In this document: positions 1 through 64,000 of the stretch, one piece after another | Numbering within the stretch: the first letter of the stretch is position 1 | How the letters are laid out: each line of letters opens with the position of its first letter | The notes under the pieces: model-generated | Told to the model about the DNA's origin: nothing | Database searches by the model: none | The model's input: the letters and a program-made list of their open reading frames with translations, nothing else | NCBI RefSeq assembly: GCF_001194135.2 | Contig: NC_068985.1 | Span: 107,540,459 to 107,604,458 of the forward strand | From: Octopus bimaculoides | Lineage: Eukaryota | DNA length: 64,000 bases | Direction of reading: 5' to 3' | Made by a program: the position numbers and the translations under genes

Positions 1-250
1 GCAGTAATTAAAGATTTCACCTTTTAAGTTCAAGAAGTCACCTGGACCATGAAAGGTTTTTAGAATTATTCTCCTCTCAGCTAAGCAAAGTCTACACTAA
101 CTGCTTCTGTTCAGGTATGTCTCAGGTTCCTGCAGCTTTCAGTTAGTTTTTTATTGTGTTCCTTCGTCTTTTATTCACCATATTTATAGGCGGCTAATGC
201 TCCACCTCTCTTGGACTCATGACAAACGAGAAACTCCTGCCTAGTGAGTC
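1..250 (-). mobile_element. degenerate Penelope-like element, GIY-YIG C-terminal fragment
   Basis: Minus-strand frames give CHESKRGGALAAY / IW*IKDEGTQ / KLQEPETYLNRSS*CRLCLAERRIIL...LNLKGEIFNYC, resembling the C-x2-C...LNKRxE end of Penelope endonucleases. Stops and frameshifts are present. Confidence 0.6.
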
Positions 251-433
251 TGTAGTCTTGAGACAGACTTTTTTTGCATACATAGGTGTGTGTGTGTGTG
301 TGTATGCATGTGTGTGTGTGGGTGCAAATAAAAAAAATATATGTATAACATATACATATATGGTATCATCATCATCATCATAGCCATCTTCCTCCTCATC
401 ATCATTATCATTGTCATCGTCATCATCATTGTC

Positions 434-473
<40 letters not shown>

Positions 474-1001
474 TTTACAGTTTAAATGAAGAACACTTGA
501 ATACAAAAAAACCAAGTCACACAGTGAAAGAAACAAATAATATCTTCTATAACATTTATTGATCATTTTCCTCACAGACAGACATTCGTATTAAAATATA
601 TGGCTACACGTCACAACTCATAAATAATAATACTCACACATAACTTTCTTTACATTTTCAGTGATGGAGCTGTGTAGTCATATAACCATTATGAATGTTT
701 AACAGCTTGGAACATAATTGCATCTGGAGAAGCTATAGAATATATGATGCAGCTTGATTTTATATCTAAATAGCTTTTCATTTTTTCGTTAGACTTTTAT
801 GATATTGTATTATTGCATTAAGTTAAATTTGTTCACTTTTATTGAGTTTTCTGAACACTTTGCTTGAAAAAAAATATTCTAGGTATAACTGCAAAGTACT
901 TATTTCAATAGCTGCTATAAACGCGCGCACGCGCGCGAGGTGTGCGTGTGAGGTGTTTGCATGTGTGTGTGTGTGTGTGTGTGTGTATCTATCTATCTAT
1001 C

Positions 1002-1032
<31 letters not shown>

Positions 1033-1106
1033 ATGTCAAATCATCCAACCCATGCCAGCAGGAGAGTGGACGTTAAATGATGATGATATATATATATGTG
1101 TGTGTC

Positions 1107-1149
<43 letters not shown>

Positions 1150-1911
1150 CCTGGTGCAATGCCTCAGATTACTAGTTTTCAGTCAAACCATCCAACCCAT
1201 GCCAGCATGGAAAGTGAACGTTAAATGATGATGATGATGATATGTATGTGTGTGTGTGTGTGTGTGTGTGTGACTGAACAAACAATAGAAAGTGGTACTC
1301 AACACATTTGGTAAGAGTTACATTTGTTGTTTTATAACAATCAAACTGTTATTAAAACATATATATATATATATATGTGCGTGTTAGTATCACGCACATC
1401 ACCATTGTTAGTATCGTTTTTGTGTCGACATATCAATGTTTGCATGAATCAGATGGAATTCATTGAAGCAGACTTTCTTTGTCTGGATGCCTTTCTAATT
1501 GTTAATCCTCAAATAATTCCAGGCAAGCTAATATTTCCAAATGGCCAGACATGTTTCCATAGAAGATTGAAAATGAATGACACTATTTATATGACAATGA
1601 TGCTTGTTTACAACAATCACATGATGACATAAACAAGACACACACACACACACATGCATACAGACATACATATGTACATACATACATGTATGCATTCACA
1701 CACAACATGTTTCTTTTGGCTTCTGTCTGCTAGACCCAGTCACAAGGGTTTAGTTAATCCAGAACTATAGTAGAAGACACTTGTCCAAGAACACCACCTC
1801 ATTGTGATTAGACCAACTATTATCTAAATTACTAATTCTAGTCTCTAGCAATAGGAAGCAGACCAGAATTTGGCATTTAAATAATGATTGTTCTCATCAC
1901 TGTTGGTGTTT

Positions 1912-2280
1912 CCATCCATCCATCCATTTTCTCTACCTATTATTTCTAGGAAGGTTGGGGCTAGAGTTCTCAGGCACCTCTTTCATAGGGTCCTATGAAA
2001 AGCAACTGTCATCAGACTTTCCAATTGGATTCCCAAGTGTGACCAACTGAAATTAATGATATTGTTTGATCATCTTGCTCTTGTCTACCCCCCAGGTAGA
2101 CAAGACATGCCAGTTGGCAAGACATGCCAGTTGGCATGTCTTGCAGAATCCTCTTACAGTTCTTTCCTGTGACATTCTAATCCCATGTCTATAGTGCTGG
2201 AGCTGTGACCTTTCGATGCGGAGAAGCAGCAGTTCAATCTGGAGAGACTATTTGATTGCTGAACTATGCACCCTGTTGAA
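1912..2280 (-). mobile_element. old RTE (Expander/Rex3-like) LINE 3' fragment
   Basis: Degenerate C-terminal peptide (..SWSHLGIQLESLMTVA..CLRTLAP) followed by a (GGAT)n tail on the minus strand. Confidence 0.4.
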
Positions 2281-2427
2281 TAATGGTGTAATATCATTTA
2301 ATTAGATATTTTTATTTTACTAAATCATGAACCAAAGTACCCACTTTACAATTAATTTTTCATGCAGAAACATCCAGCACACTCTGTAAAGTGGCTGGCA
2401 TTAGGAAGGGCATCCAACCACACCCAC

Positions 2428-2672
2428 GGGCATATAGGTAATGGTTAAAAGTGCAGGCTACTAACCCCAAAATTCCAACTTTGATTCCAGGTAGTGACCT
2501 GAATAATAATAATAGTAATAATAACATTGAAAAACACCTTAGGAATGAGAACCCAAGTTCAAAATTTCCCCAAGACACCTGATGAAGGCTGGAGGGTATA
2601 TCAGCCAAAACATTGTGTAAACAACAAACAAGATGAGGACAAATATCCGTCAATTGTAAATAATGTAAATAG
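2428..2672 (+). mobile_element. tRNA-headed SINE-like element with a Penelope-type minimal hammerhead motif
   Basis: Degenerate tRNA-like head at 2428-2492, (AAT)n spacer, then ACAC-CTGATGA-A-GGCTG-loop-CAGCC-(A)AAAC(A)TT-GTGT at 2575-2618. Confidence 0.6.
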
Positions 2673-2914
2673 TATTATTAAGCAGTCTTGTATATTGTAC
2701 ACCTATTAAACTCTCTCAATATCATAAAGTGCTCTATTGCTTGCATTTGTCATTATTCAGTAACACACACACACACACATTGAGCAAATACATAAACTGT
2801 TATTGACTTTAAAAACTCTTTTTGTTGCTTTCTCATTTTCAATCTTACATACTTTTAGTGGTTTACTGCAAGCTCCATTAGTTAAAAATTTATTGAAATG
2901 ATCAGAGCAGGCTT

Positions 2915-3115
2915 CAACCTTCTTTCCTTTAAATCAGGTGCCAACTGCTGAGGTACATGCTTAACATGCACTTTCCAATGTCTAAAGTCTTCTACCATCA
3001 TCTGCAATGCATTGTAACCACAGTCTCATTGTGCATCGTTCCACATGAATCTATTTCTTCATTTGCTGATCATTCATGTCAGTGGTCACAGTTGATGATC
3101 TCCCACTGCATAGTT
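2915..3115 (-). mobile_element. mariner transposase remnant
   Basis: Frameshifted peptides GRSSTVTTD...IHVER.TMR and VEDFRHWKVHVKHVPQQLAPDLKER correspond to the HTH2/WVPxxL linker region. Confidence 0.55.
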
Positions 3116-3707
3116 TGGTATTGATTAATAATAGAAGAAAAGCTATGCCCATCTTTGCTTAACTTTTGAGCCAACTTTTCTACTTCTATAATTTACAATG
3201 ACATTTATTACAATGTAAGACATTTTGCTTTCACTTCCCTATATCACTATTTCCTATCATTTGTTACCATTAGCTGTCCGGCAATTATTAGCATTATATA
3301 GTGGGAGCCATATCTATTAACATTTGAGTAAAAAAATGGCATAACTTGAGTGTGTGCTGCCTAGAGTAGGCCTTAAGTCTCCCACTCTTCCACTGTCCCC
3401 TATACAGACTTATACAACAGACCAAAAAGTGCTGACCTCATAAAAGTGCTTCTTGGGGTAGACTGCTCTCATTGCTCTCTCCACCCCTGCCAGCTATGTT
3501 ACTGGAGACCAATATGATAATATAACTTACCTAAGAGCATTACATGATGCTTATAGTATGGTTTTAACCTCTGTCCAGATGCATCAGTGTCACGGACACT
3601 GCTGTCTAAATACAAAACAACTGAGTGGAGATAGTATTAATCTTCCACCTCTTAGGTCATGAGTTCAATATACTATATGAGCCATCGTATTTGAGTGTTA
3701 GGTTTAA

Positions 3708-3902
3708 CCCTTTTCTTACCATATATTTAATGAAATACATTGCTATGTTTCAATTAATTTTGAAAATAATGAAGAATTTAGTAAAATAACTGTCATTATT
3801 AATCTGGTGATAGGAACATGAATTAACACGGTTTTAATTTCGATAATTTAAATAATTTTCATAGAACCAAGGGCAATCTTGGGTGGGCTGGTACCAAAAG
3901 GG
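3708..3902. mobile_element. piggyBac-like MITE (family 1)
   Basis: TTAA|CCCTTTT...AAAAGGG|TTAA ends. Related copies lie at 23302-23466, 38781-38983, 39565-39718 and 62964-63186. Confidence 0.75.
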
Positions 3903-4679
3903 TTAATTTCACCCATCTCAGGTTACTTTGTTGCTGGGATTAGATGCCAATCATTGATACTTAATTGGAATAAATGTTCTCCACTACTTCCAATCTATGA
4001 AGTTGTTTGTGTGTGTGCATGCGTGTATGTGTGTGTGGTGGGCTGTGTGTTTATGAGCAGGCATACATTAGCAGCCATATTATGACTTTGTGTGATCATA
4101 TATGGACTCTTAGCCTGTTGGTAATAGTTAAATCTCTGTTTTCACACACAGCATTTTTTTTTTTTTTAATGGGCACATTGAATAATGTAGTCCAAGAATT
4201 ACAATGCCTGAAAAATAGATGAGGAGGTCATAGCTGAAATGCTTTTTAATTGTAGGCTTGCAGAACCAGGACTGAGCTGAGGCTGCACAACAACAACTTG
4301 ATAACACTTCAAAGTATTTCCTTTTCCCATCCCACACATCCTTCTACCTGTTTGTCTCTCTCTCTCTCTCTCTCTCTCTTCCATCCTGATATTCATTGTC
4401 AAAACAACACCACACAGCAGCTATTGTTCTCTTTATAGAAAGCTCATAAACAATTGTTATCTTTATCAAAACACAACTAACTAGGTTGTGGTCATTATTG
4501 TTATCATCATTGATGTTGTAGCCATCATCATCATCTCCATCAGCATTGTTGCCCCCTCTGCTGCAGCCACCACCGCCACCATCATTATCTCTAGCAGTAG
4601 CAACAGTCAATGTAATTGACTTGCCCCTCTCCTTGTGCTACTCTTCTTCTTCATCATCTTCTATTTCATTATCATTTAG

Positions 4680-4825
4680 GATTCAAATTTCACTGAGTTG
4701 ACTTTGCTTCTCAACCTCTCTGGGTCAAATAAAAAGAATACCAGTCAGATACTGGGTGCAATGTCATCAGCTAGTGCCCACTTCCAAATTTCAGGCTTCT
4801 TGTCGATGGTAGAAAGAATTATCGC

Positions 4826-4874
<49 letters not shown>

Positions 4875-5610
4875 GTTGTTGTTGTTGTTGTTGTAAAGTG
4901 GCAAGCTGGCTGAAACGTTAGCATGCCGGGTGAAATGCTTAGCAGTATTTTGTCTGTCTTTACGTTCTGAGTTCAAATTCCACCAAAGTTGACTTTGCCT
5001 TTCTTCCTTTCAGGGTCAATAAATTAAGTACCAGTTGTGTACTGGAGTTGATCTAATCGACTGCCTCCCCTCCCCCAAAATTTCGGGCCTTGTGCCTAGA
5101 GTAGAAAAGATTATTATTATTATTGTTCTAAGACAGCAAGCTGGCAGAAACGTTAGCACGCCAGGCGAAATGCTTAGCGGTATTTCGTCTGCCATTACAT
5201 TCTGAGTTCAAATTCCGCTGAGGTCGACTTTGCCTTTCATCCTTTTGGGGTCGATTAAATAACTACCAATTATGCACTGGGGTTGATATAATCGACTTAA
5301 TCCTTTTGTCTGTCCTTGTTTGTCCCCTCTATGTTTGGCCCCTTGTGGGCCATATAGAAATAAGAAATATTAGCACACTGGATAAAATGCTTAGTGCTAT
5401 TTTGCCCGTTGTCACGTTCTGAGTTCAAATTCCGCTGAAGTTGACTTTGCCTTTCATTCTTTTGGGTCGTTAAAATAAGTACCAGTTGAACACTGGGGTT
5501 GATATAACTGACTCATCCTCACCTCTGCCAAGCTGCCCTTGTGGCAAAAAACTTGAAATAATTATCATTATTATTATTTTAAGGCAGTGACCTGACAGAA
5601 ACATTTCATG
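4680..5610 (+). mobile_element. head-to-tail array of 4-5 tRNA-derived Nin-domain-type SINEs
   Basis: Repeated unit GCAAGCTGGC.GAAACGTTAGCA...GAGTTCAAATTCC..CTTTGCCTTTCATCCTTT.GGGGTCGAT.AAAT.AGTACCA at about 4680, 4895, 5128 and 5365, plus a head stub at 5581. Units are mostly separated by (ATT)n. Dispersed copies lie at about 31880(-), 32085, 34540 and 35355. Confidence 0.8.
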
Positions 5611-5677
5611 TGAAACAACCTAATATTATTGATATTATTATCATTATTCCTGTTATTATTATATTTATTAATTATTA

Positions 5678-5969
5678 TTTTGGTTCCACTCAAGTTCGGT
5701 CTTATTCCTGCTAGGAATTATGTGGGTAGCAGGTTACCTGTAACCTTAGGTATCCGCAAGTTTTCAGCAGTCTTTCAAGTGCTTAGAACCCTCCCAATAA
5801 TCCTTGCTGTCCCTAAGAGACAAACTTTCTACAGGAGCTCCACCAGGTATTCTATTCCAATTTCCTTCAACCATTTGTCTACATCTTTGCTGACTGTTCT
5901 CAATGCACCAATTATTATAGGCATGCCCTTTACTGTTCACATGCTCCATGTTCTTCCTATTTCAAATTT
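5678..5969 (-). mobile_element. 5'-truncated R4/Dong-like (RLE) non-LTR retrotransposon
   Basis: Minus frame reads KFEIGRTWSM*TVKGMPIIIGALRTVSKDVDKWLKEIGIEYLVELL*KVCLLGTARIIGRVLST*, the typical RLE C-terminus (PIVIGALG...LLGTARILR). The 3' end abuts a degenerate (TAA)n tract. Confidence 0.75.
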
Positions 5970-6239
5970 TAAGGGATTGTATTTTTTTTTTGTTTTACTT
6001 TCTCTTTCATTATGATTCTGGAATCAAACAGGCATGATGGGGTCAATAAGTAAGCAAATTTGTTTTTCCTTATCTATAATCATTATGTCTAGTCTAGTAT
6101 TTTCTAATTGCTTGTCTGTTTGAATAGCAAAGTTGCACAACGTCTTACATTTCTGTGTCCATTTAAATAGGAAAGTCTCACAAAATCCTATGTTGCACCA
6201 GCAAGATCACGGCCTTACATTGACTAAAAGGGGAAGTAA

Positions 6240-7255
6240 AGCGAAACCCACCATCTATTATATGTGATACAGATTTTGCTGATGGCATAGCTTCTTTATC
6301 AAATACTATTGATGAAATTCAAGAACTTTTTCTCTGCCAAGAAAATTGTTCTACACATAAGTGTTGCCAAGACAGAGTACTTGTCACTCAACCAAGAAGA
6401 TGGAAATCTTATCACACTGGATGGTGGAATACTAAACTGAGTTGATGACTTTTCTATATTTGGGCAACTGGATGATGATGATGATCATCATCATTGTCGT
6501 TTAACATCCGCTTTCCATGCTAGCATGGGTTGGATGATTTGACTGAGGAATGGTGGACCAGGAGGTGACACCAGGCTCCAATCTGATTTGGCAGAGTTTC
6601 TACAGCTGGATGCCCTTCCTAATGCCAACCACTCCGAGAGTGTAGTGGGTGCTTTTACGTGCCACAGGCACGAGGGCCAGTCAGGTGGGTACTGGCAACG
6701 GCCATGCTCGAAATGGTGTAGTTTACGTGCCACCTGCACAGGAGCCAGTCAAGGGACGGCACTGGCAATGATCTCGCTCGAATGTCTTTACACGTGCCAC
6801 TGGCACAAGTGCCAGTTAGGCGACGTTGGTAAGGTAGGCGACATAAGTTCATCAAAAAAAGACATTGACATTAGAATTACTGAAGCCTGGGCTGCAATGA
6901 ACAAAACAGAAAAGATATGGAAGTCAGATTTATGCAGAAAAATCAAAATATTCTTCAGCACATCCATCCATTGAGTCAGTGTTGTTGTATGGATCAGGTA
7001 CATGGCCCCTGACACAAACACACGAGAAGAAACTAGATGTTGCATACACTAAAATGCTTAGGGTTGTAGAAAACATAAACTGGTGTCAATGTATTACAAA
7101 CGAAATTTTATATGGAAACTTGCTCAAGATAACAACTATAATTGTTTAAAGGTAATTATGATTTGCAGGACATTGCTGGAGAAGTAAGCAGGAAGTTATA
7201 CACAGGACACTATTGTGGGAACTGATTCACAAGAAACGCAGTAGAAGAAGACCTA
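6240..7255 (+). mobile_element. degenerate RTE-clade LINE RT fragment, interrupted by a younger insertion at 6484-6838
   Basis: DFADGIA..., VAKTEY, VDDFLYLG, IRITEAWAAMNK..IWKS, ESVLLYGS.TW, FAGHCWR, RSRRRP; multiple stops and frameshifts. Confidence 0.8.
6484..6838 (-). mobile_element. 3'-end copy of the PHD-RTE family
   Basis: Matches the 3' UTR of the 47137-48853 element (AACCCATGCTAGCATGGAAAGCGGA.GTTAAA-(TGA)n tail). Confidence 0.85.
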
Positions 7256-7405
7256 TTGGGTTCAATGTAATCGACTTGCCAGCCTTGTACATATATATAT
7301 TTATATGTATGTATTCTATATACATATACATGCTTTGATAAGTGCTAATGTACGAAACTCCGCCTTTGACGTGCTCTGCTGATTATTTATAAAAAAATAT
7401 GCATA

Positions 7406-7570
7406 GACGTAGGAGTGGCTGTGTGGTAAGTAGCTTGCTTACCAACCACATGGTTCCGGGTTCAGTCCCACTGCGTGGCACCTTGGGCAAGTGTCTTCTA
7501 TTATAGCCTCGGGCCGACCAAAGCCTTGTGAGTGGATTTGGTAGACGGAAACTGAAAGAAGCTCGTCGTA

Positions 7571-7640
<70 letters not shown>

Positions 7641-7845
7641 TGTTCTGTATTTGTCTCCCCAACATCGTTTGACAACCGATGGTGGTGTGTTTACGTCGCC
7701 GTCACTTAGCGGTTCGGCAAAAGAGACCGATAGAATAAGTACTAGGCTTACATAGAATAAGTCCTGGGGTCGATTTGCTCGACTAAAGGCGGTGCTCCAG
7801 CATGGCCACAGTCAAATGACTGAAACAAGTAAAAGAGTAAAGAGT
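7406..7845 (+). mobile_element. tRNA-derived SINE family A (internal microsatellite)
   Basis: A box TGGCTGTGTGG, B box GGTTCAGTCC, central (TA)n(TG)n tract, tail GACTGAAACAAGTAAAAGAG. Confidence 0.9.
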
Positions 7846-8484
7846 ATACTCATCTTTTGAGTTCTATTTTTTTGCATCACCAAACCCTATGCATTATATA
7901 TTTGTGTGTAGCTATATGGTAATCTATGACCCTGTATACGATGTGAATGCTTTTTTTTTTTTCATGTTAATTTGGAAATAACCATCTGAGTAAGCCGTGA
8001 CAGAAAAATGAACAAAAGCGATATCGAAGGAGGTGAAGCTATATTTAATCGTCCGTTAGAAACGTGACATAAAAATCTAGTATCTCTTACAGGCCAGAGT
8101 TTTGTTCCTCTTCCATTCAACATCATATTTAAAAAATGTCGCGCATCAATCCGCTAGAGACGACAAAATAGGATTGATTGTCATATTTAAGTGCATTTTC
8201 ATGGAAAATATATTGTAGAGTTATCTCCCTTAGATCGTCTACCATGTATGCACAATCTTTTTCCAGAACAGGACACGCCTCATAGTTAAGCGGGTTGCAC
8301 AGCGAAAAAATGTAATGTTATGTTAAGCATGACATTCAGAAAGTCCCGTGGGCCGCAGTTTGTTCATGATTGTGAAATATCACGCATAATTTAACCGAAA
8401 GAAGTCTTGAGTCCTAACTAATAGGCGTAATGCTTTAGGTGCACATATGTGTGTGATATTTTGCCTAACTATACAAAACAAGAG

Positions 8485-8800
8485 ATATACGGGTTCAGTC
8501 CCATTGCGCGGCACCCTGGGTAAGTGTCTTCTACCAAGATCCGGGCTTAGAAATGCCGTGTGAGTGAATTTAGTTGAGTAACAACGGTGCGGAAGCCGGT
8601 CGTGTATAGGTGTGTGTGTGTGTGTGTGTGTGTTTCTCGCTCGCTCTTGTCGCTTAACCATCACTGTTTATGTCCCCGTAACATAGCGGTTGGCAATATA
8701 GACAAATAGAATATATAGCAGACTTTAAAAAAAATAAGTACTGGGGTCCATCTGTTCGACTAAGACTAAGCCTCCCAAGCCGGTGACTCGGGGCACCGCC
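8485..8800 (+). mobile_element. diverged SINE family A
   Basis: GGGTTCAGTCCCATTGCGCGGCACC..GGGTAAGTGTCTTCT...TCCCCGTAAC..AGCGG matches family A. Confidence 0.7.
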
Positions 8801-8849
8801 TTCAGGGATTTGATCGAACACACACACACATCCGAAAAAGCCCACTCTA

Positions 8850-9155
8850 AAGCATTAAGCGCAGAAATATATTTTCCAGCCAGTTAAACGTGTAGTGGCG
8901 CGAAATTATAGCCGCCATTGAGTAAGTACTATTCTGCGCATGCGCAGGGGACTTCACCACCGGAATCCTCTCGAGTTGTACATGCGTAGTAAAACTCGTA
9001 CTTAAGCAGTTAGTATCAATTTCTCGGTGAGTTGAGCTCAGACCTTCTACATGACAACACCTCGCTCCTCCACGAAGCACTTTTACACTGTTCTCTGGCA
9101 GGCATCAAGGAAGACCTTAACCTTCCATTACCAAACCACAACCCAATCAGCGGCT
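8850..9155. promoter_or_regulatory. CpG-rich housekeeping-type promoter candidate
   Basis: Visible CpG enrichment over about 8.0-9.1 kb against a CpG-poor background. Palindrome CTGCGCATGCGCAG at 8934-8947 (NRF1 consensus), GCCGCCATT at 8911-8919 (YY1-like), CCAATCA at about 9144. Confidence 0.6.
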
Positions 9156-9933
9156 GCTAAGCTGTATGACAGGAATTGTATAACCAAGTATCATCATAAA
9201 TAAACCTTTTTATTATGTTGTTAATTGTTCTGATGTCTCTTCATTCAAAATGCTGTAAAAGGCGATAGAGAGAGACTAAANNNNNNNNNNNNNNNNNNNN
9301 NNNNNNNNNNNNNNNNNNNNNNNNNNNNNNNNNNNNNNNNNNNNNNNNNNNNNNNNNNNNNNNNNNNNNNNNNNNNNNNNNNNNNNNNNNNNNNNNNNNN
9401 NNNNNNNNNNNNNNNNNNNNNNNNNNNNNNNNNNNNNNNNNNNNNNNNNNNNNNNNNNNNNNNNNNNNNNNNNNNNNNNNNNNNNNNNNNNNNNNNNNNN
9501 NNNNNNNNNNNNNNNNNNNNNNNNNNNNNNNNNNNNACACGCATTTAATTTCTCTGTCCTGTCCTGATTATATCTCACTTGAAAAAAAGAAAAAAAAAGA
9601 AAATACATACGAGAAGGTCGGTAATTTTTTTTTTTTTTCCTGCAAGCAGTACAAATAACTCACACTCACACAAACAGGAGAAAAAAACAAAAACAAACAC
9701 CATTGTTTTTTTGTTTTACGAAAATTTTTTTTCTCTCTCTTTCTCCTATGCACACATGATTCCACTATCTTTTCCAAGATTGATCTGGTTCGCGCTTATC
9801 ACCAGATTCCAGTTAATATAGAGGACATTCTCAAAACTGACATCACTACTCCTAATATCCATCCATCCATCTATCTATCTATCTATCTAGGTTTGCAAGA
9901 TTCTTTATGTGAATTCATGTGTTGAAGCATATT

Positions 9934-10172
9934 TTATTGTGTTTGAGGACAGTCACTCTATTTTAGTGCCTTAGTATTTATTTAACACACTCACCGGTTC
10001 GATTTCTACTCATTTACTTATTTATTTTTCTAAACTTTTCGTTGCGTCTTACAACCTTTTCAATTGAAAATTTTTAGAAAAAAAACAAATAAATGAATGA
10101 GTGAAAATCGAACCGGTGAGTGTGTTAAATACCAAAGCACTAAAAGAGAATAACTGTCTCCAGACACAATAA
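9934..10172. repeat. palindromic element, about 100-bp arms and a 37-nt loop
   Basis: TTAACACACTCACCGGTTCGATTT versus AAATCGAACCGGTGAGTGTGTTAA, with pairing extending outward to TTATTGTG/CACAATAA. Confidence 0.85.
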
Positions 10173-10937
10173 TCTATTTGTGATACATTAAAAGTCAGCT
10201 TCAATCTTGCTTGCTTGTAATGTTAATCAGCGAAACTGGCACATAATGGGAAGATGCGATGAATTAAGTTTACCCTCAAATGTTAAGATGAATCGAATGA
10301 AACAAGTTTCGCGTAAATCAGTAAAGTAGTTTTCAAGATATTAGAGATTTTCAGGGTATAAATACCCAAAACAGTGAGTAATGGGAAAATGTTCCGAAAA
10401 TAGTCTTCATTCTGAAAGGGAAGAAACTCTTATCTTTCTATTAGTGAGTTGACAACGAAAAAAAGTCTTTTTTTTTTACAAATTCTATTTACGCTTTTTT
10501 CCCTTTTTTTTTGTTACAAATTCTATTTACGCTTTTGCTAAACACAATATTTTAATCCTTTACAAATATTTTTAAGTGTATATGATTTCAAAAATGTAAG
10601 GTGTCTGTACAATATGTATATTTTAGCTTTCTTTAAACAATGTTTTAATGTTTTTCGAAGTTATTTTCAAGTGAATATCATTACAAATATTTTTTTGGCA
10701 TATTTGAAAAATATTCTGAAGTGAAAATGACTTTAAATATATGGTAGATATTTCGTAGACCCGTTCTATGAAATAGTTTTTATCGAGTGCATTCGACACA
10801 TCTCCTCTTCAAAGATTTGGCTGGTATTTCTAGCACGCCCTGCTACCATGTAACAGCTATTTGCAATAAAGGACCCAAAATACCTGTTATGTAGTGGCAA
10901 GGCGTGCAGGAAACAGCAACCAAATCTTTCCAACCCA

Positions 10938-11449
10938 AAACGGGGGCGCCAGTTTTCATTTATGTTTTATGTAGTGTTTTTGGTACGGAAAGACTTTCAA
11001 ACTTCGTATACTTATCTATTTTGTGTTATAGAACAGAAAAATATTTTTGTATTCGAATTTATTTCATGTAAAAAATTGTATATCGTATTAATCCACTAAC
11101 CCTAACCCTAACTCGAGAATCCGAACTCTAAAATTGTTACACACATAGATACGCACAGCGTAATTTATTATATAAACAATATATGAGTATAAATTACGAT
11201 TAAACCGGATGAAATATGTCACAGGGAATAACATTTTTATGACCGCCCAGCAGTAACTCTATTGAGCTGAATAGACGTCAGTGATTGGTTGAAATTACAG
11301 AAATACGACAACTTTAACATGGAATAACTTGCGAATTCCTTTTTTTTTGTTAAGAAGACTAAGAGTAAAAGATGTTTTATATGACACATTCTACCAGTGT
11401 CCCAAGTTTCGTTAAGAAAATACTGGCACCCCCGTTTTAAAATAGATCC
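10938..11449. mobile_element. Merlin-like MITE copy 1 (left TIR truncated)
   Basis: Arms match 12896-13435 in reverse orientation. Right end CCCCCGTTTTAAAATAGATCC; left end begins at AAACGGGGGC. Confidence 0.75.
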
Positions 11450-12049
11450 AAGGCGTGCAGGAAACAGCAACCGAATCTTTCCAACCCACGAAACAAAATT
11501 CTGTTGCTGGGAAATTCAGAGTTTCCCAGTGACTCAACAGGTCACATGTAGTATAATAATACATTGGAAGTCAGATTGAATCTTGCTTGCTTGTAATGTT
11601 ACTCAGGCAAACTGTTGCATAATGGGAAAATACTATGAATTAAGTATATATATTAGCTGACGTACCCAGTAATTCCCGGTAAAGCAGGGCTTATCCCTTG
11701 GTTCCGTTCTCACAATTGTTTCGCTAATCCAATAACAACAATACAAAGTATGTATCCCTTAAGACGGTTTTTGTGCCCTTAAAGAGAATACCGAACTCTC
11801 TTACACAGGATCTTATTTTTAGGAATTCCCAATAAGTTATGAATACCCAAATTGTGAAGTCGGTTATGTGATTACATGAAATTAGTTACCCGGTAGCAAG
11901 AATTCAAATAAAGTAGCCCCGAAAAGGGCTTTAATGTGTTCCCAGAGTATATAGAACATAGGAGGAAATACTAATGAGGTATGTATACTAAAATTGTGAA
12001 GCATGTTACGTAATAACAGGTTAATCAGATATGAGATAATAATTCAAAG

Positions 12050-12345
12050 TAAATAACTCTGAAAAGTGAGTTTGATTTCTGGACAGGGTTGTGTTCTTGA
12101 GCAAGACACTTTATTTCAAGTTGCTCAAGTTCACTCAGCTGTAGAAATGATTTGTGATGTCACTGGTGCCAAGCTGTATTGGCCTATACTTTTCGTTTGG
12201 ATAACATCGGTAGCATGGAGAGGGGAGGCTGGTATGCATGGGCAACTGCTGGTCTTCCATAAACAACCTAGCCTGGACTTGTGCCTCAGAGGGGAACTTT
12301 CTAGGTGCAATACCATGGTTATTCATGACCAAAGGAGGGGAGGAA
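12050..12345 (+). mobile_element. old Meta/V-domain-like SINE
   Basis: GTGTTCTTGAGCAAGACACTTTATTTCA.GTTGCTC.AGTTCACTCAGCTGTAGAAATG. Related relics lie at about 41005-41115(+) and 50500-50690(-). Confidence 0.5.
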
Positions 12346-12588
12346 GTTTCTATCTATCTATACATCGAATTTACCTTCTTGTCTTAACCACGTGCATTTT
12401 TTATCAAAATAATCTCACAGCAAATGCAACTTGATCAGGAGCAAAAATATATATCTTTATTGTGCTGAAGGAGTAGTAAGGTGGTTTTTAGAGCCACTTG
12501 GCATCTATATCTAGCATATTGCAGTGGGTAATCTGCTTACTTTATGAAATCATTAAAATGATTTTATCCTTAATTACATATCTATCTC

Positions 12589-12619
<31 letters not shown>

Positions 12620-13550
12620 GAAAGAAAATGGAGATATGGCATTTAATAAAAAATTATTATCTGTAAAAATCAAACATAGTCCCTTACAGCTGTTTCATTT
12701 AAACCTAAAAGATTAAATAGCAATTATTAAAATCATTATATTAGGCAAAATCTCAGAGGAGTAGAAAAAATATACACCGTTGGGTTTTTTATGTGTTGTA
12801 TTTTAGAATCATCACAGTAGTCTGAACACATAAGAAACCTAATGGTATATATTCTTTGTACTCCTCTTATGAGATTTTGCCTAATATAATGATTTGGATC
12901 TTTTTTAAAACGGGGGCCACATTTTTCATTAACGAAACACTTTGAAACTTGGAACACTGGTAGAATGTGTCATATAAAACATCTTTTTTCTCTTAGTCTT
13001 CTTAAAAAAAAAAGAAATCCATAAGTTATTCCATGTGAAAGTTGTCGTATTTCTGTAATTTCAACCAATCACTGACGTCCATTCAGCCGACTACATAAAC
13101 AAACGATTCTGAAACAATTAACCCTAACCGTAGGGTTAGGGTTAAAGCAAATTTAAAATTAAAAAAGCAAATAAAACGAAGGTATGGAGATTAAATACGC
13201 TTTACATCGCTTAATCAGCCAAAGGAGTAAATATAAACAACTGAATACTTGTCAGTGATTGGTTGAAATTATCGAAATAAGACAATTATTTACATGAAAT
13301 AAATTCGAATACAAAAATATTTTTCTGTTCTATAACACAAAATAGATAAGTATACGAAGTTTGAAAGTCTTTCCGTACCAAAAACACTACGTAAAACATT
13401 AATGAAAAATGTGGCCCCCGTTTTAAAATAGATCCAATGATTTTAATAATTGCTATTTAATCTTTTAGGCTTAATTGAAACAGCTGTAAAGGACTATGTT
13501 TGACTTTTGCAGATAATAAATTTTTATTAAATGTTATGTCTCCATTTTCT
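12620..13550. repeat. foldback palindrome (host of MITE copy 2)
   Basis: 12621-12797 is the reverse complement of 12824-12895 joined to 13436-13550; loop about 26 nt. Confidence 0.85.
12896..13435. mobile_element. Merlin-like MITE copy 2
   Basis: About 37-bp TIR GGATCT(T/A)TTTTAAAACGGGGGCCACATTTTTCATTAA and an 8-bp TSD AATGATTT (12888-12895, 13436-13443). The superfamily is inferred only from GG-ended TIRs plus the 8-bp TSD. Confidence 0.8.
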
Positions 13551-16500
13551 TACTTTCTTTTGAATGATTATAAACCATGGATTATAAATAAACCTATTGT
13601 TTTATGAATATTATTATTCACAATAAATATTAGGTATTAAACCAGTAATTCATTGGATGATACCATCCCTTAATGAGCCTAATTTAACCTCTAATTAAAT
13701 ATATATATGTGTGTTATAGTGATAGTGTATATCATTAGATACACCATATAAAATATATATACACTATATAAGTATATTGGTATGCTATATGCATGTAATA
13801 TTTGTAGTATAATGTTGGTGGTGCAGTGTTAGCAGAATTTAGTGTTATGGTGGTATATGGCAGTGTCTTCACATTTTTATGAAGATAACAGGGAGGGGGA
13901 AGTAAAAGAGAAGAAAATAACAGAAAAATGACAAACAGAGAAAGTGTTTAATATTGGAAATATGACTTTATTATTTTTTTTTCTGTGATTGTTGTCAGAA
14001 TTATGGAAACTGATGATGATACTGACAGTTGTGGCCACTGTTAACAGCAGCAAGTACTTCCAGAGTAAGCATGCTGCATACAGTGACCCTTTTAGTTAAC
14101 AGAACTACTACCCCAGGTAGGTGTCTATTTTATTGTACAACACACACACATACACACATATGGAGAGAAAGAGAGAGACACACAAAGACAGGTGTATATA
14201 CATGCCCACATAGAGAGCTTGAGTGGTATGCACAGAGACAGGTGGACAAATGCTTGTAGAAAGAGACAAAGACAGAAAGATAGAAAAATAGATAAACACA
14301 TGCATACACACACATACATATATACAGAGAGACTAGCAGAAAGATGAACAAGAACACAGAAAAAAGATGTTAAATTACTGCTGAACTGCTATTGACCAAA
14401 GTATGACTAAGAGTTTTATTTTTATATTATATAGCAGTTAGTTGACATATATAGTGTTAGGACAAGAAACAAAGGAGGACATTCATTACTGCATATAGAA
14501 ATCTGAAGACAAAAATATATAAATGCGACATATGATTACTAAAAATGCTTTTTTACTCTCTTTTTGGATGGATTTCNNNNNNNNNNNNNNNNNNNNNNNN
14601 NNNNNNNNNNNNNNNNNNNNNNNNNNNNNNNNNNNNNNNNNNNNNNNNNNNNNNNNNNNNNNNNNNNNNNCAGTGTCCTACTATATGGCTCTTGGCACTG
14701 GCTACTTAAAGAAAAAAAGTGAATACCGAGTTCCACAAGGCACAGGTCATAGAAGCCATAACTTTAAATTAATTTAGATGCATGTGTCATTGTTGAAAAA
14801 AAAAAAATACCTCAATCTAATTCCAAAATTCAACGAAGATCAGCTCTCTCACTGAAAGGTAATATTTGTGCCTGGAGAATTATATAAAATAACATCCACA
14901 CTCACAAATATATATGTATGAATTTTTCTGCAGTGAATGCTGGAGGCGATTTTGATAGTATTACAGAATCTGGTTAATTGCCTAGCATAATAATATCAGC
15001 CAATATTCTGATACATGTATGTTTTATAAAACTTAAAATACTAGTAGCATTAGCTCTAACTGGACACAAGCTGGGGCTTGATTAACCCCAGCTGGGTTGC
15101 CTGGGGAAGGGCACCTGATGTTGAAATAAACTTGAAACACCGAATGACCCCCAAGAAACATTACTAATAATGTGTCCAGGTGCATCACAGGAAAAATTAC
15201 ACACACACACACAACTTACACATACACACAATTAAACCAGAAAACTGCTTTTGACTGACTTATTGGGTATGAATTATAAATTCACTGAAGGATATTATCC
15301 TACCCAGTTGTGGTAGCAGGCATTAAGTACTACATTAAAGAGATGACACAGAACCACATCTGAGACAAACTATTGAATGATATAACCATATCTCCATTTA
15401 TCAATTTAAGTTCATGACTCACTAGAAAGTGAATGAAAATGACATACACTATATTGTGAGCAGCGTCTATGAATCTTTAAAGCTAATTCCTTAATTCAAG
15501 CCAACACATACACACACACACACACACACAATTTTTGTAAGGAAAAGGTTGACTGTGACAGTTGTCAAAGAGTTTGATGGCTGTTTGTAAACCAAAATTT
15601 CAAAGTCAGTCAACTTCTTCCTTGTAAAACTTAGTAAAAAGTATGGAGTGATCCTTTAATGTTAAATTGTTTTTATATATAATTAAACAAACAAATATAT
15701 ATAATTATCTTTACTCTCTTAACTATACTACTTATTGGACTTCGTACCACTCATATTATATACACACACATCTACACCTTGCATAGTTTTGATATTGGAA
15801 GTCTCCCTTATTATAAGCTTATAGAATTGTCTAGCTCTAGGTCTAACTCTGGAATGGAGGGATCATTGAATAGAAAGGAGTCAGTGAGAGAACTGTTCCT
15901 CAAAGAAGTATTCATTGGAAATTCATTTAATGTAACTTAACAACAGTGAAATCTGTCCTGCACATAAGAGACACCACTGCTGCTCAAAAAGCAACTCAGT
16001 TAAACACACTGTCAAAAAAAAAAATAGTTTAAACATGAAGCAGATAGTTATTTGCCAGTAGTTAAGAATAGGTTACATATCAGGAGACAAAAGTATTTGG
16101 ATAATAATAATCTGGAGTCAGTGTTGATCACGTGATTAGAGATAGTGTGAATCTGAAGAAAGAAAAGCAAGCCACAAATGTGAAGTTAATGAATATGAGA
16201 GCAGCGTGCATGAGTGAATTCAACAGAAGAAGTATGAAGCATTAGCCTAGTTATATTTCCTCTCCTTATGGTGGGGCTAGAACAGCATTAATTCCTGCCA
16301 AAACTGGTGTATGTGTTGGTGTGTGTGTGTGTCCATTCTTGGAATGTGTTCTGATCTGATGTAAATTATTCTATTTTGAGATCCCTGCCACATCATTAAG
16401 CTGACAATAGGAGATAGTCAACGCAGGTAGAATCAACAACATGGACTGTGTGAATTTTCACCATGTGAATTGTTGGGTAGAAGTAGTCCAAGACTTCTCC

Positions 16501-17313
16501 ATCATGAAAACTATTGGAAAAATGAGAGAAGATTTAAGGAAAGCATTTATCTTCCTCGGCCAAATTTGCAATGACCAAATATGGTCAGGCTTATATCGTG
16601 GTCTAATTCAGAAAAAGTTCATGTTGTAGGAAGGTAATATACAGTAGTCATGAAGGGAGACATTTCAAATGATAAAAATATTAGGGAGCCATGAAAATTA
16701 GAAAGGGAAGAGTTCCATGAATTATAATTATAGTGGTGGGTGTAAATTTTGTAGTTGTTTAACCCAAAGTCAACTCTGGTTAAGCAGACCTTTGATCAAA
16801 GGAACTCCAGCTGTGATCATCCCATCTTTGAAGAGGTATCTAGTATCACATTATCTAACATGTCATTTGCATTTTTAAGACAGTAGGGTGTGATTTGAGG
16901 GAGATTTAGCTGCTATTTCCAGCAACATAAAGAGGCTCAAGTTAGTGGAGGTGGGACTTTTATGTCATGAGTTTGTGGCGAGATCCTAGCAGAATGATAG
17001 CAGAGAGGTAATGGGAAAAGTAAGGGTTAGTGTAAACTGAATACAGAGGAAAAGCTAGCTTCAGTTGAAGTGAGATATATGTAGCATGTAACTTTAGTTG
17101 GCTTCATGAATGATAGTGAGGAGGTGACACAGAATCAGAGAGACAGAGAGAGAAGCTATATTTTTGTCATGGGTATAAATCATTGTAATTTCCAGTAGGT
17201 AGCTGGCAAAAGGACTGCTTCACTTCTAAGTTGTGAGTAGTTCAGTTACTTTCAGTTAAATAATGTTTGAAATATATGTGCTTTCAATATATATATATAT
17301 AGAACTAGCTGAT

Positions 17314-17440
17314 TGATATTGCAGTGAACAGACAAGAATAAACTGATATTGCAATGAAAAGACAGGGAAAAGACTGATATTGCAGTGAACAAACAATAAT
17401 AACTGATCAACATTGCAGTCAACAGATACAGAACAATTGA
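17314..17440 (+). repeat. about 30-bp minisatellite, 4 degenerate units
   Basis: TGATATTGCAGTGAACAGACAAGAATAAAC-like unit repeated. Confidence 0.7.
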
Positions 17441-19801
17441 CAGTTACAACTTTTGGACTGTTTTAGCACTACATGTTTGGAAGATGAGAATTTGTTTTAT
17501 TTTAATATGAGATTGTCATAATGTTGGAAAATATGAAAATTTGAAGAAAAACAGCTGCAAGGTATTGTCTTTTTTCTTTCTTTTTTTTTTTTTTTGCATG
17601 TATAAGACATTCAGATGTTATTGGTGAAAGTCAGTTGAGTTTTATAACAAATTGTTATAATTAAGACCCTATCATATTGCTATTATGCTCTAACTGAACC
17701 AAAGAACAAAAGTAATACTCGGCTAAATCCATAATGTCACTTTTGAAATTTTATTTCTCTAAATGCTTTCATAATAAAATATATGCAGGGAGAATGTACA
17801 AAGGGGAGAGAAAAAGTAACCATTTGCTATTGACCATTTGTTATTTACATGGCATCTAAAGATGTTTTGTTCCATCTCAAATTGCTATCTTGCATCTCCC
17901 AGCTACTGTCTCTTTTGCTCTTTGCAATGAGACAAAGTAATTTAGTAATAAAGAGAAACTTGCTAAATATTCAGATTCCAAAAATAATGATTTAACAACT
18001 TCTGGTTTTCACTTAAAAAAAATTCTAGTAGAAAACAACTACCAGTTTGTAAGAGTATGAAATATGACTTCTTACTGTGAGGTGCACAAAGTGCCACATT
18101 TTAAAAGAGGAGGTAAGTGGGGTTGAGATGTGGTGTCTCTCATCAGGGGATTAATGGAGAAAGTGAGTTAACATGGCACCAAAAGGAAATCAAAACTGGG
18201 CCTCGCACTTCACTTAGCATGAGATTTTTTTTCTACTATTGTATGAAAAATATATAGAAAAGGTGAAAGATGTGTTTGTTTGTTTATATATATGAATATA
18301 TATATTATATATATCATACAGACAACACATTATATATTATATGTAGTTGAATGATAAAAGCAGGGTGAGGTGTCAGGAATGATTGTACTAAACAAACAGA
18401 CCAATCATTGGTTTGCATCACACTGCAGCTGGAAAAGGCAATAGGAGATTGTTGATATAACACACACAAGAGAAGCTTCTAGTTTATCTGCATTGATTGA
18501 CGAAGTCTGACTACATAGTTGTGAATTAGATGCAGACACCAATTTCCATATAATGGAATAGAGCAGAAGGCAAGTTCTAGTTTTATCTAATATATATATA
18601 GATATGTATATTCTTGTGTTTGCTACCAGTTTTTATGCATACAAATTTTGTTAAAAATTACTGGCCTGGTAAAGAATTTCACTGGTTAAAAGTATATCTA
18701 TATATATGTATATTTACATACTAAGTTTGCAGAAAAAAATATATAGCTTTTAAGTTTTATTCATTGTCTCAAACTTTAAAAAAATTTTTCTTTCTTTTTC
18801 AGTTAATCATGTATTTTTCATACGTGTACAAATTTTCCTTTTGAGGCACCAAAGGCATGCAAGCTTCACAGGGACATGAGAAAGAATGGAGACAGTGACA
18901 TGGTGAATGAAGTGAAACAGTTAGTTGACTACAGGCAGATATCTGTAAGTACTATAAGTGAAGCCAGACACACATCATGCAGATTAACAATTTACAGGAA
19001 ATGAATCTCAATAGAACAGATATGAATCTAGAAAAATAGTCAATGAATTGACAGACACAGAAACCCTAAATTATATGGAGAGAATCAAAATAAATAATAC
19101 AAATAGACAGTTTGGCATGTTGTTGAAAAATTCCCAAACTGGATATTGGGGTGGCGGCATAGGTAACTATTAGTAATTTAGTCCACTAACAAGTAGGTAG
19201 TCTAATAATAGATATACTGTCATATTGCTACTATCTATTCTAAACTAAATAAAGGAAGAAAACGGAGATATAACATCAACAACAGATGAGGTGGGATGGG
19301 ATTTTAAAGTAAAACATAAAAAAAGGGGGGAAAAATTACAAGAAAATTAAGTCACATGAAATTGTTGGAACATTTTCAGATTTTTCAGTGGGAAGGGGGA
19401 TGGGAGTGCAACTGAGGTAACCAGCTGATCCCATAAAGGTCCTTGTTTAGTCCAGGGAAAATGATGGCAGTGATGCTTGGAAGTTGCTGCAAAATACAGG
19501 CCTGGATTGTTTGCAGATTTGAAGCAACTGGTGCACAAAATGAACAACAAAAGCACCAACATCAGTATCTGTGATGTAGACTGCCGAGTATGAAGAGAAT
19601 CCAGTTCAGGACCAACTGGTAACATGACTGGTAGGGTTCCTTGTTTGGGATCAACTGGCACTGAGAACTCTTCAACTTGTCCAAAGAAATTGGCAGCAGT
19701 TAGGAGTAGAAAGAAGCTTGTGTTCATGGTCATCCAATAATAATGTTAATAATGATAATAATAATCATATCAGTAATGAAAATAATATCAATAACAATTG
19801 A

Positions 19802-19921
19802 TCATTCCAGTTTTGTATTTGCAGCAACTTTAGCGTGAATTTTGGCATGAACTTTCAAATATTCTGGACGATTTTCCAGTTTTTCGTTGACATGTTTTAA
19901 TTTTTCATCTTTTTCTTCTTC
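19802..19921 (-). CDS. FAM107B: FAM107-family protein, last coding exon
   Basis: Polypyrimidine tract plus AG at 19923-19922, phase 0. Reads EEEKDEKLKHVNEKLENRPEYLKVHAKIHAKVAANTKLE-TGA (cf. FAM107 EN.PEF.KV). The three exons total 426 nt = 141 aa plus stop. Confidence 0.9.
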   Translation of the reverse strand, partial: EEEKDEKLKHVNEKLENRPEYLKVHAKIHAKVAANTKLE

Positions 19922-21271
19922 CTAAAAAGATAAAAAAAAAAGAAGAATATTTATTAAGAATGATGAGATGGTAGAGTTATTGTATTGACCAGATGGTATT
20001 GAGGCAAATCTTTTTTACAGCTTGATGCTTTTCATATTGCCAACAAATAAGTTAAAACTTCCTCTTGGTCAAACACGTTTTCATGAAAAACTGGAAATGA
20101 GTAATGCCCCTTATATGATGATGACTGCTTGTTCACAATTATAATGCAATGTCAAAACTAGGACGAGTATACACACACATACATGACAGGCTCCTTTCAG
20201 TTTCCATTTCCCAAATCCACTCACAAAGTTTTCGCTGGTCAAAGCCTATAATAGAAGACACCAGCCCATGGTGCCAGCAAGTGTCTTCTGGGGCCGTGTG
20301 ATAGAAACTGACAAAAGCTCATCACGTGTGTGTGTGTGTGCATGCATGTTTGTGTTTATTTGCCATCAAATTGTAGCCATTTGAGCAGGGGTGGTGATAA
20401 TGTTTAGCTCATGGTTTTGCCATGTGTGTAGATCAGAGGAATAACAATACTTTACTTGAAAAACAGCTATGGGTTGGCAACAAGCAGAGCATCTACTAGC
20501 ATAGAAAAGGTGCATGTAAAAACAATAATGATGATCTGTCAAATACTGAATCATTAAAAAAAAAAATAATTACTAGTACCCCATTCCTAATTTTTGTGAC
20601 CCTACGTTATATAAGAACCCATTATTATTGTTGTGAATGAAGGAAACACGAGTAAACAACTTCACTTTCAGAGGAAGAGGTGTATGACACAGTTGTCTCC
20701 CTTAGACACCAATCTAGCCAACATTACTAAATATTCCAAGCCAGAGATATATTATTTAAGAGAAAAACAGGGAAGGTGTTTTGACAGTCATGCTTTTCCA
20801 AACATCATTACGTTACCAAAAATGAAATTTAATCTGAATACAATTTTACTTCACTGCAGCGGAGTAACTGACAAGCCTAACTGCTGCCCCAAATACTTTA
20901 AACTTCCAATACTTTTGAACTATGATGCACGTCAGAGCCTAACTTCCTGATCAATAACAGATACCAGTTCTAAGTTACATTTTAATATCTGTTAGTCTTC
21001 CCCAAGCCTTGCTTTAACTATAGGTGAACAAGAGTTTTGTTTATGTTTGAGGATAATGTTGCTAGTGAGAGGTTGCAACCGTTTCCCCATTATGATTGAA
21101 CTGACGTAAATGAAAACAGAAAGCATCTTTTTTCAAATGTTTTTAACAGCTGAAGGATGCAGATGAAACTCAGTGTTGACCAAGTGGACTGAGTCTTGAA
21201 GAATGAAAAACCAATTTGGTCTTGTACAATGTTGTATACTCTACTGGGATCACATATCCAGAACAAGTGCT

Positions 21272-21630
21272 TTGGATCAGGCACCACCGTTCAAGCGTGA
21301 TCATTACCAGCGTCGCCTTCCTGGCACATGAAAAGTCATTCGAGCGAGATCATTGCCAGTGCCACTGGACTAGCTCCTGTGCAGGTGGCACATAAAATAC
21401 ACCATTTTGAGCGTGGCCATTGCCAGTACCGCCTGACTGGCCTTTGTGCGGGTGACATGTAAAAGCACCCACTACACTCTCGGAGTGGTTGGCATTAGGA
21501 AGGGCATCCAGCTGTAGAAACTCTGCCAAATCAGATTGGAGCCTGGTATAGCCATCTGGTTCACCAGTCCTCAGTCAAATCGTCCAACCCATGCTAGCAT
21601 GGAAAGCGGACGTTAAACGATGATGATGAT
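21272..21630 (+). mobile_element. 3'-end copy of the PHD-RTE family
   Basis: CTACACTCTCGGAGTGGTTGGCATTAGGAAGGGCATCCAGCTGTAGAAAC...GGACGTTAAACGATGATGATGAT. Confidence 0.9.
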
Positions 21631-23480
21631 ACACACATTTTTAGATCACATACAAATTATACCATCAAAACAGATTGGCAAAGATACCAAGGCACAATAA
21701 TCACTAGCTTATAGATATGCTGTTTCTTGCATCTCTTCTTCCTTCACTATAACAGCTTCTGCTATTCTGAACTAACAAGCTGAGTACAACATCTAGAATA
21801 AAATATGCGAAATGTACAAAACTGTCTTTTTATGCCCAAAGATCAGATACTTTTAAAATTAACCTTATATGCTTTGGACAAAAGACAGAATAGTCACAGC
21901 TAGAGGGTCTTTGATCATATGATCGCCGATTAAGCAAACCTAGGCTATAACTGTATCATACCCTCCAATTCTACACTACACAATCTTTCCTGATGACTTA
22001 CCTACTGACTTTAACCTATGGAAGTTCAATCATTTCTTTTTTTCTGATTATATAATTATATAACATAAATAATGTAGTAGTTGGCAGTCAAGGCATAGCA
22101 TATGCGTTTGTCAAGTCTAGAATATAGATAAATTTGTTCTTAGTACAACAGTGAACCTTGGAGTAAGAAAACATTAAATAAGGGCTTGGTAGAATTCAAC
22201 ATCCATTTTCCATGTAAGCATCAGTGAAACTGGATCTCTGCATAACAGAAAATTTTTCCTCAGGGCAAAACCCTGTTCTCTTGCTATATGATATGGCTAG
22301 ATATTCAACTGAGGGGTGACTATTTTTGAACAAGGGTAAAACATAAGATTGATACTGCTTCTTTTCTTCTAAATTTTCCAGAACTAAATGGTCTTATCCA
22401 CTCAAGACACAACAGTAGTTGGAACTTATGACCATTCATTCAATGAGGAGTATTATATGAACACCTTACCCTCACATCCACAATATATGAAAGCTGAAGT
22501 CAGGCTCCCAAATAATACCAATAGCACCACTCACTGTAGCAGATATATTGATTATTAATATTCAGGGTTAGCAAGAGTCTGTTGGAGAATTGCCAGCTGA
22601 AGTAAACATCAATCATCTACAGATAAAACTTTCATGAATCCTGACATTTTCAAATACAGCAACAAAGAAATGGTGCAAATTAAGGAAGCTTGAATACTAC
22701 TGTGGCATTAATACAGTTAGCTGTAGCTGATATTTTATATCAACGTGGAATCCTGAAGATGATGTGAACAAAATTTCGTGATGTATTTTAGCTCTAAGTT
22801 TAAATCTTGCAGGGGTCAGTTAACATTGATCTTATAAAATTCAAATGAAGACTGTACTGAGATCAACTCCGTAAAAGAGTGCTGAATAAGTAGCTTAACT
22901 AAATTATTACAATATCTAGGTCTGCTTTTCTGAGTTCAATTCAAATCTAGTGAGGGGGATCACTAATTCTGGGACTGATAAACAAGTTTTTGCTATGCTG
23001 TTGACCCTAGTGAAAAGTAATATTTTACATTACGATCAAATCAACTGCCAATGTATGTGTTGCACAATAACAAAATGCATACAAAAAGTTACTCTACAGG
23101 TATTTAGCTCTTATAGTGCAGAAGCTGAGGATATGCAGTTCCAGGCATGTGCACAAGAATTGAGTTAACCTGTTTTTGATAATGGAGTACTTTCTGGAAT
23201 TCTCCACATTTCATTGTAGTATGCACATTTTATTGGTCTGTAAAATTCAGTATCTGCATGTCAGAACACAAAACAAATTTCATCAGTACAGTGAGAGTTA
23301 GCCCTTTTGTTATCATATTTCTGTTGAAGTACACTGCCTTTATTTCAATTAATTTTGAAAAATAGTGAAGATTTTATTGAAGTAAATTTGTTATTAAGAT
23401 CACTTTAAAGCAGGACATTTGTACCATTCAGCTAGAGGTTGCCTCACATAGGATGGTATCAAAGGGTAACTTTCTTTTAA

Positions 23481-23924
23481 GCCGTTAACATTCAAATTAC
23501 TCTGTCAAATCATCATCATTTAGTTTCTGTTTTCCAGGCTGGCATGGATTGGACAGTTTTGCTGGAACTGGCAAGCCAGAATACTGCACCAAGCCCCACT
23601 GTCTGTTTTGGCATGGTCTTTATGGCTGGATATCCTTCCTAATGCCAACCACTTTACAAAGTGGACTGGGTGCTTTTAATGTGGCACCAGTACTGGCGAG
23701 GTCTGTTTTGGCATAGTTTTCACAGATTGGATGCCCTTCTTAAATGCTTATTTATTCACATTGTTTTGAAGTAATCACAGAGTCTTGTAGCTTTGAGACT
23801 TCAATGGTGTTTACTTTTAGAATGATATTGTAAATATAGTTATGAGAAACTGGATCCGGCTAGTTTGAATATAAAACAGGTAGAATATTTGAGCTGGATA
23901 TGGTAAGTTTTAGATGCTAAAGGG
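23481..23924. mobile_element. piggyBac-like MITE (family 2) containing a minus-strand RTE tail at about 23511-23740
   Basis: TTAA|GCCGTTAACATTCAAA...ATGCTAAAGGG|CTAA; same family as 39346-39560 and 62800-63245. Confidence 0.65.
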
Positions 23925-24385
23925 CTAAGGAAACTGAATTAAGAAAAAAGGATTAGCAAGGAAGTTTGGTAGCTAATAGAATTTGGTGAAATAATGTTTA
24001 GTCAATGTAATTCTACTACTTCAATTGCACTTGACAAACATTTTTGCTGGAAAAACTTACTGAATAGATGAGAATGTCCAGATCAAAGAACAAAGACATA
24101 AAATTTGTAAAGGTGAATTGAATAAATTCTTGAAACAACCACCAAGATTTAAGAGACTAACAGTGAAAAATCTCATACAGACCAGTCTCCTGAATGATAA
24201 AGAATTTTACTCTACTGACTTGTGACAATACACCAAGTTCCAGACGAGGAATAATTTTTTTATACTACACTGAACCCAAACTTAAAGGCCAGACCAAGTT
24301 TCTAATGAAAGTTAAACAACAGTAAGTGTAACATAGCAAAATATGGTGAATAAAGAAGATTGAAATAATATGCTTCTTCCCTTAC

Positions 24386-24539
24386 CTGTGTAATTTTATT
24401 TTTCCTTTCTTCTAACATCAATTCTAGACTATTCCGTTTGTTAACAATTTTATGTTCGTCCCATTCTTTCCTTCGTTGCACTTCTTTCCTCTGCTGCATT
24501 ACTTTTTGCAGTTCGGATTTCTTCAAGACATTTTTACCT
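24386..24539 (-). CDS. FAM107B: FAM107-family protein, core coding exon 2
   Basis: cttcAG acceptor at 24541-24540; phase 2 joins exon 1 (TT|A = Leu). Reads GKNVLKKSELQKVMQQRKEVQRRKEWDEHKIVNKRNSLELMLEERKNKITQ (cf. FAM107 KPELQKVMEKRK...SDLE.EL). GTAAG donor at 24385-24381, phase 0. Confidence 0.92.
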
Positions 24540-25332
24540 CTGAAGTAAGAATACAAAAACGTATATCATATTATAATCACATTGCACAACAACATTGAAA
24601 TGCTGTCCAAACATTAGCAGCCAAACATACTAATTTGATCTAACTGAATAAACCAATCACATCAATTTTATTCTAATGATCTGATCAATGACTCCTGTCC
24701 CATACCAATATTTTGACAACCACCATACCTTAACCTAATCAACTTGCATTCACTACATACCAGTGATATAGCCAACATACAATATTGACCCGACCTATTA
24801 AATTTGAATATTTATGATTTTCACTGGGACAAAAAGTGATATATGAATTTAGAAACTTAAGAACTTCCGAATTAGTGACCCCTGAAGATCAGCATCTGGA
24901 AAGGACGTTAATTTGAATTGCTTAGGTGTGATTAGTGGATCCATCCCAGATTTCAGACAAAAGCACAGGACCACAAATTTTAGGAGAGAAGTTATGATTG
25001 ATTATATTGACCTAGTACTTGACTGGCACTAATTTTAATAACCCCCAAAGAGACAAAAAGTATATACTACCCTGGCGGGAGATGAACCCAGAATGTGAAG
25101 ATATGTAGTTGAATATTGTATGGCATTTTGTCCATTGGACTATCTCAGTATATTATTGATTTCTAGCATTGACATAAGGTTAGCTGGGAAGAGGTACATT
25201 TGATTTCATTGATCTTAATAATGGATGGGTATAGGCAAGTAACACTCATGAAGCTCTAGTTTTGAACTTTAGCTTTGGAACTAGATAACTTAAAAACAAC
25301 CAGTACAACTCTAGTCTGTACCACAACTCTTT

Positions 25333-25541
25333 CTCTTTACTCTTTTACTTGTTTCAGTCATTTGACTGCGGCCATGCTGGAGCACCACTTTTTAGTCGAG
25401 CAAATTGACCCCAGGACTTATTCTTTGGAAGCCTAGTACTTATACTATTGGTTTCTTTTGCCGAACCGCTAAGTTACGGGAATGTAAACACACCGCCATT
25501 GGTTGTCAAGCGATGTTGGGGAGACAAACACGGACACACAA

Positions 25542-25572
<31 letters not shown>

Positions 25573-25746
25573 CATATATACGATGGGCTTCTTTCAGTTT
25601 CCGTCTACCAAATCCACTCACAAGGCTTTGGTCGGCCCGAGGCTATAATAGAAGACACTTGCCCAAGGTGCCACGCAGTGGGACTGAACCCGGACCCATG
25701 TGGTTGGTAAACAAGCTACTTACCACACAGCCACTCCTGCGCCTAT
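25333..25746 (-). mobile_element. SINE family A (FAM107 intron)
   Basis: Full-length reverse-complement copy with an internal (CA)(TA)n tract. Confidence 0.9.
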
Positions 25747-26061
25747 AATAATAATATTAATGAATAATAATATTAATGAAATTAATAATGGTTTCAAATT
25801 TTGGCACAAGGCCACCAATTTTAGCATGGAAGGGATTAATTGATTGGTTCCTTATTTTACTGACCCTGAAGAAATACCACTAAGCATTTTGTCACTGTAG
25901 TGATACTCTCCACCAGTAGCCTTAACGATTGATATTGTCACAAGACAAAATTCTGTTGGTAGTTAGAGTCAATCAAACCAATGCAATACTTGGTGGATTG
26001 GCAGAATTGTAGAACAAAATAGTTAGTAGTCGTAGTAATAATAATGATACAAATAACTTAC

Positions 26062-26213
26062 AATCTGTGATTAAGTAAAAGTTCTTTGTGCAAATCGCGG
26101 CGTTCTTTGGACAGAATACAAGGGTTAACCAATTTTTTAGGTTGTACTAAACCATTTTCTTCATCTGAAGCTGGGTATATGTCTTCATTCAGATAGTCAG
26201 GATGTGGCTCCAT
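26062..26213 (-). CDS. FAM107B: FAM107/DRR1 (DUF1151)-family protein, core coding exon 1 (exon acceptor at 26224)
   Basis: Translates MEPHPDYLNEDIYPASDEENGLVQPKKLVNPCILSKERRDLHKELLLNHR, matching the FAM107 motif PDY..LI.P.KL.NP...S...DLH.ELL.N as I recall it. Donor GTAAGT at 26061-26056 (phase 2); acceptor ttgttacacAG at 26226-26225. Symbol means family-level similarity; A versus B orthology is not resolved. Confidence 0.9.
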
Positions 26214-26763
26214 GAAGATATTTTCTGTGTAACAATAACAGCAATGACATTTTAGGCAACGAGATAACATTTATAAAGAAGAAAAACAAAAAGATATCTC
26301 TATAACAGTTTGAAAGTAGAAATTGTGGAATAATATAACCACAAAGATAAATAAAGTTTTGGTGTAATTTTTATTATTTATCTAACCCATGCCAGCATGG
26401 AAGACAGACATTAAATGATGATGATGATTCAATGTCTTTAGTTCCACTTTTCCATGCTTGCATGGGTCACACAATAACTTTGATGAAGTGTATTTTTCTA
26501 TGATTGAATGCTCTTCCCGTTGCTAACCCTCATCTGTTTCTTTAAGTCTATCTAGCTAACAACAAATACCTGGACATGCTTTTACAGAGAAATCTTAACA
26601 AGTGACACCGTTTGTATGAATGGTGACTTCTTGTTTACAATCAGGTGCAGGCATGATTGAGTGGTTAAGAAGTTTGCATACCCAACCACATGACATTTTG
26701 GGCACAGGTTGGAAACAAACCACATTGCTTATATGACAGTGATGCTCATTTGTAATTATTGTA

Positions 26764-27310
26764 CAGGGTGTCCACAAAGTCTGGGTACATGGAGTAAATA
26801 AAATCATAACATAAACAGTTAAATATAAGAAATAATAATTTCTTAAAGTATGTGTTAATCTCCATGTGGGTACATGGAGTAAATAAAATTGTGACATAAA
26901 CAATTAAATATAAGAAATAATAATTTCTTAAAGTATGTGTTAATCTCCATGTGGGTACATGGAGTAAATAAAATCGTGACATAAACATTTAAATATAAAA
27001 AATTATAATTTCTTAAAGAATGTGTTAATCCCCATGTGGGTACATGGAGTAAATAAAATCATAACATAAACAATTAAATATAAGAAATAATAATTTCTTA
27101 AAGTATGTGTTGATCTCCATGTGGGTACATGGAGAAAATAAAATCGTGACAAACATTTAAATATAAAAAATAATTTTTTAAAGAATGTGTTAATCCCCAT
27201 GTGGGTACATGGAGTAAATAAAATCATAACATAAACATTTAAATATAAGAAATTATAATTTCTTAAAGTATGTGTTAATCCCCATGTACCCAGACTTTGT
27301 GGACACCCTG
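26764..27310. mobile_element. Tc1/mariner-type MITE with an internal 6x85-bp tandem array
   Basis: Perfect 29-bp TIR CAGGGTGTCCACAAAGTCTGGGTACATGG with TA on both flanks. Units start at 26783, 26868, 26953, 27038, 27123 and 27203. Confidence 0.92.
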
Positions 27311-27572
27311 TATAATGTCACATACATAAAAGACACATGTAATGGGTTTCTTGTAGTTTACATCAACCAGTTCAACTCACAAGGCTTTGGTTGGCCTGGT
27401 ACCATTTGCCCATGTTGCTGTGCAATGGAATTGAATACAAAACTGTGGTTGGGAAGCAGGATTCTTAACCATGCAGCCATACATGTGCCTATACATTAAT
27501 ATTATTACAAGACATCAAACAAGTATCAAATACTTTTTATCAAGAAGTAGAAACTATTGTTTATAAACTAAA

Positions 27573-27872
27573 TCATCATCATTATCATTTAACGTTTGTT
27601 TTCCATGCTGGTATGGGTTAGACGGTTTGACTAAGAACTGGTAAGCCAGGAGGCTGCACCAGGCTCCAATCCGATTTGGCAAGATTTCTATAGCTGGATG
27701 CTCTTTCTAACACCAACCACTCCAGTTTTATGTGCCACTGGCATGGGAGCCAGTTAGGCGGCACTGGCATCAGTTATGGTTGAATGGTGCTTTTTATGTG
27801 CCAGTCAGGCGGCTCTGGCATAGGCCATGCTTGAATGGTGCTTTTTATATGCTAGTCAGGCGGTACTGGTAT
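27573..27872 (-). mobile_element. 3'-end copy of the PHD-RTE family
   Basis: CATCATC..TTTAACGT..TTTTCCATGCTGG.ATGGGTT...GCTGGATGC..CACCAACCACTCC. Confidence 0.8.
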
Positions 27873-28809
27873 GTTATATTAAAATTAAGTGCTTGTAACT
27901 ATACAAATATGATAATAATTAAACCTAAACAATATGTACACAAACACCAAATATAGAAACACAAAGATGTATGTGCGAAACAAAGTTTTGTATGTTCGAC
28001 TGAAGTAGCCCATAAATTGATCCAGAATAAGTCTATAAAAGTGAAACTAGCAGGGCATAGAGTAAGTTGGTTGTGATGCAAATAAACGATGACTGTTTCA
28101 AGAAAATATATAGCAAATTAAGAGCATAAAAGTAGATGGAGAAATTCTTGTGACAAAATGGTTAAATTACAGATGCAGCTGTCTGGACATCACATATAGA
28201 ATGATATACATTATAAAAATGCATACAGATGTATTGCAGATATTTCAACTAGCCAGCACAGAAAAACAGATGTGGTGATGATGATAATGAAATATAAACA
28301 AATATATGAAAGACTTCTCGTAAACATATCAAAAAATAGCTAAGCATAAGAAAGTATGAAAGTTAGGTAAGGTGTTGGCTAAGCAGTATTTTATACTTAC
28401 AAATATCAGTGTTCTTGAAATAATTCAGTTTAAAAATAATCACCATAATAGTTTAAACTATGTAGTCAATTAAGAAACAAGTGGAAAGAACAGTTTTTTC
28501 TCTGTGTAAATCAATGATATAGATATACAGTGGAGGTGGCTGATAAAATCAGTTACAGCAATTATCTATAAATCAAAAATATTAATCTAAGTCTTACAGA
28601 TAGCATACATGACTTAAATAGGTCAAAAGACGTCAAGTAATTTAATGACATTCAGAAAACAGCAGGAGGATGGTATCTAGCAAATAGATCAGAGACGAAT
28701 GGCTTGTAAATAAAACAAAGGCAGAATATTTGTAGTACCAATTAAAATGGTAATCTGTCCTGTCCAGATTTTATAGTTTGGCCAAAGGTGAAATACAACA
28801 TTATCTTAC

Positions 28810-28870
28810 CTTGAGAGTGAAAGCTATGCTGCATTTCATCTGCTGGGGTGCCAGGCAATGATCGAGCTTT
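28810..28870 (-). CDS. probable upstream FAM107 exon (KARSLPGTPADEMQHSFHSQ)
   Basis: Acceptor ttgtctttttcAG (28872-28871) and donor AAG|GTAAGA (28809-28804). The 61 nt end in phase 1 and join 26224 (G|AA AAT ATC TTC ATG) with no stop, in frame with the core CDS. Confidence 0.7.
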
Positions 28871-29436
28871 CTGAAAAAGACAAAATCAAGAATTACTAAA
28901 CATATTTACAGGAGCATACAGAGGTAAATCAATGTAGGATTGGTGAGTTAGCGTCATAGCAGTTATCCGGTTTTTAGCTAGCCATTTCCTCACTAAATCT
29001 AAAGTAGGGACTCTCATACTAACGTTATCTCCTGTCATGTTCAATCAATAGGCTGTTTTCTAAGTCTGATTATTTCAAGATGGAAGAGGCAATTTATACA
29101 AATGAGAAACTTACCAGGATCTGGAGAGCCAAGCAAGAAAACAGGATTTCCGTGAAATAGATTTGTTAAGTTTTGCCATAAAAAGTGATAAAAAAATGAT
29201 GACAATTCAAATATCGATGTTTATTGGTGAATTAATTGTAATAAGGAGAATAAAAGTACTTCAAGATATAAATAGTATCTGAAGGGAAATGATGCTAGGT
29301 TTGGATGATACTTAATGACTAAGGAATTAGAGTTTACAGCTTCCTTGGAAAATCTTCATAACACCATTCAAAAGAAAATAATGGATAATACTTTGAAAAA
29401 AAAAAAAAAAAAATTAATGTTACAGTAAAACATGAC

Positions 29437-29831
29437 ATAGGTGCAGGAGTGGCTGTGTGGTAAGTAGCTTGCTTACCAACCACATGGTTCCTGGTTCAGT
29501 CTCAATGCATGGCACCTTGGGCAAGTGTCTTCTACTATAGCCTCGGGCCGACCAAAGCCTTGTGAGTGGATTTGGTAGACGGAAACTGAAAGAAGCCTGT
29601 CGTATATATGTATATATGTGTGTGTGTGTGTGTGTCTGTATTTGTCCCCCTAGCATTGCTTGACAACCGATGCAGGTGTGTTTATGTCCCCGTAACTTAG
29701 CGATTCGGCAAAAGAGACCAATAGAATAAGTACTAGGCTTCCAAAGAATAAGTCCTGGGTTTGATTTGCTCGACTAAAGGCGGTGCTCCAGCATGGCCGC
29801 AGTCAAATGACTGAAACGAGCAAAGAGTAAA
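29437..29831 (+). mobile_element. SINE family A
   Basis: Full-length copy with A/B boxes and family tail. Confidence 0.9.
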
Positions 29832-30623
29832 CATCTCAGTGGTTTGTTGAGACATTGACACCTTTCACTTGCAATTTCTTCATATTTCAGCATTTAACTG
29901 AAAAGTTAGTGTAGAGAGACAGGACAATAGAATTTAAATTTTAGGGACAAAAAATTAAGCAAAAATGTTAATATGAAGTGTGGCAGATAGGGGTGGTAGT
30001 ACATTAAACAGGTATAGTTGGGGTACTACCCTTTCTTGTGTATAGCAAATGGGGCAGGTTCTTTTTTTTCCTTCTTAAGTGTGAGCCTGTGACTGGAAAT
30101 GTTGGTTTGATTGAGTGCTTAGTTTTCCTGCAAGAAATTTCAGCCTGGTATCAATAGCATATGTACTGGCAGTCTAGTGACGAGAAGTCAAAAGCCAAAG
30201 AATGTTTCCACTATAAAGATAGTTGTATCTTAAACAGATATATTAGATTTGGTCATAATTCCAGAGAATCTTACACAGGTCTATTCACACCTCACACCCA
30301 TTTCATGTAGTTGGAAGTTAGAAAAAATTTTAATATTAAATTTTTGGACAGTGTTTCTTTTAAGTGAAGGCCTCTGTTGGAATTTTTCTTTTGGGGACCT
30401 AGTCTGCTTTAAGCTAAATTGTGTTGTAATGTGGTAATTTGGAGGTAGATAGAATATATATGTTCGTCTGTAATTAGATTTGTAAATTTACTCTCATTTT
30501 ACTCAGCTTAATGTGAATTCACCCCAAGACCCGGACTAACGCTTTAATCTTTAAGTTAATTTGTTTGAGAAAATCTGCAGCGTGTTTACCACTTCATACC
30601 ATTTAACAAGACAGCTGAAAATT

Positions 30624-30907
30624 CTTTCAGATCGTTGCCAGTGCTGCTGGACTGGCTCCTGTACAGGTGGCACGTAAAAAACACCATTTTGAGCGTGGCT
30701 GTTACCAGTTCCGCGTGACTGGCCCTCGTGCTGGTGGCACGTTAAAGCACCCAATACACTCTCGGAGTGGTAGGCGTTAGGAAGGGCATCCAACTGTAGA
30801 AACTCTGCCAGATCAGATTAGAGCCTGGTGCAGCCATCCGGTTCACCAGTACTCAGTCAAATCGTCCAACCCATGCTAGCATGGAAAGTGGACATTAAAT
30901 GATGATG
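30624..30907 (+). mobile_element. 3'-end copy of the PHD-RTE family
   Basis: Same 3' UTR and (TGA)n tail as 48500-48853. Confidence 0.85.
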
Positions 30908-32304
30908 TACTATTAGTAAGCAACCTAAAAAATTTAACACTACAAGTGCAGACATGGCTGTGTAGTTATGAAGTATATTTTGTAACCAAGTGCATTTGGG
31001 TTTAGTCTCAGTCTGGTCAATGCCCTGTGAGTGGAGCAGGTACATGGACACTGTATTAAAACACGTTGTGTGTTGTGTGAGTGAGTGAGAGCACATGTGT
31101 GAATATTAACTTCATGTGTCCTCATTAATACTGTGTTAGTAAAAAAAAAGAAAACAGTGATATTGTTAACATTCTCTAATAAACAAATTTCCTGTAGTAC
31201 AGTGGACACATGTAAAACACCAATTTTTTAAAAACAAGTGGGAGCTAGGTGACTGGAAAACATGCAGCTGTAGAAAATCTGCTTCAATAAGTTTTGTCTA
31301 ACCCATGCCAGCATGAAGAAATGGATGTAAAAAACGATGTTGATTATCTTTGTTATTAAGAGGTATGAATTATTTAATTCTCCAGCAGAACTATTAGCAG
31401 AAAGAAGTAGAAACTACATGAAATAAACTAGTTTAGATGAAGATGTATAGTTTATAACTGGAACCATTATCACAAACAATAGCCTGACTGATTTCCTTCA
31501 CATTTTTCCACCAACAAACAAACACATTCGCAATATCTGTCACAGAATTTTATTTCTGAAATGTTATAGTAAGGGCCAATGATTCATCAAACTTTAGATA
31601 AGCCATAAAAAAAAGAAAAAAAAAAAAGAAAAAAGAAACGTGTGACATAATTAAAAGGTCACTTTCCCACAGCATGAAATTGAGGAAATCATGATTTAAA
31701 CTTTCTATAAATTACCTCTGCAACCAGTAAAAATACAAACTCCTTAAATCACCAGTCAATTTACTTATATGTATGTTGGAATTAAACACACACCCACATA
31801 AACACTATACATATATATATAGAGAGAAGCATCATTGGGTGTGATGGGAAAGATAAACATTTATGCCTCTTAATGTGTTGATTTTATACTTTGTTGAATG
31901 CTGGGGCTTATTTTATTGACTATGAAAGGATAAAAGGCAAAGCTGACCTTGTTAGGATTTGAACTGATAAGCTGGGGATATAAAACTCTCCCACCCCAAC
32001 ACCGACTCAAAAGTATATCGAAGAGTGACAACAATGTCTTAACTAGAACATATTTGTAAAAGATTAGTAGAATGATGATGCACAAAATGATTTAGTGAGA
32101 AATATCTAGTGTTATTTCTGCATGTTTTGAGTTCAAACCTCACTAGAGTTGTCTCTGTATTTCATCTCTCTAGAACCATTAAGGTAAATTACCAGGCATA
32201 AATATACCGAGAGAAAATTTTAACTGATGCACTTTGGAAAAGAGAATGTGCTCGAGTAACATATTCTCTTCCTTCAAGGGAACTACTCACAACATCCAAT
32301 AATA

Positions 32305-32650
32305 TTAGGGATGTTAGGAATAATTGTAGACAACAATCTCAGCTGAAGTACTCACATCAACAATGAGTCGATATGGCTTGCAAGATGAGCTGCTAGCTCT
32401 CCAGAACTTTCCAGCTCGGAGAGCAAGATGTCATGATTCCCCTTTTCTCCTCCTTTGTACAGCCGCACCTAGAAAACTGCCACCATCTGGGGTCTCCCAC
32501 ACCAAACACAACAGTGTATAAGAGCTGAGTCACCACAGAGAACAAGTACTAGAAAAGTAAAAGGCATGACTGATCTTGATTACTGGGACCACTCTTAAAA
32601 TATTGAAACTATATTCTTTATAATGCCGCCATGAACACTACATCATGTGA
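32305..32650 (+). mobile_element. degenerate CR1/L2-group LINE RT C-terminal fragment
   Basis: ..LGIIVDNNLS*STHIN...VMIPLFSSFVQPHLEN...QRTSTRKVKGMTDLDYWD.LKILKLYSL, with frameshifts. Confidence 0.65.
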
Positions 32651-35636
32651 TAGTTATAAATGAGTGTCGCTGTCATACAAGCAGTGTCCATTTCCAATCT
32701 TCTGAGCAGAGAAGATTTTATGACAAACATAGAATGCAGAAAGGGGAGACATGGTGGGGTAGGGTTGCAGGACACACATAAATGATGAAAAACAGATGAA
32801 TGTCAACAGAGCCATTCAAACCTGTATCAGCATACAAAAAAGAGAAAAAGAGCCCCCAGAATATCTGCTGATGACAAGCTGAATAAAATTAGCATAAAAA
32901 ATAATTATAAACTATTTAATTTGTAATATTGCTAAATTGGCCTACTGAAAATAGGTTTTAAATATTTATTAATTTACTCAAATATCCACAAAACATTTTT
33001 AGTGATTTGAATTGCCTTCATAATTCCTTAATAGTTTGTTAATTTGTTTTTGTTACCTTTATAGATGGAATAGGGGACTATATCCCTGGGAAAGGAGGTC
33101 TATCTAGTGTAAGTTGGCAAAAAGGAAATTGCTGAATGAATTGCAATTGCAGAGAAGTGTTCAATTCAACTGGCTATGGTCAAATAAGGTGTCATAACCA
33201 CTAAAACCACACTTCCACAAGACGTTTTGTTGATGGTGAAAACAAAGACTTGTTAAAAATTTCAGTACATTTACTTATATATTTGTAGTAAAGTAATATT
33301 TTAAATATGAATGTGAAGGGGAGAGTACATTCAAGAGATGTAACTTAAAATATCACATCAATATATAAAACTGTTGTAAAAACAATCTGGAAGACTGCAA
33401 TTTTCTGACAATATTCCCTTCTTAAATTATAGGAGATAGAAGAAAAAGCTCAGTTTATTTTGGTTAATAAAAAAGAAATGAAAAATTTTTTCACTTGATT
33501 AATTAACAAACAAGAATTTAGCAGTCAACCAAGGGCTGAAATGGACTGACTTCTCCAGTCTTTTAAACTATATATTCAGGACATGGTTGATTTGTTAAGT
33601 AACTCTTGCAATATATATTTGCTGTTCTATATTGGAATCATTATATTTTCCATCTCCCAGGGATCAATAGAACACTAGGATCAATGTTTCCTTATAAAGA
33701 TTGGTTTATCGTTTTGTGCCTAGTCAAAAGAATCTAATATAGTTTCAACTATTGCACCACAATATATGTCTATATCATTTGAACTTCATTCACATCACCT
33801 TCAAAGGCTCCTATATGTCTGCAAATATGGCAATTTAGCAAAATTGCTATTTCTGCATTCTTAATAAGAGATTCATAAAATGGTATGAAAATTCAAATCG
33901 ATAAACAGGAGAAGGAGCAACCATCATGTCAACATGCCAACTTGTACATTTGCTGATATTTCCGAAATATGAGAAGATTTATGTGAAATCCACATCAGCA
34001 TAATAAACATGGGTCTTAAAACATTAAAAACAATAGAGAAAACAACCGAATGAAATAGTATGAACAGCTCCATTGATCTGTTTTAATAAAACAATATTAT
34101 TGTCTTCCCACTAAGGAAATAAAAAAAAAATATATACATATACATTAAAAACTACTGAAAGAAAGAAAGAAAAATATGAAGAAAAATATGAAGCAATCCT
34201 GATAACAATCTCACTTTCAGATTCAGTGCAGGTTGGTCAGCTATAGAAGGAGGAAAAGTGGAGATGAAGGTATTGAATTCCAGATAGAAGTCTTGTAGGT
34301 TATATACTTTAACGCACAAGTCAAACTGGAACCAATTGCAATACAGTGCAGAAAAATAGAACCACTTATGCTAGGATATACAATATCACCAGTACTAATA
34401 CATTATTCAGCCCTGATGATAATGAAGTATGATAATCATAGATCAAATATGACACAAGTAGTTACAATCAGGTTAGATCAGATTTCATATACGTTACAGT
34501 AGTGGAATGGCAGAGGTGGTAGTGTGCCGGACTAAATATCTTGTGTGTCAAGCTGGCAGAATTGTTAGCATGTTGGACAAAATGCTTAGCAATATTTCTT
34601 CCAGCCCAACTCTATGTTCAGAGTTCAAATTCCACTGAAGTCAACTTTGCCTTTCATCCTTTTGGAGTTGATAAAATTAAGTACCAGCTAAATACTGGAG
34701 TCAAAGGTATTGATTAATCAACTCCTCCCCTCAAAATCACTGGTCTTGTGCCAAAATTTGAAACAATGTTATTATCATCATTGGTAAGGTCCTTGAATAT
34801 AGGACCATAAAATAAGTATCAGTACTTGATTTAGTCAACTAAATCTCTTCCCTACAGTTTTTGGCCTTTGTCTATGTGAAATCTTCACACACACACACAC
34901 ACATTACAATGATACCCCTTCTTTTATTACACAACAGATCTAAAAGTTCCAATAGCAATGTGGTGTTCAATCTATCCTATATAAGAGCTACATCACTGTC
35001 AATACCTTTTCATCACTTCTACTGACTTCTAGCCCTCAAATCCAATATTAGGTGCATATTAGAAAAAGATATGGAACACACATAGGCTTGTACATTATAT
35101 ATAATAATAATAATATCCTGTGCATGTGAGTACACATCTCACTCCGTATACACACACTCTAACCAAAAGAACTACTGTTCCCTTGCTGTAATCTTTAGAT
35201 GTATTTCTACCTGTTTAACATCTCTACAGAATGCTTCAAAATTGATGAGTCTATGAATACAAACACATGTGCTGACACAGAATCTCTCTCTCACACACAC
35301 ACACACACATATCCTATGCTATTTCACTTATTTATTATTATTAATCAACCAGAATTTGCAAAATCATTAGAGAAACAGGCAAAATGCCTTGTGGCATTTC
35401 TTTCAGTTTTCTATATTGAGTTCAAATCCCACTGAGGTCAACTTTGCTTTTTGCTCTCTTTTGGGTCAATAAAATAAAATACCAATAAAGTACTGGTGCT
35501 GATGGTTTTAACTAACATTCTTCCTTCAATATTACTAGTTTGAGCCTAAATAAGAAATCACTAATAGTTGACAAGGTAACTACTAACTAATCAACTGCTT
35601 GACTAATCATTTGCTCAATTGATCAATCAGCTGGTT

Positions 35637-36007
35637 TAGGAGTGGTTGTGGTAAGTAGCTTGCTTACCAACCACATGGTTCCGGGTTCAGTCCCACTGCA
35701 TGGTACCTTGGGCAAGTGTCTTCTTCTATAGCCTTGGGCCAACCAAAGCCTTGTGAGTGGATTTGGTAGACGGAAACTGAAAGAAGCCCGTCATATATAT
35801 GTATATGTGTCTGTATCTGTGTTTGTCCCCCCCCCCCAACATCGCTTGACAACCGATGCTGGTGTGTTTATGTCCCCGTAACTTAGTAGATTGGCAAAAG
35901 AGACCGATGAAATAAGTACTAAGCTTACAAAAAATAAGTCCTGGGGTTGATTTCCTCGACTAAAGGCGGTGCTCCAGCATGGCTGCAGTCAAATGACTGA
36001 AAAGAGT
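35637..36007 (+). mobile_element. SINE family A
   Basis: Full-length family match. Confidence 0.9.
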
Positions 36008-36414
36008 TACATTTGTGACCTCATTAATGATATCCAATGAGAATCTGCTCCAGGTCCACCACAGAGTATCACAAATTATGATAAACAGACTGACAAACCA
36101 ACTGATAAAGCAACTAGCCATGCAACTTATTAGTTTATTAGTTAATTGGTTAACTACTTCAGTAAAAATAATTCTTATTTTGACACAAGGTCAGTCATTT
36201 TGTGGGGAGAAGGCTAGTTGATTATATCAACCCCAGTACTTGACAGGTAATTTTTTTTTATTGACCCCCAAGAGGAATGAAAGGTACTAATGATTCTGCA
36301 GTTCATAGAAAGGAGCAAAATAAGATTAGTGTGTAGGATTTTATTGGCTAAATGACCCTCCCAAGATACTACATCTGTCTCAACAATTTCAGATCAAGAA
36401 TCTTGCAATACACA

Positions 36415-36781
36415 TCTTTCATGTGCTTCAGTCATTGGCCTCTGGCCATGCTGGGGCACTTACCTTGAGGGGTTTCAATCAAATGAATTGACCCAAGTAT
36501 TTATCTTTTTAAAGCCTGGTGCTTATTCTGTCTCTTTTTCTGAACCCCTAAGTTATGGGTACTTAAACAAACCAATCTCAATTGTCAAGTGGCGGTGGGA
36601 CAAACAAACACATGCACATACATGGCTTCTTTCAGTTTCCCTTTCCCAAATCCATGTACAAGGCTTTGGTTGGCCAAGGGCTATAGTAGAAGACATTTGC
36701 TCAAGGTGTCATGCAGTGGGACTGAACCCGGAACTATATGTTTAGGAAGCAAAGTTCTTATGCAGCCACGGCTGTGCCTAT
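36415..36781 (-). mobile_element. diverged SINE family A
   Basis: Reverse-complement family match. Confidence 0.75.
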
Positions 36782-37757
36782 ACACACACAGATGCACATG
36801 TAGACACACAAAGTTCCATTTAAGAAAAGACAACAGCAATAACAGAAGTTGAAAACAATAAATCAAACAAATTATCCTGTCCTCCTGTCTACACCCCACC
36901 TCCTGTAGCACTAACTCTCACCCCACCATCACATTATATCACAAGGTGTCAACACTACTGTAGCAGAACCTAGTGACTTAACAATTTAGATTGTTTTCTT
37001 GGCCAAGGGGCAGCAGGGAGGGTGATTTATCTAGCAGCCACAACAAATGGTGACCATAAAGATGGCTGACATCCATTACATGTAAACATATTTTTACAGC
37101 CCTCTCTTGGATAGTGTGTACTACTTCCTCTACTTCCAATGTAATCACCAACCTTTTGACTGAATGATAATGTCAAAAGACTATAGACACTCAACAACAA
37201 CACTGCCAGGGGGTGGGGAAAGACTAGAGGAGGAGGGCAGACTGGTTAGGTGAGGACACTTGAAAGATTAGAGAAAATATATAAAAAAATAAAAAGGTTA
37301 TATTTATAACAACTTTCACATAATGATAGGCTGCCGGTTTATAATCAAGTGATTTTGTTGACATGCTGGTATCATACCTCCACTTCTACTTCAGAAACAA
37401 AGAAATATGCCAAAAATAACAATTTAAAACAAGAATTATAATTAGATCCTTCACTCAACTACCTACACAATAAACCCTGATTATTTACAAATTACTCTTT
37501 TTCTGGTTTCAGCTATTTGGACCACTAAATGTATGCACACACGTATGTGTATACATGAATGTATGTATGTTGGAGCTTGGTGTAGTCCTCTGGTTCATAT
37601 ATATATATATATACATTTATCAATATCCTTATCAGTAAACATTTATTCTTTTAAGTATCCACTTTTGGCTATGTCATCATTAATTGATTGTTGTCCCCAA
37701 TTATTCAAGATGTGTGTGTGTGTGTGTGTATAAGCACAGACATGGCTGCATAAGAAC

Positions 37758-38252
37758 TGTGAAAGGAAATCATTGAATCACTATCTATGAGTTATCAGAG
37801 GATGTGCAGATTAGTTACAGGTTAGTTCAGTCCATTATCACTGGAGATTTGGGTATGAGAAACGTGTCTGCCAAGTTTGTGCCAAAACTGCTTTCAGCTG
37901 ACCAAAAAGACACTTGAGTTTCAATTGCACAAGATCTCCTTGATTGTGTCGAGAGCGATGAAAACTGTTTGACAATTGTATGTAGGCTTCTGAGCAGGGA
38001 TCGCCGAGCTTTTGGCAAAATTTGATGCAGGCTCTCTGCTCAACTTTCTCTGTCATGGTCAATGCAACAATCACACGCTACACACCTTCCTTCCAAGCAC
38101 TGCTGTAAACAGTAGAAACAAGCAAGAATGCTAAAACTTAGTGCGCATGTACAGCAGAGTTCAAGGTCAGTCTGTGCCAAGCGGCTTCACTCTGTGTGCT
38201 TTAGCTTCATTACTATGACAACAGTCCGGATACTTATTTATCACACCCTGAA
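37758..38252. mobile_element. rearranged mariner relic (two opposite-strand pieces)
   Basis: Minus 38252-37980: TA|TTCAGGGTGTGATAAATAAGTATCCGGACTG terminus and MTEKVEQRACIKFCQKLG. Plus 37758-37980: ITIYELSEDVQIS...DLGMRNVSAKFVPKLLSADQK...ENCLTIV. Confidence 0.85.
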
Positions 38253-38439
38253 TATTCAACTTTATTTTCTATATACCTTAATATTGATGACTGAACAATA
38301 ATTGGGATATTAAAAGTGAAAGCAGAGTCTGGAAACGTTTGCGGGATTGCTGGTAAGAAACCAGCCTTACAAAGTGAACCCTTGTGTATACTTACTGAAA
38401 ATAGGAAGTTCTATTCAAAAGAATACTGACTTGCTGGTA

Positions 38440-38580
38440 GATTTGTAACAGACAGCATACTGACAGTTGTAGAGTTGTACTGGACAGAATATTAGCTCAG
38501 CTGTAGAGCGGTGATAGACAGAATATTGATTTAGTTGTACAATAGTGATAGGCAGAATACTGAGTCAGGTATAAAGTGAT
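38440..38580 (+). repeat. about 33-bp degenerate minisatellite
   Basis: (G/A)ACAGAATA(C/T)TGA..CAGTTGTA.A..GTGAT repeated about 4 times. Confidence 0.55.
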
Positions 38581-39345
38581 GTGGTGATAAAACTTTGCCT
38601 TAAAAATAGAGCTAGTTAGATTAAGGAGTTGCTTGCTAGTTTAAAATTTTCTAAGTCAACATAGAATGCTGTGTCTATAGTCAAGGCACTTAAGCCAAAA
38701 AATGAGGGAGCATCTATTTGGTCAATCAATTTGCTAGTAATAACAGCCATATTCCTTCAAATCATATTCTATCTTCTTAACTCTTTTGATATCAACCTGC
38801 CTGAAACTGCCGCTGGATCTGAAGTACAAATGTCTCATTTTCAAAACTTCTGTATCAAAATCTTCCAAACCTTAGTCACAATTTATCTTCGTAACACCAG
38901 CTTAATGATAACTAAGTTATTTTACTAAATTCTATGTGATATTTAAAATTGAGCATCTCAACAGAAATATGGTAACAAAAGGGTTAAAACAGGTATGACA
39001 CATTGGATGATGTAGTCCTTGATATACAATAAAAGATGGGATAATCAAGGCAAGAATGCTTTTGACCATAATTAAGTTTAATTAGGTCTGACCAAGGATT
39101 AAACCCCACTTCACTCAATTTACTTAGTCTCACTGTAAAACTGAGGAGAGTTTCATTAGTATTTACAAGATCCACCAATGAGCATTGTACAATTTTGTTG
39201 TTGTTTTTTTGTAATACAAGAGAAAGCTAAATGTGTGCTACAGAAATCAATTAAGTTTATTATCAGGGCATATGTGCCTTAAACCTTTTGATAATAATCT
39301 ACCTGCTACTGCACTTGGTTCTATGATGCACAATTCCTATTTTCA

Positions 39346-39560
39346 CCCGTTAGTGTTCAGTTAACTTTGTCAAGCATAATGTTTGTTTATTCACTATTTT
39401 GGAATTAATCATGCATTATCTTGTAGCTTTGGGATTTCAATGAAGTGATTATTTTTAAAATGACATTGTAGGATAAATGTGAGAGGCCAGATATGACCAG
39501 TTTGAACATAAAACAGGTAGAATATTTTGGCAGGATATGGCCAGTTTAAATGCTAAAGGG
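39346..39560. mobile_element. piggyBac-like MITE (family 2)
   Basis: CCCGTTAG...ATGCTAAAGGG|TTAA. Confidence 0.7.
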
Positions 39561-40320
39561 TTAAAGTGACCTAGATTCAAAATCTTCCAACAAAATTTCA
39601 CGTTAATTTAGGTTTCAAATGCCAACTTGATATGACAGTTATTTTACTAAATTCTTCATATTTTCAAACTTGATTAAAATAAACTGTGTATTTCGAAAGA
39701 AATATGTTGATGAAAAGGTTAAGCTCTTTGGTGGATAGTTGATGTTTACAGCAGCTCATTAGTAAGGATAAAAATTTTGAAAGCTACTCTGAAATATAGA
39801 TCTAAAAGTAGGATAACTAGAAAATATTATGAGCTGACTGACATTGTTACAACAATAAGATCCTTAGAAAAAAAAAACCTTTGATGTCAAAAGAACTTAG
39901 TGATGTCTTAGTAAAATGGCTGGGCAGAAAGAAAGAAACTATGATAATTACAATTGCATTTTTGTTAGTAAACAAGGTGAATGAAAGTACTAAGTTGAAC
40001 AGTCACCATCATTATTAATATAACAATACTAATTATCTCATTTGCCTTACATATGTCATTGTCACCAAAAAATAATTCATTTTTTAATCCATTTCTTTCT
40101 GGATTCTGAATTATATTCTTGTGAGAAATTATTGCAAGCAATATCTTAAGTAAGCACAACAATGCATGAGGAATAGTAGTTTCTTTTGGCAGAATACAGA
40201 GCTAATATTTTGGAGATGACACATCTGATTAGGTTTACTATTCAGTAACTTACAACACCTGTATTTTCTGAACTTATGTATAATATTTCAATAGAGCCTT
40301 TATGATACTTTTAAGCACAG

Positions 40321-40716
40321 ACTCTTTTACTCTTTTACTTGTTTCAGTCTTTTGACTGTGGCCATGCTGGAGCACCGCCTTTAGTCGAGCAAATTGACCC
40401 CAGGACTTATTCTTTAGAAGCCTAGTACTTATTCTATCGGTCTGTTTTGCCGAACCGCTAAGTTACGGGGACATAAACACACCAGCATCGGTTGTCAAGC
40501 GATGTTGGGGGTACAAACACAGACACACATACATATATATATACATATATACGACGGACTTCTTTCAGTTTCCGTCTACCAAATCCACTCACAAGGCTTT
40601 GGTCGGCCCGAGGCTATATTAGAAGACACTTGCCCAAGATGCTACGAAGTGGGACTGAATCCGGGACCATGTGGTTGGTAAGCAAGCTACTTACCACACA
40701 GCCACTCCTATGCCTA
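40321..40716 (-). mobile_element. SINE family A
   Basis: Full-length reverse-complement copy. Confidence 0.9.
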
Positions 40717-41314
40717 TATTTTTTTTAGTTTTAATTCTTTCCATCCAAATTATATAACAAACTAAGATCCATGTTTAGATATTCTTCTTATTTGCTAATC
40801 TGTCCACCCTAATTCTGTTGAAATTTAAAACACAAATTTCTACCTGCTTTTCAAAGACTCAGATAAAACACACTTATGGTGTGTTATAAAAATATCAAGG
40901 TGAGCTGTGGAGTTTCAAAATCATAATTTAAAGATTTTAAAAGATCCATACTACTGCACAACATGCTGTTCATAATTTTGCTAGAAGTGTTTTGAGTGAA
41001 AGCATACAATCTAGTGGTTGTGGGTTCAATTCCTGGACTAGGTGGTGCAGTAAGTCCTTGAGCAAGGCCCTTCATTTCATGTTTTTCCTGTCTATTCAGT
41101 TGCAAATGAGTACCATCTGAACACTGGTGCAGCTCCCCTCTCTCCCTCCAGCTGTCACATTCTGGAAATGTTGCTGGGTCAAAGGGTGGCAGGGTTGAGA
41201 GGGTCTCTATGTCTATTTATGACTACCTAGATACCTAAAGTTATTAGCGAAAGCATGGAACATACCACCAAGCCAACTCATTTGTGGGTGATGGCTGACA
41301 CTAACTAAAAGAAA

Positions 41315-41864
41315 TTGTTGTTGTTGTTGGCACTCCGTCGCTTACGATGTCGAGGGTTCCAGTTGATCCGATCAATGGAACAGCCTGCTCGTGAAATTAA
41401 CATGCAAGTAGCTGAGCAATCCACAGACACGTGTACCCTTAACGTAGTTCTCGGGGATATTCAGCGTGACACAGTGTGACAAGGCTGGCTCTTTTGAATT
41501 ACAGGCACAACAGAAACAGGAAGTAAGAGTGAGAGAAAGTTGTGGTGAAAGAGTACAGCAGGGTTCGCCNNNNNNNNNNTCGTGAAATTAACATGCAAGT
41601 AGCTGAGCAATCCACAGACACGTGTACCCTTAACGTAGTTCTCGGGGATATTCAGCGTGACACAGTGTGACAAGGCTGGCTCTTTTGAATTACAGGCACA
41701 ACAGAAACAGGAAGTAAGAGTGAGAGAAAGTTGTGGTGAAAGAGTACAGCAGGGTTCGCCACCATCCCTTGCCGGAGCCTCGTGGAGCTTTAGGTGTTTT
41801 CGCTCAATAAACACTCACAACACCTGGTCTGAGAATCAAAACCACTGGGCCATTGCACCTCCAC
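41315..41864 (-). mobile_element. tRNA-derived SINE family C with (CAA)n tail, spanning a 10-N gap
   Basis: Reverse complement of 57507-57882; 181 bp appear twice across the gap. Confidence 0.85.
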
Positions 41865-42344
41865 AACTAAAAGAAATATTATAAATAAACAAGACAATAC
41901 TTTTCTACACATTTTACCTCTAAAACTTTGACTTCAAAAACAATTCTTTAAATTTCCACATGAAGTGCGCTGGTCATTGTTTGTTTGATCTTGAGTGTGC
42001 CATGAAAATAGATTATGAACTACTCGCTTATATTGTAACTCTAATGGAATATATAAAAGCTTGATTCAATAGGTCTCAGCTGATCTTTATTAGTGGTGAC
42101 TAATGGAACAAAGACAGGGTTTACAATGTGTCAACGTGAGTCAGTAAAACATTGAGTTCACTTGGTCATAATAACATAATTATGATAACTTACTACTTGG
42201 TCTGGCTTCAACAACAGCTCAGCTTAATTGATTAAGAATCACACTTTAGTAATAGAGGATATTAAGACAAAGATACATTCAGAAAACATGTAAGCTGTTG
42301 ATGGTTGTGAAACACAACTGCCTACCAAAAGGATAGATAGAGAA

Positions 42345-42725
42345 ACAAATAGACATGGTTAAGAAGCTTACTTTTCATTCACATGGTTTTGGGTTCAGTC
42401 CCATTGTGCAAGTGTCTTCTACTATAACCCCAGGTTGACTAATGCCTTATGAATGAATTTGGTAGATGGAAACTGAGTAGAAGCCTGTTGTTTGTGTGTA
42501 TGTATTAATGCAGGTGTCTTTCTGTCTGTGTTTGTCCGCCCACTGCTAGATAGCTAGGGTTGGTTTGTTTACATCCCGATAAGTTAGTGGTGATTTGGTA
42601 GAAGAGAACGACAGCATAAATAGCAGACTTTAAAAAAAAAATACTGGGGTTAATTTGTTTGTCTAAAACCCTTCAAGGCAGTGCTTCAACATGGCCATGG
42701 CCCAATGGCTAAAACAAGTAAAAGG
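42345..42725 (+). mobile_element. diverged SINE family A
   Basis: GGGTTCAGTCCCA..GCAAGTGTCTTCTACTATA...CAAGGCAGTGCTTCAACATGGCC. Confidence 0.7.
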
Positions 42726-44407
42726 CGAAAGAGAAATAAATATCGCTTTTCTTTCCAACACAAATTTTATCAAATGCTTTTTAAATTTATCCTTTTTTTT
42801 TTTATTTATACTAATGCAAACAATCATTAATTCCTTTGAACATTTGATATTTTCCCTCCATATTACACACACAGAGAGACACACACATGCAAAGAACAAT
42901 TCTGATGTAAGTGTTAGTGATCACACTGATGAAATTAGATTCAAGGAGAAAGTTACCATTAATAGGAAGGGCATGTAATTATCCCATCAGAAGTCAAAAA
43001 ACAGAATTTCCTCTTCTTATCCGGGAGTTAAGAGTTCATATCAATATATTAATATATCCAAAAATAACAAATAAAATGATAGAAACAAATACAGCCATTC
43101 AATAAATAAAAAAAAATAAAATAAAAGTGGTTAGCACTGTATTCATTTGATCCCATTTTGGAGCTTTCCTGTTGAGAATTTGACAATTGAAATTGAAAGC
43201 AATGTCATTCACTAAAATATGTAGAAGATATTTCAAAATGTCTATACATTCTAACATAAAAAAAAAAATATCTAAGATATTGGTGTTACGAATGTAGAAC
43301 AAAGAAAGACTAAGACTCCGTCTTCAGTAACATCAATGTTTTGTGCTTTGCTTTTGCTGACAACCTAATAATGGCCAGCTAATGACAAACACTTTTCTCT
43401 TGCTTTGTAGTTGAGCTTGTCTTTTACCAGTTTTCAAAAGTTAGTATTGCTCTGTGTGTGTATATATCAACACTTTACAAGGACAACACAAAAACCTGTT
43501 GAATTTGTCAATGTCATAGATAGACCAAGGAGAGAATTTTAACCATTCATTCTTGAAATCTATCACTAAAAACTAAATTCTTTAACAAGTATCTGGTTTA
43601 TAATAGTGTTGAAATTATCTGACTTGGCCTGAGGTTTCAGCGATATTATTCAGCAGAAACAGTAAAGATTCATAGCTCATATTCATTTGTTGTTTCTGTC
43701 ATTTGAAATATTTTCATATTTGAAGGAGTCAGACATCTTTTTTTTATAGATAATATCGTCATGGTTGCTATCAACAAAGTTGTTCTTGGAGACACTTAGA
43801 GAAGTTGTGTGGGTTATGGATATATCACTTTTACTATTAACTCGTTTCTTCTTTAAAACATTTAGTGTTGAATGTTTTTTTTTCTTTTCTTAAATATGCA
43901 CATTCAGTATTATCTCTTGCAGTTCTGTTTTTTTTCTTCTTTTGGTGGTGGTGGTGGTGGTGATGGCACTGGTGTAAAAGCTACATTTTGACTGGCATGA
44001 AAAGTCATAGCATGTTTTTCTTCGCAATTAAGAGTCTATTTGCTTGTCACATTCTGTACATCTTATGTTATGATAAGATGGTTTGCATGTTTTTCCCAGG
44101 GTGAGATTTAGCATACAGAACTTTAATTTAGTGTCTGACAAAAATACAACCGGCACTGGTAGGAGCAGCCCATATATCACTGATTGATGATTCAATAAAC
44201 AGATTTGATAATGAGTATGTTTGGCTCCATTTTCTCTGATGTCATACAAATATTATTACAAAGTACAGAAAGAATGAAAATCTTTGGGATTTTATATAAT
44301 AACTGAAAATGAGACTAGACTGAAGTGCAATAAAGAGACCAACTCAGAGAAAAAGAGGGATAAGTTAATTTCTTTACTAAAAAAAACCCCAAAAAAAAAA
44401 CCCCATT

Positions 44408-44745
44408 TATTATCAAGAAGTTCTTGCAACCACATGGTTTCAGGTTCAGTCCCACTGCATGGCACTTTGGGCAAGTGTCGTCTACCATAGTCATGGATCA
44501 ACCAATGTTTTGCGAGTTGAATTTGGGAGGTATAAACTCTCTGTGTGTGTGTGTGTGTGTACCATTACCACCACCACCTGACAACTGGTCTTGGTTTGTT
44601 TACACCCACATAACTTAGCAGTTCAGCAAAAGGCACTATTAGAATAAGTATCAGACTTAAAAACGTGCACTGGGGTCAATTTATTTGACTAAACACTTCA
44701 AGGTGGTGTCCAGCATGCCACAATAATGGAAGCAAGTAGAAAATA
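44408..44745 (+). mobile_element. diverged SINE family A
   Basis: GCAACCACATGG..GGTTCAGTCCCACTGCATGGCAC.TTGGGCAAGTGTC... Confidence 0.7.
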
Positions 44746-46129
44746 GAAGATTATTGAGCATTTTATTTAACAATTAACTGACAATTGATTTGCCAATCAT
44801 GGTTCATTCGATAATCTTTTTTAGCTTCTGTGTCTGATTTTTCTTCTTGCTTTGCCCAAATTTTCCCTCTAATTTTGAACTAATTTGTGAGGACTGTTGC
44901 ATGCTGCCCCACCAGCTTCATATACCCATGGTGCTACTAACATGGCTTATTTACATTAAACAAAGCAAGTAAGACATTTAGAACAAGAACCCATTTTATT
45001 CTAGGTGTTTAATGTTATTAATGCAAGCCATCTAAATACCACTGTTCTCCTGATATTTCAAAGTCTTTCATGTGACATTAAGAAGGTTATTGATATAGTT
45101 TACATTATACAATAAACATTTTGACACTAAACTTTATCTATTTTATAAAAGAAAAAAAAAAGAAAAAAAAGAAGAAAAATCTTAACTGAAATCAATCAAG
45201 GAATTTTTGAGAGCAAAATACAAAATAAACAAATAAACTCTTACAAACAATATTTTAAAAAACTTGTGTTAATTTTTCTAGTTATATTTTCATGATTTTT
45301 TTTCTTTTAAAAAAGCAAACTAAATAAATGGTCAAAGAAGGTGTTACCTTTTTAAATAAGGTAAGCATTTGTTCACAAAGCTAATCCCTATTTGAGAACC
45401 AAATAAGGTTTAGCTAAATAACTAAATACCACTAGCTTAGCTCTCTGTACATACTGGAAATAGTGGGCAGTGAATTATGTATTACTGTAAGCCTATGGAG
45501 AAAGTGTGGGTGGGGTTAGTAGAAACTGTGTTCATTTGTGTGTTCCAGACATGAATATGCTAGCTGTTGCAAGATATATGTCAACCTTTTTATAGTACTG
45601 CAAGAGCCCATACACTTTGGCTATTAAATGAAGCCAAATAATTAAAAGAGTGCTGTTCTACATTGTATTGAATGGAATATTACTAAAAGAGGTTTGTTAT
45701 TTATAACCAATAAATGCTATAATGCATTTCCACAGCCACAGACATTGAAATTAATACAAGCAGAAGAAATTGCGTATTAACAATGAATTACTTCAGAAAG
45801 ATTTTGGCCAGTTACAGTCCAAATCATGTCTTACTTTTAAAAGCACTCTATGACATGTAAATATTAGAGAAATTGTTCAAATACCCTAAAAATAACTTTT
45901 CTATTTTTTCATAATTACTGCATGTAAAATACATACATGTAACATTCTTGTTTAAAAATAATAAATTTGTGCTTTACAAAACTATAGAGTAATCTACCAG
46001 ATCAATCTAACATTGTTTTTATTATGACAGTATAAAAACAAACATTAATATATATAATATGTATAAAGTTGAATTCTTCTTCTTATAACAGCTCATGAAC
46101 ACAAAATCCATTGAAATCAATAAAAAAAA

Positions 46130-46260
46130 ATGACACTTCCAAGTTTAGTCCAACTGTGTGACACCTTGGCCAAGTGTCTTCTACTACAGCCTTGGGCCAA
46201 CCAAAACCTTGATGGTGGATTTAGTAGATGGAAGCTGAAAGAACCTGTTAATATATATAC

Positions 46261-46294
<34 letters not shown>

Positions 46295-46490
46295 ATGCGT
46301 GTGTGTCCAACTTGACAATCAGTGTTGGTTTGTTTATGTAACTTAGTATTCAGCAAAAAAAAAACAGAATAAATACCAGGTTTAAAACAAAAAAGTACTG
46401 AGGTCAATTCTTTCATCAACTAAAGTTCTTCAAGGTGGTGTGCCAGCATGGCCACAGTCCAAAGACTGAAACAAGTAAAAGACAAAAGAT
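46130..46490 (+). mobile_element. diverged SINE family A
   Basis: GACACCTTGGCCAAGTGTCTTCTACTACAGCC...GACTGAAACAAGTAAAAGA. Confidence 0.7.
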
Positions 46491-46977
46491 TTACATGAAG
46501 GGGGTCACACGGCATTGGAAATGATCTTATGAATCAAAGCTGCTTATGGTGTACAATGATGAAATATGTGCTGGTAGTACCAGGGCAGATGACCTCATTT
46601 TCTAAGTTCTTTGTTTTCACTGATAGAGTAGTCTGAAACCAACTATTGTTGCTGAAACTCATGCTTGATGTGTCAGCAAATGACTTCTTATCAGTTGATT
46701 GATGGCCAAAAGATGACAAACTTCCCAGTATGCTGCAGTGGTGTGGAAGAGGTACCTTCATTTGGATATCACAAAGCAGTTCTTCAACATGATGTAGGTT
46801 GAATGCAAATGCAGGTCTTTCAGTCATGCAGTTATTCATGTTATTGTAGGCTCTTCAAGAGAAATGTGATGTTCTGAATCACAATTCAGAATGGCAATCA
46901 GCTGAAAGTGTTACCTATGGAGGTATGTCTTAATCTACCACTGTTTATGCAATACACAAAGTATTGTTGATTTACAG

Positions 46978-48946
46978 CAGTGCTTCTCAACCTTTTTACT
47001 CTTGTGTAACCCTTAGAATAAATTATATGTCTCAAGGAATCCCTGCACAAAAAAATTATATACCATATCTTTCGCATACTTTTTTCTTCGTAGTTCACGT
47101 GGTAAATGTCATCTTTATATATATATATATATATACTTGGCTTTTGTGGACTTGGAGAAAGCCTTTGACAGAGTCCTCCGATCCATTATCTGGTGGGCGA
47201 TGTGGAAACTAGGGATTGACGAATGGTTAATAAGGGCTGTACAGGCCCTGTACAGAGATGCCGTTAGTAAGGTTAGGGTTGGCAATGAGTATAGTGAAGA
47301 ATTCTGGGTAGAAGTAGGGGTCCACCAAGGATCAGCCCTCAGCCCCCTCTTATTCATCATAGTTCTCCAGGCAATAACAGAGGAATTCAAGACAGGTTGC
47401 CCCTGGGAGCTCCTCTATGCTGATGATCTGATTCTCATAGCAGAATCACTAGCAGAAATAGAGAAGAAATTTCAGGTGTGGAAGCAAGGTTTAGAATTGA
47501 AGGGCCTTAGAGTCAATGTCGCAAAAACCAAAGTCCTAGTAAGTAGGAAGGCGAACACATCACAAACCCCTTCAGGTAGATTGCCCTGTTCAATCTGTAG
47601 AAAAGGTGTAGGTAGAAACTCCATAAGATGTACCCAGTGTAGGCTATGGACACATAAGAGGTGCAGCAACATCAAAGGACGGTTAACCAGGAAGATAGCT
47701 TTCGCATGCGGCAGATGCACAGGGGCAATAAACACTACAGATTCCATCACATGCCAGGGGGAGAAACTAGGAGTAGTTGATAGCTTCCACTACCTAGGTG
47801 ACCAAGTCTGTAGTGGGATGGATACTCAGAGAGTGTTACCACTAGAATAAGAATAGCCTGGGCAAAGTTTAGAAAGCTCCTACCTCTACTGGTGACAAAG
47901 GGCCTCTTGCTCAGAGTAAAAGGTAGGTTGTACGATGCATGTGTGTGAACCGCCATGCTTCATGGCAGTGAAACATGGGCCGTGACTGCTGAAGACATGC
48001 GTAGGCTCAAAAGCAATGAAGCTAGCATGATCTGTAATGTCAGTGTGCACACAAGACAAAGTGTAAGTGGCCTGAGAGAAATGCTGGACATAAGAAGCAC
48101 CAGATGTGGCATGCAAGAGAGACGACTGCGCTGGTATGGTCATGTACTATGGATGGATGAGGAGAGCAGTGTGAAAAAGTGTCACTCCCAAACAGTGGAA
48201 GGAACCCGTGGTAGAGGGAGACCCAGGAAGACATGGGATGAGGTGGTGAAGCATGACCTTCGAACGTTGGGCCTCACAGAGGCAATGACAAAAGACCGAG
48301 ACCTCTGGAGATATGCTGTGACTGAGAAGACCCGGCAAATAAAGTGAGTTCACAGCTGTAACCTACACCAGTGTCGCATAATCAGTCCACTTAAAAAGTA
48401 CCTTTGGATTGTTGGGTGATATGCCATGCTTGAGGAGACCTGTTGAGCCAAGAACATCAAAATTAAATCATGCCACAATCAAATGGAAATTGTAATTGCG
48501 GCTGATGCCAGTGCCGCCCGACTGGCTTCCATGCTGGTGGCATGCAATAAGCACCATTCATGCGTCAGTTGTTGCCAGTGCCACCTGACTGGCTCCCCAT
48601 GCCAGTGGCACGTAAAGAGCACCGTCCAAACATGCTTGATGCCAGCCCCCTCGCCCTGACTGGCTCCTGTGTCGGTGGCATGTAAAAAGCATTCACTACA
48701 CTCTCGGAGTGGTTGGCGTTAGGAAGGGCATCCAGCTGTAGAAACACTGCTAGATCAGATTGGAACCTGGTGCGGCCTCCTGGCTTGCCAGACTCCAGTC
48801 AAACCGTCCAACACATGTCAGCATGGAAAATGGACGTTAAACGATGATGATGATATATTATGATAATGAAATTAGCATTAGCTTATCTCACTCGTTCTCG
48901 TGGAACCCCTAGGAACCTTTTGCGGAACCCCAGTTGAGAAACGCTG
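46978..48946. mobile_element. hAT (Charlie-type) non-autonomous element hosting the RTE insertion
   Basis: TIR CAGTGCTTCTCAAC / GTTGAGAAACGCTG (12/14) and an 8-bp TSD ATTTACAG at 46970-46977 and 48947-48954. Confidence 0.85.
47137..48853 (+). mobile_element. 5'-truncated RTE-clade LINE: RT with inserted PHD finger, plus 3' UTR
   Basis: AFVDLEKAFDRV, GVHQGSALSPLLF, LLYADDL, FHYLG, AMLHGSETW, RLRWYGHV, RGRGRPRKTW. One frameshift near 47815-47850 and a TGA near 47946; ends in a (TGA)n tail. Confidence 0.95.
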
Positions 48947-49728
48947 ATTTACAGAGTAAATGCGTAAAACATACTAACAACTTTTAACCAGAAAGTGACT
49001 ATAGTGCACTATGGCTAAGAGAACAGTATTGAAAAGGGATACATTGTTAGTTACAGTTAAGATTCATTGAAATTGAATTGCTTTTGAGTTGTGGCTAGAA
49101 GGAGGGAAATGAAAGAGAATATGTATGGCACCTTTTGTGTATGTGCAAAGAGGCACAACACTGATAGACAGTTATGCTAAAAGTGAAAGAACCTGATTTA
49201 TTTCTATGTACGGGTTGAACACAATAATGACAATAAATTTTGTGGAAAATCTAGCACAGTAAAAGTAATATAACCAGCTTGGTGTATGTTTTAGAAGTGC
49301 ATTAGTGATGACAGGGAGAAAAACGTCAAGGCCGATGGAAGTGTAAGTCAAATGACATAGGGCTAAATATTAAAAGATACAACATTCAGAAAACTAATTT
49401 TTGTAAGGTTACTTAGTATTAGCCCAAAAGGGGATAATGAGAACCAGTATAGTGCCAGTTTAATAACATTTAGTTGAAAAGTGAGAGCTCATTCTTACTC
49501 TTTACCACCCTCTTTTAACATGCCAGTTTATAAAAGAAATTTGATACCAATTCCAAACCAGTAGATGTACCGAACCATTTATAATTAAGTTTATTGACCT
49601 AGTATGCAAAAAAATACTGGCATGGTAGTCGAATACATTTATCACTGTAATCAGTTCACCTCTATACTGATCAGGCAGTAGATTTATGAGGTCGTATCAA
49701 ACTTCATATCCCTAACTTTAACACTGAA

Positions 49729-49861
49729 CGAGGAGTGGCTGTGTGGTAAGTAGCTTGCTTACCAACCACATGGTTCCGGATTCAGTCCCACTGCGTGGCA
49801 CCTTGGGCAAGTGTCCTCTACTATAGCCTCAGGCCGACCAAACCCTTGTGAGTGGATTTGT
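49729..49861 (+). mobile_element. SINE family A, 5' part only
   Basis: Intact head with A/B boxes that stops before the microsatellite. Confidence 0.85.
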
Positions 49862-52106
49862 AATGGTCACAGTCACTACCTTCTTTCTCAACTAAAAGAT
49901 TTTAAAAAACCAGCTAGTTAAGATTCCAGACATTTATCTCTGAAATTACTCAGAGAAATAAAACATGACATTATCATTTGTATAGGACATACAAAAGCAA
50001 TGTCCTCCTCTCCAAATTCTTCTAATATTGTTTGGAAATTAACACAGACCAATAAAATCTCTCAAAAATACTAATAAAATTTCTGCAATATAGCAAATAA
50101 GGATATTGGAAAACCTCTAGTTTTGAAGGTCCTGCAAAAATCATTGGCAGAGCGTTTCTTCCTTGGATTAAACTACACACACACACACACACACCTCAAC
50201 CCAAGGCAAAGCAAAACTAAATCAATATAAGCTGTATTCTCTCTTAGGTTAGTAATACAGTATCACTTTGTCTGAGAGGCTGGCTGAAACCCCTTAGGTT
50301 GAAATCAATAATCAATCTTAATCATTTGTTTGACCAACTTCTACTTCATTTACCCTCTGCTGCCATGATACAATATGTCTGTGTTACATGTCCCTATTAG
50401 TATGGTAAACATTCTTAGTTCTGTCATCAGTGATAGTATTCGCAAAACCAGTACTTAACCTAGTTTCCATGGCATATAAATAATCGAGATTACAACATTC
50501 ACCCCTGAATGGGATGCTAATTTGTCACAGGGCTAACTTCCTGGCTATTGCTGGATCTCAAGCCCGAATTGACTAGAGCAACATGAAATGAAGTATTTTG
50601 CTCAAGAACAGAATGCACTGCTGATCTGGGGATTGAAACCACGGTCTCATGATCATGAGTGAAACATCCTACCCACTAGGTCATGTACCTTCACATATTT
50701 GACAATAGGTCTTTCAAATTCGGTGTCTTGTAGAAATCAAACTTAATTCATTTGGTCAGTTGACACCTCTTGTGCAATGTCATCATAATCTGATATTCAA
50801 GCTCTAAACTTCACCCACTATTTTTACTGGTAAGCAAAAACTATAAAAAAATTCTAATCAATAGGAAAGTTCATGGGAATTGGTGAACAATTCTTGTCAA
50901 GCAAAGCAAAAGAGAGAGCACTGAAATTTAATTTTAAGAAATAAAGACATACAAGGAGAGTGATTCTGATCTTTGCTCAATTTTAGACATTTCTCAATCT
51001 TATTATACCTCCTTAGAAAAATACAGACTAACATGTACTTATGGGCTCTTAGAACAACTGAGAGGATATAGCTTTTATGTAAGAATAATTCAGTATTATA
51101 GAATTCAAAATAAGAACATTTGAAAAATTGCAAAAATGTTTTCTGCATGAACAACATATAATAAAGTTTGTAGGCTAACACAACAGTTTAAATCATTTGA
51201 AATTACTATGCTCATAACGAAAAGGAAGCTCATTAGGATAAATGATAATTTTTGTCAAAAAAGACTAGGAAGAGAATTTACATTTGCTAATGGTTTGAAA
51301 TGATCATCGTCCATTGTTATTTTAATATCCACCTTCCCATGCTTGCCTGATTCAGAAAGAATTCATTTATGCAAATTATTTTACGGATTTTTTTTGTACA
51401 CCTGTTTCCCAGTAAGGTAATAGTGTTTCATTAACTGAACATGTTTTCAGTGAAGACAGGAAACAAACAACACTATGTGCATAAGATGGTACTTGCTGAC
51501 AAATATCACATGATATCAAGACAAGGAGATGCAAACACTGATGTGATCGGTATCTTTCAATTTCCATCTACCAAATCCACTTATAAGGCTTTGATCAGTC
51601 TATGGCTATAGGAGTAGGCACTTGCTGAAGGTGCATGCATTGGGATTGAACTCAAAATCATGTGGTTGGAAAGTAAACTGCTTAACCATAACCATGTCTG
51701 CATCTTATGAAATCATGCATACAAACACCTTAGGGATACACAAAATGAGAACATAGAGAGGAACCTCTTAAAAATAAATGTCCTACTTGAAGGTTTTACA
51801 AAAACAGAGATGCATATGTCTGTGTATAATGTAACCCCAGACACAAAATGCACAATACATTGAAATGTCAAAGCTAATTTAAAAGACTAATAAGACACAG
51901 AATTAAAATGCAAGTATTTTGATACTTTTGAATTTGGTGCAATGCAGGTCATTTGAATTTGTATTTCAAGTTTAAGTTAACTCACAAATAAGTAAAGTTA
52001 GAACACACACACACACATTTACTAGAGTTAATTATAGTTCCAATATATATATATATATAGTTCAAAAACACAATAACAAAAAAACAAAAAAAACAACAAA
52101 GTGAGG

Positions 52107-52145
<39 letters not shown>

Positions 52146-53734
52146 TACTGTTCCATTATCAGGAAGATCAACAAAGTTATCCATCCAATGAAAGACATGT
52201 ATCATTTAACAAACACAAGATTAATATAGTAGTATTAATATATTAAATCCTTTGTTTATTAAAGTATGTATGTTTCCAATATTCCATGAAAACATGTCCG
52301 GCCATTGAAAAATATTACCTTACTGGTAAAAGGTAAGGGCTGATAACATGAAGGGCCTCTGGTCACAGATAATCTACCTCAACAAATTCCGTCTGATACA
52401 TGTAAGCATGGAAAATAATGATGATATACACACACAGATGTGTGCATGTATGCTCTCACACACACATACACATACTTTCTTGTAGTCTTTGTTTAGCATA
52501 TAAAATTACTTACACTTATACACACATAACACTTTAACTGTGATCTAAATCTAGAGTTTTTTAAACAGAATTTCAGGGTTATTTAGTTTTTGTGACTTTA
52601 ATCAAAGGATATAATGATATATAAAAATTTAAAAAACAAACTTTTCTCCCTATCATCAATGTTGTGAGCAGTACATTCTGTCCACTTTAGTGGACACTAA
52701 AATACAATTTGAGTGTCTATGATTATCAATGTTAGATCTTACATTTCTGGAACACCACTAAGTGTTTACAATTAAATACGTAGTCCAAATGGAGGTTGAG
52801 TAAAAGGCTACGTTACAATTTTGCTTTCCAATTGCTGTAATTATGTTAGCAGAAACCTTCTCTGTCAGTACAGTCTGTTTGGCTGCAAACTGTTTGGAGG
52901 ACAGATGGCTTGGGAGCTAAACATTTGGTGCAAAGTAACACACACACACAGACATATCCATTTCTAAAAATCATTGCACATTGTTATAATTACTGCTTAG
53001 TTGAAATCTTTTTCTGAAAAAATTATATCATCATTGTTTTAATGTCCACTTTTCCATGCTTGCATGGATTGAACAGAATTTATTGAGGTAAATATTCTAC
53101 AACTGGATGCCCTTCCTATTGCCAATCCCTACCTGCTCCCAAGTATGGATAGATATATTTTTGCAGGATATTGGAAATGAATGATACTGTTTGTATGATA
53201 ACAACACTCATTTACTGCATCATATGATATCAAGACAAGGACATATACACACAATGTATATACACAGTGGAGTTCTTTCAATTCCTTTTTTTTTTTATTT
53301 ACCAAATCCATTCACAAGGCTTTGATCATCCTGGGGCTATAGAAGAAGATACTTGTTTCCTCAAGGTAACAACCACACAGTGGATTTGAACCCCCAAACC
53401 ATGCAGTTGGGAAGTAAACTTCTTAACCATAACGCTATGCCTATATATATAAATAAATAGGATAGTGGAACTTAAAAAAATAAGTACTGAACATAATCTA
53501 TCCTCTGAAGTGCTAGTTACATGATATCAAAATATTTAGTCTGCTGTTTCTCTGCCCACTGCATAGATATCACAACAACATACACAGCAGATATGGCTGT
53601 GTTTTAACATTGGCACAAGACCACACAATTGTAGGGAAAGAGCCTTCTTTTGCTGAACCACAAAGTTATGGGAACATAAACAAAACTAGTTGTGAAGTGG
53701 TGGGACGAGATAAACACACACACACACATTTCGC

Positions 53735-53906
53735 CATGATAGATCGCTGACCACTACATTTATATATTTTTTTTCTCCTTGTTTTATTTCTGTGTCCCTT
53801 TCAGTTGAAGAGTATAGGCTCGAAACGTCAAAGACTTCCTCTATTCCCGAGCGTTAAACTAATACATCCATTTGTTGTTTACACCACCTGTCTTCGTCTG
53901 TTGTTT
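53735..53906 (+). mobile_element. Penelope-like terminal fragment with a degenerate hammerhead-like core
   Basis: TTGAAGAG-TATAGG-CTCGAAACGTC-AAAGAC at 53805-53836; truncated by an N gap. Confidence 0.4.
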
Positions 53907-54397
53907 NNNNNNNNNNNNNNNNNNNNNNNNNNNNNNNNNNNNNNNNNNNNNNNNNNNNNNNNNNNNNNNNNNNNNNNNNNNNNNNNNNNNNNNNNNNNNN
54001 NNNNNNNNNNNNNNNNNNNNNNNNNNNNNNNNNNNNNNNNNNNNNNNNNNNNNNNNNNNNNNNNNNNNNNNNNNNNNNNNNNNNNNNNNNNNNNNNNNNN
54101 NNNNNNNNNNNNNNNNNNNNNNNNNNNNNNNNNNNNNNNNNNNNNNNNNNNNNNNNNNNNNNNNNNNNNNNNNNNNNNNNNNNNNNNNNNNNNNNNNNNN
54201 NNNNNNNNNNNNNNNNNNNNNNNNNNNNNNNNNNNNNNNNNNNNNNNNNNNNNNNNNNNNNNNNNNNNNNNNNNNNNNNNNNNNNNNNNNNNNNNNNNNN
54301 NNNNNNNNNNNNNNNNNNNNNNNNNNNNNNNNNNNNNNNNNNNNNNNNNNNNNNNNNNNNNNNNNNNNNNNNNNNNNNNNNNNNNNNNNNNNNNNNN

Positions 54398-54436
<39 letters not shown>

Positions 54437-54676
54437 AAACCAGGGGCTTCTTTTAGTTTCCATTCAACTAACACACCTGAAAGGCTTTGGTTGGCCTGAG
54501 GCTATAGAAGACACTTGTCCAAGGTGCCACAATTTGAACTGAACCTGAAACCATGTGGTCAGGAAGCCAACTTCTTACCACACAGCCATACCTGTGCCTG
54601 TTATAAGGCAGTTTGATGTTTTACCATTTTTCTCATTCCACCTGAATAAAGATACATACACACACACACACACATG

Positions 54677-55498
54677 TTGGGTCATCCCATAAATAATGCG
54701 GATTTTTTCAATTGCATGAACTAAAAGTTGGAGAGGGAAGGGATAAACTACCAGCATCAACTTGCTATAAAAGGAGGTAATAATTCTACCTTGTACTTAT
54801 TTTTAGTGCAAGTTTTGAAGAGTATATTTTGATTTTAAGTTATTTTTTCAAAGCTATAATGGATGTGTCTTGTAATAAAGGCACGATGCAATGGAAAGTG
54901 CGAGGAATATTAATGCAGTATATGGGGATCGGACAATAAGTGTAAGCCAGTGTCAACAGTGGTTCCAGAAATTGAGTCGGAAGCTACAACTAAGAAGATG
55001 AACCTCGTCCTGGAAGATCTGTAGAACATGGCGAGGATGTCCTGCAAACTCTGGTGGAACAAAATCCCATCGTAAGTGTTGAGGAACTAGTAGAGAAGGT
55101 TGGATTTAGTCATTCAACCATTCATTGACACCTGCATGCCATTGGAAAAGTCAGCAAACTGGGTTTCAAGACAAAAGGGTGCCTGGCTACATACAGCGAG
55201 GATGACACTCCAAAAGCTTGAGCAGTTTCAATGGGAAATGATGCTCCACCCACCATATTCGCCAGACATTGTCCCATCTGATTATCATTTATTCTGCAGT
55301 TTTCAAAATCTTTTGGATGGAAAAAAAATGAATTCTGTAGACAAGGAAAGAACAATACTGGAGGAGTATTTTTTGTCGTGGACAAGTGAATTTTGGAAGA
55401 TGGGCCTTGCAAGTCTACCAGATTAAAAAAGAAAATTATCTTAATTTTGAAAAATAAAAGTATAAAAAACCCCCGCATTTTTTTATGGGATGATCCAA
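54677..55498 (+). mobile_element. internally deleted mariner element
   Basis: TIRs TTGGGTCATCCCATAAATAATGCGG / CCGCATTTTTTTATGGGATGATCCAA|TA. Peptides EDEPRPGRS, IGKVSKLG, LHTARMT, HPPYSPDIVPSDYHLF; the DDD core is largely deleted. Confidence 0.9.
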
Positions 55499-55509
55499 TA
55501 TATATTTAT

Positions 55510-55917
55510 TCTTTTATTTGTTTCAGTCTTTTGACCACTGTCATGCTGGAGGACCACCTTTAGTCAAACAAATCGACCCCAGGACTTATTCTTTGTAAGC
55601 CTAGTACTTATTCTCTTATGTCGCANNNNNNNNNNNNNNNNNNNNNNNNNNNNNNNNNNNNNNNNNNNNNNNNNNNNNNNNNNNNNNNNNNNNNNNNNNN
55701 NNNNNNNNNNNNNNNNNNNNNNNNNNNNNNNNNNNNNNNNNNNNNNNNNNNNNNNNNNNNNNNNNNNNNNNNNNNNNNNNNNNNNNNNNNNNNNNNNNNN
55801 NNNNNNNNNNNNNNNNNNNNNNNNNNNNNNNNNNNNNNNNNNNNNNNNNNNNNNNNNNNNNNNNNNNNNNNNNNNNNNNNNNNNNNNNNNNNNNNNNNNN
55901 NNNNNNNNNNNNNNNNN

Positions 55918-55972
<55 letters not shown>

Positions 55973-56098
55973 TGATGAGCTTCTTTCAGTTTCTGTTTAC
56001 CAAATCCACTCACAAGGCATTGCTCGGCCCAAGACTATAGTAGAAGACACTTGCCCAAGGTGCCGTGCAGTGGGACTGAACCCGGAACTATGTGGTTG
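55510..56098 (-). mobile_element. SINE family A spanning an N gap
   Basis: Tail at 55510-55615 and head/centre at 55975-56098. Confidence 0.75.
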
Positions 56099-56591
56099 GT
56101 GTATATATCTTATTTTACCATCTGTTATTTTAGTGGGACCATCAAAGGTCAAACAAATTTGGCTATCAGATACTATCAAGCACCAACGCCATCTCCCTAA
56201 AAGAAATATGTACCAATCTATTGCAGATCCTCCCTGGCCTAATTTCACTGAAACAAACCAAATATTAATAACAGCTTCATTAAATTTTTAGCACATGTCC
56301 ACATTTATATCAATTAGTACAAAACCTTTTGGCATACCTAAACTCAGCCTGTTCACCAAAAGAACCTTTGAATCCACATTCATTTTGGTCTGTCTAAATA
56401 TTAAATCCTTCAGTCTTCAGTAAAGATCCCTTTACATAAATATTGAACAACCTTAATTTCTTGTTCTCCACTCACTCTGCTAACCTAATAGATAAACTGT
56501 TATAGTACAATTTCAGGTCAGGCTGTTCTATTTACATAAAAGCACATGTAATCATTAGAAGTCACTGATTCTTACTTCCACCAATTTTTTG

Positions 56592-57072
56592 ATAGAGAAA
56601 GAGAGAGGGGGGAGAAGAGAGGAAGAGAGGGAGTGGGAGAGAATAGAGGGAGGGTGAGGAAATAGAGGGAGGGGGAGAGAGAAGAGAGGGAGGGTGAGAG
56701 AATAGAGGGAGGGTGAGAGAGGAGGGAGAGGGAGAAGAGAGAGGAGGGAGATATAAGAGAGAAGAGGGAGGGGAGAGAGGAGAGAGAGGGGGAGAGAGAA
56801 GAGGGAGGGGGAGAGAGAAGAGNNNNNNNNNNNNNNNNNNNNNNNNNNNNNNNNNNNNNNNNNNNNNNNAGAAGAGAGGGAGGGTGAGAGAATAGAGGGA
56901 GGGTGAGAGAAGAGAGGGAGGGTGAGAGAATAGAGGGAGGGTGAGAGAGGAGGGAGAGGGAGAAGAGAGAGGAGGGAGATATAAGAGAGAAGAGGGAGGG
57001 GAGAGAGGAGAGAGAGGGGGAGAGAGAAGAGGGAGGGGGAGAGAGAAGAGGGAGGGGGAGAGAGAAGAGAGA
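56592..57072 (+). repeat. polypurine (GA/GGA-rich) tract with higher-order repetition
   Basis: Almost exclusively A/G on the + strand; the block GAGAGGAGGGAGAGGGAGAAGAGAGAGGAGGGAGATATAAGAGA occurs on both sides of the gap at 56823-56869. Confidence 0.85.
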
Positions 57073-57506
57073 AAGTGAGTAGGAAGGTTGAAGCGTGGAA
57101 GAGAGAAAGAAATAGAGAAAGAGGGAAATGAGAAAGGTAATTCATTTCATAGACCATATAAGGATGAAATGAAAAATCAACAGCAGCCATACACTTCCCA
57201 ATAACAACAAATATTTCTCTTAGTTCTACAATGTAAGTCATTAAAGAACACCAAATTAGCTACGGCTGAGCAACTCTCTGGTATGAAGATAACTGTGGAA
57301 TTTGAATGTGAGATGTTATCTTACACAAAACATAGATAGTGATATAACAGTTTGATGACACAGTACAATCCTATATGTGATGTTTGGCTAGACTTACACA
57401 AGCAATGATACCTAGTACACTATTCTTCATCACTTTAGATACACATCTAGCGTAAACTTCTGTTATTAAAACTATTTGTATCAATGAAAGGTATGTATAA
57501 ATATTT

Positions 57507-57882
57507 GTGGAGACGCATTGGCCCAGTGGTTAGGGCAGCAGACTTGTGGTCATAAGATTGCGGTTTCGATTCCCAGACCGGGCGTTGTGAGTGTTTATTG
57601 AGCAAAAACACCTAAAGGCCCACGAGGCTCCGGCAGGGGATGGTGGCGAACCCTGCTGTACCCTTTCACCACAACTTTCTCTCACTCTTTCTTCCTGTTT
57701 CTGTTTTGCCTGTAATTTAAAGGGGCCAGCCTTGTCACACTGTGTCACGCCGAGAACTACGTTAAGGGTACACGTGTCTGTGGATTGCTCAGCCACTTGC
57801 ACGTTAATTTCACGAGCAGGCTGTTCCGTTGATCGGATCAACTGGAACCCTCGACGTCGTAAGCGACGGAATGCCAACAACA
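57507..57882 (+). mobile_element. tRNA-derived SINE family C
   Basis: A box TGGCCCAGTGG, B box GGTTTCGATTCCC, tail GCCAACAACA. Confidence 0.9.
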
Positions 57883-60800
57883 TTTTACTGAAGGTTTATG
57901 AATATTAACAAAACATTTATTAATGGGATCATAATTATTATTAAGTTCAAGTTGGACTTTACAATATCATAAATATTTGATCTATTTTTCAAGTTGACTT
58001 TATAATAACATAAATATTTCATCTATTTATTTTATTTATTATTTTTTTTTTTACTATTTTCCTGGTGCTAGAAGTTGCTAACATGTTTCATGTTTTTAAC
58101 TGCTATTTCTTTTAATTATCTTCAGGTTATATGCTTGAGCAAGGCCATTTGAAGTACTGTGTCAGCAACACATCCAACATGAAGAAAATAGCTAAAAGAA
58201 ACTAACAATATATTACAACAATACAAGTAATAATGAAATCTCATTTAGAATTTAACATGACAGTTTGAAGGAAAAAAATCATAGATACAAAATTCATCAA
58301 AAATATTCTCTTTTAATGTAACACCAATATTTTGTAACCTCTAAATATATATATATAACCTCTTGTGTCTGGTGGTTTTGGAGAAAAGACAAGAAAAAAT
58401 GAAAGCAAAAAGAATAAATGCTGTATAATTAATTATGAAGATAAATTTAGTGACCTTTGCAAGCTGCTGTGAGACATGTGTAGAAAATTATCAAGCAGAC
58501 ATCCTGTGTAGCCTGGTATAAAAATTTCCTAATAAGAGACTGCAGAGAATGGAAGTAACATTGATAACAACATGTTATCTTTCAACAGAGTTGAAGTACA
58601 TTCACACTTTTATGTAGTCTTCAACATGTTAAATAAAATGTGTAAAGAAGGAAAAATCATGAAAGACTTCATGATTGGAGGTGATGCAGAGACACTGATA
58701 GGGAGAAAGAAACAGGCATTGATAGGGGGAAAACAGAATAGCAAAATCATCAACATCATCAGTAGCAGCATTATTTTAGCATCCATTTATTCATGTGTGC
58801 ATGGGTCACATGGAATTTGTTACATCCACCAATGATTATCACACACACACACACTGTATGTGTTGTGTGTGAAAATGAAACTGCATATGGTAGAATATAC
58901 AATTTGAAAAGTTGGCACAGAAAGATGAAAAACAAAAACAGACATGAACTTGGAAGCTCTTCACCAGCAATCTACCCAGATTTCATGGTGATTTCAACAC
59001 CTTAATTACAAATATATAATTAATGTAAAAAGCACCCATGCTTGTGCCACATATAAAGCACCAATGTCAGTGGCTTATATAAAGCACTTCATGTCAGTGC
59101 CATGTATAAAGCACCCATACTAGCGTCATGTAAAAAACACGCAGTACACACTGTAAAGTGGTTGGCATTAGGAAGAGTAACCAGCTGTAGAAACCATGCC
59201 AAAACAGACAACCAGAGGCAGAGCAACCCGCCCAACCCATGCCAGCATGGAAAACAGATGTATGATGAACAGGTCGCGGTCTCAAAGCGATGAAAATATT
59301 TTGACAAATTAAATTTAAATGTTGAAGTGAATCTAACGGATTTTGTGTGTTATTTTAAATGGCTTATAAACACCTTCCACGCTGCAATTGTATGTATATA
59401 TATATATATATATATATAATGAAAAAAATCAAACTATTTTGTGAAAAAGTAATTGTAAATTAATAAGGATTAATCAATTAATCTTAGGTGATCAATTATT
59501 TACACTATGCTTTGACTGGCAGAACTGCCAAATGTTCTTTGGTGCTTTATTCTATATCTATGGTATAAACTCAATACCAACACAACCAAAACTGTCTCTA
59601 GTTTCATGACATCAACTAAATTGACTTGTACTAAAGTACTTATATTTAAATATAAATCCCAACTGAAATTTCATTACATGACTGATAAATATGAATTAAC
59701 TGCTCAAAATTTATACGATATAACACACACATTATCATCATTGCTTAACATCAGTTTCCCATGCTGATATGATATCAGCATATATAAAGCATTTCAGTGT
59801 ATATATAATAAACTGTATAAAGTTACTGATCAAAGAGATGCATGTGAGTTGCTCGATATTTCCTAGGTTAAGAAGGCAAAATTTATAGCATTAAAAACAG
59901 AGATAATACAGTGCCTTTTTGCTCCCTATCTCTACAAGACTTCAGAAATTTAAGTAATTAGCTTACTTGAGGACCTAAGCTATTGATGCACTGGTAAAAG
60001 ACATCGAAGATTGATTTTATTACCAGCATTTGTAGGAGATCAAAGGGCACAGTTCTCTTACAAGTTTTATACAGTATCATTAGACTGTTTCTTCGTTGCT
60101 TGATGTGATGTATTCTGAATGTACTTACTCTTTCAGTGTTAAATGTACTTTGATTTAAAGACGAACACTAATGAGCGTCTATTTGAAAGGCATTATATAG
60201 TTAAAAATTCTAAGGGATCGTTTTTTCTGTAATATAAGCTGAATGAAAACTGGATTTATTTTACACCAGTAAGAGTAATGACTGTTTAATATCAAACACT
60301 TCATACAGTATAAAAAAATACCATATAACACAGACAATACTGTGACTAAATTTTATATAGGAGAACTACATTACTTGATATAGCATGAACAAATATATAC
60401 TCATACATAAAATATAAGTATATATATAAAATATATATACAAGATATATATTTTACACATAAAATATATAAGTATATATACTCAAACATAAGATACAATA
60501 TATATAGTAATAACAAGTGCAGTTAAGTGTCATAAAGACAGTAAGTTAAGTATCGTAAAGATAGAGTAAGTGTGAAGGTGGTGTTGCTGGTTACTGCAGT
60601 ATGGTTTTAGCAAATGTAATTGTGATGGTTGTGGTGATAGTGATAGTGGTTAATAAGTGTCAAAAGTGATACTGAAGATGATGATGGTATTGGTGGTGGT
60701 AGTTAAGGTAGAGGGGACAACTATGTCACAACCACAGGAAACCAACTCTTTGACTATCCCAACCTACAGTTTCCTATTCTGTCCTCATTTAAAAAACAAT

Positions 60801-61018
60801 TACTCACAATTTAGTACATTTTTCTCTGTGTCAAACTTCCTCTTGGGTTCTTTTCACAATCACTAGTGAAGCAGCTTTTAATCTCCCAAATTTAGCTGAC
60901 AACAGCCAACCCCTTGTTTGAGACCATTTGAAATAGCTTTGATATAATCATTAACGAAGAAGAGCTGTAGAAATGATTGGATAATACCAAAACATGGAAC
61001 TAAGCAGATCCAATATAA

Positions 61019-61332
61019 TCATCATCATTGTTTAACATCTGCTTCCATGCTGGCATGGGTTGGACGATTTGATTGAGGACTGGCAAGCTAGGAGGCTGCA
61101 CCAGGCTTCAATCTGTTCTGGTAAAGTTTCAACAGCTGGATGTCCTTCCTAACGCCAACCACTCCAAGAGTGTAGTGGGTGCTTTTTACATGCCACAGTC
61201 ATGGAGGCCAATCAGGCAACACTGGCATTGATCACACTTGAATAATGCTTTTTACATGCCACCGGCACAGGAGCCAGTCGGGCGGCACTGGCATTGACTA
61301 TGCTTGAATGGTGCTTTTTATGTGCCACCGGC
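61019..61332 (-). mobile_element. 3'-end copy of the PHD-RTE family
   Basis: Same tail. Smaller copies lie at about 1035-1087, 1148-1240, 26385-26560, 31240-31340, 51300-51440, 52330-52425, 53027-53140 and 59020-59270. Confidence 0.85.
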
Positions 61333-61720
61333 GGTCACAACAAAGATTATGGTAACAATAAGACAGTCCAAGTTCCCTACATGCATCAAGAATGGTCAAT
61401 TATGTGTTCTTTTGTTTGTCTTTTTTCTTTTCATTACCTTTGAGCATTTCAGAAGTCATCAAATTAGAGTCTATCATCATATTCATACTGGAGGTTGAAT
61501 TAGTACCAAGGAATTCAGACAAACATGTTGAGCTAAACTAGATTAGACACTGAATAAATAATACAGAGACTCCATCCATATATGATGAAAGTTATGCTCT
61601 GCTTCTGAGATTATAAAACTGAAACATGTCCTGATTGCCTTCTGTATATTCCAAACGATAAAAAAAAAAATGGAAGAAAATAATATGAAAATAATTAAAT
61701 AATATATACCAGTATTTGAT

Positions 61721-62112
61721 ACTCTTTACTCTTTTACTTGTTTCAGTCTTTTGACTGTGGCCATGCTGGGGCACCGCCTTTAGTTGAGCAAATCGACCCC
61801 AGGACTTATTCTTTGTAAGCCTAGTACTTATTCTATCAGTCTCTTTTTGCCGAACCACTAAGTTACAGGGACGTAAACACACCAGCATCGGTTGTCAAGC
61901 GAAGTTGGGGAGACAAACACAGACACACACATACATATATATACATATATACGACAGGCTTCTTTCAGTTTCCGTCTACCAAATCCACTCACAAAGTTTT
62001 GGTTGGCCTGAGGCTATAGTAAAAGACACTTGCCCAAGGTGTCACGCAGTGGGACTGAACCCAGAACCATGTGGTTGGTAAGCAAGCTACTTACCACACA
62101 GCCACTCCTGCA
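61721..62112 (-). mobile_element. SINE family A
   Basis: Full-length reverse-complement copy. Confidence 0.9.
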
Positions 62113-62799
62113 ACACAATGTATATCACTTTTCTTACAAATAGTATATAAATGTCACTTCCTTTCTTTATCAAATATGCAAATATTCAAGTTTGATTAAC
62201 ACAACGAAAAATAAATATTTACACAAAGTCCAGTTCAGCCCATATGAGTGGTTTATATAACAACACTACTTTTTTTTCAATTGCAAAGATATCCCTCTCT
62301 TTTAATGCTACTAGTAGGGAACTGGTGCAATACTGTTTTTTATCACCACATAACTATATCTGGTTAGCCTAACAAAGCTATAAAAATTGTAAAGTATATT
62401 GTAAGAAGTGCATTAGCAGTGAGGTTAAGGTACCAGACTACAAATAAATGATAAGTTTAAAACATTATAAGTGTTTTTGGTCTTTTGAACACCACCAAAC
62501 AAAATAAAATGGTATACAATCCAATGACATGCTGTGGCTTTTTGTAAAGTTCTCTAAATTACTTTTGCTATTTTTTTTACTTCAAGATCGAATGGTTACT
62601 AACAAGAGGCATCATTCAAATGGAAAAGCAATTCATCTGACAAATAACCTGCGACACACATGTAAAGTGTAAAATAAAAAAAACAAACAAATAGAACAAA
62701 GTCAAAGTTATTAATTAACTCTGGGCTTTGTGATTTGTTTTGTGAAGATGTAATGATACATTAGTAAAGATTAATCAATCCCAGCTAGTTGATTATTAA

Positions 62800-63245
62800 T
62801 CCGTTAGCATTCAAATTACCATCAAATTTAATACTTATTTATTCACATGGTTTTGTATTAATCAAGCATTATCAATGTAGCTCTGAGATTTTGATGATGT
62901 GATTGCTTATTTTTAGAATGATATTGTTGGGTAGGTGTAAGAGGCCAGATCTGGTCAGTTTAACCCTTTCGATACCAACATGGCTGAAACTGCCTCTGGC
63001 TCTGTAGTACAAATGTCTTGTTTTCATAAATTCTAAATTAAAATCTTCCACTAAACCTTAGTCCCAATTTATGTTCCTAATACTAGCTTAATGATAACTA
63101 AGTTATCTAACTAAATTCTTTGTTATATTTAGAATTAATTGAAAGAAAAACAGAGCATCTCAAAAGAAATAATGGTAATGAAACTGTTATGCATAAAATA
63201 GGTAGAATATTTGGGCTACATATGGCCAGTTTGAATGCTAAAGGG
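62800..63245. mobile_element. piggyBac-like MITE family 2 with nested family 1 MITE (62964-63186)
   Basis: Outer TTAA|TCCGTTAGCATTCAAA...ATGCTAAAGGG|TTAA; inner TTAA|CCCTTTCGATACC. Confidence 0.75.
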
Positions 63246-63777
63246 TTAATGCTGTTTGACTGGTAGAATCTCAAATTGTTCTCAGGAGTTATTATATTCC
63301 GTATCTTTAACATTAATTCTTTCAATACCAACTCAGCCAAGTGAATGACAAACTTTCAATACCAGACTATAAAAAGTTGGTGTCATTACCCTATGAAAGT
63401 AATTGGCTTGAATTAAAATCATGAGCAATATCTCACAGTAATATTTCTTGATTTCTACAAGCAAAAAGTTTTCTATGTATGACTACTTATAAAATGCATC
63501 CAAATAAATAAATTAAAAAGTTAGTTATTTTACAAAACCTCTCCACATTTTTCATCATTGTTTTAAAATCTATTTTTGCATGTTTGCTTGGATCAGTTGT
63601 AGTTCATTGAAGCATATTTTCTATGCCTTTCTTATCATCAACCCTTACTTATTTCTAAGTGTGGTAATATTTCCCCATGATGGGCCAGGCTTTCATAGAA
63701 ATAAGTGACACCACTTGTATGAAGGTGACAATCATTAATAACTATCACACAATGGAAAGATGAGGAAAGATATACAT

Positions 63778-64000
63778 ATCATCATCATCATCGTTTAACG
63801 TCCGCTTTCCATGTTAGCATGGGTTGGACGATTTGACTGAGGACTGGTGAAACCGGATGGCAACACCAGGCTCCAGTCTGATTTGGCAGAGTTTCTACAG
63901 CTGGATGCCCTTCCTAACGCCAACCACTCAGAGAGTGTAGTGGGTGCTTTTACGTGTCACCCGCACGAAAACGGCCACGCTCGAAATGGTGTCTTTTATG
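63778..64000 (-). mobile_element. 3'-end copy of the PHD-RTE family (runs off the window)
   Basis: CATCATCATCGTTTAACGTCCGCTTTCCATG... Confidence 0.9.

What the first reader, a model, noticed from the sequence alone, without database searches (positions are those of the whole stretch)
19481..19830. Long-range mRNA duplex over the last FAM107 codons and stop, with A-C mismatches (candidate ADAR recoding or stop-editing element)
Seen: on the mRNA strand, the CDS end AAGUUGCUGCAAA-UACA-AAA-CUGGA-A-UG-A (19830-19802) is complementary to a 3' UTR segment about 300 nt downstream (19510-19481). The helix is 13 perfect bp, a 1-nt bulge, 4 bp, a 3x3 loop, 5 bp, A-A, then 2 bp on the stop codon. The 3x3 loop places the Lys139 codon AAA opposite C, C and G. 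Neither arm is a repeat. A rough hand estimate puts the chance of the 13-mer alone near 1e-3 for this search space, before the extra pairs, but the search was post hoc. Known: ADARs prefer A opposite C in imperfect duplexes, and coleoid cephalopods recode heavily. Inference: editing could give K139E/R/G, or UGA-to-UGG (Trp) readthrough.
Basis: partly seen in the sequence, partly recalled or inferred. Interest (0 to 1): 0.7.

Follow-up and report, generated by a model that had tools for sequence, protein, structure and literature searches.

The report
Conserved CDS–3′UTR helix in octopus FAM107B
The last ten codons of an octopus FAM107B-like gene base-pair with a stretch of the same gene's 3′ untranslated region about 300 nt downstream, and a distantly related octopod keeps this helix, so it is a credible but untested RNA-editing target of a kind already known in cephalopods.

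Summary
The window is Octopus bimaculoides, gene LOC106871063 (FAM107B-like, DUF1151), on the minus strand. The mRNA segment 19834-19802 (last codons plus UGA) pairs with 19510-19475: 27 bp, with a 13-bp perfect core, at -34.7 kcal/mol.

- **Stability:** pair probabilities are about 0.9-1.0 in a 1.5-kb spliced-mRNA model. None of 1000 shuffled UTRs reaches this energy.
- **Post hoc caveat:** the 13-mer alone is not significant across the whole window (8 such repeats seen, about 1 expected).
- **Conservation:** both arms are kept in O. vulgaris, an unnamed Octopus species and Argonauta hians. The UTR arm is a conservation peak (28/30 identical against 77% for its block). Argonauta's substitutions preserve the helix (-37.2 kcal/mol; under 1% of random substitution sets do as well). 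These 19 bp are the only confidently predicted pairs shared by all four species.
- **Limits:** there is no compensatory double change. A more distant cephalopod contig has no such duplex.

The best reading is a lineage-conserved dsRNA that serves as an ADAR substrate. The likeliest targets are T138 (19816; G in the other three species) and K139 (A·C mismatches). Stop-codon editing is the least likely outcome. I could reach no RNA data, so editing itself is untested.

The parts
19802..19921 (-). Last coding exon of the FAM107B-like gene LOC106871063 (codons 103-141 of the 141-aa model, plus the stop)
   Evidence: A splice acceptor ttttag precedes 19921. The reading frame is continuous with exons 26213-26062 and 24539-24386. 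Pfam DUF1151 E=5e-24. 100% identity to XP_014772815.
19802..19834 (-). 5' (CDS) arm of the long-range helix: codons A132(part)-E141 plus UGA
   Evidence: pair probabilities 0.9-1.0. Its best partner anywhere on the sense strand of the window is the UTR arm.
19475..19510 (-). 3' (UTR) arm of the helix, 292-327 nt after the stop. It would act as an editing-site complementary sequence if the ADAR reading is right.
   Evidence: It is 28/30 identical to Argonauta hians, against 77% for the surrounding conserved block (P=0.02).
19811..19813 (-). Lys139 codon AAA in the 3x3 internal loop, opposite C19499, C19500 and G19501
   Evidence: In Argonauta C19499 is U, so the loop shrinks to 2x2. The A19812.C19500 mismatch is kept in all four species.
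19816..19816 (-). First base of Thr138 (ACA). It is A only in O. bimaculoides and G (Ala) in O. vulgaris, the L003 species and Argonauta. It pairs with U19496 (A-U here, G.U in the others).
   Evidence: Its 5' neighbour is U.
19802..19804 (-). UGA stop codon. U and G pair with A19508 and C19509. A19802 lies opposite A19510 at the helix end.
   Evidence: (pair probability about 0.48).
19518..19529 (-). Local competitor: AGUUGCUUCAAA can pair with the UTR arm (19493-19482) to form a small hairpin.
   Evidence: -13.5 kcal/mol; -10.6 in Argonauta. Its probability is about 0 in the partition function of every species. RNAalifold wrongly preferred it.
19420..19750 (-). Conserved proximal 3'UTR block that holds the UTR arm
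   Evidence: Identity between O. bimaculoides and Argonauta is 0.67-0.93 in 30-nt windows, against 0.37-0.50 in the intron and 0.3-0.6 in the distal UTR.
18756..18761 (-). First canonical poly(A) signal AATAAA after the stop. It sets the 3'UTR at about 1.06 kb.
   Evidence: The signal and its flanks are conserved in all four octopods.

Best explanation
The last 33 nt of the coding sequence and a 36-nt stretch of the same mRNA's 3'UTR, about 300 nt downstream, form a stable, imperfect 27-bp double helix. This helix has been kept since the common ancestor of Octopus and Argonauta. In coleoid cephalopods an imperfect helix of this length is the kind of structure that ADAR deaminases bind. The most likely function is therefore that the UTR arm acts as an editing-site complementary sequence, and one or more adenosines in codons 133-141 are converted to inosine. 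The likeliest targets are A19816 (Thr138 to Ala, which restores the ancestral residue) and A19813/A19812 (Lys139 to Glu, Arg or Gly, at A.C mismatches). Editing of the stop codon is unlikely. Shown: the sequence complementarity, its predicted thermodynamic dominance, its conservation, and the structure-preserving pattern of substitutions. Inferred: that the 3'UTR includes the arm, that the helix forms in vivo, and that ADAR acts on it.
For: Structure: -34.7 kcal/mol. It is in the MFE and centroid. Pair probabilities are 0.9-1.0 in the spliced-mRNA model and about 1 in each of four species folded separately. No shuffled UTR out of 1000 matches it. The two arms are each other's best partner within the transcript. 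Conservation: the duplex is -35.9 in O. vulgaris, -32.8 in the L003 species and -37.2 in Argonauta. The UTR arm is a conservation peak. Only 0.66% of random substitution sets of the same size and type reach Argonauta's energy, and 0.72% when only the non-coding arm is mutated. The 19 bp of this helix are the only pairs with P>0.5 shared by all four species across 530 nt. All three variable pairs are A-U/G.U exchanges. These are compatible only with the mRNA-sense strand, which argues for an RNA-level rather than a DNA-level or antisense feature. ADAR-related hints: A.C mismatches sit at K139, and A19816 has a 5' U. All three O. bimaculoides-specific changes in this exon are nonsynonymous G-to-A (19902, 19882, 19816), against 1 of 10 in the UTR (Fisher P=0.014). 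That is the pattern predicted by the harm-permitting/restorative-editing model (PMC6881472), and it matches the report that guanines tend to be replaced by edited adenines in the Octopus pair, with stronger RNA structure around such sites (PMC7703385). In squid, editing is enriched in CDS and 3'UTR (PMC9068888).
Against: No RNA-DNA comparison was available, so not one edited site is shown. There is no pair with a compensatory change on both sides, and three of the four species are close relatives, so covariation support is nil. The evidence is conservation plus one-sided compatible changes. The CDS arm is conserved anyway by coding constraint, and the whole proximal UTR block is conserved, possibly for other reasons. 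RNAalifold's consensus did not select the helix. A more distant cephalopod contig (L001) has the same C-terminal peptide but no equivalent duplex (-15.1 kcal/mol, the background median). Translating ribosomes would unwind the helix. Duplexes of this energy are not rare genome-wide. The tissue in which the gene is expressed is unknown.
Confidence: 0.5

Rival explanations
1. The helix is real and selected, but it works without editing. It could be a binding platform for a double-stranded-RNA-binding protein (Staufen-type transport or decay), or a translation-sensitive switch. It would be closed in untranslated or transported mRNA and opened by the ribosome as it reads the last ten codons.
For: The structural and conservation evidence is the same as for the best explanation. 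None of it is specific to ADAR. The A19813.C mismatch that would favour editing is not conserved in Argonauta. The helix is if anything tighter there (-37.2), as expected if stability rather than a particular mismatch is what is selected.
Against: One arm is coding. A bound protein would be stripped in every round of translation, unlike classical Staufen sites, which lie wholly in the 3'UTR downstream of the stop. The helix lies upstream of and over the stop, not downstream of it, so it cannot act as a readthrough or termination roadblock of the known kind. This reading does not account for the excess of G-to-A substitutions in the exon.
Confidence: 0.17
2. The complementarity is incidental. 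The CDS arm is conserved because it codes for protein, and the UTR arm because it lies in a conserved regulatory block (microRNA or protein-binding sites). The match arose by chance or from an old small inverted duplication and has no function of its own, although ADAR may still edit it at a low, neutral level.
For: The window holds 8 perfect inverted repeats of 13 bp or more at this spacing, with about 1 expected by chance. 0.64% of all 30-nt windows do as well. The UTR arm finds an equally stable chance partner 7 kb beyond the poly(A) site. There is no double compensatory change. The duplex is absent from the distant cephalopod L001. The finding was made post hoc.
Against: The UTR arm is more conserved than the already conserved block around it (P=0.02). 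Substitutions in the non-coding arm alone are structure-preserving at P about 0.007. The local competing hairpin decays in Argonauta while the long-range helix does not. It is the only confidently predicted structure shared by all four species.
Confidence: 0.28
3. The element exists to edit the stop codon (UGA to UGG, Trp). That would give readthrough into a 24-residue isoleucine-rich tail ending at the next in-frame UGA.
For: U and G of the stop are paired at the end of the helix. The readthrough frame is open in all four octopods up to a conserved UGA, and the length differences between species are multiples of three.
Against: A19802 has a 5' G, lies opposite A and is the terminal position of the helix, which is the worst ADAR context in the arm (with established ADAR neighbour and mismatch preferences). 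The pairs on the stop have a probability of only about 0.48. The open frame runs through an ATT/ATC trinucleotide-repeat-like stretch, where stop-free frames and 3-nt indels are expected without selection. The tail's sequence is poorly conserved.
Confidence: 0.03

Closest known systems
Site-selective ADAR substrates made of an exonic editing site and an editing-site complementary sequence (ECS), such as the GRIA2 R/G and Q/R sites, and substrates formed wholly in mature mRNA, such as GABRA3 I/M, NEIL1 and AZIN1 (from established knowledge)
   Same: An imperfect helix of about 25-30 bp with bulges and an internal loop. Candidate adenosines sit at A.C mismatches or next to a 5' U. The complementary arm is non-coding and evolutionarily conserved.
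   Different: Here the complementary arm lies in the 3'UTR about 300 nt downstream, not in an adjacent intron or exon, so the substrate persists in mature mRNA. No editing has been shown. Conservation is limited to octopods.
Mass recoding in coleoid cephalopods (Liscovitch-Brauer et al. 2017; Albertin et al. 2022, PMC9068888; Jiang and Zhang 2019, PMC6881472; Moldovan et al. 2020, PMC7703385)
   Same: Same organism group. The sequence around the coding site is constrained. There is an A/G difference between sister species at a structured site. G-to-A substitutions occur where editing would restore the ancestral residue.
   Different: Those studies define sites from RNA-DNA mismatches. This locus is defined only by structure and conservation, and I could not find it in any site list that I could read.
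Stop-codon editing by ADAR at the amber/W site of hepatitis delta virus (named only, from established knowledge)
   Same: A stop codon embedded in a helix is converted to a Trp codon, which extends the protein.
   Different: There the edited A is the middle base of UAG, at an A.C mismatch inside a long helix. Here it would be the last base of UGA, with a 5' G, opposite A, at the helix terminus.
Staufen-binding sites formed by long-range pairing in 3'UTRs, such as ARF1 (from established knowledge)
   Same: A long-range intramolecular helix of about 19 bp or more that involves the 3'UTR.
   Different: Classical sites lie entirely downstream of the stop codon. Here one arm is coding sequence and would be unwound by translation.

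Membership tests
ADAR editing site plus ECS duplex | An imperfect intramolecular dsRNA of roughly 15-20 bp or more that contains the target adenosine | tested here: met
   27 bp (13-bp perfect core), -34.7 kcal/mol, pair probabilities 0.9-1.0. This is prediction only, not probing.
ADAR editing site plus ECS duplex | Both arms lie on the same transcript | tested here: inconclusive
   No AATAAA or ATTAAA occurs before 18761, and that signal is conserved in four species. No transcript or 3'-end data were reachable (the contigs found carry intron sequence and look genomic).
ADAR editing site plus ECS duplex | A-to-G differences between RNA and genomic DNA at the site | not testable with these tools
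   The primary editome papers are not held. The gene is absent from the supplements that are held.
ADAR editing site plus ECS duplex | The non-coding complementary arm is conserved and pairing is maintained across species | tested here: met
   The UTR arm is 28/30 identical to Argonauta, against 77% for its block. Substitutions are structure-preserving at P about 0.007. There are no double compensatory changes.
ADAR editing site plus ECS duplex | The target adenosine is in a favourable context (5' U or A rather than G; an A.C mismatch or A-U pair) | tested here: met
   Met for A19816 (5' U) and for A19813/A19812 (A.C). Not met for the stop-codon A19802 (5' G, A.A, helix end).
Structure that stimulates programmed stop-codon readthrough | A stable structure that begins a few nucleotides downstream of the stop codon | tested here: not met
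   The stop codon is the 3' end of the 5' arm. The sequence just downstream is an unstructured AU-rich repeat.
Staufen-type 3'UTR binding site | The helix lies wholly in the 3'UTR, out of reach of the terminating ribosome | tested here: not met
   One arm is codons 132-141 plus the stop.
Transposon terminal inverted repeats / MITE | The arms or the enclosed segment are repeated elsewhere, and the element is not fixed at an orthologous position in distant species | tested here: not met
   Both arms are unique in the window, even with 1 mismatch allowed. Only the AT-rich microsatellite part of the block has other hits. The element sits at the orthologous position in Argonauta. No Rfam family matches.

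The most novel reading that the evidence does not exclude
A duplex between the coding exon and the 3'UTR, conserved from Octopus to Argonauta, acts as a dedicated editing element in mature mRNA for the C-terminus of a FAM107B-like protein. In O. bimaculoides it restores the ancestral Ala138 (and possibly other G-to-A changes in the exon) at a high level. That would make this a clean, testable single-locus example of harm-permitting or restorative editing with an identified complementary sequence.
Probability: 0.12. Interest if true: 0.6.

Novelty: new member of a known kind. Interest (0 to 1): 0.4.

Why it matters
Tens of thousands of recoding sites are known in cephalopods, but the RNA structures that specify them are rarely pinned down. 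Here both arms of a candidate substrate are defined to the nucleotide. They sit in mature mRNA, are conserved across a deep split within octopods, and carry a natural A/G difference between species (19816). That makes a compact system of about 450 nt for testing three things: how an ECS in a 3'UTR directs editing, whether editing restores an ancestral residue after a G-to-A substitution, and how translation competes with dsRNA formation. If no editing is found, the locus is still a conserved CDS-UTR helix whose function would need another explanation.

Tried and rejected
- **RNAalifold.** The consensus on four species chose the small local hairpin instead of the long-range helix. I rejected that because separate partition functions for every species give the long-range helix P about 1 and the local hairpin P about 0.
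- **Transcript evidence.** An exact look-up of the 128-aa ORF in the UTR found nothing for O. bimaculoides. The related Logan contigs L003 and L004 carry intron sequence and sequence past the poly(A) signal. They are identical to each other, so they look genomic and give no editing information.
- **Loci that could not be fetched.** The O. sinensis locus and the long-isoform Argonauta locus exceed 100 kb. I reached Argonauta through a spurious ORF annotated in its UTR.
- **More species.** A third homology search with a profile of the UTR-ORF translations found none.
- **Literature.** PMC5499236 and PMC10445230 are not held. There is no FAM107, LOC or XP identifier in the supplements of PMC8382921 or PMC9989829. 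No paper links FAM107 with cephalopods.
- **Source organisms.** The accession search for L001 and L003 hit only an unrelated run number.
- **Is the 128-aa UTR ORF (19733-19347) coding?** No. Argonauta has a 7-nt deletion inside it, and protein identity is only 59% over 60% of the length.
- **Known RNA family or repeat?** Neither.
- **Failed run.** The first window-wide inverted-repeat count was swamped by N gaps and microsatellites. I redid it with filters.

Full report
**What the locus is.** The window is Octopus bimaculoides. tblastn with a vertebrate FAM107 sequence, followed by direct reading, gives three minus-strand exons: 26213-26062, 24539-24386 and 19921-19802. They encode a 141-aa product with a DUF1151/FAM107 domain (Pfam E=5e-24). 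The product is 100% identical to the C-terminal 141 residues of XP_014772815 (LOC106871063; other isoforms are named FAM107B). The first AATAAA or ATTAAA after the stop is at 18761. That signal and its flanks are conserved in four octopods. The 3'UTR is therefore most likely about 1.06 kb long and includes 19510-19475. This point is inferred, because I could reach no transcript data.

**The observation.** The two arms are exactly as described. The layout is 13 perfect bp, one bulged U, 4 bp, a 3x3 loop (AAA of K139 opposite C, C and G), 5 bp, an A.A mismatch, and 2 bp on the U and G of the stop. Three further pairs extend it (GCU 19834-19832 with AGC 19477-19475). That makes 27 bp and -34.7 kcal/mol.
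- The helix is in both the MFE and the centroid of the 622-nt fold (z=-2.97).
- Its pair probabilities are 0.9-1.0 in a 1503-nt model of the spliced mRNA.
- A small local hairpin can compete for the UTR arm (19529-19518 with 19493-19482). It is worth only -13.5 kcal/mol and has probability about 0.

**Chance.** For the specific question of whether the CDS end pairs with its own UTR, 0 of 1000 dinucleotide shuffles reach the observed energy (z=-7.1). The next-best sense-strand partner of the CDS arm in the whole window is -27.2. The post hoc caveat is nevertheless real:
- 0.64% of all 30-nt windows do as well within 600 nt.
- The window has 8 non-low-complexity perfect inverted repeats of 13 bp or more at this spacing, where about 1.15 are expected.
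- The UTR arm has an equally stable chance partner at 11487-11445, beyond the poly(A) site.

On sequence alone the duplex is unusual but not compelling.

**Comparative evidence.** Through cluster members and exact look-ups I obtained four further loci:
- the orthologous last exon and 3' region of O. vulgaris (L002);
- an unnamed Octopus species about 94% identical (L003 and L004, which look like genomic Logan contigs);
- Argonauta hians (L005);
- an unidentified, more distant cephalopod contig (L001).

O. vulgaris is 97% identical throughout, which is too close to be informative. Argonauta is informative. The intron does not align (0.37-0.50 identity in 30-nt windows) and the distal UTR is at 0.3-0.6. 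A proximal UTR block (19750-19420) is conserved at 0.67-0.93, and the UTR arm is a peak within it at 0.93. That is 28/30 identical against 77% for the rest of the block (P=0.02).

The duplex is kept in every octopod: -35.9, -32.8 and -37.2 kcal/mol, with probability about 1 in each species folded alone. Across the 530-nt region, the only pairs with P>0.5 shared by all four species are 19 bp of this helix.

The differences inside the arms are as follows.
- **A19816 to G** in all three other species. The pair changes from A-U to G.U.
- **A19814 to G** in the L003 species. The pair becomes G.U.
- **A19830 to G** in Argonauta. The pair becomes G.U.
- **C19499 to U** in Argonauta. This creates a new A-U pair in the loop.
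- **U19492 to C** in Argonauta. This is absorbed by a shift of the bulge.
- **U19506 to G** in the L003 species. This breaks one terminal pair.

Random substitutions of the same number and type reach Argonauta's stability in only 0.66% of trials. The figure is 0.72% when only the non-coding arm is mutated. The G.U pairs would be C.A mismatches on the other strand, so the constraint belongs to the mRNA-sense RNA.

There are also limits. No pair shows a change on both sides, and there are only two effectively independent lineages. The distant contig L001 keeps the peptide ...AANVNKLE* but has an unrelated 3' region and no duplex (-15.1 kcal/mol, the background median). The helix therefore appears to be specific to octopods.

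**What it most likely does.** A conserved, imperfect helix of about 27 bp in a coleoid mRNA is the expected shape of an ADAR substrate. In squid, editing is enriched in CDS and 3'UTR (PMC9068888).

A19816 (T138 to A) has the preferred 5' U. A19813 and A19812 (K139 to E or R) are at A.C mismatches, although the first of these is an A-U pair in Argonauta. A19830 (K133 to R) is the very change that is fixed in Argonauta. The stop-codon A19802 has a 5' G, is opposite A and lies at the helix end, so UGA-to-UGG editing is the least likely outcome.

One further observation fits editing. All three O. bimaculoides-specific substitutions in this exon are nonsynonymous G-to-A (R109K at 19902, E116K at 19882, A138T at 19816). 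Only 1 of 10 lineage-specific changes in the UTR is G-to-A (Fisher P=0.014). This is the signature predicted by the harm-permitting/restorative-editing model (PMC6881472). It also agrees with the finding that guanines tend to be replaced by edited adenines in the Octopus pair, with stronger structure around such sites (PMC7703385). The numbers are small, so this is a hint and not a demonstration.

**Rivals.** The same structural evidence would fit a non-editing role, such as dsRBP binding or a translation-sensitive switch. However, one arm is coding and would be unwound in every round of translation, and the helix is not placed like known readthrough stimulators or Staufen sites. An incidental match between two separately conserved sequences cannot be excluded while there is no covariation. 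It is disfavoured by the conservation peak at the arm and by the structure-preserving substitutions in the non-coding arm.

**Verdict.** The structure is very probably real at the sequence level, and selection to keep it is plausible. The ADAR reading is the best available explanation but is untested, and stop-codon editing is improbable. It would be one more member of a well-known kind in an animal group where such sites number in the tens of thousands, so interest is moderate.

Noticed in passing
window 19902, 19882, 19816 (minus strand): All three amino-acid differences between O. bimaculoides and the other three octopods in the 141-aa region lie in the last exon. All are derived, nonsynonymous G-to-A changes on the mRNA strand (R109K, E116K, A138T). 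Only 1 of 10 lineage-specific changes in the 3'UTR is G-to-A.
   Followed up: partly
window 19873-19898 with 20072-20097: A second inverted repeat (13 perfect bp; 26 nt at 77%) pairs the same exon (codons about 111-119, including the G-to-A site 19882) with the upstream intron, in a classical exon-intron ECS layout. It is present in O. vulgaris, but the intron does not align and the duplex is absent in Argonauta.
   Followed up: partly
window 19347-19733 (minus strand); L005 8001-8375: A 128-aa ORF lies inside the 3'UTR. Its Argonauta counterpart is annotated as hypothetical protein Ahia01_000151000. A 7-nt deletion and low protein identity show that it is a by-product of nucleotide conservation, so that annotation is probably spurious.
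   Followed up: yes
window 19729-19801 (minus strand): The frame after the UGA stays open for 24 codons (an Ile-rich stretch, SIVIDIIFITDMIIIIIINIIIG) up to a conserved UGA. It is open in all four octopods, and the length differences are 6 and 21 nt. The stretch is an ATT/ATC repeat, so this may mean nothing.
   Followed up: partly
window 19646-19659 with 19421-19434: Another 14-bp long-range pairing inside the conserved UTR block (GCCAGUUGAUCCCA with UGGGAUCAGCUGGU) pairs in all four species, with two one-sided changes, in the RNAalifold consensus. It does not reach P>0.5 in every single-species fold.
   Followed up: partly
window 11445-11487 (minus strand): This segment can pair with the UTR arm as stably (-34.6 kcal/mol) as the CDS arm does. 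It lies about 7 kb beyond the poly(A) signal, so it is presumably irrelevant, but it is a useful yardstick for chance.
   Followed up: yes
window 12730-13416 and 26762-27300: Two clusters of perfect inverted repeats of 13 bp or more, possibly terminal inverted repeats of transposons. The second cluster lies just upstream of the first coding exon of the short isoform.
   Followed up: no
window 9281-9536, 14577-14670, 41570-41579, 53907-54397, 55626-55917, 56823-56869: Runs of N (assembly gaps). They distort naive repeat counts.
   Followed up: yes
L001 4202-4522, about 9140-9328, 13591-13725: An unidentified ENA contig (ERZ21867824) carries a FAM107B-like gene with the same three-exon layout and similar intron sizes. 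Protein identity is 55-67%, the stop is TAA and the 3'UTR is unrelated. It probably comes from another cephalopod lineage, but the taxon could not be determined.
   Followed up: partly
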